Part shown: positions 1 through 53,993 of the stretch, piece by piece | Position numbering within the stretch: position 1 is the first letter of the stretch | Layout: each line of letters begins with the position of its first letter | Source of the DNA: an uncultured Bacteroidota bacterium | Lineage (GTDB): Bacteria > Bacteroidota > Bacteroidia > Bacteroidales > DTGW01 | NCBI GenBank assembly: GCA_963726845.1 | Contig: CAVSGB010000263.1 | Location: forward strand, 1 to 53,993 | Reading direction: 5' to 3' | DNA: 53,993 nt | Position numbers and translations under genes: made by a program | The notes under the pieces: model-generated | Databases searched by the model: none | What the model saw: the letters and a program-made list of their open reading frames with translations, nothing else | What the model was told of the DNA's origin: nothing

Positions 1-4
1 AATT

Positions 5-1662
5 AGTGTCTGTCCATAAAGTCAACCATTTTCATTTTTCTAATCAAGGGTTTTGATGTTTTTTCTAATTTCCGCTTAGGAATTTATTATCAAAATTGGT
101 TTTAATTTTGATTTTAGTAATTTATAGCTCAAAATTAGCAATTTTGCTTAAAAATGAATGCGTCAGCACATACGTATCCCAATAAATATTTGAATGTTTT
201 CATTTCTATACTTTTATTGTTTGCAACTTGTATTTGTCTAAAAACAAAGCTGTTAACACCCTAAAATTATATGCAATAGCACTCCAGATTATTTTCGACT
301 CGAAATGAGGAAATCCTTTCCAATTGCATGTTGCAATATTAAAGCCTCGTTTCCAGTTCGATATATTGGCTTCTATGCCGCTTCGCCATTTTTTTAGTTG
401 TGTTTCAAGCTTTTTGCTGGATGTTGTATTTTGCAAACTCCCTACTATTTTATTGAATACTATGTTCGCAATGCCCTTATTTTTGCTGAAATTTAAATTA
501 TCTGTACAAGCATAGCCACCATCGGTAGCAATGTCTCTTGGGATTTTCTCGTAATTGGTTTCAACTCTGTTAATTGTTGGTTGATATAATTGTTTATCCG
601 ATGGATTGCCCAATAACGTCTGAATATCAAGTATTAGGTTGCTTCTTCCTGTAGCCAAATTAACTTTGTGCCCAAAGATAACATCACGACTTCCTTTGAC
701 TATTATGTCTGTATGACGTTCAAATATCGAAAATATTTTATCACAGTTCGGTACTGCCTCACCCTTAATCTCTTTGCGATTAGTAATATCATATACTTGT
801 AACAGAGTGTCAATCAATTCATAAAGTTGGGCTTGAATTGCGGTTCCTATCAAAGTCTTTGCTTTTTTTTTAAGAACATTTGATAATTGGTTGATAGTTT
901 TTGAAAAGATAATAAGTTGTTTCTGGAATAACACCAACCGTTTATCATCCGATTTTGTAACATTTATTTTAAAGTACAGCTTTTTCGCTCCCTGTATGTA
1001 GTTGAAATAGTGTACATCTTCTTCCTCTTTTTTTAAAGCTTCTAATAATTGATGGGTTTGTTTAATGCAATCCCATACCAATGCATTATTTGTTGGGTAA
1101 TGTATGTTTGTTTTTACTGTAGTTGAATCTTGACGCAATTTGGAAACATCTTCAAAACCTTCTGAAATAGCTATCTTATTAATGGCTACAAGCAGCTCAT
1201 GTAATGAGGTTGCTGTTATCTTTGAAATATATTTCTGTAATACCTGAAAGCTAAACGGTTCTCTGTCATCGAGCTTAATAAATGTAGAACAGATACGAGA
1301 ATCTTTTTGTGCAAACTCAAGTTCTCTATAATCTAATCCTTTCATTTCTTTAAAAATAGCTGAACGAACAATTTGCTCTACTGTTGGAACATCTTTTCGA
1401 CCAAAATTGCTTTCTTTTTCATTCTTAACAATGTCATTTTTTACTATTTTAATAATATCAGGGTGGGATTCCAATACCGTGTCGATAAGCCCAAATTCAG
1501 GACTTGAAGCCCAATCAGCCTTATTAAACCGCAGCACCCATTCATTAAATATTTTCATAATCAAAATTCTTGTTGTTATGTCAACAAGATACTAATAAAT
1601 TCTTAATTTTGCCCCTTGAAAACCTTGTTTTTATTGATAATTCTATATTAAAGACAGACTCT
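5..1662 (-). mobile_element. IS5/ISNCY-like insertion sequence
   Basis: Imperfect TIRs: AGTGTCTGTCCATAA (5-19) vs reverse complement of right end AGAGTCTGTCTTTAA (1648-1662). AATT on both flanks (1-4, 1663-1666) as probable TSD. Encloses one DDE transposase. Confidence 0.8.
206..1558 (-). CDS. DDE transposase (IS5/ISNCY-type)
   Basis: Motifs DSTTVKTNIHYPT, FGHKVNL, ATDGGY and RSGIEANISNWKRGF (D-D-E). ATG at 1558. Confidence 0.88.
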   Translation of the reverse strand: MKIFNEWVLRFNKADWASSPEFGLIDTVLESHPDIIKIVKNDIVKNEKESNFGRKDVPTVEQIVRSAIFKEMKGLDYRELEFAQKDSRICSTFIKLDDREPFSFQVLQKYISKITATSLHELLVAINKIAISEGFEDVSKLRQDSTTVKTNIHYPTNNALVWDCIKQTHQLLEALKKEEEDVHYFNYIQGAKKLYFKINVTKSDDKRLVLFQKQLIIFSKTINQLSNVLKKKAKTLIGTAIQAQLYELIDTLLQVYDITNRKEIKGEAVPNCDKIFSIFERHTDIIVKGSRDVIFGHKVNLATGRSNLILDIQTLLGNPSDKQLYQPTINRVETNYEKIPRDIATDGGYACTDNLNFSKNKGIANIVFNKIVGSLQNTTSSKKLETQLKKWRSGIEANISNWKRGFNIATCNWKGFPHFESKIIWSAIAYNFRVLTALFLDKYKLQTIKV

Positions 1663-1663
1663 A

Positions 1664-1837
1664 ATTATATTCTTAATTCAAGTTTATGATATTTACATGA
1701 AAGACAAGTTGGATATATCTGCATTTATTAGTGGATTTCTTGTTTTAATAATGATTCAAGTAATATTTAATAAGGACTATAAAGATAATTCTAAACAAAA
1801 TTTAATTTATAGACTTCTGAAAAAATCAAAAAAATAA
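1664..1837 (+). pseudogene. 3' remnant of a small membrane-protein ORF interrupted by the IS
   Basis: Open frame starting at the IS right junction: IIFLIQVYDIYMKDKLDISAFISGFLVLIMIQVIFNK...KKSKK*. Hydrophobic. An internal ATG gives only a ~46-aa product. Confidence 0.4.
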
Positions 1838-1968
1838 TTCATAGTCCTGTTAAGTAAATTCACGATATTATAATACAATTATAAAATTTTGGATTTAGAT
1901 AAACTATAAGTATATAATTTGATTAAATTTAATTAGTATTTTTCAAAAGCTAAGAAAAATAAAATACA

Positions 1969-2105
1969 GCACCCAACATCGGCTCACAAACAATGCGGGG
2001 CGCGGCTTTTATGCAATTTTAGCTCTCGCGTGCAAGGTTTGTAATGTGGGATAATGACGCAGCCACGAACTCCCGCACTATTAGTAGCCGCAAGCGTTGG
2101 CAATA
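1969..2105 (+). repeat. attC-like recombination site / long hairpin repeat, copy 1
   Basis: Begins ACCCAAC (RYYYAAC) and ends GTTGGCAATA. Arms CGGCT(C)AC..TGCGGG / CCCGCA..GTAGCCG pair with one unpaired C. 22 bp identical to copy 2 (2069-2090 = 3041-3062). Confidence 0.72.
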
Positions 2106-2134
2106 ATGTAGAGAATTGTCACATAAAAAACTGA

Positions 2135-2164
2135 TTTGATTTATTTAAAATATTTCTAAATTTG
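2135..2164 (+). promoter_or_regulatory. Bacteroidota-type housekeeping promoter (-33 TTTG / -7 TAnnTTTG)
   Basis: TTTG at 2135-2138 and TAAATTTG at 2157-2164, just upstream of ATG 2169. Spacer of 18 nt is slightly short. Confidence 0.4.
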
Positions 2165-2168
2165 TTGC

Positions 2169-2336
2169 ATGTATAAAGATAAATTAATTACAGGAATAAA
2201 AATTACTCAACAGATGAGTAAAGCAAGGAATATTCTTAATAATCAAGTTATTCCAAGGGAAGAGTTGTTCCAGATTCGGAAAAAAGAAGGGAAACTAAGT
2301 CCTGAACTTATTAAAGCATTAAAAACTAATGCCTGA
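2169..2336 (+). CDS. Small 55-aa protein, putative antitoxin (not in ORF track)
   Basis: MYKDKLITGIKITQQMSKARNILNNQVIPREELFQIRKKEGKLSPELIKALKTNA*. Stop overlaps the start of the zeta-like gene. Confidence 0.6.
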   Translation: MYKDKLITGIKITQQMSKARNILNNQVIPREELFQIRKKEGKLSPELIKALKTNA

Positions 2337-2934
2337 TTTGATAATAATTGCTGGATGCAATGGTGCGGGTAAGTCAACATTTGCTTCTTCTTTTTTACCT
2401 GAGGGATTGAACTCTTTTGATTATGACAGAATATTTTTAGAGAATTATAATAGTTTTCCTGATAGTGAATTGAGAGAAGAATTTGCAAAAAACGAGACAT
2501 CAAAGTACTTTGAGCAATCTATTGACAAGGCATTGGTAAATAAAACAGATTTTTGCTTCGAAACAAATTTTGATGCACATCCATTATATTGGGCAGAAAA
2601 ATTTAGAAAGAATGGATTTCAAATTAATCTGATTTTTTTTTGTTTAGATAATCAGGAAGTAGCAAGACATAGAATCCAGGTACGTACTGAATTTAAAGGC
2701 CTTTTCGTTGATAACGAAACAATTGATTTAAAGTGGAAAGCCGGATATAAAAACACAAATCTTCATTTTCGATTTTTTGACAATATCCTGATTGTTGACA
2801 ATTCAAAACAAAATGAAACTTACACAAATATTCTACAGATTGAAAAAGGGAAAATTATTATGATGACTGATAATATACCAGATTATTTTGAACATCGACT
2901 TCCGGATATTTATAAACTTATTAAGACAAAATAA
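2329..2934 (+). CDS. Zeta-toxin-like P-loop kinase / AAA ATPase
   Basis: N-terminal IIIAGCNGAGKST Walker A, FETN and ARHRIQVR motifs typical of short zeta-toxin-family proteins. Confidence 0.8.
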   Translation: MPDLIIIAGCNGAGKSTFASSFLPEGLNSFDYDRIFLENYNSFPDSELREEFAKNETSKYFEQSIDKALVNKTDFCFETNFDAHPLYWAEKFRKNGFQINLIFFCLDNQEVARHRIQVRTEFKGLFVDNETIDLKWKAGYKNTNLHFRFFDNILIVDNSKQNETYTNILQIEKGKIIMMTDNIPDYFEHRLPDIYKLIKTK

Positions 2935-2939
2935 TGCAC

Positions 2940-3079
2940 TATTGCCAACAGCTGGCTCATACCCAATGCGGGTTTCAGAAGGTTTGCAAACGCAGTGGCA
3001 CGCGTGCACGGCATTACCAGCGGACAATGACGCGCCCCGCACTCCCGCACTATTAGTAGCCGGAGAACGTTGTACACAA
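2940..3079 (+). repeat. attC-like recombination site / long hairpin repeat, copy 2
   Basis: Starts 5 bp after the toxin stop with TATTGCCAAC, the exact reverse complement of GTTGGCAATA at 2096-2105. Same arms and unpaired C as copy 1. Ends GTTGTACACAA. Confidence 0.72.
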
Positions 3080-3367
3080 CCCTCTCTAGCCCAGAAACAG
3101 GATTCATTTCCACAGCTAACGGTGGTGCTTAGAACAGACTTTTATTTTAAATTTGAAGGCCCTATGCAAGGCCGATTTTTGAACTGGTGCGTCATAGCCC
3201 GGGTGCAATCCTGGTTAGAATGTGAAAAGCCCTTCTGATTTAGCAGAAAGGCTTTGAGATGATTTCAGTGGTGGTCACGCCTAAAGCGAGAACCCCGTTC
3301 ATAATATTATCACGTCAAAGATACATTCTCTTAGGGCATTTTTATTAACCAATTAAAAAATGTTTTT
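3080..3367 (+). ncRNA. Candidate IS110 bridge/seek RNA region
   Basis: Lies in the non-coding end of an IS110. More GC-rich than the surroundings, with several stem-loops (CCAC-agctaacg-GTGG; AAAGCC(C)TTCTG..CAGAAAGGCTTT). Expression is inferred only. Confidence 0.5.
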
Positions 3368-4711
3368 ATGACTAAGAAAAATGTATCAATGGAAGTAATC
3401 AACCCAAATGCAGCAGGGATTGATATTGGAAGCCGTTCACACTATGTAGCAATAGGGCAAGGCGATGAAGATGTAAAAGAATTTGGTGTTTATAATGAAG
3501 ATTTACAGGCACTTTCTCAATGGCTATTAGATAATGAAATTAAAACAGTAGCCATGGAAAGTACAGGTACTTATTGGCAAAATCTTTATGCCGTCCTTCA
3601 ATCATCGGGATTAGAAGTAATACTATGCAATGGTAAGTTCACAAAAAACATTAAGGGCAGAAAAAGCGATGTTCAGGACTGTCAATGGATACAGAAGCTT
3701 CACACGTTAGGGTTATTAAGCGGAAGTTTCTTGCCCGATGAAGCAACGGAACATTTAAGGACATACTGCCGCCACCGGTTTAATCTGTTGGAGCAAGCAG
3801 CAGACACTACCCGAAAAATGCAAAAATACTTACGCCTGCTAAATTTGCGATTAGATGTAGTGGTGAAAGATGTAACCGGTTTAACCGGTTTGTCAATTAT
3901 AGAAGCCATCTGCAAAGGAGAAATCAATCCAGGGACACTCGCCTCGCTAAGAAATGGGAACTGTAAAAAATCAGAAGCAGAAATAGCCAAAGCACTTCAA
4001 AACAATGGCAGGAAGGATTATTTATTTGCCCTTAAACACGAATATCAAATGTATTTGAACTTTCAGTCAAAAATAAAAGAGTGTGATGTAGAAATTGAAA
4101 AAATGCTCAATGAACAAATCAATATTGATGATAATAAAAAACAGCATTACATAGATAAAAAGGTTCACAAAAGGGTAAATAAAAATACCCCTAAAAACAT
4201 AGATATTAATTTATTGTCATACCAATATTTTGAAGGCGTTGATTTGCTCGCTATTGAAGGGGTGAGCTATTCAACTGTACTTACCCTTATAAGTGAGGTT
4301 GGGACAGGGATCCATAAATTTCAGTCAGCAAAACAATTTACCAGTTGGCTGAGGCTATCACCTAATAATAAAATTAGCGGTGGAAAAGTATTAAGCAACA
4401 GAATACCTAAAGGTAGCAATAGGCTGAAAATTGCCCTTAGAAACGCTGCAAATTCTATTGGAAATTTAAAAGACACTGCATTGTCGAATTTCTTCAAAAG
4501 AATTGCATTTAGAAAAGGCCGTGTATCTGCCATATCTGCAACAGCAAGAAAGTTGGCTATTATTATTTGGAATATGATAGTAAAAAGAGTTCCTTATAAA
4601 CCAGAAACCGAATACCAATTTCTGGATCAAAAAAGGAAGAAAATAACCCAGATGAAAAAACTAATCACTAAGTTTGATATTACAATTAATGATTTAAGTT
4701 TTCAGCTGTAA
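3368..4711 (+). CDS. IS110-family (DEDD) transposase/recombinase
   Basis: AGIDIGS, VAMESTGTYW and KSDVQDC (DEDD RuvC-like domain). C-terminal LSPNNKISGGKVL and ATARKLA (Transposase_20). Confidence 0.95.
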   Translation: MTKKNVSMEVINPNAAGIDIGSRSHYVAIGQGDEDVKEFGVYNEDLQALSQWLLDNEIKTVAMESTGTYWQNLYAVLQSSGLEVILCNGKFTKNIKGRKSDVQDCQWIQKLHTLGLLSGSFLPDEATEHLRTYCRHRFNLLEQAADTTRKMQKYLRLLNLRLDVVVKDVTGLTGLSIIEAICKGEINPGTLASLRNGNCKKSEAEIAKALQNNGRKDYLFALKHEYQMYLNFQSKIKECDVEIEKMLNEQINIDDNKKQHYIDKKVHKRVNKNTPKNIDINLLSYQYFEGVDLLAIEGVSYSTVLTLISEVGTGIHKFQSAKQFTSWLRLSPNNKISGGKVLSNRIPKGSNRLKIALRNAANSIGNLKDTALSNFFKRIAFRKGRVSAISATARKLAIIIWNMIVKRVPYKPETEYQFLDQKRKKITQMKKLITKFDITINDLSFQL

Positions 4712-4900
4712 ATCTGCAACTTATGAAAACGTTAGTCATAAGTGTAAAAATCGTGCAACTCGACAGATACGTGCAAAATTGAGAGACTGATAAGCGTAAT
4801 TTAGCTCTTTGATAGGTTGGTGCAAATTGGATGAATTTATTTTGTTTTTTTCTTCCCGCTTTTGCCCTTTTGGGGCAATTAGGACGAGTCAATAGCAACC

Positions 4901-4976
4901 CCAACCCACATTGCAGCACATTTGCAAGCCCACACAAGCCGACCCGCAGACCAAAGGCTTGCAAAAGAGCTGCAAT
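4901..4976 (+). repeat. Structured hairpin repeat family B, copy 1
   Basis: Stem TTGCAGC-ac-aTTTGCAAGCC ... GGCTTGCAAAa-ga-GCTGCAA. Loop CACAAGCC..AC..ACCAAA shared with 9645-9722. Confidence 0.65.
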
Positions 4977-5093
4977 TTTGCCGATGCACACAGTGCTGTT
5001 AATAACTTCCTGACAACAAATCAAAAATTTATTTTCCGAATTCAATCCATCTTTGTAATTTTGACAAAAAGATTCAAAACAAAAAGATTCAAA

Positions 5094-5399
5094 ATGGACA
5101 ACTTTGGGGATACCATCAGGAAGTTAAGGGAAGAAAAGGAATTGCCATTGCGGACAGTTGCTGCTTATCTTGACATTGACCAAGCTATTTTAAGTAAGAC
5201 AGAACGTGGACAACGTAAAGCGACACGGGAGCAAATTGTAAAACTTGCAGAGTTTTTTAAGGTGAAAGAAGATGATTTATTGATCGCGTGGCTTTCGGAT
5301 AAATTGGTTTATGAAGTGGCAGACGAACAAATTGCATTGAAAGCATTGCAGGTAGCAGAGGAGAAAGTAAAGTATATTAATAAAAATAAGAAAATATAA
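5094..5399 (+). CDS. XRE-family HTH regulator (possible R-M controller)
   Basis: MDNFGDTIRKLREEKELPLRTVAAYLDIDQAILSKTERGQRKATREQ is an HTH_3 signature. True start is probably ATG 5094. 4 bp upstream of mod. Confidence 0.85.
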   Translation: MDNFGDTIRKLREEKELPLRTVAAYLDIDQAILSKTERGQRKATREQIVKLAEFFKVKEDDLLIAWLSDKLVYEVADEQIALKALQVAEEKVKYINKNKKI

Positions 5400-5403
5400 A
5401 AAC

Positions 5404-7131
5404 ATGCCAGCACTCCATTTCAAAGGGAAAACATTTGTACAAAACCACCATTTGGCGGTTAAGTTTCATCAATTAGTGCCGAAAAAAGAATTGAGTTTAA
5501 CCGACAAAGTTTCATTGCACGATAACCTTATTATACAAGGAGACAATCTGAAAGCATTGAAGGCATTGCTTCCAACTTATGCCGGAAAGATTAATTGCAT
5601 TTTTATTGACCCTCCATATAATACGGGCAATGACATTGCTGAAGGTAAAGGTTGGATTTACAATGACAATGTAAACAGTCCAATGATAAAAGAATGGTTA
5701 GGTAAAGAGGTTAACCTAGAAGATTTAACAAGGCACGATAAATGGCTTTGTATGATGATGCCAAGATTAAAATTATTAAGAGAACTTTTACACGAAAATG
5801 GTGCAATATTCATTACACTTGATGACATTGAAATCCATAGATGTAAACTTTTGATGGATGAGATTTTCGGCGAGGAAAATATCGTTTCAAACATCGTATG
5901 GCAAGCAAGAAAATCCGTTCAGAATGATACTGATATAAGTTCTTCTCATAATCACGTTTTAGTTTATGCAAAAAATCGGAGACAAGAAGAAAGAAGATTG
6001 AAGAAAAGCAATGTTAAGAAATGGCATACAATGGATGGCTTTGTCTTTAATCCACTAGAATTGGACAAATCTAAATTTTCAAATCCCGATAAAGACCCAA
6101 GAGGATTATGGAAGGCTGACCCTTTTGATGCACCTGGTATTCGTAAAAACTTAGAATATGATATTGTAAATCCTAATACAGGTGAAGTTTACACACCACC
6201 AAAAGGAAGACATTGGGGAAACGAAGAGAAAAACTATTTAGCTTTCTTAAAAGACAATAGAATACTTTTTGGCAAATCTGGTAAAAGTGGACCGCAATTA
6301 AAAGTATTTTGGGATGAGAAAAAAGAGTTTGGCGAAATTGAAACAACTTGGTGGGGTGAGGGTGCAATGGAAACTTATATTGAGGATGGAATTGATGAAG
6401 AAACAGCAGAAAAGTTTACAAGCTATGGTACAACAACAAAGGGTTCTCAATTACTTCAAAAAATATTTAATGGTGAAAAGGTTTTTAATAACCCAAAACC
6501 GATAGAACTGCTTAAACACATACTTAAAATAGCAACAAAAAAGGATGCTATAATTCTTGACAGCTTTGCTGGCTCAGGAACTACTGCACACGCAGTTTTG
6601 GACTTAAACAAAGAAGATGAAGGCAATCGAAAATTTATTTTAGTAGAAATGGAAAATTACGCCAATTCCATTACGGCAGAGAGAGTTCGGAGAGTAATTA
6701 AAGGTGTAAAGACTGCAAAAGAAGATTTTTTGAAAAACGGATTAGCTGGCACGTTTAGTTATTTTGAGTTAGGTGAAACCATAGAAATGGAAAATTTGCT
6801 TAAAGGAAAAAACTTACCTTCATTTACAGAGTTTGCTCGCTATCTTTTTTACACAGCCACAGGCGAAGAATTCAACGAAAAATTAGTAAATGAAAAAACT
6901 GGTTTTATAGGTGAGAGCATAAATTATGAAGCATATCTATTTTACAAACCCGATTTGGAATGGTTGAAGAAAAACGCTTTGACATTAGAACTTTGCAAGT
7001 CATTACCTAAACATAATGGTAAACAGCGTTTAGTTTTCGCACCTGCAAAATATGTTGATGATATTACTTTGCTGGAACATAGAATTGACTTTTGCCAGTT
7101 ACCTTATGAAATTTACAGGATACAGAAATGA
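5404..7131 (+). CDS. mod: Type III R-M adenine methyltransferase (Mod)
   Basis: GDNLKALK, IFIDPPYNTG, PKPIELL and ILDSFAGSGTTAHAV motifs (beta-class N6 MTase). Overlaps res by 4 bp (ATGA). Confidence 0.92.
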   Translation: MPALHFKGKTFVQNHHLAVKFHQLVPKKELSLTDKVSLHDNLIIQGDNLKALKALLPTYAGKINCIFIDPPYNTGNDIAEGKGWIYNDNVNSPMIKEWLGKEVNLEDLTRHDKWLCMMMPRLKLLRELLHENGAIFITLDDIEIHRCKLLMDEIFGEENIVSNIVWQARKSVQNDTDISSSHNHVLVYAKNRRQEERRLKKSNVKKWHTMDGFVFNPLELDKSKFSNPDKDPRGLWKADPFDAPGIRKNLEYDIVNPNTGEVYTPPKGRHWGNEEKNYLAFLKDNRILFGKSGKSGPQLKVFWDEKKEFGEIETTWWGEGAMETYIEDGIDEETAEKFTSYGTTTKGSQLLQKIFNGEKVFNNPKPIELLKHILKIATKKDAIILDSFAGSGTTAHAVLDLNKEDEGNRKFILVEMENYANSITAERVRRVIKGVKTAKEDFLKNGLAGTFSYFELGETIEMENLLKGKNLPSFTEFARYLFYTATGEEFNEKLVNEKTGFIGESINYEAYLFYKPDLEWLKKNALTLELCKSLPKHNGKQRLVFAPAKYVDDITLLEHRIDFCQLPYEIYRIQK

Positions 7132-9641
7132 AGCTAAAGCACTATCAGGAAAAAGTTTTAAAGGAACTGAAAGTTTATTTGAGTTCCTTGTCTGACTTCA
7201 AAGCTAAATACGAAAAGGCATTGGAGTTTGATGCTGATATGGCAAGGGACTACAATTTCCCTAAGCATGCCTGGGAACAAAGTACAGGAAGAATAATATA
7301 TTATTCTAAAACAAACGGACTACACGAACCGCTCCCCGATATTTATCTTAAAGTGCCGACAGGTGGAGGAAAAACGTTGGTGGCTTGTCACGCTATTGAT
7401 TATATTCAAAAATCTTTTTTAAAAAAACAAGCAGGACTGGTATTGTGGATTGTGCCTTCTACACAAATTTACAGGCAAACAATTTCAGCATTAAAAAACC
7501 GTGAACATCCATATAGGCAAATCCTTGATATTTCAAGCGGAGGCAGAACACTCATCAAAGAAAAAACTGAAATGTTCAATCGTTTGGATGTGGACGAACA
7601 TCTTGTTGTATTAATTTTGATGCTGCCTTCTGCAAATCGCCTGAACAGAGAAACACTTAAAGTTTTCAGGGATGCGGGAGGTTTTACAGATTTTTTCCCG
7701 CCTGAAGATAATTATCCTGCACAAGAGGCATTAGTCAAACTTATTCCAAATTTAGATTGCTTCACAACAGAAGGAGAAGTTTTCGGAATACAAATAAAAA
7801 CTTCGCTCGGAAATACTTTAAAATTATTGAAACCGCTTGTGATAATTGACGAGGGGCACAGGGCATACGGAGAACAGGCAAGAAACACAGTAAGAAATTT
7901 TAATCCTTCTTTTATTCTTGAACTTTCGGCAACACCACCACCAAACAGCAATGAGTTGGTGAAAATAACTGGGCGTGAATTGCACGAAGAAGAAATGATA
8001 AAATTAGACATCCATCTTACCAATAAAACAAGTTTAGATTGGCAGGATACAATGTTGGCGAGTTATGAAAAAAGAAACGAGTTAGAAAAGAAAGCAAAAG
8101 AATATGAAGGCAAAACAGGTGAATATATCCGCCCTATTTGCCTGATACAGGCGGAACGCACAGGAAAAGACCAACGGGAAAAGAATTTCATACACGCAGA
8201 AGATGTTAAAGAATTTTTAATCAAGAAATGTAACATTCCTGAAAAGCATATTGCAATTAAATCAAGTGAGAAAGACGATATTGAAGGAATTAATTTGTTT
8301 GCTCCCGATTGCGACATACGCTACATCATTACCAAACAGGCATTGCAAGAGGGTTGGGATTGTTCTTTTGCTTACATTCTTACCATTCTGACAAATCCAG
8401 CATCATCAACAGGGATTACACAATTAGTCGGAAGAATTTTAAGACAACCCTTTGCACGAAAAACAAAAATCAAAGAATTGGACGAGTGTTACGTTTATAC
8501 ATTCCGTCAGAACGCAAGCGCATTGGTAAGAGAAATAAAATTGGGTTTAGAAGATGAAGGGCTTGGCGACATTGCCGGCAGAGTTGTAAACGATGAAGGT
8601 GATGCAGGTGAAGGAATACTAAAAGACAGGGACACAAAGTATCGTGTTGGCTTCAAAAAATATGAAGGGAAAATTTATTTGCCAAAATTTGTAATGCAGG
8701 AAAAAGGAAGTTGGCGTGATATGAATTTTGAAGTGGATATATTAAGTGAAATTAATTGGGAAACCGTCAATATTTATGAACTAAAAAATATTTCCCTACA
8801 AAAGAAAAAAGACAAGGAACAGGAAATTGTTTTGGGTTTGAGTGATGAAAAAAAAGAATTGCTGAAAGAAACAGGAAGAGCAGAAAAAACAGGAGCATTA
8901 GAAATTGATGAAGTGTTTTTAACGAGACAAATTACCGAGATAATTCCGAACCCGTGGATTTGCTACCAATTAGGTGTCAAAGCAGTGGAAATGGTTTTAC
9001 AAAAATACGACCACAACACAGTTGCATCAAATTTTGTTTTCGTAATTGAAGAACTAAAAAAGATTTTAGATAATGAGCGAAACCGATTATCAGAGCAGGT
9101 TTTCAGAAAATTGATTGAAAAGAAAAAATTACTTTTCTTTCTTCTTACTGATATAGGAGGTTTTGTTCTTCCATCAAGAATAAAAGTGAAAAGCAACAAA
9201 CAGTTGGTTCGTAACGATAACACACCAATTCAAAAATCGTTGTTTGACTATGTTCCCGAAGAAAATATTAACGATCTCGAAAAATCCGTTGCCATTTATC
9301 TTGACGAACAGGAAAAGCTTTTATGGTGGTATCGCAATATGAGCAGACAGGACTATCACATACAAGGATGGAAGCGACACAAAATTTATCCTGACTTCAT
9401 TGCAGCAGATAAGAAAAAAGATAAAGACGACTACGAAACAGTTTATGTGCTTGAGACAAAAGGCATACACTTGAAAAATGAGGACACAAAATATAAACAG
9501 GATGTTTTCAAACTTTGCAATGAATTAGGAGCAAAGAAACCTTGGAAAGAATTGTTTAACGAGTTTCCCGACCATGACTTTGAATTTCAGGTTGTGTTTG
9601 AGGACGAGTGGCAGAATAAAATTAACCAACTAATTGGATGA
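7128..9641 (+). CDS. res: Type III R-M restriction subunit (Res), SF2 helicase + nuclease
   Basis: VPTGGGKT, IIDEGH, LSAT, LQEGWD, QLVGRILR, and C-terminal YPDF..LETKG PD-(D/E)xK motif. Confidence 0.9.
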   Translation: MKLKHYQEKVLKELKVYLSSLSDFKAKYEKALEFDADMARDYNFPKHAWEQSTGRIIYYSKTNGLHEPLPDIYLKVPTGGGKTLVACHAIDYIQKSFLKKQAGLVLWIVPSTQIYRQTISALKNREHPYRQILDISSGGRTLIKEKTEMFNRLDVDEHLVVLILMLPSANRLNRETLKVFRDAGGFTDFFPPEDNYPAQEALVKLIPNLDCFTTEGEVFGIQIKTSLGNTLKLLKPLVIIDEGHRAYGEQARNTVRNFNPSFILELSATPPPNSNELVKITGRELHEEEMIKLDIHLTNKTSLDWQDTMLASYEKRNELEKKAKEYEGKTGEYIRPICLIQAERTGKDQREKNFIHAEDVKEFLIKKCNIPEKHIAIKSSEKDDIEGINLFAPDCDIRYIITKQALQEGWDCSFAYILTILTNPASSTGITQLVGRILRQPFARKTKIKELDECYVYTFRQNASALVREIKLGLEDEGLGDIAGRVVNDEGDAGEGILKDRDTKYRVGFKKYEGKIYLPKFVMQEKGSWRDMNFEVDILSEINWETVNIYELKNISLQKKKDKEQEIVLGLSDEKKELLKETGRAEKTGALEIDEVFLTRQITEIIPNPWICYQLGVKAVEMVLQKYDHNTVASNFVFVIEELKKILDNERNRLSEQVFRKLIEKKKLLFFLLTDIGGFVLPSRIKVKSNKQLVRNDNTPIQKSLFDYVPEENINDLEKSVAIYLDEQEKLLWWYRNMSRQDYHIQGWKRHKIYPDFIAADKKKDKDDYETVYVLETKGIHLKNEDTKYKQDVFKLCNELGAKKPWKELFNEFPDHDFEFQVVFEDEWQNKINQLIG

Positions 9642-9644
9642 AAA

Positions 9645-9752
9645 CCCACCCGATTTGCAAGCACATTGCCAAAGCCCCACAAGCCAACGCTTTAACCAAA
9701 GCTTTGTCAAAGAGTTTGCAAAGCTAACCCACGTTGCCAAAGGCATTTTGGC
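9645..9752 (+). repeat. Structured hairpin repeat family B, copy 2
   Basis: TTTGCAAGC-ac-aTTGCCAAAGC ... GCTTTGTCAAa-ga-GTTTGCAAA, homologous to 4901-4976. Followed by a small GCCAAAG-gcat-TTTGGC hairpin. Confidence 0.65.
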
Positions 9753-9755
9753 CAT

Positions 9756-11181
9756 TACAGCAAATATGATTGTTTTACCTATTTCACTGGTAATTGGATC
9801 ACGTAAGGCATTTTCTAAAAAGGTTTGACAAAAAACACGATTGGTCTTATCTGAGAAAAATTTCTTTTCAAAATCACTTGAAATGAAAGTTTCTGTTTCC
9901 TCTCCATCTTCTGTAGCAAGTACAACCGAATAACCTTCATCTGAAAGTAATTGGGTAGTAATTTCAGTACGGGCATCTAAAACTCTAGGATTAATCAAGA
10001 AACCATCTTTAACACCATCCAATAATGAATATCGAAATGTTGGGTCGTTGCCTTCACAACCAAAAGTTGTATAAGTATCACGCAACATCCGGCGTTCTAT
10101 TTCCCGTGGGTCGTTTTCTTTTATCTTATCAGGGTTAACACCTTTTAAATAGTCTTTGGGTGTAGCGGTTAAACCCAATTTATATCCATGAAAATATTCA
10201 AATACTGCTCTGGCGTTTCCAGAAATAGAACGGTGCGATTCGTCCGAAATAATTAAATCAAAATCGGTTGGTGAAAACTCATAGCGGTATTTATTATCAA
10301 ACATGAGCGATTGAATGGTTGTAACTACAATATCTGCTTTTCTCCAATCGCTTTTATGCTCTTTGAAAATGAAAGTTGAATAGTCAGGCTTCAGGTAATT
10401 TGTAAAAGCTTTCCAGGCTTGGTCTTCCAATTCCAATCTGTCAACCAAAAACAAAACCTTTCGTGCGTTTTTAGTTCTTAAAAATAACCGAATTACTGCT
10501 GCAGATGTTAGCGTTTTACCAGTACCCGTTGCCATCTCGAAAAGGAAACGGTCTTTGCCTTTTCTTACTGCTTTTTGCAAATGCTCGATAGCATTTAATT
10601 GGTATTTACGAAGGAATTTTAATTTGTTATTCCAAATAAAGTCTTTGCTCTTTTCGATACTTCCATTCCAACCAGGCCTTTCAATATAATCTGGCATTTG
10701 AACAACAACAATATAATCATTGTCTACAGGCTCATTTACTAGACTATTGCGATCGGGATTCCATTCTTTTATTGCACCTATTTCAATAGGTGAAGGAAAT
10801 TTATAAATAGGTTTTGGATTACCTTTTTTTAAATCCCATAAGTAATGAACTATTCCATTTGAGAGAATGATAAATTGAGCTCCAACATTATTTGCATACT
10901 TCCTTGCTTGTTCTTTAGCAGCCAGAGGATGCAAACTTTCTTTCTTAGCGTTCGAGAACGCAAATCGGTTTATTATCGCTGTCAACAAGTAAAAAATCAA
11001 GTGAACCCGATTTAGTTTTTTCATAATCGTTGCCCCATGCATCAACTTCCTTTTGAGTGATTTTTACATGGTTCTCAAGCAAGATATTAGCTGAACCTAA
11101 ATCATCATCAAAAAATCGCCAGCCAGCTTCTTCAAGTAGGCGGTTTATTTTTATTCGTGCTTGTGCTTCGTTGTTTAACAA
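9756..11181 (-). pseudogene. hsdR: Type I R-M restriction subunit (EcoKI/EcoAI-like HsdR), 3'-truncated
   Basis: NEAQARIKINRLLEEAGW N-terminus, MATGTGKT, DESH and GLTATP motifs. Recognisable sequence stops after GKTIIFAV at ~9756. +1 frameshift at ~10950 (VLE/AKK). Confidence 0.85.
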
Positions 11182-11262
11182 AATTCAGATAAGGTTAATC
11201 TTGACCACTAAAGTAGCAAAAAGAAGTCAAATGAATTTTGACTTACACATACAATTTATAAA

Positions 11263-11345
11263 TGAACTACCCCGCTGCAAGCAGACGGGGTATCAAATCC
11301 CAACTTTACAAGCGATATTCGATGCAAACAGCGGGGAATTTACCC
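11263..11345. repeat. Palindromic REP/PATE-like element resembling IS200/IS605 end hairpins
   Basis: TACCCCGCTGC-AA-GCAGACGGGGTA hairpin (11268-11292) plus a degenerate second copy ending CAGCGGGGAATTTACCC. Confidence 0.5.
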
Positions 11346-11358
11346 AAAAAAAATTAAA

Positions 11359-11755
11359 TTATTTCGATGGAAATATTGTTTCTTTTCCAATAAAAGGAAG
11401 ATCAACCATGGACTTATATATGTCTAAAACTTCTGCCATACTTTCATCGTCGAGTTCGTAATACCAATTAACTACAATATCGTATTTTTCTTTAAAAATA
11501 ATTTCCAATTCTTTTAAAAGCTCTAAAATGAGTTTAGAAGCACTTGTACTAAAATATTCCAGCTTAAGATTAACAGTTGTTTTTTTGCAGGGTGTTTTGC
11601 TATACAATTTAACCCAGTTTATCAATGGAAGGAAAAACATTTTCGTATCTTCCGGGATTACCCTCCCAGCCATTTCTATCAGAACCCTTGTCAGCATCAA
11701 AATAAACTGAAGGTGTTTTTGATGTTTCTTGCAATTTTAATATTTCCACAATCAT
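11359..11755 (-). CDS. siaC: SiaC-family (DUF1987) regulatory phosphoprotein, frameshifted near 11684
   Basis: Upstream frame MIVEILKLQETSKTPSVYFDADKG joins LIEMAGRVIPED..LEYFSTSASK..VNWYYELDDESM. Confidence 0.75.
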
Positions 11756-11918
11756 TACTATTTATAACAATACAAATTATTATTTATTCCCCTTTTTTTG
11801 TCAAACTGTATTCATATGCAATTATAACTAAACGTTTTCGGTTACTAAAAGTTCGGCAATATTATTTTTCACTTCAAGAGAAATTAATTCCTTTTTATAT
11901 TAGTGAATGTTTTTGCTG

Positions 11919-12016
11919 GAGCGACTTTGATTCCCGACAATAACTCTTGTGCAGAGTACAAATTTTGATAATCCACAAAACCCAGAATTGGTTGGGAGCA
12001 ACCGTTGTTGGGAGCC
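11919..12016 (-). repeat. Degenerate, truncated third attC-like copy
   Basis: Minus strand CTCCCAACAACGG(TTG)CTCCCAACCAATTCTGGG...AATTTGTACTCTGCACAAG...GTCGGGAAT aligns with copy 1. Starts 2 bp after the stop at 12019. Right arm missing. Confidence 0.5.
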
Positions 12017-12018
12017 AT

Positions 12019-12285
12019 TTAAATTTTTTCTAATATTTCCATCGCCATTTGTTCAATTTTAGATTTAAGATTTTACAAATATTTACAGTAATTTCATCAG
12101 GTTTTGTCCTGTCGCCAATAAAGTGGAAATCCATTATTTTCATATTCCAATATATAACCTAAACCTGAAGCTAAACCAAAAATCATTGGTTCGGACAAAT
12201 CAACATCAATATTTAAGAATAGATTGCCAATTGTATTTGTTTCGCAATGCTGACCTTTAAAAATTTTGTAACTCTCAATTTTCAT
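12019..12285 (-). pseudogene. BtrH N-terminal-domain (DUF4872-associated) protein remnant
   Basis: GQHCETNTIGNL..LSEPMIFGLASGLGYI N-terminus, then a frameshift and a C-terminal-like ..EQMAMEILEKI*. Most of the gene is missing. Confidence 0.6.
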
Positions 12286-12751
12286 AATAATATTTCCTAT
12301 CAAATTTATTTCTCCAAAGTGACAAACGTGTGTCAGTAATATTTTTTCAGATGCTCGAAAGCTTTTTTAAAGGCACACAAAATATATCAATGACGACAAT
12401 TGTAGTTAATATTTTATGCATTTTAAATAATTATTCATACTCTAAGATTATTTGGAAATTTATATCTTATTGTTTATGTATAAATCCCAATCCCGATAAA
12501 TTGGGATTATAACAATGAAGTGCAGCAGTTAGCCTCCTTATTAAATGTTTGGATGTTTGAAACAAAGTTTATAAAAGCTAAATAATCAAATAATTAAAAC
12601 TAAATATTAATATTCCAAAACAACCTCGAGATATTTAGATTATTATGCAAATTAGGAAAAATAAGAATTGGTTGTATTTAAATTTTAACAAAAGAAGAAA
12701 AAGAAAGAGTTTGCCGGAATTTTAATAATTCAAGCATTTTTTAGGAGAACA

Positions 12752-12949
12752 TCAAATTACTTTTGATTGATTTAGAATACTAATTTTTGATTCTATAATC
12801 GTTTTTTGCCTTTTTAATTCCTCATATTGCCTGATCAATGCAGCTTTTACCAAAGCATCATCTGTAACATCGGCAATTCTATCTGCAACTCTGTCCATTG
12901 CTTCAGTAATCGCAGATAATTGGGAATTTTGTTCATTCAGGTTCGTCAT
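12752..12949 (-). CDS. Small hypothetical coiled-coil protein
   Basis: 65-aa ATG ORF with helical heptad character and an A-rich leader. Confidence 0.5.
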   Translation of the reverse strand: MTNLNEQNSQLSAITEAMDRVADRIADVTDDALVKAALIRQYEELKRQKTIIESKISILNQSKVI

Positions 12950-13540
12950 AATTTTTAAGCATTAAAGGGTATGGTAAATTTACTAATTTTAATCGTTTAT
13001 TAAAATTTCGAATAGTAAAGTTGTCAACTAAATGAAATACATAATAGCAGAATTGTCGAGGTAACAGAAAGGAATTTTTTGACAAACCCTGCAAGCAGTT
13101 GATTATCATCAACGAAAAAGAAATACAAACGCGTTACAAACTGGCTCGAGCTGTAGAATTTGTGCTTTTATTTTTTAACGCTGTAAAGTTGAAACAAAAC
13201 ATAAAATCTTTGTTTTCAAATTTAGCTTAGTATAAGCTATTTTTGGAAATGCCATTTTTTTGCTCCCAAAATTTAGCAAAAATAAAAACGTTTGAATTTT
13301 AGCAGGTACAGACGAAATATGGTTGGATACTGATAAAAAAACTTAGTGAGAAGCTAAACACAAACCATAAGTTTGTTCTTTTATAAAAACTTCATTGTTG
13401 ACTAAATTTGGAATTTCTATCTAAACCAGTTCGAAATCTGCGCCAGGTACATTAACCTGAATTGCTCATATTAATGCCATAATATTTTAATTTATAAATG
13501 TAAATTTTAATTTTGATTCAATTTTTTTCCGCCAGTTTTA

Positions 13541-14119
13541 TTAATTCCAAAGCGAAATGATTTCTTCAGATTTTAATTGGATTGTCATACTTTTTAAATT
13601 TTCAAGAGACCGGTTATGCGCTTCCTGATTAGAGGAAGAAACAGCATCGGTAATAATTACAGGGAAAAAACCTCTGTTTGAAGCATCCCTGGCTGTTGAT
13701 TCTACCCCAAATTCTGTAGCAATACCAGTTATTGCAACTGTTGTTATGCCAGCATTTCTTAAAAGCAATTCGAAGTTTGTTCCGATAAACATACTTGCCG
13801 TGTTTTTGGGAATTACAATATCGTTGCCAGTTGGCTCAATGGCTAAATCGAGGCCATTGGGAACTTGCTGCTGAGATGCAAACCTGTTTTTAAAAAAGTA
13901 TTTCCGAACAGGCGATTCGAAATTTTCGGGAAGTGGTGTGATTTTCGAAAATACTACCTGAACGCTGTGTTTCTTTGCCGCAGAAATAACATTTTTGTTA
14001 TTTTCCAGAAAGGATTGCGTATTAAAAATATTCAGTACTAACCTGTTTTGCACATCCCAAATTAAAAGTACAGTTTTGCCGGGGTTTAAAATCTCCTTCA
14101 ATTCGTTATTCATTTCCAT
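13541..14119 (-). CDS. Isochorismatase-family cysteine hydrolase
   Basis: [32 protein letters not shown] motifs. Confidence 0.88.
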
Positions 14120-14148
14120 ATTAAATAATATTTTGAGATGGTTATTTA

Positions 14149-14778
14149 TTATAATTCAGTTATAAAACGTGCTTGTGGAGTTCGGACTTTTTTCAGGTTT
14201 ACCAACCAATCGTTTTCGGCATCCCTATAGCCAAGCGGAAGCAATATAACACTTCGCAAACCATGTTCTTTAAGATTTAGCAATTTATCCAAAGCTGCAT
14301 TGTCAAAACCTCCGATGGGGGTTGAATCAACTTTTAACTCAGCAGCGGCAGCTATTGCTATGCCAAAACTAATATAAGCCTGGTATGCAGCATGAATATA
14401 ATTTTGCTCGGCTGTGAAAGAACTGTACCGGCTTGTTAACCTGTTTTTATAATCGTCCATTGAATCAACCGGCACACCACGCTCTGAAACTGTTCTTGAA
14501 AAAACTTCATTGATACGCTCTTTTGTATAATTGTCCCATGCTGCAAAAATTAGCAAATGCGAACAGTCGGTAATTTGTGACTGGTTATTTGCAATTGGTT
14601 TAATTTTTTCTTTTAATTTGGAACTGGTCACCACAATAATCTCAAATGGTTGCAAGCCCGATGACGAAGGCGCTAAGTGGGCTGCCTCTAATATCGAATC
14701 TATCTTGTCCTGCGAAACGGCCTGTCCGTTCATTTTTTTAGTGGCATAACGCCATTTTAAAGCATTTAATAATTCCAT
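14149..14778 (-). CDS. NfsB-like nitroreductase / NAD(P)H-flavin oxidoreductase
   Basis: LKWRYATKK, LAPSSSGLQPF, DSTPIGGFD motifs. Confidence 0.9.
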   Translation of the reverse strand: MELLNALKWRYATKKMNGQAVSQDKIDSILEAAHLAPSSSGLQPFEIIVVTSSKLKEKIKPIANNQSQITDCSHLLIFAAWDNYTKERINEVFSRTVSERGVPVDSMDDYKNRLTSRYSSFTAEQNYIHAAYQAYISFGIAIAAAAELKVDSTPIGGFDNAALDKLLNLKEHGLRSVILLPLGYRDAENDWLVNLKKVRTPQARFITEL

Positions 14779-14851
14779 ATTTTCAAATTTTTATATTTCA
14801 AATATTTGGTTGAATACGCGCTAATAGAGTTGAAAAATTTGTGCTATTTAT

Positions 14852-15607
14852 TTACCAATGGCTATTCATTTGCTGAAAACTTTTGTCCAGGTCTTCTCTA
14901 GATGCTTTGATAAGCCCTGCTGTCATCCCATATCCAATTTCAAATATGTTATTTTTAATACCTTCCATAACAGCATCAACAAATTCACCAGGCTTTAAAT
15001 CAATTTTAAAATTGCCTCTTTTAGCCCTTCCTTCGGGGTTTAATTCCGATTCAATTGCCGGTGGAACAACTTCAAAAACTTTAATCCCGGACTTTATGAG
15101 TTGCTGTCTTATTGCCATAGAGAAAGCATGTACCCCTGCTTTGGATGCACTATATACAGGCATCCGGGCGACAGGGATAAAACCTAAACCTGATGAAACA
15201 TTAATGATGGAAGCTTCTTTCTTCCCGGTTAAATGAGGAATGAAAAGGCCTGTTAAAATTATCGTGGCTTCCAGATTAATCCTGATTTCGTTTTCACCTG
15301 ACAAAAATTCAGTAACCCCCTTAGTGAAATCTACATCTCTTTGCACCCCTGCATTATTAACTAAAATGTTCAATTTATCAAAGTTAGATGTTGCCCATTC
15401 TACAAGTGAATTCCGATCTGCTTCTTTTGCAACATCACAAACTTTGATTTGGAATTCGGGATGTTTCTTTTTAGCTTCAAGTAGCCTTTCTTCTCTTCTG
15501 CCACAAATAATGACTTCATTACCTGTTTTCAAAAAATATTCGGCAAAAGCATATCCTATACCTGTTGCCCCACCGGTGATTAATACTGTATTTCCTGAAA
15601 TGTCCAT
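14852..15607 (-). CDS. Short-chain dehydrogenase (DltE-like SDR)
   Basis: TGGATGIG, NNAG, YSASK motifs. Confidence 0.9.
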   Translation of the reverse strand: MDISGNTVLITGGATGIGYAFAEYFLKTGNEVIICGRREERLLEAKKKHPEFQIKVCDVAKEADRNSLVEWATSNFDKLNILVNNAGVQRDVDFTKGVTEFLSGENEIRINLEATIILTGLFIPHLTGKKEASIINVSSGLGFIPVARMPVYSASKAGVHAFSMAIRQQLIKSGIKVFEVVPPAIESELNPEGRAKRGNFKIDLKPGEFVDAVMEGIKNNIFEIGYGMTAGLIKASREDLDKSFQQMNSHW

Positions 15608-15675
15608 ATTTGTCCTCCTTAATTTTATTATTTAACAAAGATGTAATACTAATTAACTGAAAAGATAAGAACTAT

Positions 15676-16347
15676 TTATTTTTTTAGAGGATACCCAATA
15701 GTTTGGCCAAAGATCACCCGCTGATCGGCATGTAAATTTAATTTTGCTGTAAGGGCAGGTTTATCACAATTGTGAAACCAAGCGGCTAAACCCTGCGAAG
15801 CAGCAAATAAATATACATTGCCCGCGATTAAGCCCGTATCGACAAAGTAATATGATTTTTGAACTTCGGGATTTTGTAAGCCCGGTTCCTGATAACCGGC
15901 AGTGTTGGCAAGCTTATTAATATCGGCAACAAAAATTAAGCGAATCGGGGCTTTGTCGCCTAAACTTACCTGACCATGGCCAATTGCCAATGAGCGAAGG
16001 TCTTCGGCAACAATTGGAAACAATTTGTGTTTAAACGCATCATACAAATAAGTACCGTCCTTCATTGCCACATATACATCAATTTCCTGGGAATTACTGG
16101 CAGAGGCAGCCGTTCGGCTATGCAACCCGAACGGGCCTTTTTTACGGTTTATTCCACATGCTGCCCATAATAGGTTTGAAAGTACCTGCAATGACAACTT
16201 TTTATCGCTAACCTCACGAATAGTTTTTCTTTTCTCTAAAGCTTTTAATAAGGATTTACCTTTATCAAGTTTTGGTTTTAATAATTCGATAGGTTTCAAA
16301 TTCTGTAATGAATCATTATCAGGTTCGTTTTTTATTTTTTTTGCCAT
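15676..16347 (-). CDS. SagB/ThcOx-like nitroreductase
   Basis: ALEKRKTIRE, LSNLLWAACG, RTAASASNSQE, NVYLFAASQGL motifs. Confidence 0.85.
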   Translation of the reverse strand: MAKKIKNEPDNDSLQNLKPIELLKPKLDKGKSLLKALEKRKTIREVSDKKLSLQVLSNLLWAACGINRKKGPFGLHSRTAASASNSQEIDVYVAMKDGTYLYDAFKHKLFPIVAEDLRSLAIGHGQVSLGDKAPIRLIFVADINKLANTAGYQEPGLQNPEVQKSYYFVDTGLIAGNVYLFAASQGLAAWFHNCDKPALTAKLNLHADQRVIFGQTIGYPLKK

Positions 16348-16366
16348 ATATTACTCCTTTCATTTT

Positions 16367-16763
16367 TTAAGTATTATGAGAATTGATAACTTTTGTAATT
16401 TCGGGAAGTTTATGGAGAAAGAATAGCGCTCCCGGGAAACGGGAAATACCAATAATTATTATTGTATTTAATATCCCAATAATTTTTTCCAAACTACCTG
16501 TTAAAAAACTTCCAAAATGAGCTGTTCCCATATATGCCACAGTATAAAAACCCTTTACCCGACCGCGTTGTTTATCGTCGACAATTGTTTGCAACATTGT
16601 ATTGCCCGAAGCCATTTGAAGCTTCATACCAAGACTTACCATAACCAACAATAACAAAGATAATGCAAAAGAACGTGAAAATGGAAACATAATAAGCCCG
16701 GCTCCAAAAGCTGAGGCCGCCAAAGAAAAAGTAGGAAAAAAAATATATATTTAGCTTCGCCAT
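16367..16763 (-). pseudogene. C-terminal fragment of an MFS transporter
   Basis: NTMLQTIVDDKQRGRV..Y motif and 3-4 TM segments only. No room for the N-terminal half before the next gene. Confidence 0.65.
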
Positions 16764-16892
16764 CAGACACTTGCTTTCATACCATTACACCGAAATAATT
16801 CCTAATTGGGGGAAATAAAAATAACTATTATCAGATAAAATTAGTAACTTCTTTATTTTCTTTTTGAGGAAGTTTAATGATATCTGATGATG

Positions 16893-18042
16893 TCAGGCAG
16901 GTTCAAAAATGGACTTCACATTTTTTAGCTCCTCAATAATCGCTATAGACTGGGGGCAATGCATTTCGCACTGGCCACATTCGATACAACTGGAAGCCAT
17001 TTGTTCTGGCTGCAACATACGATGATACATTTCTTCCTTGCCAAACATAAAATAATTGTTATAAAAAGTAAAACATCCCGAAATATTTACACCTGACGGG
17101 CAGGGCATACAATAGCCACAAGCTGTACAATTAACTTTTATTCTTTGCCTGTAAATATTCTTAACCTCTTCAATGACATAGCTCTCTTCGCATGTAAAAG
17201 AGTTTTCAGTAGCAGTCCGAGCTATTTTTATATTTTCAACCACCTGTTCCATACTATTCATGCCGCTTAACAGTAAAGATACTTCCGGATGATCCCATAC
17301 CCACCTCAAAGCCCACTCAGCGGGAGTCCTTTTCGGATTTGCATTATTAAAAGCATTTTGAACTGCCTCCGGAAGATTTGCAGCAAGCTTGCCACCTCTG
17401 AGAGGTTCCATAATGGTTAACCCCAGTCCCTTATTTGCTGCATAATCAAAGCCTTTTCTTCCAGCTTGAAAATCTTCATCCAAATAATTGTACTGTATTT
17501 GACAGAATGACCAATCATATCCATCTACGATAGCATTAAAATTCTCTTGTATGTCGTGGTATGAAAAACCAGCATGTTTAATCCGCCCATCCCGTATTGC
17601 CTGGTTCTAAAAACTCAGCGATACCAGCTTCCTTGACATTTTTCCATGAAGAGCTATTTAAAGCATGAACAAGGTAAAAATCGATGGTATCAGTTTCCAG
17701 GCGTTCTAATTGTTCGTTTAAATATTTATCCATATCGGCCCGGGTTTTAATCAACCAGCTTGGAAGTTTGGTGGCGATTTTAACTTTTTCACGATAGCCA
17801 TTTTTAAGTACCTTACCAACAAAAGGTTCGCTTTGTCCTCCCGAACCCAATCCTTTGCCGTGATAAGGATAAGCTGTATCAATGTAGTTTACTCCTTCAT
17901 CAATGGCATATCGGATAAGTTTAGTTGACAATTCCTCGTCAATTTTCGATGGATCACCTCCTGGCAAAAGCGGAAGCCGCATGCATCCGAAGCCAAGAAT
18001 AGAAACCATTTCATTCGTTTTGCCAAATTTTCTATAAAGCAT
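16893..18042 (-). CDS. Aldo/keto reductase with C-terminal Fe-S dicluster (split by +1 frameshift ~17605)
   Basis: LGFGCMRLP, IDTAYPYH and MEPLRGGKL; CTACGYCMPCP and CIECGQCEMHCPQ. Removing one base restores FLDQAIRDGRIKHAGFS. Confidence 0.85.
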
Positions 18043-18122
18043 ATTATTTCACCCTTTCTTTAATATTTAGTTCATCCTTTTTCAATTTCAACAACATCGA
18101 AATTAGGCCTAATTTTAAAATA

Positions 18123-18401
18123 TTGCAAAATATTAAAATAGGAATATTCTTTATAAATAACCAGGTTAGTATTTATCCATTCCCAGCAAATGATATACTT
18201 AATGTGAAATTGCCAAAAGGATCCAAAAATATAATGATTGAAAAAATAGATTTAACGGGATGGATTAAAAAATCAGGAATTATTAATAACGGGGAATTAA
18301 TTGGCAAAATTTCTACTGGTTAATTACCAAAAGGAAAGTATATTTGTCGTGTTAGGACTTTAAATGAATTCCTTTAAACAACTAAAATTATTATTCAATA
18401 A
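18123..18401 (+). pseudogene. Isolated, decayed T9SS type A C-terminal sorting domain
   Basis: SIYPFPANDILNV...*LPKGKYICRV...*TTKIIIQ*, with two in-frame stops and no passenger domain. Confidence 0.6.
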
Positions 18402-18422
18402 TCAACTTTCGCGGTTTACGCT

Positions 18423-18448
18423 GCCCGGACTTAAAACCGGGCTTTTTT
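18423..18448 (+). terminator. Rho-independent terminator
   Basis: GCCCGG-acttaaaa-CCGGGC followed by T6. Confidence 0.75.
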
Positions 18449-18737
18449 ATTTCTCGTTTAGTTAACCTCTATGACATTAATAATCGTTATTAAAATGCAT
18501 AAACAACGAATCTACAAATTTTATCATATAACCTGAATTTTAATGATATTTAACCACTAATTTTAGTTTGAAGAAATCTGAAATGATTTCAATATTGTAA
18601 AAAATACGTTGAATATTATTTTGCAAGGCAAAAAAAATTTGTTTATTTCGTAAAGGTTTATATATATTATCAAAATATTAATCTTCAATTTATAAATTTT
18701 ACTAATCTAATAAGTTATCAGGATCCTTATTTATATA

Positions 18738-19229
18738 TTGTTAACGCTGTTTTTTCTAATTGTAAGAACCGAACCTTTAACAGGGCAGTCTATGCCTATG
18801 CCCGTCAACATTCAGGCAGCCTTATTGACCAAAGTTTTGAAATTCAATTCCCGGTTAGCTGAAAAAAGCATTATTCATATGCTTGTTGTTTACAATGGTA
18901 CATCAAAATCAAGTAAAGATGAATTACTATCACAGTTAGACAAATCAATCGAAGCAAAAGGAATACTTCCTGATGAAATAGATCAAAATATTAAAAGTAC
19001 CGATGTAGTTTACTTTATGCCCGGATTACAGGAGAAATCTAAAATTTGTAAGGTAAATAAAGTGCTTACCATTACTGGTATATCAAAATATGTAGAAGAA
19101 GGCGATATTTCAATTGCTTTGGGAATTTTGAACGATAAGCCTAAAATTTATATTAATATAACATCGCTTAAATCTGAAGAACAAAATCTTTCATCAGATT
19201 TATTAAGAATAGCCAAAGTTTACAAATAA
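18738..19229 (+). CDS. YfiR/HmsC-family (DUF4154) periplasmic protein
   Basis: IQAALLTKVLKF, VLTITG, KPKIYINITSLKSE and LSSDLLRIAKV match the YfiR-family C-terminus. Start uncertain. Confidence 0.8.
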   Translation: MLTLFFLIVRTEPLTGQSMPMPVNIQAALLTKVLKFNSRLAEKSIIHMLVVYNGTSKSSKDELLSQLDKSIEAKGILPDEIDQNIKSTDVVYFMPGLQEKSKICKVNKVLTITGISKYVEEGDISIALGILNDKPKIYINITSLKSEEQNLSSDLLRIAKVYK

Positions 19230-19257
19230 AAGGCAATTTGAATTGAAAAATGGTCGA

Positions 19258-21591
19258 ATGACAAACTTTATAAAGAAAATAGTATTCATCTTAATTGCAG
19301 CATTAATTTATTGCAGCAATTCATCTGCACAAGGTGACGATGTATATAAGGATATGTCGTTGGATGAATTGCTGGATATCGATGTAGTGGTAACTGCGTC
19401 AAAAAAACCGGAGGATCTTTTTGATGCCCCGCTTTCTGTAACTATTATTAAAAAAGACCAAATTCTAAAAGCTGGCTGCAGGAGCATAGTTGAAGCACTC
19501 AGGTTATCACCCGGCCTGATTGTCCGGGAAACAACACCGGGAAATTTCGATGTCCAGATCCGCGGGTTTGATGATGTTACCAAAAATCTATATGTTCCAC
19601 TTCCTTTTAATACCAATATTTTGGTAATGATCGACAACCGGATCGTTTATAGTTATTACTCAGGTGGTACTCTCTGGGAAACATTGCCGATTGATATCAA
19701 CGATGTTGAAAGGATTGAAATCGTCCGTGGGCCGGCATCGGCTTTGTATGGGCCAAATGCAGTTAACGGCGTAATAAATATTATTACATCCCATGCAAAA
19801 GAACAAGGCTTAAATGTCTTTGGAAATGGTTCCGTGGGTATAGCGGGTACAACACATGCAAATGCAAGTGTTGGATACAATAGTAACGATAAAACCAAAA
19901 TCACTTTCTCGACGAATTATAGTGAACAATTAAGGATTGATAAAAATTATTACGATTGGAATAATCGAGAATATGTGTCCTATGATAACCTATCGCTTTT
20001 GTGGGGCATTGTAAAAGATTCGGCGACCAAGACGCTATGGACACCACAGGATTATAGGGCAGCTAATAATAATAATGCAAACAACTTCAACATAAGCCTT
20101 CGAAAATTAGGCGCAAATATGTTCATTGACCATAATTTTTCCCTTTTGTCTAAAATTGGTATTTCTGCCGGGGCACAACAATCGTTTTGCCAAATTCCGT
20201 ATTTTGAAAATTTCAGTACGCCTCTTTCTCAGGTCACTTCACAAAGTGCTTATTCAGATGTGAGGTTACAGCTTAATAATCTTTACTGCCAGGTTAATGC
20301 TTCAACCGGAAATTATATGAGCTATAAGCTTAATTCTTATAAGTTTGATATACTTGATGCGAATATTGAATATGCCTTACAATGGAATAATTTTAGTTTC
20401 AGGCCCGGGATAGCACACAAAGAAACCCGATATTATAATCCAATTACCGAAGACAATACTACAAATATAGCCAACTTAAACAGCGGTTTTTCAAATACGC
20501 CTCAAAAACTGGCATCCGATGCGCTTTCATTATTATCTGAGTGGAAACCCAATTCGAAATTACGTTTTATTGGAGGCTTGCGCTTTGATAAGTTCAATGT
20601 TAATCCAGGTCTTTTCCCTGGAAGTGAATTGGGCGCTACATACAGGTTAAATAAAAATAACCTTCTCCGTGCGACATTCTCAAATGCCAAACGTTCACCG
20701 TTCATTTTTGATTCCTATTTAAATGCCAGGTTGAATGTTTTATACCCAATGCCATTACCATATAATAAAGGCATAATAAATATTGATGACGATCAGCATT
20801 TTGATGCAACAAAAACAGGCAATAATTATCCTACTAATTCTACATGGGAACTTGGCTGGAGAAGCAAACTGTCTTCAAACCTAACTTTCGACGTGGAAAT
20901 ATATACATCAGAAATAAAAAACCTTTTGGTTTCAGTCATGTATCGCGATATAAACGTTGAGGCAATTTTTCATCCGGATTTGTCTATTGATTCAGTACAA
21001 TCTGTTAAAGGAATTGGCAATTTGTATTTTCAGAATGACAATGTAAGCGCTATGCAAAACGGAATAAGTGCTTCAATCAGTTATACTCCTTTCGATTACC
21101 TTAATATAAAACTATTTGGTTCTCTTCAAAAAACCCATATGTTAGGCAATTATAAGGTAAAATATACAACTACAGATAGTGCAGTAAACCTGAACAATTT
21201 TGCAAATCATCAAATTACAGTATCAACAGTTTCTTATGTAAATATGACTAACTTTAACCCTAATACAACACCGGCTTTTTATGGAGGGCTTATTATAGAT
21301 TATAGTTTTAATGACAAGCTCAAAGTTAATTTCAATTCGTATTATACTTCCAAACAAATATTTACTGGATTGTCTTTCGAAAATGCCATTGCTGATTATA
21401 CCGGAATAAATGGAAATTACACTACAGAAATACCGGCCTGGCTTGTTGTAAACGCCAAAATATCATATAATTTCTGGTCACGGGCTTCAGCTTATATTTC
21501 AGGGCTTAATTTGCTTGGAAAGCATCGCGAATTTGGCTTTACCGATCAAATAGGGGCAACATACATGGCCGGATTTCAATGGGGATTTTAA
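19258..21591 (+). CDS. TonB-dependent receptor (non-SusC, YfiR-associated type)
   Basis: Signal peptide; MSLDELLDIDVVVTASKK N-terminus; plug motif IERIEIVRGPASALYGPNAVNGVINIIT-like; C-terminal aromatic F. Confidence 0.92.
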   Translation: MTNFIKKIVFILIAALIYCSNSSAQGDDVYKDMSLDELLDIDVVVTASKKPEDLFDAPLSVTIIKKDQILKAGCRSIVEALRLSPGLIVRETTPGNFDVQIRGFDDVTKNLYVPLPFNTNILVMIDNRIVYSYYSGGTLWETLPIDINDVERIEIVRGPASALYGPNAVNGVINIITSHAKEQGLNVFGNGSVGIAGTTHANASVGYNSNDKTKITFSTNYSEQLRIDKNYYDWNNREYVSYDNLSLLWGIVKDSATKTLWTPQDYRAANNNNANNFNISLRKLGANMFIDHNFSLLSKIGISAGAQQSFCQIPYFENFSTPLSQVTSQSAYSDVRLQLNNLYCQVNASTGNYMSYKLNSYKFDILDANIEYALQWNNFSFRPGIAHKETRYYNPITEDNTTNIANLNSGFSNTPQKLASDALSLLSEWKPNSKLRFIGGLRFDKFNVNPGLFPGSELGATYRLNKNNLLRATFSNAKRSPFIFDSYLNARLNVLYPMPLPYNKGIINIDDDQHFDATKTGNNYPTNSTWELGWRSKLSSNLTFDVEIYTSEIKNLLVSVMYRDINVEAIFHPDLSIDSVQSVKGIGNLYFQNDNVSAMQNGISASISYTPFDYLNIKLFGSLQKTHMLGNYKVKYTTTDSAVNLNNFANHQITVSTVSYVNMTNFNPNTTPAFYGGLIIDYSFNDKLKVNFNSYYTSKQIFTGLSFENAIADYTGINGNYTTEIPAWLVVNAKISYNFWSRASAYISGLNLLGKHREFGFTDQIGATYMAGFQWGF

Positions 21592-21636
21592 ATTAGACGA
21601 AAAAATGAATTTTTATTAACTTCAAAATTATAAAAT

Positions 21637-22152
21637 ATGAAAAAAGTTATTGTTTATTTATCAATGTTTGCAATTGCAATGTTAGTATTTTCCTGTAAAA
21701 AGGATAGTACGCCATCAAAAACTGATATCCTGACTGGTAGTACATGGAAGATTACCAGCAAAACTATTAGCCCTTCAATTACAGTTCCTTTGGATTCGTT
21801 AGGCCATGTCATAATAATTAGCAATGTAAGCGTCTACGATCCGGATAGTGTAAAAAACTTTGGTTATAAGTTTAACAGTAATGGATCCTTTACATGTACC
21901 GATAGTGCAAACAAAGTATTACCTCCATATCCAAATACCTGGCAATTTAATTCAGATGATACACAAATAACATTAGGACAACAATTAGAGTTCGATTATA
22001 GTATTCCAGCTGCCACAGGAGTTCAGGTTGTTAAGATAATTATTCAAAAAATTACAATTTCATCAATTACAAGTACACAAATAACTGCAACTTATCCGCT
22101 TGTTTTTAACAATGCAAATTATACTGTAACTATTGTATTCCAGCCAAAATAG
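21637..22152 (+). CDS. Lipoprotein, lipocalin-like beta fold
   Basis: Lipobox LVFSC followed by KKD; LTGSTWKITS and TWQFNSDDTQITL patterns. Confidence 0.75.
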   Translation: MKKVIVYLSMFAIAMLVFSCKKDSTPSKTDILTGSTWKITSKTISPSITVPLDSLGHVIIISNVSVYDPDSVKNFGYKFNSNGSFTCTDSANKVLPPYPNTWQFNSDDTQITLGQQLEFDYSIPAATGVQVVKIIIQKITISSITSTQITATYPLVFNNANYTVTIVFQPK

Positions 22153-22162
22153 ATGTTTATTT

Positions 22163-22199
22163 TTTCCGGAACCCGGTCACCAAAACCGGGTTCCGGAAA
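22163..22199. terminator. Strong intra-locus hairpin (terminator/stabiliser)
   Basis: 15-bp perfect stem TTTCCGGAACCCGGT / ACCGGGTTCCGGAAA. Confidence 0.6.
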
Positions 22200-22274
22200 T
22201 TAATCACTAAATGGGTATCTTTATTGGCTAAATATTCTATCATAGTTAGTTTTATTATTTAACCAGTTATTGAA

Positions 22275-24018
22275 ATGAAATTTGACGTAAGCGCTCTGTT
22301 CAGAAACCTGTCGATAAAACTCAAATTAATACTTATCATTCTATTCGTATCCTTTTTTACATTGATAATCGGTTTTGCATTTGTAATTATTAACGATATT
22401 ATCAATTTTAAAACCGATATGAAAAACAATACCATCGTCAATGCAAAGCTTATCGGTGAATATTGCGCGGTACCATTGGCTTTCGATGTAAAAGATAACG
22501 CTATTGAAACTCTTGAAAAATTAAAAGCAATCCCATCCATCAATGTAGGTATCGTTTATAATGATAAAAATGAAGTATTTGCAGAATTTTATAAAAACAA
22601 AAGCAAAGAAAAAATATTAAAAATTCCGGAAGATAGGACTTTGAGCCTTTATGAAGGCGATTATTTACATATTTTCCAGCCAATTTCATTCGATAATAAA
22701 ATTGCCGGGGCTATATACTTGAAAGTATCTACAGAAATACTTCAGGATAAAATACACAAGTACCTGATAACATCCGCAATATTGCTTTTGGTAACCCTGG
22801 TGATAACCTATTTTCTTGCTTTAGTGCTTCAAAGAATTATTTCGAGGCCAATATTAAACCTTACAGTTGCCACCAAGCAAATTTCTAAAGAAGCCGATTA
22901 CAGTGTCAGGGTTGAAAAGACTGGCAATGATGAAATCGGAACTTTGGTAGATGAGTACAATAATATGCTTAAACTAATCCAAACACGTGAACATTCGCTG
23001 AATCAGCGTACAATCGAGCTTTCTGGCGCATTAGAAGACTTAAAGCGCACCCAGGGAAAACTTATAGAATCTGAAAAGATGGCTGCATTGGGCCAATTAA
23101 TTGCAGGTGTTGCACACGAAGTTAATACGCCACTTGGCGCGATCAGGTCATCAGTTGGCAATATTAACAATTCAATCGGGACTATCCTTAACGATTTTCC
23201 AGATTTTATTCAAAAGATGCCAGTCAAACAACGGACTATGTTTTTCTCTCTTATTGAGACGGCATTAAAAAACCAACAGGTACTTACATCGAAAGAAGAA
23301 AGGCAATACAAACGAGGTTTGACTACTATTCTCGAAGATAATAATTTTTCCAATGCCAACAATATTGCCGATACCCTGGTCGATATGGGAATTTACGAAC
23401 AAATAGAAGAATATATTCCTTTGTTCCAGAAAATGGATTCGGAAATCATTTTAAAAATGGCGTATAAACTAACAGGTTTGCAACGAAGTACACAAAATAT
23501 TGCGACTGCTGCCGACAGGGCTTCGAAAGTTGTGTTCGCCTTAAAGAATTTTGCCCGGATCGAACCAAACAGGCGAAATGGTTAAAACAAACCTGATAGA
23601 TGGAATTGAAACAGTGCTTACGCTATACCACAACCAATTAAAACAAGGCGTTGAAGTAATCAGAAATTTTAACGAAATCCCCCAAATAATGTGTTTCGCT
23701 GACGAGTTAAACCAGGTTTGGACTAACATTCTCCACAATGCCCTCCAGGCTATGCACCACAAAGGAAAACTTCAAATTGGCGTAAAGCTTTTGGACGGGT
23801 TTATTGTTACCGGTATTACAGATAGTGGAAGCGGGATTCCACCAGAGATAAAAGACAAAATATTCCAGCCTTTTTTTACAACAAAGCCAGCAGGAGAAGG
23901 CAGCGGACTTGGACTCGATATTGTGAAGCGCATTATTGATAAACATAAAGGTAAAATCGAAGTAGAAAGCGTCCCAGGAAAGACGACATTTAGTATTTAT
24001 TTACCGGTGATTACGTAG
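22275..24018 (+). CDS. Sensor histidine kinase: TM-CHASE8-like-TM-HAMP-HisKA-HATPase (split by +1 frameshift ~23562)
   Basis: [14 protein letters not shown] periplasmic motif, HAMP ([16 protein letters not shown]), [38 protein letters not shown]. Confidence 0.88.
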
Positions 24019-24064
24019 TTTCAAAGACAAATTTTTAATTAAAAAAATAAATTTATTAAATGAC

Positions 24065-24204
24065 GTCTGTTCGTGATAAGAAAAGAAGTTTAGGACTAAA
24101 GTCCAAAATATCAACTTGATGAATGATCCCAAACTTAAGCTTGGGGTTTGTGAAGAACAGTTAAAATTAGGTCTTTAGCATTTAATAAATTATCCTGAAC
24201 TGAC
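24065..24204 (+). mobile_element. MITE/REP-like element, copy 1
   Basis: TIR GTCTGTTCGTGATAA / TTATCCTGAACTGAC. Internal palindromes GGACTAAAGTCC and CCCAAACTTAAGCTTGGG. Inverted homologue at 53359-53496. Confidence 0.7.
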
Positions 24205-24302
24205 ATTAAAATAAAAGCTTTAATACAATACGGATAAAAAATTATAAATATCTAAATAATTGCACTTTATATTAAATATTTTGTTTTTTTAACTTTTAGT
24301 TT

Positions 24303-24711
24303 ATGGAGAAAAATGTTATTTTGTGTGTAGATGATGAAAAAATGATTTTAGACAGTCTTAAAACACAGTTAAAAGAACACTATGGGAATTCATTTTCATA
24401 CGAGACAGACTGAAAACGTTAATGAAGCGCTTGAAGTTATCGATGAATTGATGGAGGAAGAAGTTAAAATTGTCATTATTGTTTCAGATTGGCTTATGCC
24501 AGGTATTAAAGGTGACGAATTTCTTATTGAGGTACATAAAAAATTTCCCGGTATTGTTAAAATTATGCTCACAGGACAAGCCGATTCGGTAGCAATAGAG
24601 CGTTCTAAAAAAGAAGCAAACCTGTTTAAATGTATTGCAAAACCTTGGACAGAAACTGAATTGATTGAAACAATTAATTCTGGTTTAATGAATAACGGTG
24701 ACTCGAAATGA
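24303..24711 (+). CDS. Single-domain response regulator (+1 frameshift ~24408)
   Basis: MEKNVILCVDDEKMILDSLK from ATG 24303 joins ENVNEALE..VSDWLMPG..LTGQA..KPW. Confidence 0.85.
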
Positions 24712-26063
24712 AAAGGGCATATATAATATGTGTAGACGATGAAAAAATGGTACTCGATAGTTTAAAAACCGAGTTGAAGGAATCATTTGGCGGTGATTAT
24801 TCTATCGAAACTGCCGAAAACGGCGAAGAGGCAATTGAACTAGTCGAAGATCTCATGAACAATAAATTTGACATCCCTTTGATTATTTCAGATTACGTTA
24901 TGCCAAATTTAAAAGGCGATGAACTGCTTACCAATATACATAAATTAACCCCAAAAACACTAACCGTATTATTGACCGGCCAGGCCACCATGGAAGGTGT
25001 TACAAATTCAATAAACCACGCCAACTTGTACCGATATATAGCTAAACCTTGGGAACCTAGAGATTTGGCACTTACTGTAAGCGAGGCAATAAAAAGTTTT
25101 TTTCAGGAAAAACAACTCGAAGAACAGAACCGGCAATTACGTGAGCTCAACAACGAACTCGAAATTAAAGTCCAGCAGCGTACAGTTGAAATCGTTCATA
25201 AAAACGATATCCTCGAAAAGCAAAGAAACGAACTCTTCCAGATAAATGTAAACCTTACGGCAAGCATTAATTATGCAAAAAGGATTCAACAGGCATTGCT
25301 CCCATCGAGGGAAGCATTTAGTTCTTTATTCCCGGATTCATTTATTTTTTACAGGCCAAAAGATATTGTAAGTGGAGATTTTTATTGGGTCAATTATGTA
25401 AAGTACTTTGTCGATTCAATAAATGATACAATTACAGAATCGGTTATTGTCGTTGCAGATTGTACCGGCCACGGTGTACCCGGTGCATTTATGAGCATGC
25501 TTGGGCTCTCGTTCCTTTCAGAAATTATAAAAACTGACATAACTTCTGGTTCACTTCTGCAACCTGCAACTGTTTTAGACCACTTAAAAGAAAAAGTTAA
25601 ATCTTCTTTGAAACAGACCGGAAAAGATAACGAAAATAAGGATGGAATGGACATTTCCCTTTGCATAATAAATAATGATTATACAAGATTAAGGTATGCC
25701 GGGGCATTCAATCCATTATTTGTTTTTAGGGAAAATGCTGCAATTAATGATCATGATTTAATAGAACTAAAGGCTGATCGGATGCCAATTGGCATTTATT
25801 ACAACGAAAAAGGCAATTTTACCAATCATGAAATAGATATTCAAAAAGGAGATAAAATTTACCTTTTTTCTGATGGTTATATAGATCAGTTTGGTGGTAA
25901 GAACGGTGAAAAATATAAGATTAAACAGTTCAGGAGTTATCTGCAGTCAATTTGTAAAACACCATTTGCAAAACAACGGGATATGCTTAAAGATAATTTC
26001 AATAACTGGAAGGATGACTTTGAACAAATTGACGATGTTACAGTACTTGGTTTTGCAGTCTGA
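24708..26063 (+). CDS. Response regulator with SpoIIE/PP2C phosphatase output
   Basis: REC (CVDDE, ISDYVMP, KPW), coiled coil, VSGDFYW, ADCTGHGVPGA, FSDGYIDQFGG, DDVTV. Confidence 0.92.
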   Translation: MKRAYIICVDDEKMVLDSLKTELKESFGGDYSIETAENGEEAIELVEDLMNNKFDIPLIISDYVMPNLKGDELLTNIHKLTPKTLTVLLTGQATMEGVTNSINHANLYRYIAKPWEPRDLALTVSEAIKSFFQEKQLEEQNRQLRELNNELEIKVQQRTVEIVHKNDILEKQRNELFQINVNLTASINYAKRIQQALLPSREAFSSLFPDSFIFYRPKDIVSGDFYWVNYVKYFVDSINDTITESVIVVADCTGHGVPGAFMSMLGLSFLSEIIKTDITSGSLLQPATVLDHLKEKVKSSLKQTGKDNENKDGMDISLCIINNDYTRLRYAGAFNPLFVFRENAAINDHDLIELKADRMPIGIYYNEKGNFTNHEIDIQKGDKIYLFSDGYIDQFGGKNGEKYKIKQFRSYLQSICKTPFAKQRDMLKDNFNNWKDDFEQIDDVTVLGFAV

Positions 26064-26099
26064 GGTGTTATAATGAATTTATTTTGTGCCAATTTTATA

Positions 26100-27281
26100 T
26101 TACAAAATCATCTCGGATATTATTCTATCCGAAATAAACCATCCTTTCAAAGTCATTATAGCTTTTTCATTTTCAAAAAATACGTGGCCTGATTCAGAAT
26201 ATTTTTTTAGAATTTTGAAAATATACTTATAATTTTCATCACCAAATGTATCATGAAAATAGTGCAAATCCATTCCCCAATTTGTTCTCAACGATGTCAG
26301 GGTATATTCATTTAATTTGTCCTTCATTCTAAGTTCTTCCAAATCAAATAGTTTCTCCGGATTATTTATACATCTTATATATTTTTCTACACTTGAAATA
26401 TTCCAGCGACGGATTTTTCTGTTGTAAGAATGGGCTGATGGCCCTAAACCTAAATATTTTGATCCATTCCAATAATTCGAATTATGATTTGAATAGTTTC
26501 CTGGTTTTGCAAAATTTGAAATCTCGTAATGCACAAACCCGTTTAATGTGGCAATTTCATGGAGTAATTCGAATTGGTTCAAGCTTTCTTCTTCATTTGC
26601 TGTTGATATCCTGCCACTTTTTTCCAATTTGTAAAAAACAGTTCCTTCTTCTATTGTCAGATGATAAGCAGATAGATGCTTTATTGGAAATGAAAAAGTT
26701 TTAGTCAATGTTTCTCTCCAATTTTCAATTGACATCCCAGGCAAACCATAGATAAGATCAATGCTAATATTTGAAAAACCTGCTTTAATTGCATTTGAAA
26801 TACTTTCGTTTGCCATGGCTGCATCGTGCCGACGATTCATAAATTTAAGCTGTTCATTATCGAATGACTGCACTCCAATGCTCAATCTGTTTGCACCAAA
26901 TTCAAGAAGCATTTTACAATACTTAACTGTAACATCATCTGGATTTACTTCGAAAGTAATTTCAATATCTTCAGAAAAATGAAAATTGTTTTTTAATTCA
27001 GCGAAGATTTCTTTTAAAGTATTTTGGTTAAGCAATGAAGGGGTTCCACCACCAAAATAAAGTGTGCCTATGGTACTTTTATCTTGATCGGAAATTGAAG
27101 ATTGTGTAAGAATATTTAATGGTTCTTGTAAACTGTTTCTAAAAAAGTTTTTGTTTTGGGCAATTTCAGAAATTAGAGAATTTTTAAACCCATCAGCTAA
27201 TTTTAAATTTACAGATGAATAGAAATCACAATAATGACAACGTTTTTTACAAAACGGAACATGTATATAGATTCCAGCCAA
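26100..27281 (-). CDS. hemW: Radical SAM heme chaperone HemW
   Basis: IYIHVPFCKKRCHYCDF, GGGTPS, YEISNF and HNSNYW motifs. Confidence 0.92.
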   Translation of the reverse strand: MAGIYIHVPFCKKRCHYCDFYSSVNLKLADGFKNSLISEIAQNKNFFRNSLQEPLNILTQSSISDQDKSTIGTLYFGGGTPSLLNQNTLKEIFAELKNNFHFSEDIEITFEVNPDDVTVKYCKMLLEFGANRLSIGVQSFDNEQLKFMNRRHDAAMANESISNAIKAGFSNISIDLIYGLPGMSIENWRETLTKTFSFPIKHLSAYHLTIEEGTVFYKLEKSGRISTANEEESLNQFELLHEIATLNGFVHYEISNFAKPGNYSNHNSNYWNGSKYLGLGPSAHSYNRKIRRWNISSVEKYIRCINNPEKLFDLEELRMKDKLNEYTLTSLRTNWGMDLHYFHDTFGDENYKYIFKILKKYSESGHVFFENEKAIMTLKGWFISDRIISEMIL

Positions 27282-27287
27282 TTCCAG

Positions 27288-27722
27288 TTAAATGATAATT
27301 CTATTTTCGTTTTTTCTAATACTATCGGCCAATTCGTAAATATTTAATTTTATAAAAAGACGTTTTGCTTCTTCGCGTATTGGAGCATACGTATCGTGAA
27401 TAGGGCAATTTGCCTGCTCTTTGGTACAGCTTTGCAAACCAATTATACATGCGTTAAACCTATCCTCTCCGTCGATGACATCGACTATGTCCATCAAAGT
27501 TATTTTTTTAGGAGGTTTACCAAGACTGGATCCTCCATTTGGTCCTTTAGTCGATGATAAAATTTTATTTTTGGCAAGTACTTGCATTATCTTACCTAAA
27601 AACGGTGCAGGAATTACAAGATCTTCTGCAATTTTTTTGATACCAATTTTTTCTCCGTCTACAGAGTTTAAAGCCAGATAAATAACTGATCTGATCGCGT
27701 ATTTACAAGTATTCGATAGCAT
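27288..27722 (-). CDS. Rrf2-family transcriptional regulator
   Basis: YAIR, STKGPNGG winged HTH, three C-terminal Cys. Confidence 0.9.
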   Translation of the reverse strand: MLSNTCKYAIRSVIYLALNSVDGEKIGIKKIAEDLVIPAPFLGKIMQVLAKNKILSSTKGPNGGSSLGKPPKKITLMDIVDVIDGEDRFNACIIGLQSCTKEQANCPIHDTYAPIREEAKRLFIKLNIYELADSIRKNENRIII

Positions 27723-27728
27723 AATATT

Positions 27729-28163
27729 TTATTTAATGGGTATTTTATTGATCCTTACTAAATGACGTCCTCCATCGAAATCTGTTGAGAGAAATATTTT
27801 AATAATTTCTTTGGCTTCTTTAACCGAAATAAACCTTGCCGGTAATGAACAAATATTGGCATCGTTGTGTGCGCGTGCAAGCTTTGCAATTTCTTTGTTC
27901 CAACACAAACCAGCCCTGATTCCCTGGTGTTTGTTTACAGTAATATTTATTCCATTTCCACTGCCGCACATTGAAATCCCATAATCAACTTCTCCTTTTT
28001 CAACCGAGTACGCCAATGGGTGCCCATAATCTGCATAATCGCAGCTTTCAGAGGAATTTGAACCAAAATCAATAGCTTCATAGCCATTTTCTATGAGCCA
28101 TTTTTTAATAATTTGTTTCAATTCAAAACCTGCATGATCGTTAGCAATTCCAAGTTTAACCAT
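27729..28163 (-). CDS. rpiB: Ribose-5-phosphate isomerase B
   Basis: DHAG, CGSGNG, AHNDAN, FDGGRH motifs. Confidence 0.95.
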   Translation of the reverse strand: MVKLGIANDHAGFELKQIIKKWLIENGYEAIDFGSNSSESCDYADYGHPLAYSVEKGEVDYGISMCGSGNGINITVNKHQGIRAGLCWNKEIAKLARAHNDANICSLPARFISVKEAKEIIKIFLSTDFDGGRHLVRINKIPIK

Positions 28164-28189
28164 ATTAGAAAACAAATGCTTGTAAATTT

Positions 28190-28720
28190 GCGCTTTTATA
28201 ACAATTCAAAAGTAATGATTTTGTGAATAAAATAAGATATTTATATCTCATTTACTTTTTTCAAAATAAAATTTGTCAGTAAATAATGAAAATTTCACTA
28301 AATATTGTTGAAAAGTCTTCAATAAAATCTCATTCAATTTCTTTTTATTGCATGTCATTTATATTCTATTACTCAAAATATTTACAAATCCAAAAAAAGT
28401 AGTTAGCTCAAACCTTTATTTTGTGAAACAGATATTAACTGAATATAAAACTAATAATATGGGTTTTAAAATTAAATATTTGAAATCAACATGTGTTCAT
28501 TAAAATCAGGGAGTTGCTGGTTTTCTTAAACATAAGTGTTTTATACTTGTTGATAAATTGTTATCATGTAATTATAATTGAATTTTGCAATAGAATTAAA
28601 TAAAAATTTTAAACACAATTAACAGCATATTATCATCATCATTAAAATATTTAAATTTTTTTTTTATTAATGAATATATACGGAAAAAAGTTGAAAACTA
28701 AATTTAGAAATTGAATTATT
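28190..28720. other. Candidate replication origin (oriC)
   Basis: AT-rich intergenic region with DnaA-box-like TGTGAATAA (28222-28230), TGTTGAAAA (28306-28314) and TGTTGATAA (28548-28556), a trinucleotide run CATATTATCATCATCATT (28626-28643), then an A/T tract. Confidence 0.55.
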
Positions 28721-28753
28721 CTTTTGGGTTATATTGTAATTTTAAAAAATATT

Positions 28754-29689
28754 ATGACAAAGGATTTACTGATAGATGAAATTAATAAATTAAAGAAACA
28801 GAAGAATGCTGTTATCCTCGCACATTATTACCAGGAAGGAGAAGTACAGGACATTGCTGATTTAGTTGGCGATAGTCTTGCACTTGCGCAAGGTGCATAT
28901 ATGACTAAGAAAGACATAATTGTTTTCGCTGGTGTTCATTTTATGGCTGAAACTGCAAAAATAATTAATCCTGAAAAAAAAGTTTTGTTGCCTGATTTAA
29001 TGGCTGGTTGTTCTCTTGCAGATTCATGTCCTGCAGATATGTTTAAAGAATTCATTGCGATGTATCCTGGGGCTGTTGTTATTTCATATATAAATACTAC
29101 TGCTGAAATTAAGGCTTTATCCGATATTATTTGCACTTCATCCAATGCATTAGAAATTGTTAAAAGTGTAGGTAAAGAAAAAAAAATAATTTTTGCACCT
29201 GACAAAAATTTAGGTAATTATATTAGTAGCATTACTGAAAGGGAAATGATAATTTGGGATGGTGCTTGTCATGTTCATGAAGAATTTTCTTTGGAAAAAA
29301 TTTTAGAAATAAAAAAGTGTTTTCCGGAAGCTAAAATTATTGCACATCCTGAATGTAGAAAGCATATTTTATTAGTTTCAGATTTTATTGGATCAACTTC
29401 AGCATTGCTTAAATTTGTCAAAAAGGATAAAAATAAGATTTATATTATTGCTACTGAACCTGGAATAATACATCAAATGCAAAAAGAAAATATTGATAAA
29501 ATATTTATACCTGCCCCACCAATTGATTCAACGTGTGGTTGCAATGATTGTAAATTTATGAAACTTATTACATTGAAAAAAATATATAATTGTTTATTAA
29601 ATGAGGCTCCTGAAATATTAATTAAGGAAGAATTAAGGAAAAAGGCAGAAAGTTCTATTTTAAGAATGTTGGAAATATCAGCTCAATGA
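28754..29689 (+). CDS. nadA: Quinolinate synthase
   Basis: LAHYYQ, GDSL, AGCSLAD, CHVH, AHPEC motifs. Confidence 0.95.
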   Translation: MTKDLLIDEINKLKKQKNAVILAHYYQEGEVQDIADLVGDSLALAQGAYMTKKDIIVFAGVHFMAETAKIINPEKKVLLPDLMAGCSLADSCPADMFKEFIAMYPGAVVISYINTTAEIKALSDIICTSSNALEIVKSVGKEKKIIFAPDKNLGNYISSITEREMIIWDGACHVHEEFSLEKILEIKKCFPEAKIIAHPECRKHILLVSDFIGSTSALLKFVKKDKNKIYIIATEPGIIHQMQKENIDKIFIPAPPIDSTCGCNDCKFMKLITLKKIYNCLLNEAPEILIKEELRKKAESSILRMLEISAQ

Positions 29690-29701
29690 AAAAATAAAAA
29701 T

Positions 29702-30725
29702 TTGGATAATACTTTTGATATACAAAAAGAAAAAGTTTTTAGGGATTCTGATTATGAAAATAAAATCAGACCTATTGAATTTCGTGATTTTAAAGGTCAG
29801 GAAAAAATTATTGAAAATTTAATAGTTTTTGTTCAGGCGGCAATATTAAGAGGCGATACGCTTGATCATGTTTTATTACATGGCTCATCCGGGATTAGGT
29901 AAAACTACATTAGCAAATATTATAGCTAAAGAATTAAAAGTTAATTTAAAAATTACTTCTGGTCCGGTTTTAGATAAACCTGGTGATTTAGCTGGTATTT
30001 TAACGAGTTTAGAAAAAGGTGATGTTTTATTTATAGACGAAATTCACCGTTTGTCACCAATAGTTGAGGAATACCTTTATTCGGCGATGGAAGATTACAT
30101 TATTGATATAATGATTGATAAAGGAGCTAGTGCAAGGACAATTCAAATAACTTTAAACCCTTTTACTTTAATTGGGGCTACAACACGTGCAGGTTTATTG
30201 ACAAGTCCTTTGCGTGCAAGGTTTGGAATTTCTTTACACTTAGATTATTATTCTGCGGCTATTTTAAATGATATTGTTATACGTTCGTCAAAAATTTTGA
30301 AAATCTGTATTGATAAACAGTCTTCACTTGAAATTTCTTCAAGAAGTCGTGGTACGCCTCGTATTGCAAATGCATTGCTTAGGCGTGTACGCGATTTTGC
30401 GCAAATTAAAGGAAATGGAAATATAGATTTAGAAATTACTCAATACGCTCTTAATGCTTTAAATATCGATAAAAATGGATTGGATGATATAGATACAAAA
30501 TTGCTTCGTTCCATTATTGAAAAGTTTAACGGTGGACCGGTTGGTTTGAATACTATTTCTACATTGGTAGGAGAGGACCCGGGAACAATTGAAGAAGTTT
30601 ATGAACCATTTCTGTTAAAAGAAGGATATATTAAAAGAACTCCCAGGGGACGTGAAGTTACTGAAAGGGCTTATACTGCTTTGGGTGTAATTAGAGATTT
30701 AAATTCACAGGGAAAATTATTTTAA
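29702..30725 (+). CDS. ruvB: Holliday junction helicase RuvB (frameshift ~29885)
   Basis: [43 protein letters not shown]. Confidence 0.93.
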
Positions 30726-30726
30726 A

Positions 30727-31142
30727 ATGCAAAGCGAAATAAATGTTAGATGGGATGAAAAAATGGCTTTTACTGCTGAAGTAGGTAAATTTAAAATTCT
30801 TCTTGATGCAGCTGAAGAAGTTGGAGGTGAAAATAAAGGCCAGCTCGTCCAAAACCTTTATTATTAGTGTCTTTGGCTGGTTGTACTGGAATGGACGTAA
30901 TTTCAATCCTTGAAAAGATGAAGGTTAAATTAAAATCCTTCAATATTAAGGTTGTGGGAGATATAAATGAAGAGCACCCTAAAAAATTCAATGCAATTAA
31001 AATAATTTATGAATTTTCGGGTGATAACCTTAATTTGGAAAAGCTTAAAAAAGCGGTTAAGCTATCTGAAGAAAAATATTGTGGTGTACTTGCTACACTT
31101 AGAGGTTCAGTAAAACTTGATTTTGAAATTAAAATTCTTTGA
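30727..31142 (+). CDS. OsmC/YhfA-family protein (frameshift ~30841)
   Basis: MQSEINVRWDEKMAF..DAAEEVGGENKG joins RPKPLLLVSLAGCTGMDV..EKYCGV. Confidence 0.85.
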
Positions 31143-31156
31143 AAGAATAATTGGTT

Positions 31157-32167
31157 TCAAATAAATTGATTTAAGAATCGTACATCATTTTCAAAATACA
31201 ATCTCAAATCTTTAACAGAATATTTTAACATTGCAGTTCTTTCAATTCCCATACCAAAAGCGAAACCTGAATATTCTTTAGGATCAATATTACAATTTTC
31301 TAGTACTTTAGGATCGACCATTCCACAACCTAAAACTTCTAACCAACCAGTATATTTACAAACATTACAACCAACCCCTTTACAGATTTTGCATGAAACA
31401 TCCATTTCTGCCGAAGGTTCTGTGAAAGGAAAAAAAGAGGGTCGCAAGCGGATTTTTGTTTCTTCTCCAAACATTTCCTTAGCAAAGAAAAGAAGTGTTT
31501 GTTTTAAATCAGCAAAGGAGACATTTTTATCTATATACAAACCTTCTATTTGATGAAAGATGCAATGTGCGCGAGCTGAAATTGCCTCATTTCTGAATAC
31601 CCTTCCTGGCATTATAATTCGAAGGGGTGGCCTTAACGATTCCATGGCCCTAATTTGTACAGATGATGTATGTGTTCGAAGAAGAATATCTTGTGTTTTT
31701 TCAAAGAAGAATGTATCTTGCATGTCTCTTGCAGGATGATCAAAAGGAAAGTTTAAAGCCGAAAATACATGCCAATCGTCTTCAATTTCTGGTCCTTCAG
31801 AAATTGAAAAGCCAAGTTTTAAGAATATTTCGCAAAGTTCATTTTTTACTTTTGAGATCGGGTGTCTTGCACCAATTGCTATAGAATTACCTGGCAATGT
31901 TAAATCTATTGATGTTGGCTTTGGTTCTTTTTTATTAAATTTTTTCTGAAATTCTTGTAATTTGTTTTCAAAAATGTTTTTAAGATCATTGATCAATTTT
32001 CCGTATTCACGTTTTTGTTCATTGGGAATTGTTTTCAATTCTTCATATAGCGAAGAAAAAATTCCTTTTTTACTTAAATATTTAACTCGAAAAATTTCAA
32101 ATTGTTCATTATTTTCCGGAGAAAAATTTTGAATTTCAGATAAATAAGCTGTAACTTTTTCTTTCAT
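31157..32167 (-). CDS. pheS: Phenylalanyl-tRNA synthetase alpha subunit
   Basis: HPARDMQDTF, LRTHTS, FPFTEPS, FAFGMGIER. Confidence 0.97.
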   Translation of the reverse strand: MKEKVTAYLSEIQNFSPENNEQFEIFRVKYLSKKGIFSSLYEELKTIPNEQKREYGKLINDLKNIFENKLQEFQKKFNKKEPKPTSIDLTLPGNSIAIGARHPISKVKNELCEIFLKLGFSISEGPEIEDDWHVFSALNFPFDHPARDMQDTFFFEKTQDILLRTHTSSVQIRAMESLRPPLRIIMPGRVFRNEAISARAHCIFHQIEGLYIDKNVSFADLKQTLLFFAKEMFGEETKIRLRPSFFPFTEPSAEMDVSCKICKGVGCNVCKYTGWLEVLGCGMVDPKVLENCNIDPKEYSGFAFGMGIERTAMLKYSVKDLRLYFENDVRFLNQFI

Positions 32168-32225
32168 AAAAAGAGCTTTTGTTTATAGCAAAAATAGTCA
32201 TTAATAGTATTTTAAAAATATAAAT

Positions 32226-33083
32226 ATGAAAATTGCGATTGCCGGCCATAATGGCTTCCTTGGAAACTTAACAAAAACCTACTTTAAAAAGTTCGGCCAT
32301 TCGATAATTTTAATTTCTAAAAATGATTTTAAAAAGAAAAATATTTTAGATAACAAAATTAGTAATGCTGATGTTATAATAAACTTTTGTGGAGCCAGAA
32401 TTGATAAACGATGGTCTGATAGATACAAGGATGAGCTTATAAATAGCAGGGTTCTAACAACAAAAGCAATATTGGATTCTATTAAGAACTCGAATGAAAC
32501 TGGAAAATATTTACTAAATGCTTCGGCAATTGGAATCTATAGTGAAGAAGGTGTTCATACTGAGAGTAGTAATTTATTTGAAAATAATTTTTTAAGTAAA
32601 GTTGTTACAAAATGGGAAAGTCAAATAGGAAATCAAATTGAATTTAAGAACTACTGTATTATTCGTTTGGGAATTGTTATTGATAATAGATGCAGATTTT
32701 TAAAAAATATTACAAAATTTTATAAGTTTAAAATTTCAGTTTATTTAGGAAATAAAAAAAATAGGTTTTGTTTTATTGATTCTTATGATTTTTTACATGC
32801 ACTTGAATTTGTAATTGACAAGAAATTAACAGGAGTTTGCAATTTTGTTTCTCCTATGAGTTGTACAAATTATGAAGTTGCTTTGTTATTAAAGAAAATA
32901 TTCAACGCCTGGGTTGTCATTAAAATTCCAAATTTTATTTTAAAAATTTTGTTTGGTGAAAATTATTATGTTTTAACCCATACCCCGGCAGTTGTTCCTG
33001 AAAAATTGTTAAATAATGGTTTTGTTTTTAAGTTTAGCAATATAAAAGATTCATTAAATTCTAAATTCGTAAAAAAATTATAA
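32226..33083 (+). CDS. TIGR01777-like NAD-dependent epimerase (DUF1731)
   Basis: IAGHNGFLG, KRWS..YKDELINSRV, ASAIGIY, PEKLLNNGFVF. Confidence 0.85.
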   Translation: MKIAIAGHNGFLGNLTKTYFKKFGHSIILISKNDFKKKNILDNKISNADVIINFCGARIDKRWSDRYKDELINSRVLTTKAILDSIKNSNETGKYLLNASAIGIYSEEGVHTESSNLFENNFLSKVVTKWESQIGNQIEFKNYCIIRLGIVIDNRCRFLKNITKFYKFKISVYLGNKKNRFCFIDSYDFLHALEFVIDKKLTGVCNFVSPMSCTNYEVALLLKKIFNAWVVIKIPNFILKILFGENYYVLTHTPAVVPEKLLNNGFVFKFSNIKDSLNSKFVKKL

Positions 33084-33096
33084 TTTAATTTGTTAG

Positions 33097-33528
33097 ATGA
33101 AAATTAAAATTATTAATAAATCAAAACATTCACTGCCAGAATATCAAACTGAATTCAGTGCCGGAATAGATTTAAAAGCAAATATTGATACTCCTGTTTT
33201 ATTAAAATCTTTAGAACATGCTTTAATACCTACTGGAATTTATATAGAATTACCTATTGGTTGTGAAGCACAAATACGTCCAAGAAGTGGATTAGCTGCG
33301 AAATTTGGAATAACAGTTTTAAATTCTCCTGGAACTATTGATGCTGATTACAGAGGAGAAATCAAGGTAATTTTAGTAAACCTTTCAAATATTGACTTTT
33401 TAGTAAATGATGGTGAAAGAATCTGCCAGATGATAGTTGCAAAGCATGAAAGAATTGAATGGGTTGAAGCTACATCATTAAATGAAACAAGTAGAGGACA
33501 TGGTGGTTTTGGACACACAGGAAAATAA
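33097..33528 (+). CDS. dut: dUTP diphosphatase
   Basis: [33 protein letters not shown]. Confidence 0.97.
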
Positions 33529-33533
33529 TTTGT

Positions 33534-35222
33534 ATGAAAAATTTTATTTTTATTTTTTTCGCGTTTTTCACGTTTTATAAAATTGATGGACAATCTATTA
33601 AATCTGATAAAAACGATTTAAAGTATGCTTTTATCGAAGCTATTAAAAGTAAAGAATTTGGCAATCTGGGACAATCTGCATTCCTATTACAAAAATATAT
33701 TGAAAATGATTCTACCTGTGGTGCTTGCTATTATGAACTTTCAATTCTATATTTTTATTCTAAGGATATTAAGGATGCATTGAGATGCGCTGAAAAAGCT
33801 GTTTATTTTGATAATTTAAATTATTGGTATTTGAAAAACTTAGCTGAGATTCAAACTTCTTATGAAAAATTTATTGATGCGGAAAGAACTTATAATATAT
33901 TATTACAAAAAAATTTGAGTAAGCTTGAAGATGATTATAACTATGCTTTAGTTCTTTTTAAATTGAACAAAGCTAAAGAAGCACTTAAAATTTTAAATAA
34001 AATTGAAAATGAAAACGGAGTTTCGGAGATTGTTTCATTGGCAAAATATAAATATTTTTTAAGTACAGGAGATTTGAATAAAGCCGAAAATGAAATTAGA
34101 AAATTATTAAAAATAGATTATGATAATCTTAGTTTATATGGAATGCTCGCTGAATTATATGCAATTCAGAAAAAAGATAAGGAATCATTGTTTAATTATC
34201 ATTTATTATTAATGTCAGATTCATTAAATATTCCTGCGCTTACATCTTTAGGACGTTTCTATTTTTCGAGGAATGACACTATAAATTCTTTAAAAACATT
34301 CAATTTAATTTTTAAAAACAATAATATTTCATTATCTAATAAAATTGATGCTTTCATTGATTTTAATAAAAATTCTGATAATTATTATTTAGAAAATATT
34401 TATTTAAAAGATGTTATAGAATTTATGTTGGCTTTTTATCCAAACAATATTAAAGTTTTAGAAGTTGCCTGTGATTATTATGAACATATTAAAGAAATAA
34501 ATAAATCTATCTCAAATTGTAAAATACTTACGAACCTTGTCAAAAAGGAACCTACTTATTGGGAACGATTATTTTATTATTACAATTCATTAGAGAATTA
34601 TAATGAAATATTAAGTATATCAGATTCTGTTTTATATAAATTTAGTGACAGGCCATTTCTTTATTTTATTACTGGTTTGGCAAATTATCAAAATAATAAA
34701 ATCGAGTCTTCTGTTCCATATTTTTTAAAAGGATTTAAATTATCTTCTGGAAATGAATTTTTACATGAACAATTTGTTTTATTTCTTTCTGAAGCATATT
34801 ATAAATTAGAAAAAAAGGATTCTTCATATTATTATTTTGAATTAGGGCTAAGTGCTGATAAAAAAAATTATGCATTGATGAATAATTATGCATTTTATCT
34901 TGCTGAAAATAATGAAAATTTGGAAAAAGCGCTTAATTTGTCATTGGAGACAATTGAAAAGGAACCTGAAAATGCTACTTATCTTGATACCTATGCATGG
35001 GTTTTGTATAAGCAAAAAGTGTATAAAAGTGCATATAAGTTTATTAAGTTAGCTTTTAAATTTGGTGATAAAAAGAATCCAGATATTTTGGAACATTATG
35101 GAGATATTTGCTATTGTTTAGGTAAGAAAAATGATGCAATAGAAAAATGGAAAAAGTCTGTTTTATTAGGTGGTGATAAGAATAGGATAGAAAAGAAAAT
35201 AGGTTATTTCAAATGCGATTAA
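33534..35222 (+). CDS. Exported TPR protein
   Basis: Signal peptide, repeated helical motifs, NNYAFYLA, YLDTYAWVLY, LEHYGD. Confidence 0.85.
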   Translation: MKNFIFIFFAFFTFYKIDGQSIKSDKNDLKYAFIEAIKSKEFGNLGQSAFLLQKYIENDSTCGACYYELSILYFYSKDIKDALRCAEKAVYFDNLNYWYLKNLAEIQTSYEKFIDAERTYNILLQKNLSKLEDDYNYALVLFKLNKAKEALKILNKIENENGVSEIVSLAKYKYFLSTGDLNKAENEIRKLLKIDYDNLSLYGMLAELYAIQKKDKESLFNYHLLLMSDSLNIPALTSLGRFYFSRNDTINSLKTFNLIFKNNNISLSNKIDAFIDFNKNSDNYYLENIYLKDVIEFMLAFYPNNIKVLEVACDYYEHIKEINKSISNCKILTNLVKKEPTYWERLFYYYNSLENYNEILSISDSVLYKFSDRPFLYFITGLANYQNNKIESSVPYFLKGFKLSSGNEFLHEQFVLFLSEAYYKLEKKDSSYYYFELGLSADKKNYALMNNYAFYLAENNENLEKALNLSLETIEKEPENATYLDTYAWVLYKQKVYKSAYKFIKLAFKFGDKKNPDILEHYGDICYCLGKKNDAIEKWKKSVLLGGDKNRIEKKIGYFKCD

Positions 35223-35770
35223 AAAATTATCTGTTTTATGTAATTATTTTAACTGCTTTAATATTTAGTTGTTCGATAAATAAAAAGATTTCGTCAATTT
35301 CTAAATATAAAGGCCAAGTTGAAATAAAAAATTCAAATGATTTAAAATTCAAATATTATTTAATTGTTGATAGTTTTTGCAATTTAAGGTTCAAAATTTA
35401 TGACTTATCTGGAATTAAAATTTCTGAATTTATATTAAACAATGATTCGATCAATATAAATTATATTATTGATAATTCATATAAAAGCTATATACTTGAA
35501 ATTTTTAATAAGTTCAACAGGGAAAAATGCCTGAAAGAAATAATTTATGATATTTTTAATTTTGGCATTTTTTCTGATAGTGTTAATTTCAACAAAAAGA
35601 TACATTGTTATAACAGGAATATAGTTACCAGTGAAAATATTAGAGTTTACGAAATAAATGATTTAAAATTCAATAAAGTTTTTAGTATTACTGCAATGGA
35701 TTTTTATAATAAAGATTTTGTGATATTACTGAATAGTGGGATTAAAGTTAAATTGAAAATATTTGATTAG
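35213..35770 (+). CDS. Hypothetical lipoprotein (occupies the DUF4292 position)
   Basis: Lipobox IFSC. Lies between the TPR gene and envC; sequence not recognisable. Confidence 0.55.
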   Translation: MRLKNYLFYVIILTALIFSCSINKKISSISKYKGQVEIKNSNDLKFKYYLIVDSFCNLRFKIYDLSGIKISEFILNNDSININYIIDNSYKSYILEIFNKFNREKCLKEIIYDIFNFGIFSDSVNFNKKIHCYNRNIVTSENIRVYEINDLKFNKVFSITAMDFYNKDFVILLNSGIKVKLKIFD

Positions 35771-36972
35771 TGAGATACTTTCGGCTTCATATTATAATTT
35801 TATTAGTATTAATTTTTGCTCAGGAAAATTCTAATTCCGTAGTTCAGAAGCGCACTGATCTGGAAAAGATCAGAAAAGAAAAGTTAAAAGAAATTGAAAA
35901 TATTGAAAATTTAATTTCAGATACTAAAAAAGGTAAAGATTATAGTCTCAACAAAATTAATTTGCTTAACAGAAAAATTTCTATACGAAATGAAATAATA
36001 GAAAATTTAAATAATTCAATTGATGAAATTGGGGCAAAGATTAATCTTTTATCAATAGATATTTCGTCACGTAACATTGAAATTCAAAATTTTAAAGAAG
36101 AATACAGAAAAATTATATATGTAAGTTATTATCGTTTAAAAAATTTCAATCAACTTATTTTTATTTTGTCTTCAAATAGTGTAAATCAGGCATATCGTAG
36201 GTTGTATTATTTACGCCAATATGCTGTACATAGAAAAAATTTACTTATTAGGATAAATAACGAAATAATATATTCTGAAAATAATATTTCTGATTTAAAA
36301 TTACAAAAGGATATGAAGGTTTCTTTACTAAGCGAAAAAGAAAAAGAAACTGAAAAACTTCAGGATGATAATAAAATTCAAAAGAATTTAATTGCAGAGT
36401 ACAACAAAAAAGAGGTTAATTTAAAACATGATTTAAAGGAATTACAAGAAGCAACAAAGCGTATTGAGCTGGAGATTGAAAAAATAATAAAAGAAGAGGC
36501 TTTAGCAAAACCAAAAAAAAGTAAAAAAGCATCAAATGATGATTTAAAGTTGTCAAAAAATTTTTCTTTAAACAAGGGTAAATTTCCGTGGCCAGTAGAA
36601 AATGGAACTGTAATTTCTTTTTTTGGTGAACATCCGCATCCTGTTTTTAAAGGAATTATGATAAAAAATGACGGAATAGATATTTCAACGGCTTGTAATT
36701 CTTCAGTAAGATGTATCTTTGATGGTGTAATTTCGAAGATTTTTGCAATAAAAGGGGCAAATTTTGCTGTAATTATTCGTCATGGTAATTTTTTATCTGT
36801 TTATCAAAACTTACAAGTTGTTAGTATAAAAATTGGTGAGCAGGTTAAAACAAAACAGGCTATTGGAACCTCATATTGCGATAATTCAAATAATATTTCT
36901 ACAGTTCATTTTGGATTATGGCAAGAGCTTACAAAACTGAACCCAATGGAATGGTTGTCGAATAAGAATTAA
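35770..36972 (+). CDS. envC: Murein hydrolase activator EnvC-like (coiled coil + M23)
   Basis: Long coiled coil, NKGKFPWPV, NDGIDI, IIRHG..SVYQNL, LNPMEW. Confidence 0.85.
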   Translation: MRYFRLHIIILLVLIFAQENSNSVVQKRTDLEKIRKEKLKEIENIENLISDTKKGKDYSLNKINLLNRKISIRNEIIENLNNSIDEIGAKINLLSIDISSRNIEIQNFKEEYRKIIYVSYYRLKNFNQLIFILSSNSVNQAYRRLYYLRQYAVHRKNLLIRINNEIIYSENNISDLKLQKDMKVSLLSEKEKETEKLQDDNKIQKNLIAEYNKKEVNLKHDLKELQEATKRIELEIEKIIKEEALAKPKKSKKASNDDLKLSKNFSLNKGKFPWPVENGTVISFFGEHPHPVFKGIMIKNDGIDISTACNSSVRCIFDGVISKIFAIKGANFAVIIRHGNFLSVYQNLQVVSIKIGEQVKTKQAIGTSYCDNSNNISTVHFGLWQELTKLNPMEWLSNKN

Positions 36973-37088
36973 TACTTATGTATAATTTTAAAAAATTTGA
37001 TTATATTTATTCATAAAAATGATAATTTTGGTAACTTATTAGAAATTTGAAAGTATAAAGCCTTACTCATTTGTTAATTGTGCAATAA

Positions 37089-37487
37089 ATGGAAAAACAA
37101 ATATTAGTCCCATCAAAAATAGAGAACTTGAGAAAAGTTGAGAAATTTGTGGATGAAATTTCTTCTGAATGCAAATTAAATTCTGAACTTTATGGAAATA
37201 TTTTAATTGCTACATTAGAAGCTTCTAATAATGCAATAGTTCATGGAAATAAATTAAATGAAAATATTGATGTTAAAATAAGTGCATCATTGAAAGATAA
37301 TGTTTTATTTATTTCTATTGAAGATACAGGTAAGGGTTTTGACTACAAACATATTCCCGATCCTACAGCACCTGAAAATATCGAAAACGTTAGTGGTCGG
37401 GGTGTATTCCTGATGGAAAAGTTATCAGATAAATTAGTTTTTAAAAACAATGGCAGCATTGTTGAACTTTATTTTAATATAAAGTAA
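37089..37487 (+). CDS. RsbW-like anti-sigma Ser/Thr kinase (HATPase_c_2)
   Basis: EASNNAIVHGN, EDTGKGFD, SGRGVFLM. Confidence 0.85.
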   Translation: MEKQILVPSKIENLRKVEKFVDEISSECKLNSELYGNILIATLEASNNAIVHGNKLNENIDVKISASLKDNVLFISIEDTGKGFDYKHIPDPTAPENIENVSGRGVFLMEKLSDKLVFKNNGSIVELYFNIK

Positions 37488-37907
37488 TTGGAAATTAATT
37501 TCTTTTTTTCTGAGTTTAATATTTTTCATCTTAATAAAAAAAAACTTCGTAATAATTTTATTAAAATTGCTCTTTTTGAAGGTTATTCAATAAATGTTTT
37601 GAATATTATACTTACGAATGACAAGAAAATTTTACTACTTAACAAAAAATTTCTTTTTCATAATTACCCTACTGATATAATTACTTTTAATTATTGTAAG
37701 AATTTTTCTTTATCAGCTGATATTTATATTAGTGTTGATACTATTTTTTACAATTCTAAAAAATTTAATGTTAGCTTTCAAACTGAGCTATTTAGAGTTT
37801 TAATACATGGTATTTTGCATTTAATGAAATTTAATGACAAATTATATTATGAAAGAAAAATTATGCGAATTAAAGAAGATTTCTATTTGCGATTGTTTAA
37901 GAGGTAA
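37488..37907 (+). CDS. ybeY: rRNA maturation RNase YbeY
   Basis: HNYPTDIITF, DIYIS, RVLIHGILHL. Confidence 0.88.
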   Translation: MEINFFFSEFNIFHLNKKKLRNNFIKIALFEGYSINVLNIILTNDKKILLLNKKFLFHNYPTDIITFNYCKNFSLSADIYISVDTIFYNSKKFNVSFQTELFRVLIHGILHLMKFNDKLYYERKIMRIKEDFYLRLFKR

Positions 37908-37922
37908 ATAGTTAGTTTTTAT

Positions 37923-39788
37923 ATGTTTCAAAAATATGATATTGTTGTTGTTGGAGCTGGGCATGCAGGATGTGAGGCTGCTTCTTCTGCTGCAACTATG
38001 GGTTCGAAGGTTTTGTTAATAACAATGGACATGACAAAAATTGCACAAATGTCATGTAACCCTGCAATTGGTGGAATTGCAAAAGGTCAGATAGTTCGCG
38101 AAATTGATGCTTTGGGTGGATTTTCAGGTATTGTTGCTGATAAAACCATAATTCAATTTCGAATGTTAAATATCTCTAAAGGTCCGGCAATGTGGAGTCC
38201 ACGTGCACAATGTGATAGAACAGATTTTTCAATTGAATGGAGAAAAATTTTAGAAAGTAATCAAAATATTGATTTTTGGCAGGATACAGTTGTTAATTTA
38301 ATAATTGAAAATAATAGAGTTATTGGTGTAAGAACAAATCTTGGAGTAGAATTTGAATCAAAAGCTGTAATAATTACTAGTGGTACATTTCAAAATGGTT
38401 TAATTCATGTTGGCCGTAAAAATTTTGAAGGTGGAAGAATTTCTGAACAATCAAGTAAAGGTATTTCTCAACAACTTTCAGAATTAGGTTTTGAAGTTGG
38501 GCGTATGAAAACTGGTACTCCTGCTCGAATTGATGGTAGGTCAGTTGATTTTTCAATTTTAGAGGAACAAAAAAGTGATGAGAAAGGAAATTTTAGTTTT
38601 CTAAATAATAGTTTTCTAAGAAACCCTAAATTAAGTTGTTATATTACTTATACTAATGAAAAAGTTCATAATATTTTGGCTACTGGGTTTAAAGATTCCC
38701 CACTTTATACTGGAATTATTAAAGGTGTTGGACCTAGGTATTGTCCAAGTATTGAAGATAAAATTGTTACATTTCATTCAAAAAATAGTCATCAGTTATT
38801 CCTTGAACCTGAAGGTAAAACTACTATTGAATTTTATTTGAATGGTTTTTCATCATCACTACCTTTCGATATCCAATACAAAGCTTTAAAAGAAATTAAA
38901 GGTTTAGAAAATGTAAAAATATTTCGCCCTGGGTATGCTATTGAATATGATTATTATCCTCCTACACAATTGAATCATACTTTAGAAACAAAAAAAGTTG
39001 AAGGTCTTTATTTTGCAGGTCAAATAAATGGTACAACTGGATATGAAGAAGCGGCGGCACAAGGACTAATGGCAGGAATTAATGCTCACTTAAAAACTAA
39101 TGGAGAAAGTGAAATGGTTCTTAATCGAGATGAAGCATATATTGGTGTTTTAATTGATGATTTAGTCTCAAAAGGTGTTGATGAACCTTATCGAATGTTT
39201 ACTTCACGTGCTGAATTTCGAATTTTGCTTCGTCAGGATAATGCTGATGAAAGGTTGACAGAAAAAGCTTATAAAATTGGATTAGCATCTGCTGACAGAT
39301 ACAATAAATATATTTCTAAACTTGAAACAAAAAACAAATTATTAAAATTCTTGAGTTCGTTTAGTGTTAAACCCGAAGAGATAAATAATTTTCTTATTAA
39401 AAATCATACTTCTGAGATTTCTCAATCACAGAAAGTTATTGATTTAATTTCACGGCCTCAAATTTATTTAAAAGATATTGTTAAATTTTTAGAATTTAAA
39501 GAGAAATTAATTAATAATATTTTTGATGATGATATTTTAGATTCATTAGATATTCAAATAAAGTATAGCGGATATATTGAGAAAGAAAAAAGTTTAGCAG
39601 ATAAAGCTAAAAAACTTGAAAATATTATTATTCCAAATAATTTTGATTATTCAAAAATAAATTCTTTATCAACTGAAGCAAAAATTAAATTAAAAAAAAT
39701 TATGCCTTCAAATATTGGTCAAGCTGCAAGAATACCCGGAGTTTCTCCATCGGATATTAATGTTTTATTAATATATATGGGTAGATAA
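37923..39788 (+). CDS. mnmG: tRNA uridine modification enzyme MnmG/GidA
   Basis: [45 protein letters not shown]. Confidence 0.98.
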
Positions 39789-39805
39789 ATATAAATTTTA
39801 AAATT

Positions 39806-39821
39806 TGTTCCACGTGGAACA
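39806..39821. promoter_or_regulatory. parS: parS centromere-like site
   Basis: Perfect palindrome TGTTCCACGTGGAACA, 17 bp after the mnmG stop. Confidence 0.9.
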
Positions 39822-40389
39822 ATTACTTCAAACATTTTTCTGAAGTTCACATAACATCAACAGTTCAAAGATAATTTCTTAAACTTTGGCACAAAATAGC
39901 AATTTACTTCCATATTTCCATATTTAAGATTAGTCCATTAAAATTTTACTTACAAATGCAATTCAAGAGAATATATTTATTAAAACCTTGAAAATTTTCT
40001 AATTAATTCCTTGTTAACTATTACGTTTTTTCCTTATATTAACTGATTATTATGGGATATTAATTGGTAAAAAAATATTTTTTTTGAAAGCATTAAAATA
40101 TTTTTTTAAATATCCATATCTATCAAGTATGTATAAATTAGGTATTTATAGAAAATGTTTCACTTAAAGTCTCACAATGAAGATAGCGCAAATCTCACAA
40201 AAGCACATTTTTATTATTTAATCAAACTTTGCGTTGTCCTTTGAGATAATTAGCGTGAAAGTTTTAATTCTTTATTTTTTATAATTTTAGTTCAACTTAA
40301 ATATATCTTAATAGTTATTAGATTTTAAACTATTTCTAAGAATATTTTAATAGCAAAAACTACAAAATCAAATTTCAAATTATTAATTG

Positions 40390-42231
40390 ATGAAAGAGAA
40401 ATTGAAAAATGAAGTTGAAAACAGATTGAAAGATATTCTGGATAGGCTACCAAATAGCCCTGGCGTTTATCAATTTTTTAATAATGCTAGCGAAATTATT
40501 TATGTTGGTAAAGCAAAAAATTTAAAAAAAAGAGTTTCATCATATTTTTTAAATAGGAGAGACGAAAACAAGAAACTAAATATTCTTGTTCGAAAAATAT
40601 TTGATATTCGCTTTATCATTGTAAGCAGCGAATCTGATGCCCTTTTACTTGAAAATAATCTGATAAAAAAGTTTCAACCAAGATATAATATTTTATTAAA
40701 AGATGATAAGACTTTTCCTTGGATATGTATAAAGAATGAAAGGTTTCCAAGAGTGATTATTACCAGAAATTATTTAAAGGATGGATCTGAATATTTTGGT
40801 TCATATACATCAATTGTTGTAGTTAAAACAATTTTGGATTTAGTCACAAAGCTTTATCCACTACGAACATGTAATTATGATTTAACGGAAGGGAAAATTT
40901 CTGAAAACAAATTTAAACCATGTCTGGAATATCATGTTGGCAATTGCAAAGCTCCTTGTATTGCAAAACAAACAATTGATGAATATATTAAAAATATTAA
41001 TGTTATTAAGGAAATTCTTAAAGGAAATTTAAATGGTATAATTAAATATCTTAAAGATTTAATGAACCTATATGCTACTGAGCTTGACTATGAAAATGCC
41101 AGTTTAATTAAAGAAAAAATTGATATTATTTCTAATTTCCAAAGTAAATCTACAATTGTAAATAATAATATTAATAATGTAGATGTTTTCAGTATCATTA
41201 ATATCAAAGATGATGTATGTGTTAATTTTTTGAGAGTTGCCAGTGGAGCCATAATTCAGGTTCATTCTGTGATTATGAAAAGAACTTTGAATGAACCATT
41301 AAAAGAAATATTGTCAACTACTATTACTGATATAAGACAAAAAATGCTTAGTAATTCTTCAGAGATTATTCTTTCATTGGTTCCAGATATTAAAATTCCT
41401 GAAATTAAATATACAATTCCGAAACAGGGCGATAAACTTAAACTATTGGAACTTTCTGCACGAAATGCCCAAATGTTTTTAAATGAAAAACTTAAATTAA
41501 CAGTTTCTAAAACAGAAAAGTTTAAAAGTAAAAAAGAAAGTAAAATGGAACAAATGAAATTAGACCTTCAACTTTCAGTTATTCCTAATTATATCGAATG
41601 TTTTGATAACTCGAATATTCAGGGAACAAACCCGGTTGCTGCCTGTGTTGTTTTTAGGTTTGGGCTTCCTTCAAAAAATGAATACAGGCATTTCAATATA
41701 AAAACAGTTGAAGGTCCGGATGATTTTGCAAGTATGCGTGAGATAATTTTCAGAAGATATAAAAGGTTGATCGATGAAAAAAAGAACTTACCTGACCTTA
41801 TTGTTATCGATGGAGGAAAAGGTCAATTAAATGCTGCTATAGAAAGTTTAAAGAAATTAAATATTTCTGAAAAAGTTGCAATTATCGGAATAGCTAAAAA
41901 ACTGGAAGAAATATTTTATCCAAATGATCCAGTGCCTTTGTATATTGATAAAAATTCACCTTCACTTAAGATAATTCAAAACCTGAGAAATGAAGCACAT
42001 AGATTTGGTATTACATTTCACAGACAAAAGCGTTCAGCAGATATGATAAGATCTGAATTCGATATTATTCCGGGAATAGGGGAGAAAACAAAAGATGAGC
42101 TTTTCAGGAAGTTTAAATCCATTGATAATATAAAATCAAAACCAATAGATGAAATTGCAGAAATTATTGGAAAATCAAAAGCAATAAAAGTTTTTGAATA
42201 TTTTAATAGTTTTCAACATACAAATCAATGA
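40390..42231 (+). CDS. uvrC: Excinuclease ABC subunit C
   Basis: PGVYQF, YVGKAKNL (GIY-YIG), ECFDNS, IDGGKGQ, EAHRFGI, HhH. Confidence 0.97.
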   Translation: MKEKLKNEVENRLKDILDRLPNSPGVYQFFNNASEIIYVGKAKNLKKRVSSYFLNRRDENKKLNILVRKIFDIRFIIVSSESDALLLENNLIKKFQPRYNILLKDDKTFPWICIKNERFPRVIITRNYLKDGSEYFGSYTSIVVVKTILDLVTKLYPLRTCNYDLTEGKISENKFKPCLEYHVGNCKAPCIAKQTIDEYIKNINVIKEILKGNLNGIIKYLKDLMNLYATELDYENASLIKEKIDIISNFQSKSTIVNNNINNVDVFSIINIKDDVCVNFLRVASGAIIQVHSVIMKRTLNEPLKEILSTTITDIRQKMLSNSSEIILSLVPDIKIPEIKYTIPKQGDKLKLLELSARNAQMFLNEKLKLTVSKTEKFKSKKESKMEQMKLDLQLSVIPNYIECFDNSNIQGTNPVAACVVFRFGLPSKNEYRHFNIKTVEGPDDFASMREIIFRRYKRLIDEKKNLPDLIVIDGGKGQLNAAIESLKKLNISEKVAIIGIAKKLEEIFYPNDPVPLYIDKNSPSLKIIQNLRNEAHRFGITFHRQKRSADMIRSEFDIIPGIGEKTKDELFRKFKSIDNIKSKPIDEIAEIIGKSKAIKVFEYFNSFQHTNQ

Positions 42232-42271
42232 ATTAGATTGTTTTTTCTCTTTATTCTTTATTAGTAACAAA

Positions 42272-43246
42272 TCATTTATTTCTGTCAATTACGTATTCAA
42301 CCAAAAGTTTTAAAGATTTTTTCGCTTCATTATCAGAGAATTCGTCTAATATATTTAAAGCTTTGTTTTTATATTCCATTAAAAAATTTTCAGATTCGGT
42401 TAACCCGTTGTTTTGTAAAACAAACTGAACAATTTCATTAATTTTTGCAGTTGAATTTTCATTTTTGTTTACAAGCCTGACAATATATATTTTTTCTTTT
42501 TCAGAAGCGTTTTTAAGCGCAAGGATTAATGGCAATGTAAATTTCTTTTCTTTTATATCATTACCAATTGGTTTACCAATTATACCTTTGGCCTGATAAT
42601 CGAACATATCATCTTTTATCTGGAAAGCAATCCCGGTATAAGTACCAAACATTTTCATTTTCTTTAAAACCTCAATATTATCTGTAACCGATTGTGCACC
42701 ACATGTTGTGCAGGAAGCAATTAATGACGCTGTCTTCTTTTGGATTATATCGAAATAATTTTCGATATCAATAATAGATTTTTTGGATGATTGAATTTGC
42801 AAAAGTTCTCCTTCACTCATTTCTTTTACAGCTTCAGAAACTGTTTCTAAAAGTTTATATTCGTTGTCTCTTACAGCGACCAACAAACCTCTTGACAAGA
42901 AAAAATCGCCAACCAAAACCGCTATTTTTGATTTCCATATTGCATTAATTGAAAAATGATTACGCCGTTCATAGGATTCATCTACTACATCATCGTGCAA
43001 AAGTGTCGCGGTATGTAACAATTCAATAAGCGTTGCTGCAGTGTATGTTGACTTATTTATGTTACCAACTAATTTTGCAGATAAAAACAAGAACAATGGG
43101 CGTATTTGTTTTCCTTTATGACGCAAAATGTAATTTGTAATAATTTCTAAAAGAGGAACTTTACTTATAATACTATTTCGAAAATGCTTTTCGAATTCTT
43201 CTATTTCAGCTTCAACAGGCTTTTTTATTAATGACAAATCATTCAT
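42272..43246 (-). CDS. ispB: Polyprenyl (octaprenyl) diphosphate synthase
   Basis: GKQIRP, LLHDDVVD..RR, FQIKDDMFD. Confidence 0.85.
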   Translation of the reverse strand: MNDLSLIKKPVEAEIEEFEKHFRNSIISKVPLLEIITNYILRHKGKQIRPLFLFLSAKLVGNINKSTYTAATLIELLHTATLLHDDVVDESYERRNHFSINAIWKSKIAVLVGDFFLSRGLLVAVRDNEYKLLETVSEAVKEMSEGELLQIQSSKKSIIDIENYFDIIQKKTASLIASCTTCGAQSVTDNIEVLKKMKMFGTYTGIAFQIKDDMFDYQAKGIIGKPIGNDIKEKKFTLPLILALKNASEKEKIYIVRLVNKNENSTAKINEIVQFVLQNNGLTESENFLMEYKNKALNILDEFSDNEAKKSLKLLVEYVIDRNK

Positions 43247-43378
43247 TCGTTCATTTTTATTGAAGCAAATATAACCAAATACAAGCTAATGGCAACCAAA
43301 TTGAAATTGATAACCACAGTACAAAAACATTTTCGTGGAACTGATCACTTTTGACTACGTGAAATATTAAATTGTTAT

Positions 43379-43498
43379 TACTGTGTTAGCTTAAGCCAAT
43401 TATTTTGCAAGTACGTTTCGACTCCACTCAACGTACACTTTATACTAAGATGAACACTGAACAGGGCCGAAGGGTTTTTCGTTAAGTCAACGACATTG
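43379..43498. repeat. Degenerate MITE/REP-like element
   Basis: Weak TIR CTGTGTTAGCTTAAG / GTTAAGTCAACGACATTG around an imperfect inverted pair TTCGACTCCACTCA / TGAACAGGGCCGAA. Confidence 0.35.
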
Positions 43499-43658
43499 AA
43501 TCGATATTCTTAAATACATTGGCTCTTGAATATATTGAAAAATCAGCAAATTTGCATTTAATAAGGATATTTTAATGAAAGCATAACTCACATGAACTTA
43601 TTTTTATCTTTGTTAAAGGTTTATTTTTTTATTTTTCAATATTATTAAATTTTTTGCC

Positions 43659-46442
43659 ATGAGTGAAAAACGTCTTTTCCTGATTGATTCTTATGCAATG
43701 ATATATCGCTCATATTATGCATTTATTAATACACCGATGTATAGTTCGAAAGGCGTCAATACTTCGACAGTTTTTGGGTTTCTATTGGCATTGGATGAAA
43801 TTTTAAAAAAACAAAAACCAACACATATCGCTGCTGCTTTTGATTCTTCAAAACCCACTTTCAGGCACGAAATGTATCCGCAATATAAGGCTAATCGTCA
43901 GGCTTCTCCTGAAGAAATCCACAATTCAATTCCTATAATCCAGAAAATATTAAACCTGATGAACATTGAAATATTTGAATGTCCGGGTTATGAAGCCGAT
44001 GATATTATTGGTACAATTGCAAAAAAAGCGGCTCAAAATGGGTTTAAAGTTTTTATGGTGACACCTGATAAAGATTTTTGTCAACTGGTAGATGATAACA
44101 TTTCAATTTATAAACCCAGAAAATCAGGAAATGATGCAGAAATACTTGGAATAAATGAAGTAAAACAAAAATTTGGTATTAATGATACAAACCAGGTAAT
44201 TGACATTCTTGCTTTATGGGGCGATACTTCGGACAATATACCCGGTGTTCCTGGAGTGGGGGAGAAAACGGCCGAAAAATTGATTGCAGAATTTTCGACT
44301 GTTGAAAATATTCTTAACAACTTAGATAAACTCAGTGTCAAACAGCAATCTGCATTTAAAGAAAACATAGCAGACCTTAATATTTCAAAAAAGCTTGTTA
44401 CTATTGAAACCTCTGTTCCTCTTGAATTTATTGAAGAAAAACTAGTTTTGAAAAAGATAAAAGAAAATGAATTAAAGGAATATTTTAATGAATTGAATTT
44501 TAAATCTCTAATATCAAAATTCTTTAATTCATCTAATGATTCAGCAGCGTGTAAAAAGGGAATATATGCAGGGAAATCTTTTTGATATTCCTGAAGTAGA
44601 ACAGGAAATGAAGTCAGAGGTACAAAGTTATGAAACAACAAAAACCGTTCAACATAGTTACAGAATAATTGAAAATGAGACAGAAATTTCAGGTTTTATA
44701 GAATTACTTAAAACAAAAAAGGAGTTTTGTTTTGATACTGAAACAACCGGTTTAGACCCTCACAACGATTCTCTTGTAGGTATCTCAATTTCATTTTTAC
44801 CGCATGAAGCATATTATATTCCGATAGATTTGGATAGGTCAAAATCAATCAAATTATTGACAGGGTTTAAACCTGTATTTGAAAATGCTGAGATTCCAAA
44901 GATTGGGCAAAACCTAAAATTTGATATTTTATTCCTGAAGAATTACACTGTTGATGTAAAAGGGAAATTATTCGATACTATGCTTGCCCATTATATTCTT
45001 CAACCCGAACAGAGCCATAAAATGGATAACCTGGCAATAAAATATTTAAACTATAAACCAATCGCTATTGAAGAACTGATTGGTAAAAAAGTCCTGCACA
45101 ACTTAATATGCAAGCTGTTCCGTTGGATATAATTGGCGAATATTCATGTGAAGATGCTGATATTACTATTCAGCTAAAAAATGTTTTAGAACCTGAATTA
45201 AAAAAGCTTGGCTTCGATGATTTGTTTAACAATCTTGAAATGAAACTATTAAGTGTATTGGTTGATATTGAATTATGCGGATTTAAAATTGATGTTGATT
45301 ATTTAAAAAACTATAGTATTGCCTTAAAAAATGATATAAAAAGCATTGAAATAGAAATATATAAGTTAGCTGGAGAAGAATTTAATATTGCTTCACCTAA
45401 ACAGCTTGGTATTATTTTATTTGAAAAGCTTAAAATTTCTGATGATGCAAAACTGACAAAGACACAGCAATATTCTACTAATGAGGAAACATTGCAATCG
45501 TTAATTAATAAACATTCAATTGTAAATCAGATTCTTGAATATAGAGGATTGACAAAATTACTTTCAACTTATGTTGAAGCACTGCCCAGATTAGTTAACA
45601 GGCAAACAGGCAAAGTTCATACTTCATTTAATCAATCGCTAGCTGTTACAGGCCGATTAAGTTCTAATAATCCCAATCTTCAGAATATTCCGATCAGAGA
45701 AGCACGTGGGCGCGAAATTCGTAACGCTTTCATTCCATCATCTGCTGAGAATATTTTGTTATCCGCTGATTATTCTCAAATTGAATTAAGGTTGATGGCA
45801 CATTTCAGCAAAGATGAAAATATGATTGATGCTTTTAAAAACAATCAGGATATTCACACTTCAACAGCATCCAAAGTATTCAAAGTTAAAATAGAAGAAG
45901 TTACAAAGGAGCAAAGAAGCAAAGCAAAAACGGCAAATTTCGGTATAATATATGGAATTTCAGCATTTGGTTTATCGCAACGCATGGGCATTCCAAGAAA
46001 AGAGGCAAATGAATTAATTGAAGAATATTTTAAAACATTTCCCGGTGTTAAAAAATATATGACAGATGTTATTCAATTTGCAAAGCAAAACGGATATGTT
46101 GAAACCTTAATGAAAAGGAGACGTTATTTGCCGGATATTAATTCCAAAAATGCCACAGTGAGGGGAATGGCTGAAAGAAATGCAATTAATTCACCAGTTC
46201 AGGGAACTGCAGCTGATATAATAAAATTAGCTATGATAAATGTTCATGAAGAATTTGAAAGTAATAATTTGAAATCTAAAATGATTTTACAAGTGCACGA
46301 CGAATTGATATTCGATGTTTATAGACCTGAGTTGGATAATGTGAAGAAAATTGTCAAAAATAAAATGGAGAATGTTTTGAAACTTTCGATACCCTTAATA
46401 GTAGAATTGGGCGTTGGCAATACCTGGCTTGAGGCACATTAA
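43659..46442 (+). CDS. polA: DNA polymerase I (split into 3 ORFs by frameshifts at ~44550 and ~45090)
   Basis: 5'-3' exonuclease (GYEADD, GDTSDNIPGV), 3'-5' exonuclease (FDTETTG), polymerase (ADYSQIELR, LQVHDEL). Confidence 0.95.
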
Positions 46443-46594
46443 TTGAATATTTAAAAAAGTGGATATAATTAGTTTTTTTTATGGTTCTAATGTTTAATTT
46501 TAAAATTGATATACTTTGTAATTTTATTTTTTCATTGAATATTATATCAGTTATATACATAGCCAATTTTGGATTTAAAAAATAATTTATTGAA

Positions 46595-46981
46595 ATGAGC
46601 AAACTGATTTATTTTGTCGATGATGACAAAATGATTTTAAACCTGCTTGAATATACTTTTAAAAGCAGGGATGATTACGAAGTAAAAACATTTCGCACAG
46701 GTGAAGATTGTTTGGCAGCAATGCATGAGAAACCTAATTTAATTGTCTTAGACCATAATTTCGTCATCGAAAATACAAAATTTACAAGTGGTTCTGAAAT
46801 ATTAGAAAAAATTCGCGAGGTCGATAATAAAGTAAAAATTATTATTTTGTCTGGTGAGGATAATAAGCTGGTTATCGATAATTATATGAGATGCGGTGTT
46901 GATAAATTTATAGTAAAAAATTCTTTTTTTATCGATTCTCTTATCGATTCTATAATAAATATTTTCAATCAATTAAATTAA
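46595..46981 (+). CDS. Single-domain response regulator
   Basis: FVDDD, PNLIVLD, ILSG, FIVK. Confidence 0.85.
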   Translation: MSKLIYFVDDDKMILNLLEYTFKSRDDYEVKTFRTGEDCLAAMHEKPNLIVLDHNFVIENTKFTSGSEILEKIREVDNKVKIIILSGEDNKLVIDNYMRCGVDKFIVKNSFFIDSLIDSIINIFNQLN

Positions 46982-47055
46982 TAGTACGTAATACATTAAT
47001 ATTCAATATTATAAATACTTCATAATCTTCTTATATTCTATTTTTTCAAATTTTA

Positions 47056-47081
47056 GTAACTTTTCACTACACGAAACCGTC
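47056..47081 (+). promoter_or_regulatory. ECF sigma promoter motif upstream of the sigma gene
   Basis: GTAAC-N17-CGTC. Same motif and spacing at 48673-48698. Confidence 0.7.
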
Positions 47082-47101
47082 TTTGGTTTAATTAAGGAAA
47101 C

Positions 47102-47587
47102 ATGACAGTTGAGGAGTACAATTTTTGTGTTGATGAATTTTCAGACAATGTCTATCGCTTTATCTTAAAAAATATTCACGATATCGATAAAGCAAAAGAC
47201 ATTGTACAGGATAGTTATGAAAAATTGTGGATAAAGGTAGAGACGGTTGCTTACGAAAAGGCCAAATCATATCTTTTCACTACTGCTTATCATACAATGA
47301 TTGATTTGTTACGCCGCGAAAAAAAATTTGGTGACTTTAATAATGTGAAACATGAAAATTATTCTCATACTGATCAATATTCTGATTTAAATGAGATTTT
47401 GCATGAAGCAATCAAATTGTTGCCTGAAGCTCAACGATCTGTTATCATGCTTAGGGATTATGAAGGTTATACTTATGAAGAAATAGCTGAAGTGACAGGG
47501 TTGAATGAGTCTCAGGTTAAAGTATATATATACCGGGGAAGGATGTTTCTAAAAGAGTATATCGGTAAACTTGAAACAGTAATTTAA
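47102..47587 (+). CDS. ECF RNA polymerase sigma factor
   Basis: AKDIVQD (region 2); LPEAQRSVIMLRDYEGYTYEEIA..VKVYIYRGR (region 4). Confidence 0.93.
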   Translation: MTVEEYNFCVDEFSDNVYRFILKNIHDIDKAKDIVQDSYEKLWIKVETVAYEKAKSYLFTTAYHTMIDLLRREKKFGDFNNVKHENYSHTDQYSDLNEILHEAIKLLPEAQRSVIMLRDYEGYTYEEIAEVTGLNESQVKVYIYRGRMFLKEYIGKLETVI

Positions 47588-47590
47588 AAA

Positions 47591-48667
47591 ATGAAGATTA
47601 GCCGAAATAATTACGAAGTTTATTTTCTGGATTATCATGAAGGAAGAATTTCTTCAGAAGTAAAAGCTGAATTAATGAAATTTCTTTCTGAAAATGAGGA
47701 TATTGAAAAAGAATTTTATGATTTTCAAGATATTTCAATTAAGCCTGAAAATATCGTATTTACTGATAAAAATATTTTAAAAAAGGGACTTTCGGATATT
47801 TCAGTAATCAATGATGAAAACTTTGATGAATTTTGCGTTGCTAAACTTGAAGGTGATCTTTTAGAAAATGAAAATTTGAATTTTGAAAAATTTCTTAATA
47901 ATAACATTAGCAGGGCACTTGACTATAAAATTTACTTAAAAACATTACTTGAGCCTGATAAAAGAATTGTTTATCAAAATAAGGGCGAATTAAAAAGAAG
48001 AATACTTGAAAAAAAATCCAATTCAATTTATATATGGATTTCAGTTGCTGCATCAATTGCCTTATTGGTTTTAGTTTATTTTGGGTTCAACAAAATAAAT
48101 GAAGTAAAAAAACTAACTAAAAATGAAATTCGAATAGTAAAATCAAAAGATCAGCATAATGAATTTAAAAAGACCGCTCAAAGTATAGAAAAATTTCCTA
48201 ATAAAAAAACTGATCTATTTATTTTAAAAAATTCAAATGTTGAACTAAAGCAGACTAACACAATAAAAGATAATGTTGAAGTTGCTGAAGACCGATCTAT
48301 TGTTTTTAGTCCAATTCCAAGTATTAATTTGTCAAGTCTTCCTGTGAAAAATATTAAGAATGAAATTTGTTTTTCAAAGGAAGTGTTTAATAATAATCAA
48401 GAAATTCAAATTAATAATCCAGCTAATTTAAAGAATCAAATTATATCAAAGATCAATAATGTTGTTAATAGTAAGTATTTTAAAGACTATTTCAACAATG
48501 ACAGGTTGGATATTAAGACATTAGCAACTTCTGGTATGAAAAGTCTTGAAAAATTTACCGGTATGAAAATAAAGTACGATAAAGAAACTGATACTACCGG
48601 CAGCAGGACAATTTATGCTTTCAATTCCAAATTACTTAGTTTCTACAGCTCGCACGAAAATAAATAA
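47591..48667 (+). CDS. Membrane-anchored anti-sigma factor (putative)
   Basis: Directly after the sigma gene. Duplicated N-terminal NYE.YFLDY.EG-like motif and one TM segment (WISVAASIALLVLVYF). Confidence 0.7.
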   Translation: MKISRNNYEVYFLDYHEGRISSEVKAELMKFLSENEDIEKEFYDFQDISIKPENIVFTDKNILKKGLSDISVINDENFDEFCVAKLEGDLLENENLNFEKFLNNNISRALDYKIYLKTLLEPDKRIVYQNKGELKRRILEKKSNSIYIWISVAASIALLVLVYFGFNKINEVKKLTKNEIRIVKSKDQHNEFKKTAQSIEKFPNKKTDLFILKNSNVELKQTNTIKDNVEVAEDRSIVFSPIPSINLSSLPVKNIKNEICFSKEVFNNNQEIQINNPANLKNQIISKINNVVNSKYFKDYFNNDRLDIKTLATSGMKSLEKFTGMKIKYDKETDTTGSRTIYAFNSKLLSFYSSHENK

Positions 48668-48672
48668 GGTTT

Positions 48673-48698
48673 GTAACATTTTTTGTAACATGTCCGTC
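48673..48698 (+). promoter_or_regulatory. ECF sigma promoter motif upstream of the OMP gene
   Basis: GTAAC-N17-CGTC. Confidence 0.7.
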
Positions 48699-48743
48699 AT
48701 ACAATCAAAACGCATGATTGTTGAATAGTAAAAATATTGAATT

Positions 48744-49736
48744 ATGAAAAAAATTATAATTAATATAGGAATAAGCATTTGTTTTTGTTGTGGTGTTTAT
48801 AGCCAATCAAGTGATTCTACTAAATATTCGGAAAAAAACATATCGCAAAGCGATACCATGCACAGGGAAATACTGGGAGACCGTCCAACAGTTGAAAAAA
48901 CTGGCGATACAACCAAAATCAGGTTAGGCAAGAAGGGTATTACAATTGTTGAGAAAAATGGAAAGACAACTGTAAATATTGACAAAAATGATAATTCTTC
49001 AAATCATAAGAACCAGGAAGACAATGATGAGTTTTACAGTAATAAAAAGGATTATTTTGACAAAGACGATTGGAACCACGAAAGAAATAATTCAAGAAAA
49101 TTCAGGCCTCATTATGCCGGGTTCGAGATTTTCTTAAATAACTTTTTAGACAAGAAAAACAGTTTATCAAGAAATTCAAGTAATGAGTTCATGGACTTAA
49201 ATACAGGAGCTTCTTGGGCTGTGAATATCAACTTCTTTGATTATGGATTCCCATTTTCTCAAAATATTGGATTGGTTACAGGGCTTGGCATGGAAATTAA
49301 CAGCTACCATTTCAATAACAACAATAACATTATGAAAGATTCCATTACGAATGTAATTGTTGCAAAACCAGCACCTGTAGGAGTTGTGTACGAAACATCT
49401 AAATTTGGGGATACATATATTAACGTTCCTTTACTACTTGAAATCCAGTTTCCTATTGGACAAAAAGGTAAACCTATATATTTTTCAGGAGGTGTTCTCT
49501 TGGGCGCAAAAATAAGTTCAACTTCAAAAGAAATATATAGTTTGGATGGACATGAACATACAAATCGAATTCATAATGATTTCAACTTATCGCCTTTAAG
49601 ATATGGCATACAGGGTAGGATAGGGTACAGGGCAATAAATTTGTTTGCCACATATTATCCAACCCCTCTTTTTGTCAGCAACAAAGGGCCGGAATTATAT
49701 CCTTTTAATGTCGGGATAGTTTTAATTCCTTTCTAA
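48744..49736 (+). CDS. Outer-membrane beta-barrel protein
   Basis: Signal peptide, YINVPLLLE and RYGIQGRIGY strands, C-terminal F. Confidence 0.78.
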   Translation: MKKIIINIGISICFCCGVYSQSSDSTKYSEKNISQSDTMHREILGDRPTVEKTGDTTKIRLGKKGITIVEKNGKTTVNIDKNDNSSNHKNQEDNDEFYSNKKDYFDKDDWNHERNNSRKFRPHYAGFEIFLNNFLDKKNSLSRNSSNEFMDLNTGASWAVNINFFDYGFPFSQNIGLVTGLGMEINSYHFNNNNNIMKDSITNVIVAKPAPVGVVYETSKFGDTYINVPLLLEIQFPIGQKGKPIYFSGGVLLGAKISSTSKEIYSLDGHEHTNRIHNDFNLSPLRYGIQGRIGYRAINLFATYYPTPLFVSNKGPELYPFNVGIVLIPF

Positions 49737-49761
49737 TATTGGTTTTACGGTTAATTGGTAG

Positions 49762-49795
49762 AAGCCGTCTCAAAATTAAAATGAGACGGCTTTTT
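49762..49795. terminator. Terminator between convergent genes
   Basis: AAGCCGTCTCA-aaattaaaa-TGAGACGGCTT followed by T-tract. Confidence 0.8.
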
Positions 49796-49801
49796 AAATT
49801 T

Positions 49802-52366
49802 TTATCGAACTACTAATATTTTTTTGATATAAGTGTTATTGCCGGTATTTACTTTTATAAGATAAAGTCCGGAAACGAGGGTTGGAATATCGATTGTAAA
49901 AGGTGAAGATTGAATTGAAAACATTACTTTTTTTGATAAAACCAATTGGCCAAGTTGTGTAAAGATTTCAACGTTCTCTTCAGATGCTCCTTCTACGTAA
50001 ATTGCAAAATTAAAAGTTCCTTTATTCGGGTTTGGGTAAATTTCAATATTGTTGCTATATAAATCCAGGATACAATTACCGGAAGCACCATTATATCCGT
50101 CAAGCTGGAGCCAATATGTTTTACCAGGGGTCACATTTACTTTTTCTAAATATGCAGTAAGATCAGTTTCAGAACGGTTATCATTTGCTGCAACGATGGT
50201 ATATAATGAAGAATTTCCGGAAAAAATATCATAAACCGACGCAGCTTCATAAATAGCAATCCTGTCATTGAACCCGCGTGTATCAATAGTAATTAGTCCA
50301 TTTGGAGGTCCAATAAAAGTAAACCAAATGGTATTATTAGGGGCAGGCCCAGGGCACCAACTGTCATTGCTTGTACATTCTGTTGTTACAGGGCTGGGTT
50401 CTGAAACCTCTACTGTAGCACAAATATTTGAATACGGCCCATTTTCTCCTAACTTAAGTGCAAATGAATTTGCAATATCATCATTTATTGGTAAGATAAT
50501 ATTGAAATTAACGCTATCTGATGCAGTGCAATTACCTTGTTCACCAATCACTTTTAATAAAGCTTTAAAAGAACCTTCTTTTTTGATATCAGACTTTAAA
50601 GTAAGTTTTATAGTATCAAAATTAGTAAGAGAATCAAACTTTTGTGAAGGATAAATGCTGAAAGCATATTTAGATGCTCCAGTAGCTATAATAGGTAATT
50701 GTTGAAACAGATACCCGCAAACAGAGGTATCGTCAGAAAAATTTTGAAATTTTACATCAAGATTTCCTGCAATAATGCAATTACTACGCGTAATCGAATC
50801 TGAACCGTTTGAATTGGTTGCAGTAAGGGTTACTGAATACGGACCTTCTTTTAAAAAAATAATTTGTGGGTTTTGAGAAGTGCTATCTGTACCATTGACA
50901 AATTCGTAAGTAGAAGGATATGCAGACCAACGCCATATATTAGGTTTTAACTGCGACTTATCATAAAATTGAACAGGTGTCGCTAAACAAACTTTAATCA
51001 GGGGTGTATTGAATTCAGCAATTGGTGCGTTTTTGCTATCAATTCCGTCTATTACAGGAACTCCTGTTTTATCTGGATCAAGCCAGATTGCAAGTTGCTG
51101 CAGGCTATTGGAGCTGCTATTCATCGATAAATTAAATTTCCCAAAATAGAAATACGGTGAATTTCCACCATGACACTGACCAATAATTCTTTTGTTCATA
51201 TTAAATAAAGGAGAGCCTGACGAACCTCCTTCAATAGTGCCTACAGTGAAATCGGCCTGCCAATGCGTGTTAATTGCAGATGTGCTTACAAAATTACCAC
51301 TTTCGTCCTGCCAATTTATTGATTGGGAATTACTTGTAAGGCGGGTATAATCTAAGGCAATACATTTTGACCTGCCTCCTGGCTGATGGATACAAACGGC
51401 ACTATCTGGAATATTTCCACTTCTATCCCATCCGGCAAAATAGGCATTATATGTGGACGGAGGATCCTGGAAAAGAAGAGTTAAACAAAAATCGCTTGTT
51501 GAATTGGAAGAAACCAAAGTGGCCCCGGATAAAGTTTGCCATGGCTTAATTGAAGTTGTATCACCACAACTTTTAGCTTCAAAATTAAAGTAAAAAACCA
51601 TTGTATTGGCTACAACATTTGAACTAACACAATGATTTGCTGTAAGAAAATAGGGCTTTTCATCGTTTTTAGTATTATTTATCAATGAACCTGAACAAAA
51701 ATACCCTATAAGATTATCTACAAATGTAATCCTGCAAACAGCGCGTTTTTGTACCTGCCAATTTGCACCATCCGGGCAGTTAATTCCATAATCTGTTGTA
51801 CTTGAGAGAATAGTAAAAATGTTCCTGTAGGACTGCAGTATATAACCTATGAATAATTCTCCTGAAAATTCAGGATTTAATGGCTCAAAATATTCAATTG
51901 TTGCATTGTTTCCTTGAAATTCTTCTATAGGTAATTGATTTAATGAATTATTGTTCAAACAAGTAAATGCACCAATTACTTCAGAATGGTCATCATTGTA
52001 AATAAATAAACTGGAGCCTAATGGTAATTTGAATTTACTAAAATGAATTCCTAAAGAATATGATACCGGAGATTGCAACCTAAATTGCCAGATACATCCT
52101 TTTCCTGCAATTGTAGTCTTAACTCCTTCACTCTTAATGTCTATGCTTAACTCATTGGCTATAGCATATCTATTTGTAATTCCATTATTGAAATCTTCAG
52201 CCCTTAGTTTTGCAGTATCTAAAAATTCAAGCGTTTTAAAGGGCAAGACAACTGCTTCTTTATTTTTAAGCTGAAAACTTTCAGGAATTCCAGGAACAGA
52301 AATCTGAGAATTAACCTTGTAAAAAGTAAAAACTAAAATTACTGGTATAAAACACTTTAAGTTCAT
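49802..52366 (-). CDS. T9SS-secreted lysyl-endopeptidase-like serine protease with PKD domain
   Basis: CSGSLINN, LTANHC, SDFCL and GSSGSP catalytic triad; PKD (GPYSVTLTATNSNG); CTD IYPNPN..GLYLIKV..KKILV. Confidence 0.88.
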   Translation of the reverse strand: MNLKCFIPVILVFTFYKVNSQISVPGIPESFQLKNKEAVVLPFKTLEFLDTAKLRAEDFNNGITNRYAIANELSIDIKSEGVKTTIAGKGCIWQFRLQSPVSYSLGIHFSKFKLPLGSSLFIYNDDHSEVIGAFTCLNNNSLNQLPIEEFQGNNATIEYFEPLNPEFSGELFIGYILQSYRNIFTILSSTTDYGINCPDGANWQVQKRAVCRITFVDNLIGYFCSGSLINNTKNDEKPYFLTANHCVSSNVVANTMVFYFNFEAKSCGDTTSIKPWQTLSGATLVSSNSTSDFCLTLLFQDPPSTYNAYFAGWDRSGNIPDSAVCIHQPGGRSKCIALDYTRLTSNSQSINWQDESGNFVSTSAINTHWQADFTVGTIEGGSSGSPLFNMNKRIIGQCHGGNSPYFYFGKFNLSMNSSSNSLQQLAIWLDPDKTGVPVIDGIDSKNAPIAEFNTPLIKVCLATPVQFYDKSQLKPNIWRWSAYPSTYEFVNGTDSTSQNPQIIFLKEGPYSVTLTATNSNGSDSITRSNCIIAGNLDVKFQNFSDDTSVCGYLFQQLPIIATGASKYAFSIYPSQKFDSLTNFDTIKLTLKSDIKKEGSFKALLKVIGEQGNCTASDSVNFNIILPINDDIANSFALKLGENGPYSNICATVEVSEPSPVTTECTSNDSWCPGPAPNNTIWFTFIGPPNGLITIDTRGFNDRIAIYEAASVYDIFSGNSSLYTIVAANDNRSETDLTAYLEKVNVTPGKTYWLQLDGYNGASGNCILDLYSNNIEIYPNPNKGTFNFAIYVEGASEENVEIFTQLGQLVLSKKVMFSIQSSPFTIDIPTLVSGLYLIKVNTGNNTYIKKILVVR

Positions 52367-52412
52367 TAATTATAACATTTGTGGCAAAATAACGAAAATG
52401 CTTGCTAAACAA

Positions 52413-53138
52413 TTAATCAAAAACTTCTTTCAATATCTGCAGCGATTTAATATTTCCCATACCTGAAATATGAAGCTTGTAAAATTCAATCAATTTCTCG
52501 AGAAAATAATGACGTAGTTGTCTCGAAAGACTTATTGAATCTGCTTCATCAAAACTTTTTTCGATCAATGTTGCGAATATAGCACTTTCTTCCTTATGGA
52601 TAAAATATCCGTGTATCGGCACTTCTTGTTCAAAACATCCATTTAACAAATTAAAAAGCTTATTGGTTTCTGAATAATTGTTAAAAGGGAAAAATCCTAA
52701 ATGTTTAGACAATTGGATTAAAAAAACCATGTGGAAATTTGCTATATTTTTTGTCTCCAAATCGAGAAGCTGCAAACTGTTTAATAAAAAACTGAATAAG
52801 ATTGGATTGGGCTCTTGTTCGCGTAAAGTACGATATAAAACCTCAGCAATAAAAACAGCTATAGAATTTTTAATAGGTTGAAAAGGAATATGCAAATATA
52901 CAGGGTTATTTCTGGCTTCTTTTAGATTATGAAGGTCATGGTTTTTTTTGCTGTAAACCTCCATTTCAAGAAGGTTGAGTGGATAAAATTGATTTGCATT
53001 AATTGAAGCTTTCCTGCTATAAGCACCTTTAACAAGATATGTCTGGCGGCCAAACTGTTCCGTATAAGTATGCGCAATAAGACTGGTATCGCCATATTTA
53101 ATTGTATGCAATACTATGCCCCTGGTTTTAGAAAGCAT
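52413..53138 (-). CDS. recO: DNA repair protein RecO
   Basis: MLSKTRGIVLHTIKYGDTSLI..YTEQFG, LGFFP, KSLQILKEVF. True start probably ATG 53138. Confidence 0.92.
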   Translation of the reverse strand: MLSKTRGIVLHTIKYGDTSLIAHTYTEQFGRQTYLVKGAYSRKASINANQFYPLNLLEMEVYSKKNHDLHNLKEARNNPVYLHIPFQPIKNSIAVFIAEVLYRTLREQEPNPILFSFLLNSLQLLDLETKNIANFHMVFLIQLSKHLGFFPFNNYSETNKLFNLLNGCFEQEVPIHGYFIHKEESAIFATLIEKSFDEADSISLSRQLRHYFLEKLIEFYKLHISGMGNIKSLQILKEVFD

Positions 53139-53358
53139 TATTGGGATTAAAATTATAATGCAAAATAACGATTTTTCAATCAATATTGAATATTTTATAG
53201 TTAACCCAATTATAACTAAAGAAAAATATTTTGACACTTTTTTATTGGACAAATCTTGAGTTTGAATCTGACTCTCACAACAAATCCATTGAAGGAAATA
53301 GTTAATAAAATAATCTTTAATGCACAGAATAAAAACGATAGAACTATTTAAAATTAAT

Positions 53359-53496
53359 TAGGTTCGATAAATTATTTATGGCTAAAGCCCTTTTTTTAAT
53401 TGCTCTTTACTAACCCCAAGCATAAGCCTGGGGCTAATCATCATGTTGATATCTTGAACTTAAGTCCTAAACATCTTTTCTTACCCCGAACCGAGC
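53359..53496 (-). mobile_element. MITE/REP-like element, copy 2
   Basis: Reverse complement aligns end to end with 24065-24204 (GTTCG..TAAGAAAAGA.GTTTAGGACT.AAGT.CAA.ATATCAAC.TGATGA..CTTGGGGTT..CTTTAGC..). Confidence 0.7.
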
Positions 53497-53523
53497 TTAA
53501 ATTTGGGCTATCAACACGGTTAA

Positions 53524-53993
53524 TCAGTTAAGCTGTTTTATCGCTTTTTGGAGGATATTATCAAGGCTGATTTGGTATTCGAGTGCTTTCTGCTCGCCAA
53601 AAAGTGGTGTAAATTCGCGATAAACGTAATTTTTAATGTCAGTTTGCCAATCGAGGTAAGAAAGTGTGGTAATTCGTCCTTCCTGCCTTCTTTCAAAAAG
53701 GCGGTTAACGATATTAACTTTTGAAAGGTAGGCCATGTATGCTTTAATTGATATATGCAATTCGTTCGATAAAAGATTTTCAATAAGTTTGATCTCATGC
53801 GGCATAATCTCAGAAGTAGATTCGTAAAGATTATTAAAATTATTGTCCCAGTTCAGATAATTAATAAGATAATTAACTGTTTTAAATACTTCTTTGTTGT
53901 CGTCCTGGTCGATTGTTTTTAGAAAAATTTCCCTCATTTCTCCCAAGTATGCAACTTTTATATGATTATCGATAATTTTTGTGATTTCCGTAG
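53524..53993 (-). CDS. Hypothetical protein, 5' end outside the window
   Basis: Frame stays open from the stop at 53524 to the window edge; family not recognised. Confidence 0.55.
   Translation of the reverse strand, partial: TEITKIIDNHIKVAYLGEMREIFLKTIDQDDNKEVFKTVNYLINYLNWDNNFNNLYESTSEIMPHEIKLIENLLSNELHISIKAYMAYLSKVNIVNRLFERRQEGRITTLSYLDWQTDIKNYVYREFTPLFGEQKALEYQISLDNILQKAIKQLN

What the first reader, a model, noticed from the sequence alone, without database searches (positions are those of the whole stretch)
1969..3079. Integron-like (attC-type) gene-cassette system in a Bacteroidota chromosome
Seen: two ~135-bp direct repeats (1969-2105, 2940-3079). Each starts ..CCAAC, ends GTT.., folds into a long imperfect hairpin with one unpaired top-strand C 8-9 nt after AAC, and they share 22 identical bp. 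The bases after GTT of copy 1 (GTTGGCAATA) are the exact reverse complement of the start of copy 2 (TATTGCCAAC), not of copy 1's own start (GCACCCAAC). Known: this offset complementarity is the signature of an integrated circular integron cassette, and the unpaired C corresponds to the bottom-strand extrahelical G of attC sites. Inference: 2097-3069 is a mobile cassette of an attC-like system with no integrase in the window, in a phylum where such arrays are poorly characterised.
Basis: partly seen in the sequence, partly recalled or inferred. Interest (0 to 1): 0.85.

Follow-up and report, generated by a model that had tools for sequence, protein, structure and literature searches.

The report
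Integron-type gene cassettes in Bacteroidota
The two repeats are genuine integron-style recombination sites bounding a mobile toxin–antitoxin-like gene cassette, and they belong to a very large cassette system of Bacteroidota that seems to be run by an unusual integrase that standard integron searches would not recognise.

Summary
Observation confirmed; interpretation supported and extended. The repeats at 1969-2105 and 2940-3079 belong to a family of 193 copies on 58 contigs of this genome. The copies lie in co-oriented arrays with a median of 892 nt between them. The bases after GTT of one copy complement the bases before AAC of the next copy in 70 of 104 adjacent pairs. Another 27 pairs fit with a one-base shift. 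Only 3 of 161 copies complement their own start. The hairpin shows compensatory changes at 13 of 20 pairs and keeps a conserved extrahelical C.

No canonical integron integrase was found in this genome (76% complete) or in a closed relative with at least 150 copies. Instead, an IntI/XerA-like tyrosine recombinase sits just upstream of such arrays, in the same orientation, in many Bacteroidota. It lacks the IntI-specific insertion and carries 1-3 novel N-terminal repeats. An attI-like GTT junction follows its stop codon by 34-320 nt. This genome has a copy on contig C375.

Two other mobile elements target these sites: IS110-family elements (one at window 3077-4742) and a 22-24 kb integrative element. 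Verdict: a new variant of the integron kind. Recombination itself is inferred, not shown.

The parts
206..1564 (-). ISNCY-family transposase gene (452 aa). An insertion sequence at the contig start, upstream of copy 1. It probably interrupts the array and the assembly.
   Evidence: ORF; Pfam DDE_Tnp_1; NCBIfam transpos_ISNCY_1 340.2 bits (cut-off 325)
1565..1968 (+). Remnant of the cassette that ends in copy 1. It holds only a 46-aa ORF (1697-1837). Its 5' part is presumably displaced by the ISNCY element.
   Evidence: ORF list; no Pfam family; position inferred
1969..2105 (+). attC-type site, copy 1. R'' arm ends in AAC (1975-1977), extrahelical C at 1985, L''/L' stem, GTT at 2096-2098. Bases 2097-2105 already belong to the next cassette.
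   Evidence: R1 115.7 bits; covariation
2097..3069 (+). One integrated gene cassette of 973 bp, from the TT of copy 1's GTT to the G of copy 2's GTT. Its first bases complement the R'' arm of its own site (copy 2). The cassette body is unique in this genome.
   Evidence: uniqueness
2169..2336 (+). 55-aa ORF overlapping the start of the next ORF by 8 nt. Candidate antitoxin or partner. No family.
   Evidence: no Pfam or NCBIfam match; role inferred from position
2329..2934 (+). 201-aa P-loop protein, Zeta_toxin-like kinase. The cassette's cargo.
   Evidence: Pfam PF06414 Zeta_toxin 39.2 bits (cut-off 22.3), E 6.8e-10
2940..3079 (+). attC-type site, copy 2. AAC 2947-2949, extrahelical C at 2958, GTT 3069-3071.
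   Evidence: R1 97.1 bits
3077..4742 (+). IS110-family insertion sequence inserted 5 nt after the GTT of copy 2, in the same orientation. It has a 291-nt non-coding left part (3077-3367) and a transposase gene at 3368-4711.
   Evidence: Pfam DEDD_Tnp_IS110 and Transposase_20; NCBIfam transpos_IS110 220.9 bits; ends set by comparison with the copy on C265
11823..12018 (-). Solitary, degenerate attC-type site in the opposite orientation.
   Evidence: R1 40.7 bits, E 2e-08; sequence

Best explanation
The two repeats are attC-type recombination sites of an integron-like gene-cassette system. The segment 2097-3069 is one integrated cassette, carrying a small ORF plus a Zeta_toxin-like kinase.

Each site folds, as a single strand, into an imperfect hairpin:
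- An outer R box (…AAC / GTT…).
- An asymmetric unpaired spacer.
- An L stem with a conserved extrahelical C on the top strand (G on the bottom strand) and two conserved mismatches.

A tyrosine recombinase cuts at or next to the G|TT of the R box. As a result, the bases after GTT always belong to the next cassette.

The most likely recombinase is not a canonical IntI. It is a Bacteroidota family of IntI/XerA-like enzymes with these features:
- It lacks the IntI-specific insertion.
- It has 1-3 N-terminal beta-beta-alpha-beta-beta-alpha repeats.
- It lies directly upstream of arrays, in the same orientation.
- An attI-like site follows its stop codon.
- This genome has a copy on contig C375, broken by a frameshift in an A-run.

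The window holds the distal piece of such an array. An ISNCY element cuts it on one side and an attC-targeting IS110 element on the other.

Shown: the site family, the arrays, the offset rule, the covariation, the position of the recombinase and the attI junctions. Inferred: catalysis by this recombinase, which strand reacts, circular intermediates, and present-day activity.
For: (1) Site family and arrays.
- 193 copies on 58 contigs, in co-oriented runs.
- 127 inter-site segments, median 892 nt. In 80 of the 89 segments of 1500 nt or less, the longest ORF is co-oriented with the site.

(2) Cassette boundaries.
- 70 of 104 adjacent pairs fit the offset rule in register.
- By my reading of that listing, 27 of the other 34 fit with a one-base shift.

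(3) Structure.
- 13 of 20 pairs have compensatory changes and 96% of cells are paired.
- The extrahelical C is present in 105 of 116 copies.
- The A after AAC is present in 116 of 116, and the A·C mismatch columns in 114-115 of 116.

(4) Mobility.
- One 573-nt cassette occurs four times, between different neighbours each time.

(5) Recombinase.
- It heads arrays in G044 and G016, and it is followed by an attI-like junction and a first ORF on G000:C375.
- In 80 loci found with the family profile, R1 finds co-oriented sites downstream in 12, all from Bacteroidota.
- By N-terminal extension: 10 of the 37 loci with an extension of 60 aa or more have such sites, and 16 more run out of contig within 2 kb. 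Only 2 of 43 loci without the extension do, and both are split matches of family members.

(6) attI.
- In 11 of 14 loci, a GTT whose next 7 bases match 6-7 of 7 with the complement of the first site's R'' arm lies after the stop codon. The distance is 34-320 nt in 10 loci and 857 nt in one.

(7) The recombinase lacks the IntI insertion (alignment; the match to IntI4 2a3v is split). Its best solved relatives are XerA and IntI4.

(8) Co-occurrence.
- All 16 of the 61 relatives that have the N-terminal domain also have R1 sites. None of the 10 genomes without sites has it.
Against: - No experiment or read-level evidence of excision or integration is available.
- The closed relative G006 has at least 150 sites, but its single family member lies about 0.56 Mb from the nearest array listed. 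None of its array heads examined (L051, L053, L055) carries a recombinase of this family.
- Several site-rich genomes (G007, G013, G023, G035, G037, G038) gave no match to the N-terminal domain.
- 11 family loci with 2 kb or more of downstream sequence have no R1 site. Of the 6 of these I checked for repeats, only L086 showed a long repeat.
- The copy in this genome is frameshifted and its contig has a GC-rich, possibly chimeric tail.
- R1 was trained on this genome's sites and misses divergent ones.
- Related genomes are not independent samples.
- Canonical IntI genes do exist in the order (8 over the cut-off, 9 at E <= 1e-50, of 401 genomes). Action in trans cannot be excluded.
Confidence: 0.7

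Rival explanations
1. These are ordinary integron cassettes recombined by a canonical IntI. The arrays are CALINs (clusters of attC sites lacking an integrase) whose IntI is unassembled, lost, or acts in trans.
For: - The sites have all the structural hallmarks of attC.
- This genome is only 76% complete.
- Canonical IntI genes occur in the same order: 8 of 401 genomes over the TIGR02249 cut-off, mostly at contig ends.
- CALINs are about as common as complete integrons in RefSeq (PMC9024848, passages read).
Against: - None of 13 tyrosine-recombinase matches in this genome passes the cut-off. The best reach 115 and 99 bits against a cut-off of 265.
- tblastn with a relative's IntI and a scan for the IntI patch motif found nothing.
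- The closed genome G006 has at least 150 sites but only 10 tyrosine recombinases, none an IntI.
- No R1 site was found in the loci held around the 9 IntI matches, i.e. up to 1.5 kb each side or to the contig end.
- IntI-positive genomes carry 0-30 R1 sites that mostly do not form arrays.
- 3 of the 9 IntI matches contain a stop codon, and others are truncated or partial.
Confidence: 0.14
2. Cassette movement is carried out by the housekeeping Xer recombinases of the host. This would resemble Xer-exploiting integrative elements or the pdif modules of Acinetobacter plasmids (both recalled), with no dedicated integrase.
For: - The closest solved relatives of the candidate recombinase are Xer proteins (XerA 5hxy, 142 bits).
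- G006 has four short Xer-like recombinases (open frames of 298-383 aa), none of them near the arrays.
- Many site-rich genomes lack the N-terminally extended family.
Against: - The sites are hairpins of about 140 nt in direct orientation with an AAC/GTT R box. They are not 28-bp dif-like sites.
- A dedicated recombinase with an attI junction directly after its stop codon heads arrays in many genomes. Chromosome-dimer resolution would not need that.
Confidence: 0.08
3. The cassette integrase is the CTnDOT/NBU-type integrase (Arm-DNA-bind_5, Phage_int_SAM_5 and Phage_integrase domains) found next to array ends in this genome (C121) and in G006.
For: - It lies divergent from arrays at three places, about 170 nt from a half site that ends exactly at GTT.
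- It is 94-95% identical between two genera.
Against: - It is the end gene of an element of 22-24 kb. The far end of that element carries the other part of the split site: model positions 1-114 there against 95-124 near the integrase, a 20-nt overlap typical of an att core.
- The element therefore sits inside an array rather than heading it.
- Homologues at E <= 1e-40 occur in only 5 of 61 relatives.
- It travels with an HTH_17 protein and a primase-helicase-like (VapE/PriCT) protein, like an integrative mobile element.
Confidence: 0.03
4. The repeats are REP-like or terminator/sRNA elements with no role in recombination.
For: - They are GC-rich hairpins placed after genes in an AT-rich genome.
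- IS110-family elements are also known to target REP sequences (PMC11187229, passages read).
Against: - Offset complementarity between neighbouring copies has no explanation without recombination at GTT.
- The same cassette occurs in four different contexts.
- attI junctions follow a recombinase gene.
- No Rfam family matches.
Confidence: 0.02

Closest known systems
Sedentary chromosomal integrons (e.g. the Vibrio superintegron with its VCR-type attC sites)
   Same: - Long arrays of short, mostly co-oriented ORFs, each followed by a site of about 120-140 nt.
- The sites are similar in sequence within a genome.
- R''/R' AAC…GTT boxes, an extrahelical base, and the crossover at G|TT.
- Cargo rich in toxin-antitoxin and defence genes: PIN, Fic, HTH_3, DRT-type and methylase hits.
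- Array orientation follows the replichore in the one closed genome sampled. The Vibrio parallel is recalled.
   Different: - The recombinase at the array head lacks the IntI insertion, which is reported as essential for integron function (PMC8138268, passage read).
- It has novel N-terminal repeats.
- It is transcribed in the same direction as the cassettes.
- Its attI lies after its stop codon rather than upstream of a divergent gene.
Integron integrase IntI (TIGR02249; VchIntIA/IntI4, PDB 2a3v)
   Same: - About 34% identity over the core.
- Phage_int_SAM_4 plus a catalytic domain.
- IntI4 is among the two best solved matches by sequence and by fold.
   Different: - On the intact G044 protein, TIGR02249 was not scored. 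The frameshifted G000 copy gives 114 + 107 bits against the cut-off of 265.
- The insertion of about 40 residues is absent.
- There is an N-terminal extension of about 90-290 residues.
'Inverted' integron integrases of Spirochaetes, Chlorobi and Cyanobacteria (recalled from the literature, not read here)
   Same: The integrase gene has the same orientation as the cassettes.
   Different: As I recall, those are canonical IntI proteins with the insertion. Their relation to this family was not tested.
CALIN (cluster of attC sites lacking an integron integrase; IntegronFinder category)
   Same: Taken alone, the window is exactly this: two sites 972 nt apart with no integrase nearby.
   Different: CALINs are usually read as decayed integrons. 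Here the arrays are huge, order-wide, and linked to a different recombinase.
IS1111-attC group insertion sequences (ISKpn4, ISPst6)
   Same: DEDD-transposase elements that insert at one end of attC sites in one orientation (PMC11187229, passages read). Here 6 of 6 IS110-family copies do so.
   Different: The long non-coding region lies upstream of the transposase gene (3077-3367), as in IS110-type elements. In the IS1111 members described there it lies downstream.

Membership tests
Integron (IntI + attI + attC cassettes) | attC: an imperfect hairpin with R''/R' (…AAC / GTT…) and L''/L' boxes and extrahelical bases | tested here: met
   AAC and GTT are present in 114-116 of 116 copies. The L stem is 95.5% paired, with 13 covarying pairs. 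The extrahelical C is present in 105 of 116.
Integron (IntI + attI + attC cassettes) | Cassette boundary inside the R' box: the bases after G|TT belong to the next cassette | tested here: met
   70 of 104 adjacent pairs fit in register, against 3 of 161 self comparisons. By my reading of the listing, 27 more fit with a one-base shift.
Integron (IntI + attI + attC cassettes) | Arrays of short cassettes with ORFs co-oriented with the sites | tested here: met
   Median of 892 nt between sites. 80 of 89 short segments have a co-oriented longest ORF.
Integron (IntI + attI + attC cassettes) | An integrase of the IntI family carrying the IntI-specific insertion | tested here: not met
   No TIGR02249 match over 265 bits in G000 or G006. 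The array-head recombinase lacks the insertion.
Integron (IntI + attI + attC cassettes) | An attI site next to the integrase gene, where the first cassette begins | tested here: met
   Met for the non-canonical recombinase only. 11 of 14 loci have a matching GTT junction, 34-320 nt after the stop codon in 10 and 857 nt in one.
Integron (IntI + attI + attC cassettes) | Sites detected by IntegronFinder's attC covariance model | not testable with these tools
   That model is not in Rfam and the program is not available here.
Integron (IntI + attI + attC cassettes) | Demonstrated excision and integration of cassettes | not testable with these tools
   The read-mapping tool could not be reached. 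The only indirect evidence is one cassette found in four contexts.
CALIN | At least 2 attC sites clustered with no integron integrase nearby | tested here: met
   Window sites start at 1974 and 2953. No tyrosine-recombinase match on contig C263.
IS110 family, attC-targeting | DEDD transposase, with site- and orientation-specific insertion at attC | tested here: met
   NCBIfam transpos_IS110 220.9 bits. 6 of 6 copies lie 5 nt or 7-8 nt after GTT, co-oriented.
IS1111-attC group | Non-coding (seekRNA) region downstream of the transposase gene, with subterminal inverted repeats | tested here: not met
   291 nt of non-coding sequence lie upstream of the gene and only 31 nt downstream. Subterminal repeats were not examined.
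Rfam RNA families (including the Bacteroidetes motifs held there) | Covariance-model match at the gathering score | tested here: not met
   0 matches in the whole window. No match overlapping the repeats except a 12-bit chance-level hit (ST7-OT4_3) at E <= 10.
Xer/dif-type modules | Short dif-like sites (about 28 bp) bound by XerC/XerD and flanking the modules | tested here: not met
   The sites are hairpins of about 140 nt in direct orientation. The definition of the family is recalled.

The most novel reading that the evidence does not exclude
Bacteroidota carry their own lineage of integrons.
- Arrays reach at least 150 cassettes, on the scale of Vibrio superintegrons.
- Their integrase never had, or has lost, the IntI insertion that grips the extrahelical bases.
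- Instead it reads the folded attC and attI with tandem N-terminal modules that bind DNA by its structure. These modules are faintly HARP/XPB/MutS-like.
- Because integron finders require the IntI insertion, the whole lineage would have been filed as orphan attC clusters or missed altogether.
- The attC sites have become a habitat for at least two other site-specific mobile elements: IS110-type elements and a 22-24 kb integrative element.
Probability: 0.5. Interest if true: 0.9.

Novelty: new variant of a known kind. Interest (0 to 1): 0.8.

Why it matters
Integrons are the textbook device for capturing and shuffling genes. Current surveys find them overwhelmingly in Proteobacteria: 93% of complete integrons are in Gammaproteobacteria. 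For Bacteroidetes, those surveys report only In0 elements and one complete integron, in Salinibacter (PMC9024848, passages read).

This case points to a much larger presence in Bacteroidota:
- An attC-type site family occurs in 51 of 61 genomes sampled from one order.
- A matching recombinase family occurs in 41 of 401 genomes sampled from the phylum.
- That family has more than 4,700 database relatives, named only 'XerD' or 'site-specific integrase'.

If the recombinase works as proposed, three things follow:
- Recognition of folded attC does not need the IntI insertion.
- A new DNA-recognition module becomes available for study.
- A large pool of cassettes (toxin-antitoxin, defence, secreted proteins) opens up in a phylum important in gut, soil and marine systems.

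Tried and rejected
- Rfam at gathering and at permissive thresholds: nothing relevant.
- Single-sequence DNA folding: not better than shuffles, so I relied on covariation instead.
- Canonical IntI: searched by family model in the own genome, in 61 relatives and in 401 genomes of the order, and by tblastn and a motif scan. It is present in few genomes and no R1 site was found in the short loci held around those genes.
- CTnDOT-type integrase at array ends: first taken as a candidate cassette integrase with a half-site attI. Rejected after the other part of the split site was found at the far end of a 22-24 kb element.
- L136 and L105, where R1 sites lie upstream and divergent from a short recombinase: L136's recombinase is followed by an ORF I read, from memory and without a family search, as an IS91-like transposase, and the pair sits inside an array. 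Neither recombinase is an IntI.
- nhmmer alone was too insensitive outside the order. The covariance model was used instead.
- Repeat search downstream of 6 family loci that have no R1 site: only L086 shows a 119-nt repeat.
- N-terminal domain: no Pfam or NCBIfam family. The ESM Atlas gives only Bacteroidota hypothetical proteins at scores of 0.81-0.84. Foldseek against the PDB gives no hit at E <= 0.001.
- The look-up of sequencing runs was unreachable five times, so read laying was never used.
- Literature: six full-text searches found no description of such arrays or of this recombinase in Bacteroidota. Subscription journals and supplementary tables were not searchable and may hold relevant IntegronFinder output.
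Full report
THE OBSERVATION

- Copy 1 spans 1969-2105, with AAC at 1975-1977 and GTT at 2096-2098.
- Copy 2 spans 2940-3079, with AAC at 2947-2949 and GTT at 3069-3071.
- They share an exact 22-nt run inside a 29-nt match and align over their full length.
- The ten bases from GTT of copy 1 are the exact reverse complement of the first ten bases of copy 2. They are not the complement of copy 1's own start.
- An unpaired C lies 8 nt (copy 1) or 9 nt (copy 2) after AAC.

Rfam holds no family that matches: 0 hits at gathering score in the whole window and none relevant at E <= 10. Folding each copy alone is no better than folding shuffled sequence, so the hairpin had to be tested by comparing copies.

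A LARGE FAMILY IN ARRAYS

- The window is the whole of contig C263 of a 376-contig, 4.76-Mb assembly with 35% G+C, rated 76% complete.
- Iterated nhmmer found 193 copies on 58 contigs. Most lie in co-oriented runs of up to 12 copies.
- There are 127 segments between neighbouring co-oriented copies, with a median length of 892 nt.
- In 80 of the 89 segments of 1500 nt or less, the longest ORF points the same way as the site.

THE CASSETTE SIGNATURE

For every adjacent co-oriented pair of complete copies, I compared the 8 bases after GTT of the upstream copy with the complement of the 8 bases before AAC of the downstream copy.

| Comparison | Matching at 6 or more of 8 |
|---|---|
| Adjacent pairs | 70 of 104 |
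| Each copy against itself | 3 of 161 |
| Adjacent pairs, order reversed | 2 of 104 |
| Random pairs | 110 of 5000 |

Reading the printed list, 27 of the 34 low-scoring pairs are the same word displaced by one base. The other seven do not fit, and one of those has an IS110 element inserted. The sequence after GTT therefore belongs to the next cassette, as it does in integrons.

One 573-nt cassette occurs four times, each time between different neighbours. The body of the window's own cassette is unique in the genome.

STRUCTURE OF THE SITE

I aligned 116 distinct copies (alignment A2).
- RNAalifold predicts the L stem, with compensatory changes at 11 of 13 pairs.
- For a 20-pair structure that I wrote out (AAC/GTT plus the L stem), 96.0% of cells pair, against 32-38% when the partners are slid by 1-3 columns.
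- 13 pairs change on both sides, in 351 cells, and 0 of 500 shuffles reach this.

The conserved imperfections are as follows:
- The extrahelical C is present in 105 of 116 copies.
- The A after AAC is present in 116 of 116.
- An A opposite a variable base occurs in 107 of 116.
- An A·C mismatch occurs in 114-115 of 116.
- The spacer is asymmetric, about 2-3 nt on one side against about 6 on the other.

A top-strand extrahelical C means a bottom-strand G. From memory, that corresponds to the extrahelical G of classical attC sites.

WHICH RECOMBINASE? CANONICAL IntI IS NOT THE ANSWER

- The integron-integrase model TIGR02249 gives 13 matches in this genome. None exceeds the 265-bit cut-off.
- tblastn with a relative's IntI and a scan for the IntI patch motif found nothing.
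- A covariance model of the sites (R1) finds them in 51 of 61 related genomes, including all 9 genomes of the same family.
- Only 1 of those 61 genomes has an IntI over the cut-off. Across the order, 8 of 401 genomes do, and 9 match at E <= 1e-50.
- Three of the nine IntI matches contain a stop codon, and others are N-terminally truncated or partial.
- No R1 site was found in the loci held around these IntI genes, up to 1.5 kb each side or to the contig end. Their genomes carry 0-30 mostly scattered sites.
- The closed relative G006 has at least 150 sites (the scoring cap), in five blocks between 1.72 and 2.72 Mb. It has just ten tyrosine recombinases, none of them an IntI.

A FALSE LEAD THAT TURNED OUT TO BE A SECOND PARASITE OF THE SITES

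Two of G006's recombinases (404 aa, 94% identical to each other) lie divergent from array ends. So does a 94-95% identical gene on this genome's contig C121. Each is preceded by the 3' half of a site, and the conserved DNA stops exactly at GTT.

These are CTnDOT/NBU-type integrases. Each is followed by an HTH_17 protein and a primase-helicase-like (VapE/PriCT) protein. The missing part of the site lies 22-24 kb away, at the far end of a segment that is 97% identical between the two G006 copies:
- Site positions 1-114 lie at the far end.
- Site positions 95-124 lie next to the integrase.
- The two parts overlap by 20 nt.

This is an integrative element inserted into a site, so it splits one array into two. 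Close homologues occur in only 5 of 61 relatives.

THE RECOMBINASE THAT HEADS THE ARRAYS

The best TIGR02249 matches that fall below the cut-off belong to longer proteins.
- In G044, a 548-aa gene lies directly upstream of a four-site array, in the same orientation.
- In G016, two tandem genes of the family head an array of 11 sites found by nhmmer.
- In this genome, the gene on C375 is followed by a GTT junction and a first ORF before the contig ends.

The family has these properties:
- A Phage_int_SAM_4 domain plus a catalytic domain.
- About 34% identity to the order's canonical IntI over the core.
- None of the roughly 40 residues of the IntI insertion.
- A match to IntI4 (2a3v) that is split around that gap. 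XerA (5hxy) scores slightly higher.

A profile of nine members recovered 80 loci from one-genome-per-species contigs. R1 finds co-oriented sites downstream of the gene in 12 of them, all from Bacteroidota. These are Bacteroidales MAGs, Alkalitalea, Winogradskyella, Flavobacterium, a Flavobacteriaceae strain, Aquiflexum, Pontibacter, Lewinella and others.

Sorted by N-terminal extension:

| Loci | R1 sites downstream | No site, under 2 kb of contig left | No site, 2 kb or more left |
|---|---|---|---|
| 37 with an extension of 60 aa or more | 10 | 16 | 11 |
| 43 without the extension | 2 (both split matches of family members) | 8 | 33 |

AN attI-LIKE SITE

In 14 loci, I took the R'' arm of the first site and looked between the recombinase stop codon and that site for GTT followed by the arm's complement.
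- In 11 loci the best candidate matches 6-7 of 7 bases.
- It lies 34-320 nt after the stop codon in 10 loci and 857 nt after it in one.
- The context is recurrent: …TATA..A-GTT preceded by short inverted repeats.
- With 9-46 GTT triplets per region, I estimate chance would give such a match in a few per cent of loci.
- Three loci gave no convincing junction.
- The C375 copy shows the same arrangement.

CO-OCCURRENCE AND SPREAD

- A profile of the N-terminal region alone finds the family in 16 of the 61 relatives. All 16 have R1 sites. None of the 10 genomes without sites has the family.
- Among the 17 genomes with 13 or more sites at the cap, 10 have it. Among the other 44, 6 do.
- These genomes are related to each other, so the counts are descriptive only.
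- Across the phylum, the N-terminal profile matches 41 of 401 sampled genomes, in 23 of 180 genera.
- One of these is a closed genome (G568). There the gene is followed by co-oriented sites at about 3, 15 and 21 kb. The offset rule holds across a 12-kb segment.
- Public databases hold 4,769 relatives at E <= 1e-20 among the candidates scored. They are named only tyrosine-type recombinase, XerD or site-specific integrase.

THE N-TERMINAL REPEATS

- AlphaFold models place three beta-beta-alpha-beta-beta-alpha(-beta) modules, each with pLDDT of about 80-89, ahead of the core.
- No Pfam or NCBIfam family covers them. There are only weak HARP and DUF5710 hits.
- The ESM Atlas returns only Bacteroidota hypothetical proteins.
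- Foldseek against the PDB finds nothing at E <= 0.001.
- Among the weak hits are the SMARCAL1 HARP domain, XPB N-terminal domains, MutS and the T4 MotA C-terminal domain.
- Reading them as structure-specific DNA-binding modules that stand in for the IntI insertion is a hypothesis, not a result.

IS110 ELEMENTS TARGET THE SAME SITES

All six IS110-family copies in this genome lie immediately 3' of a site and in its orientation.
- Three copies of one type start 5 nt after GTT.
- Three copies of a second type start 7-8 nt after GTT.
- The window's element runs from 3077 to 4742, by comparison with its twin on C265.

This parallels the IS1111-attC elements that target one end of attC sites (PMC11187229, passages read). 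Here, however, the long non-coding region is upstream of the transposase gene.

CARGO

- The window's cassette carries a 55-aa ORF with no family and a Zeta_toxin-like P-loop protein.
- Among 60 of the 85 cassette ORFs extracted from other arrays, Pfam finds HTH_3 (4), Por_Secre_tail (3), PIN (2), Fic (2), DNA methylases, a PD-(D/E)XK nuclease and assorted enzymes.
- PADLOC finds DRT-type reverse transcriptase, PD-Lambda-2, SoFic and methyltransferase models.

WHAT REMAINS OPEN

- No recombination event has been observed. The tool for public reads could not be reached.
- In G006 the only family member is far from the arrays, and several site-rich genomes show none. Either the recombinase acts in trans, or many arrays are orphaned, or another enzyme takes part.
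- The copy in this genome is frameshifted in an A-run. This may be an assembly error.

LITERATURE

- IntegronFinder 2.0 reports that Bacteroidetes had only In0 elements earlier, and that one complete integron was found in Salinibacter ruber (PMC9024848, passages).
- Reviews list Bacteroidota among the phyla with integrons, without detail (PMC8618304 and PMC9668308, passages).
- Taxon-specific attC models cover eleven taxa, none of them Bacteroidota (PMC8352920, passages).
- Six full-text searches found no description of this system. Supplementary tables and subscription journals could not be checked.

Noticed in passing
window 3077-4742; also G000 contigs C265, C90, C1, C220: Two types of IS110-family element insert 5 nt or 7-8 nt after the GTT of attC-type sites, always co-oriented (6 of 6 copies). 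The 291-nt region upstream of the transposase gene would be the place to look for a guide (bridge) RNA matching the site.
   Followed up: partly
G006 (loci L054, L158 and L052, L159); G000 contig C121 7682-14679 (L030): A 22-24 kb integrative element with a CTnDOT-type integrase, an HTH_17 protein, a primase-helicase-like protein and a TonB-dependent receptor. It is inserted into the L' arm of a site, with a 20-nt duplicated core. Its integrase is 94-95% identical between two genera.
   Followed up: yes
window 4911-9641: Directly after the IS110 element lie an XRE-type HTH gene, a DNA methylase (N6_N4_Mtase) and an 837-aa ORF. This looks like a type III restriction-modification module. The naming of the 837-aa ORF is my reading and was not searched.
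   Followed up: no
window 11823-12018 (-): A solitary, degenerate attC-type site in the opposite orientation, far from any array.
   Followed up: partly
G006, loci at 1.71-2.11 Mb and 2.67-2.71 Mb: Arrays on the minus strand lie where plus-strand GC skew is negative (7 loci). The plus-strand array lies where the skew is positive (2 loci). The cassette coding strand therefore appears to be the leading strand on both sides of a skew switch. This rests on a few short samples only.
   Followed up: partly
G000 contig C375 (L077) 7560-7575 and 8600-8938: The array-head recombinase of this genome is split by a one-base frameshift in an A-run. The last 340 nt or so of the contig are 58% G+C against about 30% before them, which suggests a chimeric contig end.
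   Followed up: partly
L136 (Prolixibacteraceae MAG) 9893-11970: A short tyrosine recombinase is followed by an ORF that I read as an IS91-like transposase (from memory, not searched). The pair sits inside an array of R1-type sites, which may make it a third kind of element living in these arrays.
   Followed up: no
G000 contig C321 688-6766: Two arrays are mirror images of each other, with sites 140 nt apart at the centre. This is either an inversion or an assembly artefact.
   Followed up: no
G000 arrays, listing: In about a quarter of cassettes (27 of 104 by my reading), the R' arm has one extra base between GTT and the complement of R'' (mostly T, sometimes C or A). That would leave an unpaired base inside the R box.
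   Followed up: partly

Follow-up and report, generated by a model that had tools for sequence, protein, structure and literature searches.

The window, by which we mean the whole stretch of 53,993 nt that was analysed, carries an intact IS110-family insertion sequence at 3080-4741 on the + strand (1,662 bp including the right-hand AA). Three independent left junctions from the same genome (the window, C265 and C90) agree from CAA/CCCTCTC onward, the slash marking the junction, and the two right junctions that were compared part after ...GTCATAA/G; the limits of the element were therefore placed at 3080 and 4741. The dinucleotide AA flanks the element (3078-3079 on the left, 4740-4741 on the right) and is the sole sequence common to the left and right junctions. 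The element begins 8 nt past the GTT of an attC-like repeat, repeat copy 2, which confirms the observation of an earlier sequence-only reading that an IS110 lies within ~10 bp of this GTT. The features of the locus are as follows.

2937..3077, +, attC-like repeat copy 2, the target; its 3' end is CGTT (3068-3071) followed by six bases (3072-3077)
3078..3079, +, left core dinucleotide AA (crossover region), common to both junctions
3080..4741, +, IS110-family element, from the own-genome junctions
3105..3110, +, internal left-end box CATTTC, copied in sense at 3261-3266
3116..3121, +, CTAACG, left arm of the subterminal inverted repeat, from its invariance and a compensatory change
3148..3155, +, TAAATTTG, putative Bacteroidota-type -7 promoter box for the RNA, TAnnTTnn in relatives
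3159..3337, +, putative bridge RNA of ~180 nt, from the RNAalifold consensus and covariation
3159-3163/3333-3337, +, consensus helix P1
3170-3174/3212-3216, +, consensus helix P2
3175..3184, +, 5' strand of the target loop, candidate right-target guide; with G3174 it reads GATTTTTGAAC, complementary to the top strand right of the insertion
3185-3190/3197-3201, +, consensus helix P3
3202..3211, +, 3' strand of the target loop, GGTGCAATCC, with the left-target guide GCAA at 3205-3208 including the core, plus TCC
3217-3223/3323-3329, +, consensus helix P4
3224-3253, +, optional hairpin of the RNA consensus
3261..3266, +, GATTTC, within the 5' strand of the donor loop; copies the left-end box in sense
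3270-3279/3287-3296, +, consensus helix P5
3297..3308, +, 3' strand of the donor loop, GTTCATAATATT, left-donor guide; CATAA at 3300-3304 is a sense copy of the right end
3339-3343, +, T-run trailing P1
3368..4711, +, transposase/recombinase gene, 447 aa, from Pfam and NCBIfam profile matches
4730..4741, +, right end CGTTAGTCATAA, with the right arm CGTTAG of the inverted repeat, the donor left half and the core AA at 4740-4741
4742..4752, +, target right half GTGTAAAAATC, from the right-junction comparison

The transposase matches PF01548 (E = 5.2e-22, residues 16-157, the DEDD/RuvC-like domain) and PF02371 (E = 1.6e-12), and scores 220.9 bits against NCBIfam NF033542, "IS110 family RNA-guided transposase", for which the cut-off is 140. 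Its translation contains the DEDD-side motifs DIGS, ME and DVQD (DxxD) and the C-terminal serine motif RLSPNNKISGG (L-P-x4-SG; LSPNNKISG); a GL-P----S(t)G serine motif of the IS110-family C-terminal domain is quoted in PMC11187229. The transposases of full-length relatives share 62-93% amino acid identity with it, and ISEc21 shares 25% over 97 aa. A PDB sequence search with the transposase returned no match. The length of 447 aa falls within the 395-455 aa quoted for the subgroup containing IS110 itself, and the non-coding DNA of the element, 288 nt upstream of the gene against 30 nt downstream, is placed as in the IS110 group.

The genome holds three near-identical copies of the element (97.7-100%), each at a different attC-like site, together with the related element types B and C, which also lie at attC-like repeats. 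Relatives are 1,632-1,685 bp long, and both ends and the RNA are retained in transposase-less elements of 392-394 bp. The RNA alignment was turned into a covariance model, which recovered exactly the 8 expected copies in the genome and matched in 9 of 100 other genomes of the order.

The repeat family at which the element sits is ~130 nt long; in the genome, BLAST gave at least 58 hits and a pattern search 105 matches. Its consensus ends in CGTT followed by RGSNGCMA, and copy 1 folds to a long imperfect hairpin in which the CCAAC/GTTGG ends are paired. As in the definition of attC, the repeats are imperfect inverted repeats with ...AAC/GTT... ends and a variable centre. No integron integrase was found above the cut-off in the genome, a 76%-complete assembly; the best TIGR02249 matches (115 and 99 bits against a cut-off of 265) fell on a frameshifted generic tyrosine recombinase. 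The three own copies are inserted at the same position and in the same orientation, with the core AA at both junctions, as are 52 of 56 public Bacteroidota relatives, whose site reads (C)GTT-N6-NA. These 56 comprise the relatives whose left flank could be read over 14 nt or more, element D (see below) being left out. Insertion specific for site and orientation, a short core at both junctions in place of a duplication and the lack of terminal inverted repeats are in keeping with the IS110 family. The A at -1 was demanded by the site-search pattern; the A at -2 and the C at -12 were free and are present in 47 and 53 of the 56 sites, respectively. The flanks thus support the insertion of this lineage at a fixed position beside attC-like repeats, and they bear out the earlier proposal that the element is tied to the cassette-repeat family.

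The right ends of the relatives read ...ACGTTAGT[C/T]A[T/G]AA and their targets [A/C]CGTT-N6-NA; these motifs are alike, which makes the right end a mimic of the target's left half. The pattern AACGTT-N3-CA-N-AA, which had been noticed at both junctions of the element, is real rather than a chance match. After CGTT the targets split between CGTTG (26/56) and CGTTA (30/56), and the six bases from CGTT to the core vary freely between copies of one element. Another copy, on a metagenome contig, has only the first 10 bases of the right flank in common with the copy described here. When the left flanks were folded, the hairpin foot was long-range paired in 25 of 48 and was not shown in 23. It is plausible from the sequence that the attC-like site stays intact after insertion, because the 7-bp GTTRRRY box is untouched.

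The RNA consensus of the upstream non-coding region contains five helices, P1-P5, which are 98.3% paired and show double changes in 22 of 31 pairs. Slid controls were 30-47% paired, and none of 500 shuffles equalled the helix covariation, a significance that shuffle tests on aligned sequences overstate because many of these sequences are related. The G.U pairs in P2 place the RNA on the + strand. A TAnnTTnn motif lies at most 28 nt upstream of P1 (mostly 11-15 nt) in 40 of 45 relatives, with the exact TAnnTTTG in 14 of the 45; we take this motif to be the -7 box of Bacteroidota. A T-run of at least four follows P1 in 38 of the 45, and the conserved structure stops 30 nt short of the start codon of the transposase. 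The region therefore appears to encode a discrete RNA with its own -7-type promoter and terminal U-run, for which the start and end points listed above are predicted ones. The single-sequence fold of 3066-3370 was no better than its shuffles (z = -0.24). No Rfam family reached its gathering score anywhere in the window, and over 3060-3400 at E <= 10 the Rfam matches were at chance level only, with at most 19 bits. A scan for sigma-70 promoters and canonical terminators, run without Bacteroidota promoters, found none in the non-coding region. In the metatranscriptome run X20 (contigs rather than reads), two contigs covered 3775-3964 and 4127-4289, inside the transposase gene, and none fell on 3159-3337.

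A mutual-information scan of RNA columns against flanks in 45 related sequences was noisy, recovering only three sense signals, and was therefore replaced by tests of cognate against non-cognate pairs. The best-supported guide is the 3' strand of the donor loop, where the resemblance of CGTTCATAA (3296-3304) to the right end, pointed out previously, proved to be real. The left-donor guide matches its own right end exactly in 38 of 38 relatives, which span the four variants CAGAA, CATAA, TAGAA and TATAA; further variants are CAAGAT in element B, CAGTT in element D and CACAA at an out-of-sample locus. On the 5' strand of the donor loop, the RNA 6-mer is identical to the internal left-end box at 5 or more of 6 bases in 44 of 45 relatives, with 14 distinct 6-mers among them, and 0 of 10,000 permutations reached the observed value. 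An antisense partner of this 5' strand had no conserved site anywhere in the elements, and no antisense guide was found for the donor right half.

The third sense signal comes from the 3' strand of the target loop (3202-3211), which reads the left flank, AA and the first bases of the element in the sense orientation. The left-target guide is short, with ~3-5 informative bases. In 33 of 53 sites, the four bases at its end are identical to the flank, and the 17 variant guides track their own flanks (0/10,000 permutations). The three bases past the core match the element start in 39 of the 53 sites, or in 51 when U.G is allowed. At the window's own site, 3 of 7 bases agree with the guide, and at the other two own copies 5 of 7. 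None of the target-loop strands matches CGTT, and the left-target guide leaves the invariant CGTT, 9-12 nt left of the crossover, unexplained. All three sense covariations recur with new variants in the out-of-sample loci, which were not used for the model. The check that had been suggested, covariation of loop sequences in 3080-3367 with target and donor, thus turned up three strands, always in sense, and the notion of an RNA-guided recombinase gained a naturally reprogrammed relative besides. On these sequence grounds, a guiding role of the putative RNA from the upstream non-coding end is supported.

The 5' strand of the target loop hardly changes between relatives, and this includes element D with its T-rich right flanks. 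The 11-nt string formed by G3174 and 3175-3184 is complementary to 4742-4752 at 9 of 11 bases. Across relatives, the longest complementary run averages 4.70 in cognate and 4.03 in non-cognate pairs, a difference reached by 0 of 5,000 permutations for all pairs and with p = 0.008 for 22 variants; a first, cruder test gave p ~0.1. This strand is probably the right-target guide, on statistical support that could also reflect shared base composition. Three other pairings were tried and rejected. The 5' target strand does not covary as a sense copy of the bases left of CGTT, and the P1-P2 joining strand ATGCAA, a lookalike of flank plus core, does not track variant flanks. The P3 loop GTCATA covaries with neither the element start nor the flank; it had been taken to resemble the right end, but 3191-3196 is a hairpin loop of freely varying sequence unrelated to the ends.

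Element D, with 13 copies and 63% amino acid identity, is a case of natural retargeting. It inserts at ACCTATAAG-GT, in an unrelated repeat, and the loop strands of its RNA have been rewritten to match, the 3' strand of the target loop at 9 of 9. The target of element D has no CGTT, its core dinucleotide is GT, and the end pair reads AGTTAG/CTAACT. The sequence-only reading had allowed the crossover to lie in AA or in AACGTT; as AA is all that the two junctions share, and as the reprogrammed element D uses GT, a crossover within the dinucleotide AA is supported and AACGTT falls away.

The CTAACG at 3116-3121 is complementary to the CGTTAG at 4730-4735, and the two form a conserved but asymmetric 6-bp pair, the right arm being 6 nt and the left arm 36 nt away from its tip of the element; in the IS110 group, subterminal inverted repeats are absent or short and imperfect. 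CTAACG had been described as the loop of a CCAC/GTGG hairpin and proposed as a guide. The complementarity holds, but the stem is conserved in the closest relatives only, and a guide function of the loop seems improbable to us. It could draw on the invariance of GCTAACG in 45 aligned relatives, on the complementarity to the right end and to roughly half of the targets (those reading CGTTAG), and on the compensatory change in element D; moreover, no other feature found accounts for the reading of CGTT in the target. However, the motif is located ~40 nt upstream of the conserved -7 box and helix P1, outside the covariation-supported RNA, the flanking stem is missing in most relatives, and the targets divide 26 to 30 between CGTTG and CGTTA. 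In element D the motif persists even though nothing in the target (ACCTATAAGGT) is complementary to it, so the motif tracks the donor end and not the target. Because CTAACG shifts with its own right end while the element D target lacks such a motif, its behaviour is what a subterminal inverted repeat in the donor would show.

The explanation that we favour, with a probability of about 0.85 for the whole, is that 3080-4741 is a recently active, RNA-guided IS110-family element, of a lineage widespread in Bacteroidota, that is aimed at the outer foot of attC-like hairpins. The element would yield an RNA of ~180 nt (3159-3337), in which one outer helix encloses two internal-loop domains. In the target loop, the 3' strand would read the left flank and the core and then three bases of the element start as a handshake-like extension, and the U-rich 5' strand would probably pair with the top strand, which is A-rich to the right of the insertion. 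The strands of the donor loop would copy the right end and the left-end box in sense. Recombination would take place at the AA of [A/C]CGTT-N6-AA, at the outer foot of the attC-like hairpin, and the right end of the element, ACGTTAGTCATAA, would copy this same motif. The sequences show the ends, the target motif, the structure of the RNA and the three sense covariations with their natural reprogramming; that RNA and DNA actually pair, what the 5' target strand does and how the invariant CGTT is read are our inferences.

An explanation that deserves serious weight, though we rank it well short of even odds, is that the target is chosen mainly by protein and DNA structure and that the RNA adds a few bases at the crossover. 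The recombinase itself would then read CGTT(R)G, the hairpin foot or both, as it would the same motif in the right end of its own element. The near-invariance of CGTT at a fixed distance, with the undemanded C at -12 in 53 of 56 sites, agrees with this, as do the absence of a CGTT match from the target-loop strands, the freedom of the six bases between CGTT and core among copies of one element, and the long-range pairing of the foot in 25 of 48 flanks; a target stem-loop is also described as a second layer of specificity for ISPpu10 (bioRxiv 10.64898/2026.03.19.712850). Such reading by the protein does not replace the RNA, however, as the guide covariation and the reprogramming are strong, and it has to accommodate the 23 of 48 flanks in which the foot is not shown and the element D target without CGTT. 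Far less probable, and in our view close to negligible, is that the upstream structure is a cis-acting leader for transposase expression and the end matches are by-products. It is true that the 30 nt between the structure and the start codon contain a T-run that could attenuate read-through, and that the role of the RNA is a prediction from sequence; but the sequences of three loop strands follow DNA beyond the RNA, host flanks among it, the transposase-less mini-elements keep the full RNA, and related families have been found experimentally to be RNA-guided (PMC11208160, PMC11187229).

Within the RNA-guided reading, it is also conceivable, although we think it unlikely, that this lineage uses a bridge RNA of a different logic from that of IS621. 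The donor loop may read one DNA strand only, its strands copying, in element order, the internal box of the left end and the tip of the right end, and it may thereby tie together the two ends of the integrated element instead of the halves of a circle junction. The inverted repeat CGTTAG/CTAACG may close the displaced strand, and the target loop may read a product-like left junction composed of flank, core and first element bases. If true, this would, together with the target-mimicking right end, amount to a distinct mode of RNA-guided recombination that seeks hairpin feet and would suit single-stranded, folded attC and REP DNA.

Compared with the bridge RNA of IS621 and the IS110 group (Durrant et al. 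2024, PMC11208160; Hiraizumi et al. 2024, PMC11208158), the system has many features in common, as far as the sections of these papers on the RNA and its guides describe them. In both, the recombinase is of the DEDD plus serine type, the long non-coding end precedes the gene, a single RNA carries one target and one donor internal loop, and a dinucleotide core is present at both junctions; in the published rule, left guides are sense and right guides antisense, and here too the left guides are sense copies (bottom-strand pairing), with a handshake-like extension to the other partner. In contrast to IS621, the sense guides here are located on the 3' strands of the loops instead of the 5' strands, no antisense right-donor guide was found, and a second sense strand is a copy of a box lying 26-31 nt into the left end. 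An internal promoter seems to serve the RNA, no junction promoter being seen, the core is AA instead of CT, and the left-target guide is short. The 447-aa protein has no detected similarity to the solved IS621 chains (phmmer, E <= 0.001). According to PMC11187229, RNAs of the IS110 group have the bottom-strand match on the 5' side and the top-strand match after it; this order is reversed here, with the sense (bottom-strand) guides on the 3' strands of both loops.

In the case of the IS1111-attC group (ISKpn4, ISPst6, ISPa25) and the IS1111 seekRNAs, as treated in the relevant parts of Siddiquee et al. 2024 (PMC11187229), attC targeting is likewise one-ended and in one orientation, subterminal inverted repeats are present, and in the RNA the strand for the target's top strand comes before the one for its bottom strand, the order that is predicted here. 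However, the non-coding region and RNA of that group are downstream of the gene and here upstream, their transposases have 315-330 aa against 447 aa, and their hosts are Proteobacteria; the element works like the IS1111-attC group yet is not a member of it. The "sequence-structure dual match" of ISPpu10 (bioRxiv 10.64898/2026.03.19.712850) likewise has its target beside a stem-loop, there described as GC-rich and adding specificity to that of RNA pairing; ISPpu10 differs in host and target, and the attC-like hairpin is a candidate for such a role here. An IS110-family element on Citrobacter/Enterobacter plasmids (WP_008786676.1, a 446-aa product, 41.6% amino acid identity over 90% of the protein; locus L113) shares the upstream non-coding module of CAGTGG, hairpin and CCCGTTCAG, and its 3' loop strand GTAAAAAAACA is a sense copy of its own left flank, with the ends of L113 set by eye. 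In contrast, it is inserted in an IS3-family gene and not at an attC-like site, and it is too diverged for the RNA model (no match at E <= 0.01).

RNA-guided IS110 recombinases are under development as programmable tools for genome insertion, and to our knowledge nearly all mechanistic understanding comes from IS621 and a few IS1111 elements of Proteobacteria. The lineage described here would add a second solution found in nature, in which dozens of examples show covariation and the target was naturally and cleanly switched in at least one. It is distinguished by sense guides that occupy the loop strands opposite to those in IS621, by an additional guide matching an internal donor box, by a short target guide acting with a fixed CGTT at the hairpin foot, and by an RNA that seems self-promoted. 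An IS110-type element would thus have moved into the attC-like cassette arrays of Bacteroidota separately from the IS1111-attC group of Proteobacteria, with RNA-only mini-elements riding on the same system. Our literature search found nothing on an attC-targeting IS110 lineage of Bacteroidota or on bridge-RNA mini-elements. The lineage may nevertheless be included among the hundreds of elements whose predicted RNAs and targets are tabulated in the supplements of PMC11208160 and PMC11187229. Carriers include Daejeonella oryzae DSM 19973, Rhodocytophaga aerolata KACC 12507, Fulvivirga sediminis, Portibacter marinus and Mariniflexile sp., which are cultured strains going by their record names, so the predictions are directly testable.

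Contigs of 4 sequencing runs contained no empty-site or circle joint, an absence that is uninformative in contigs. Modular circles of ISPpu9 have reportedly been treated in a paper (PMC12288879). Abutted right and left ends, the arrangement of a circular IS110 intermediate, do occur in relatives, as tandem copies (L081/L082, L095, L097, L099, L102 and L103).

The element at 3080-4741 is an intact insertion sequence, very probably RNA-guided, that targets the outer margin of attC-like repeats; both its protein and its behaviour place it in the IS110 family. Its 447-aa ORF (3368-4711) matches the IS110-family recombinase domains PF01548 (5.2e-22) and PF02371 (1.6e-12), the product scores 220.9 bits against NCBIfam NF033542, "IS110 family RNA-guided transposase" (cut-off 140), and 288 nt and 30 nt of non-coding DNA lie before and after the ORF, respectively. 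Besides the window's copy, the assembly of this genome (376 contigs, 76% complete) has another full copy on contig C265, 97.7% identical across 2933-4742; C90 bears one more left end, and C238 a right-hand fragment at the contig end. The three left junctions agree from CAA|CCCTCTC onward and not before, and the two right junctions diverge past GTCATAA|G; this comparison sets both limits of the element. The sequence common to the left and right junctions is AA alone (3078-3079 and 4740-4741), the signature of an IS110 core. The positions assigned by the sequence-only reading to CGTT/GTT (3068-3071), CTAACG (3116-3121), CGTTCATAA (3296-3304) and CGTTAG (4730-4735) proved exact on re-checking.

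All three copies in the window's genome are located within repeats ~130 nt long that belong to one GC-rich family (at least 58 BLAST matches and 105 pattern matches in this genome) and end in ...AGCCGCGAACGTT. Repeat copy 1 of the window folds into a long imperfect hairpin with CCAAC paired to GTTGG at its ends, as in an integron attC site. No integron integrase above the cut-off was found in this incomplete assembly; hence, we call the repeat attC-like. Two related elements of the same genome, B (66% nucleotide identity, three copies) and C (392-394 bp, without a transposase, two copies), also sit directly 3' of CGTT in attC-like repeats.

Scanning one genome per species yielded 79 loci over Bacteroidota with 62-93% amino acid identity, and 50 of these carry GTT-N6-NA immediately 5' of the left end. 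The 29 misses comprise the 13 copies of element D, a retargeted relative; 10 loci without a left flank; two (L072 and L079) that have the same target as the others and were missed through a variant of the CTAACG anchor demanded by the pattern; and four (L039, L066 and L069, both one site, and L086) with the CGTT shifted or missing. Among informative loci (left flank present, element D excluded), the landing site is fixed in 52 of 56. Constraint at 56 sites extends to positions outside the pattern, including C at -12 (53/56), R at -8 and G/A at -4 (56/56 each), C/T at -3 (55/56), and A at -2 (47/56), and the six bases from CGTT to the core vary freely, even between copies of one element (L029-L034). 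The right end of the relatives, ...ACGTTAGT[C/T]A[T/G]AA, repeats the target motif, which accounts for the junction pattern that the sequence-only reading had correctly noticed as shared. The foot is long-range paired in 25 of the 48 folded left flanks, and z <= -2 against shuffles is reached in 25 of the 48 folds; the target is therefore a sequence motif that usually, not always, lies at a hairpin foot. Downstream of the element, a GC-rich stretch (4840-5030) appears repeat-like by eye but is unique in the genome (BLAST finds itself alone), so the small array seems to end with copy 2, the element's target.

We aligned 45 non-redundant left ends, and the RNAalifold consensus contains five helices, with 98.3% of cells paired and changes on both sides in 22 of 31 pairs. 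None of 500 shuffles reached any of five structure measures, and pairing fell to 30-47% when the partners were slid 1-3 columns as a control. The predicted RNA is read from the + strand because P2 consists of conserved G.U pairs.

Features of the predicted bridge RNA of the element and the box upstream of it (window coordinates, strand)
3148-3155, +, TAnnTTnn box of the window, TAAATTTG
3159-3163/3333-3337, +, helix P1, closing the whole RNA
3170-3174/3212-3216, +, helix P2, enclosing the target loop round hairpin P3
3185-3201, +, hairpin P3, within the target loop
3202-3211, +, 3' strand of the target loop, GGTGCAATCC; copies the last left-flank bases, the core and the element's first three bases
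3217-3223/3323-3329, +, helix P4, enclosing the optional hairpin and the donor loop
3224-3253, +, optional hairpin inside P4
3261-3266, +, segment of the donor loop's 5' strand; copies the left-end box 3105-3110, 26-31 nt inside the left end
3270-3296, +, hairpin P5, surrounded by the donor loop
3297-3308, +, 3' strand of the donor loop; copy of the right tip

A TAnnTTnn box, which we take to be the Bacteroidota -7 promoter element, lies at most 28 nt (mostly 11-15 nt) upstream of P1 in 40 of the 45 left ends, 14 of which have the exact TAnnTTTG, and four or more consecutive T occur 3' of P1 in 38. No Rfam family matched the predicted RNA when the window was scanned. Searched with a covariance model of 46 sequences, the window's genome yields precisely eight copies, all expected, and a sample of 100 other genomes of the order yields matches in 9, a patchy spread as expected for an insertion sequence. 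The design of the predicted guide RNA is clearly a variant of the known one.

Three loop strands covary with DNA, each in sense. In the 3' target strand, the last four bases of the left-target guide are identical to the flank at 33 of 53 sites, and the variant strands of 17 elements, such as CAATTA, GTCA, GTAA, GCCA and GCTA, follow their own flanks (0 of 10,000 permutations); the three post-core bases equal the element start in 39 of 53, or 51 with U.G allowed. The 3' donor strand matches the right tip exactly in 38 of 38 cases with four variants, to which CAAGAT (element B) and CACAA (a new locus) are added. At the position of 3261-3266, 14 distinct RNA 6-mers occur among 45 relatives, and 44 agree with their left-end box in at least 5 of 6 bases (0 of 10,000 permutations). 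Neither an antisense partner of this 5' donor strand nor an antisense guide to the donor right half was found within the elements. All three sense relations recur, with new variants, in later, previously unused loci found by the RNA model. The left-target guide fits the window's own site at 3 of 7 positions and those of two sister copies at 5 of 7; the window's copy is in a sub-optimal site.

The 13 copies of element D (L095-L107), 63% identical to the element and all in one Cytophagales assembly, land at ...ACCTATAAG-GT|, with the core GT, at the 3' foot of a REP-like hairpin repeat unrelated to the attC-like one. Their 3' target strand AAAGGTTTTC matches their own left junction AAGGT|TTTC at 9 of 9 positions, their 3' donor strand CAGTTT matches the right tip GTCAGT|T, and AGTAC is common to the 5' donor strand and the left-end box. 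The loops of D bear out the earlier claim that loop sequences covary with target and donor. Insertion at sites unrelated to the repeat had been named as evidence against a guide RNA directed at this repeat family; D is at such a site, and its loops differ correspondingly, a positive outcome. At five of these loci, the right end directly abuts a left end in tandem copies, resembling a circle junction.

GCTAACG is invariant in the aligned relatives and complementary to the right-end CGTTAG. The sequence-only reading took the CTAACG loop as a guide, but this loop falls 5' of the promoter box, in sequence not covered by the supported RNA, and its stem CCAC/GTGG is confined to the closest relatives. 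Element D has the compensating pair AGTTAG/CTAACT, yet its target lacks such a motif, which argues against a target guide. The best reading of CTAACG/CGTTAG is as an inverted repeat of the donor, subterminal and asymmetric, 36 nt from the left tip and 6 nt from the right tip. The observation as such holds up; of its interpretation, the RNA-guided element aimed at attC-like repeats stands, and the CTAACG hairpin as its guide does not.

In the target loop, the 5' strand (GATTTTTGAAC, counting G3174 of helix P2) is rich in U and complementary to the A-rich right flank, at 9 of 11 bases in the window. A first covariation test was weak (variants p ~0.1); with new loci added, the longest complementary run averages 4.70 for cognate versus 4.03 for non-cognate pairs (0 of 5,000 permutations overall; p = 0.008 for 22 variants), and L119 has a 10-nt exact match. 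The sites are in general A-rich at +5 to +11, empty ones included (98 sites), and the strand is almost unchanged in element D despite the T-rich right flanks of D. This strand is a probable right-target guide. The target loop holds no match to the invariant CGTT; recognition of that motif by the protein or by structure is a live alternative, as a preprint reports for ISPpu10 (bioRxiv 10.64898/2026.03.19.712850). Another copy of the element, on a metagenome contig (run X1; compared with window 3077-4751), has a right flank like that in the window for the first 10 bases only (GTGTAAAAAT), a hint that similar right half-sites are used repeatedly.

The element would work like the bridge-RNA and seekRNA systems. 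For IS621, left guides are reported to pair with the bottom strand, which makes them sense copies, and right guides with the top strand, and the core is included (PMC11208160, PMC11208158). Compared with IS621, the element has its sense guides on the opposite loop strands, an extra sense guide, a short target guide and, apparently, an internal promoter for its predicted RNA. Its guide order is that given for IS1111 elements by Siddiquee et al. (PMC11187229), where ISEc21, an IS110-type example, has the reverse order; the proteins of the element and ISEc21 share just 25% identity over 97 aa. Membership in the IS1111-attC group is ruled out by the upstream RNA region and the protein length (447 versus 315-330 aa). 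A 41.6%-identical element on enterobacterial plasmids has the same donor-loop module and a 3' target strand that is a sense copy of its own flank; therefore, the layout probably characterises a larger branch with long transposases. Literature searches for a Bacteroidota attC-targeting IS110 element or for bridge-RNA mini-elements turned up no account of the lineage; the supplementary catalogues of the two 2024 papers (PMC11208160, PMC11187229) may include it.

The two element C loci, L010 (C12:~4520-4913) and L013 (C241:~17750-18140), are 392-394 bp long without a transposase, keep the left end and a complete predicted bridge RNA (169.5 and 162.2 bits by the model), have right ends matching their own donor guides, and are inserted at an attC-like CGTT-N6-(A/C)A; they resemble mini-elements that carry the RNA and are moved in trans. 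In L081 and L082, a right end is followed immediately by the first left-end bases and, ~100 nt on, by a second right end, which looks like a micro-element or a nested insertion into a target-like right end. The weak model match L124 (G015:C665:393-566, 54 bits), in which the 3' target strand AAAGTAGCA copies AAAGTAGC ~45 nt upstream, may be a further retargeted relative, one whose left end is very short.

Immediately upstream of copy 1, a 452-aa DDE transposase (206-1564, - strand; PF01609) represents a second, unrelated mobile element adjoining the small array. In the cassette between copies 1 and 2 (2169-2934), a gene whose 201-aa product matches Zeta-toxin/AAA kinase (PF06414, 6.8e-10) is overlapped at its start by a 55-aa ORF without a Pfam match; the two may form a toxin-antitoxin cassette. 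Downstream of the element, 5094-9641 is a restriction-modification module containing an HTH_3 regulator, a 575-aa N6/N4 DNA methylase (PF01555, 2e-36), and an 837-aa type III restriction res-subunit/helicase (PF04851).
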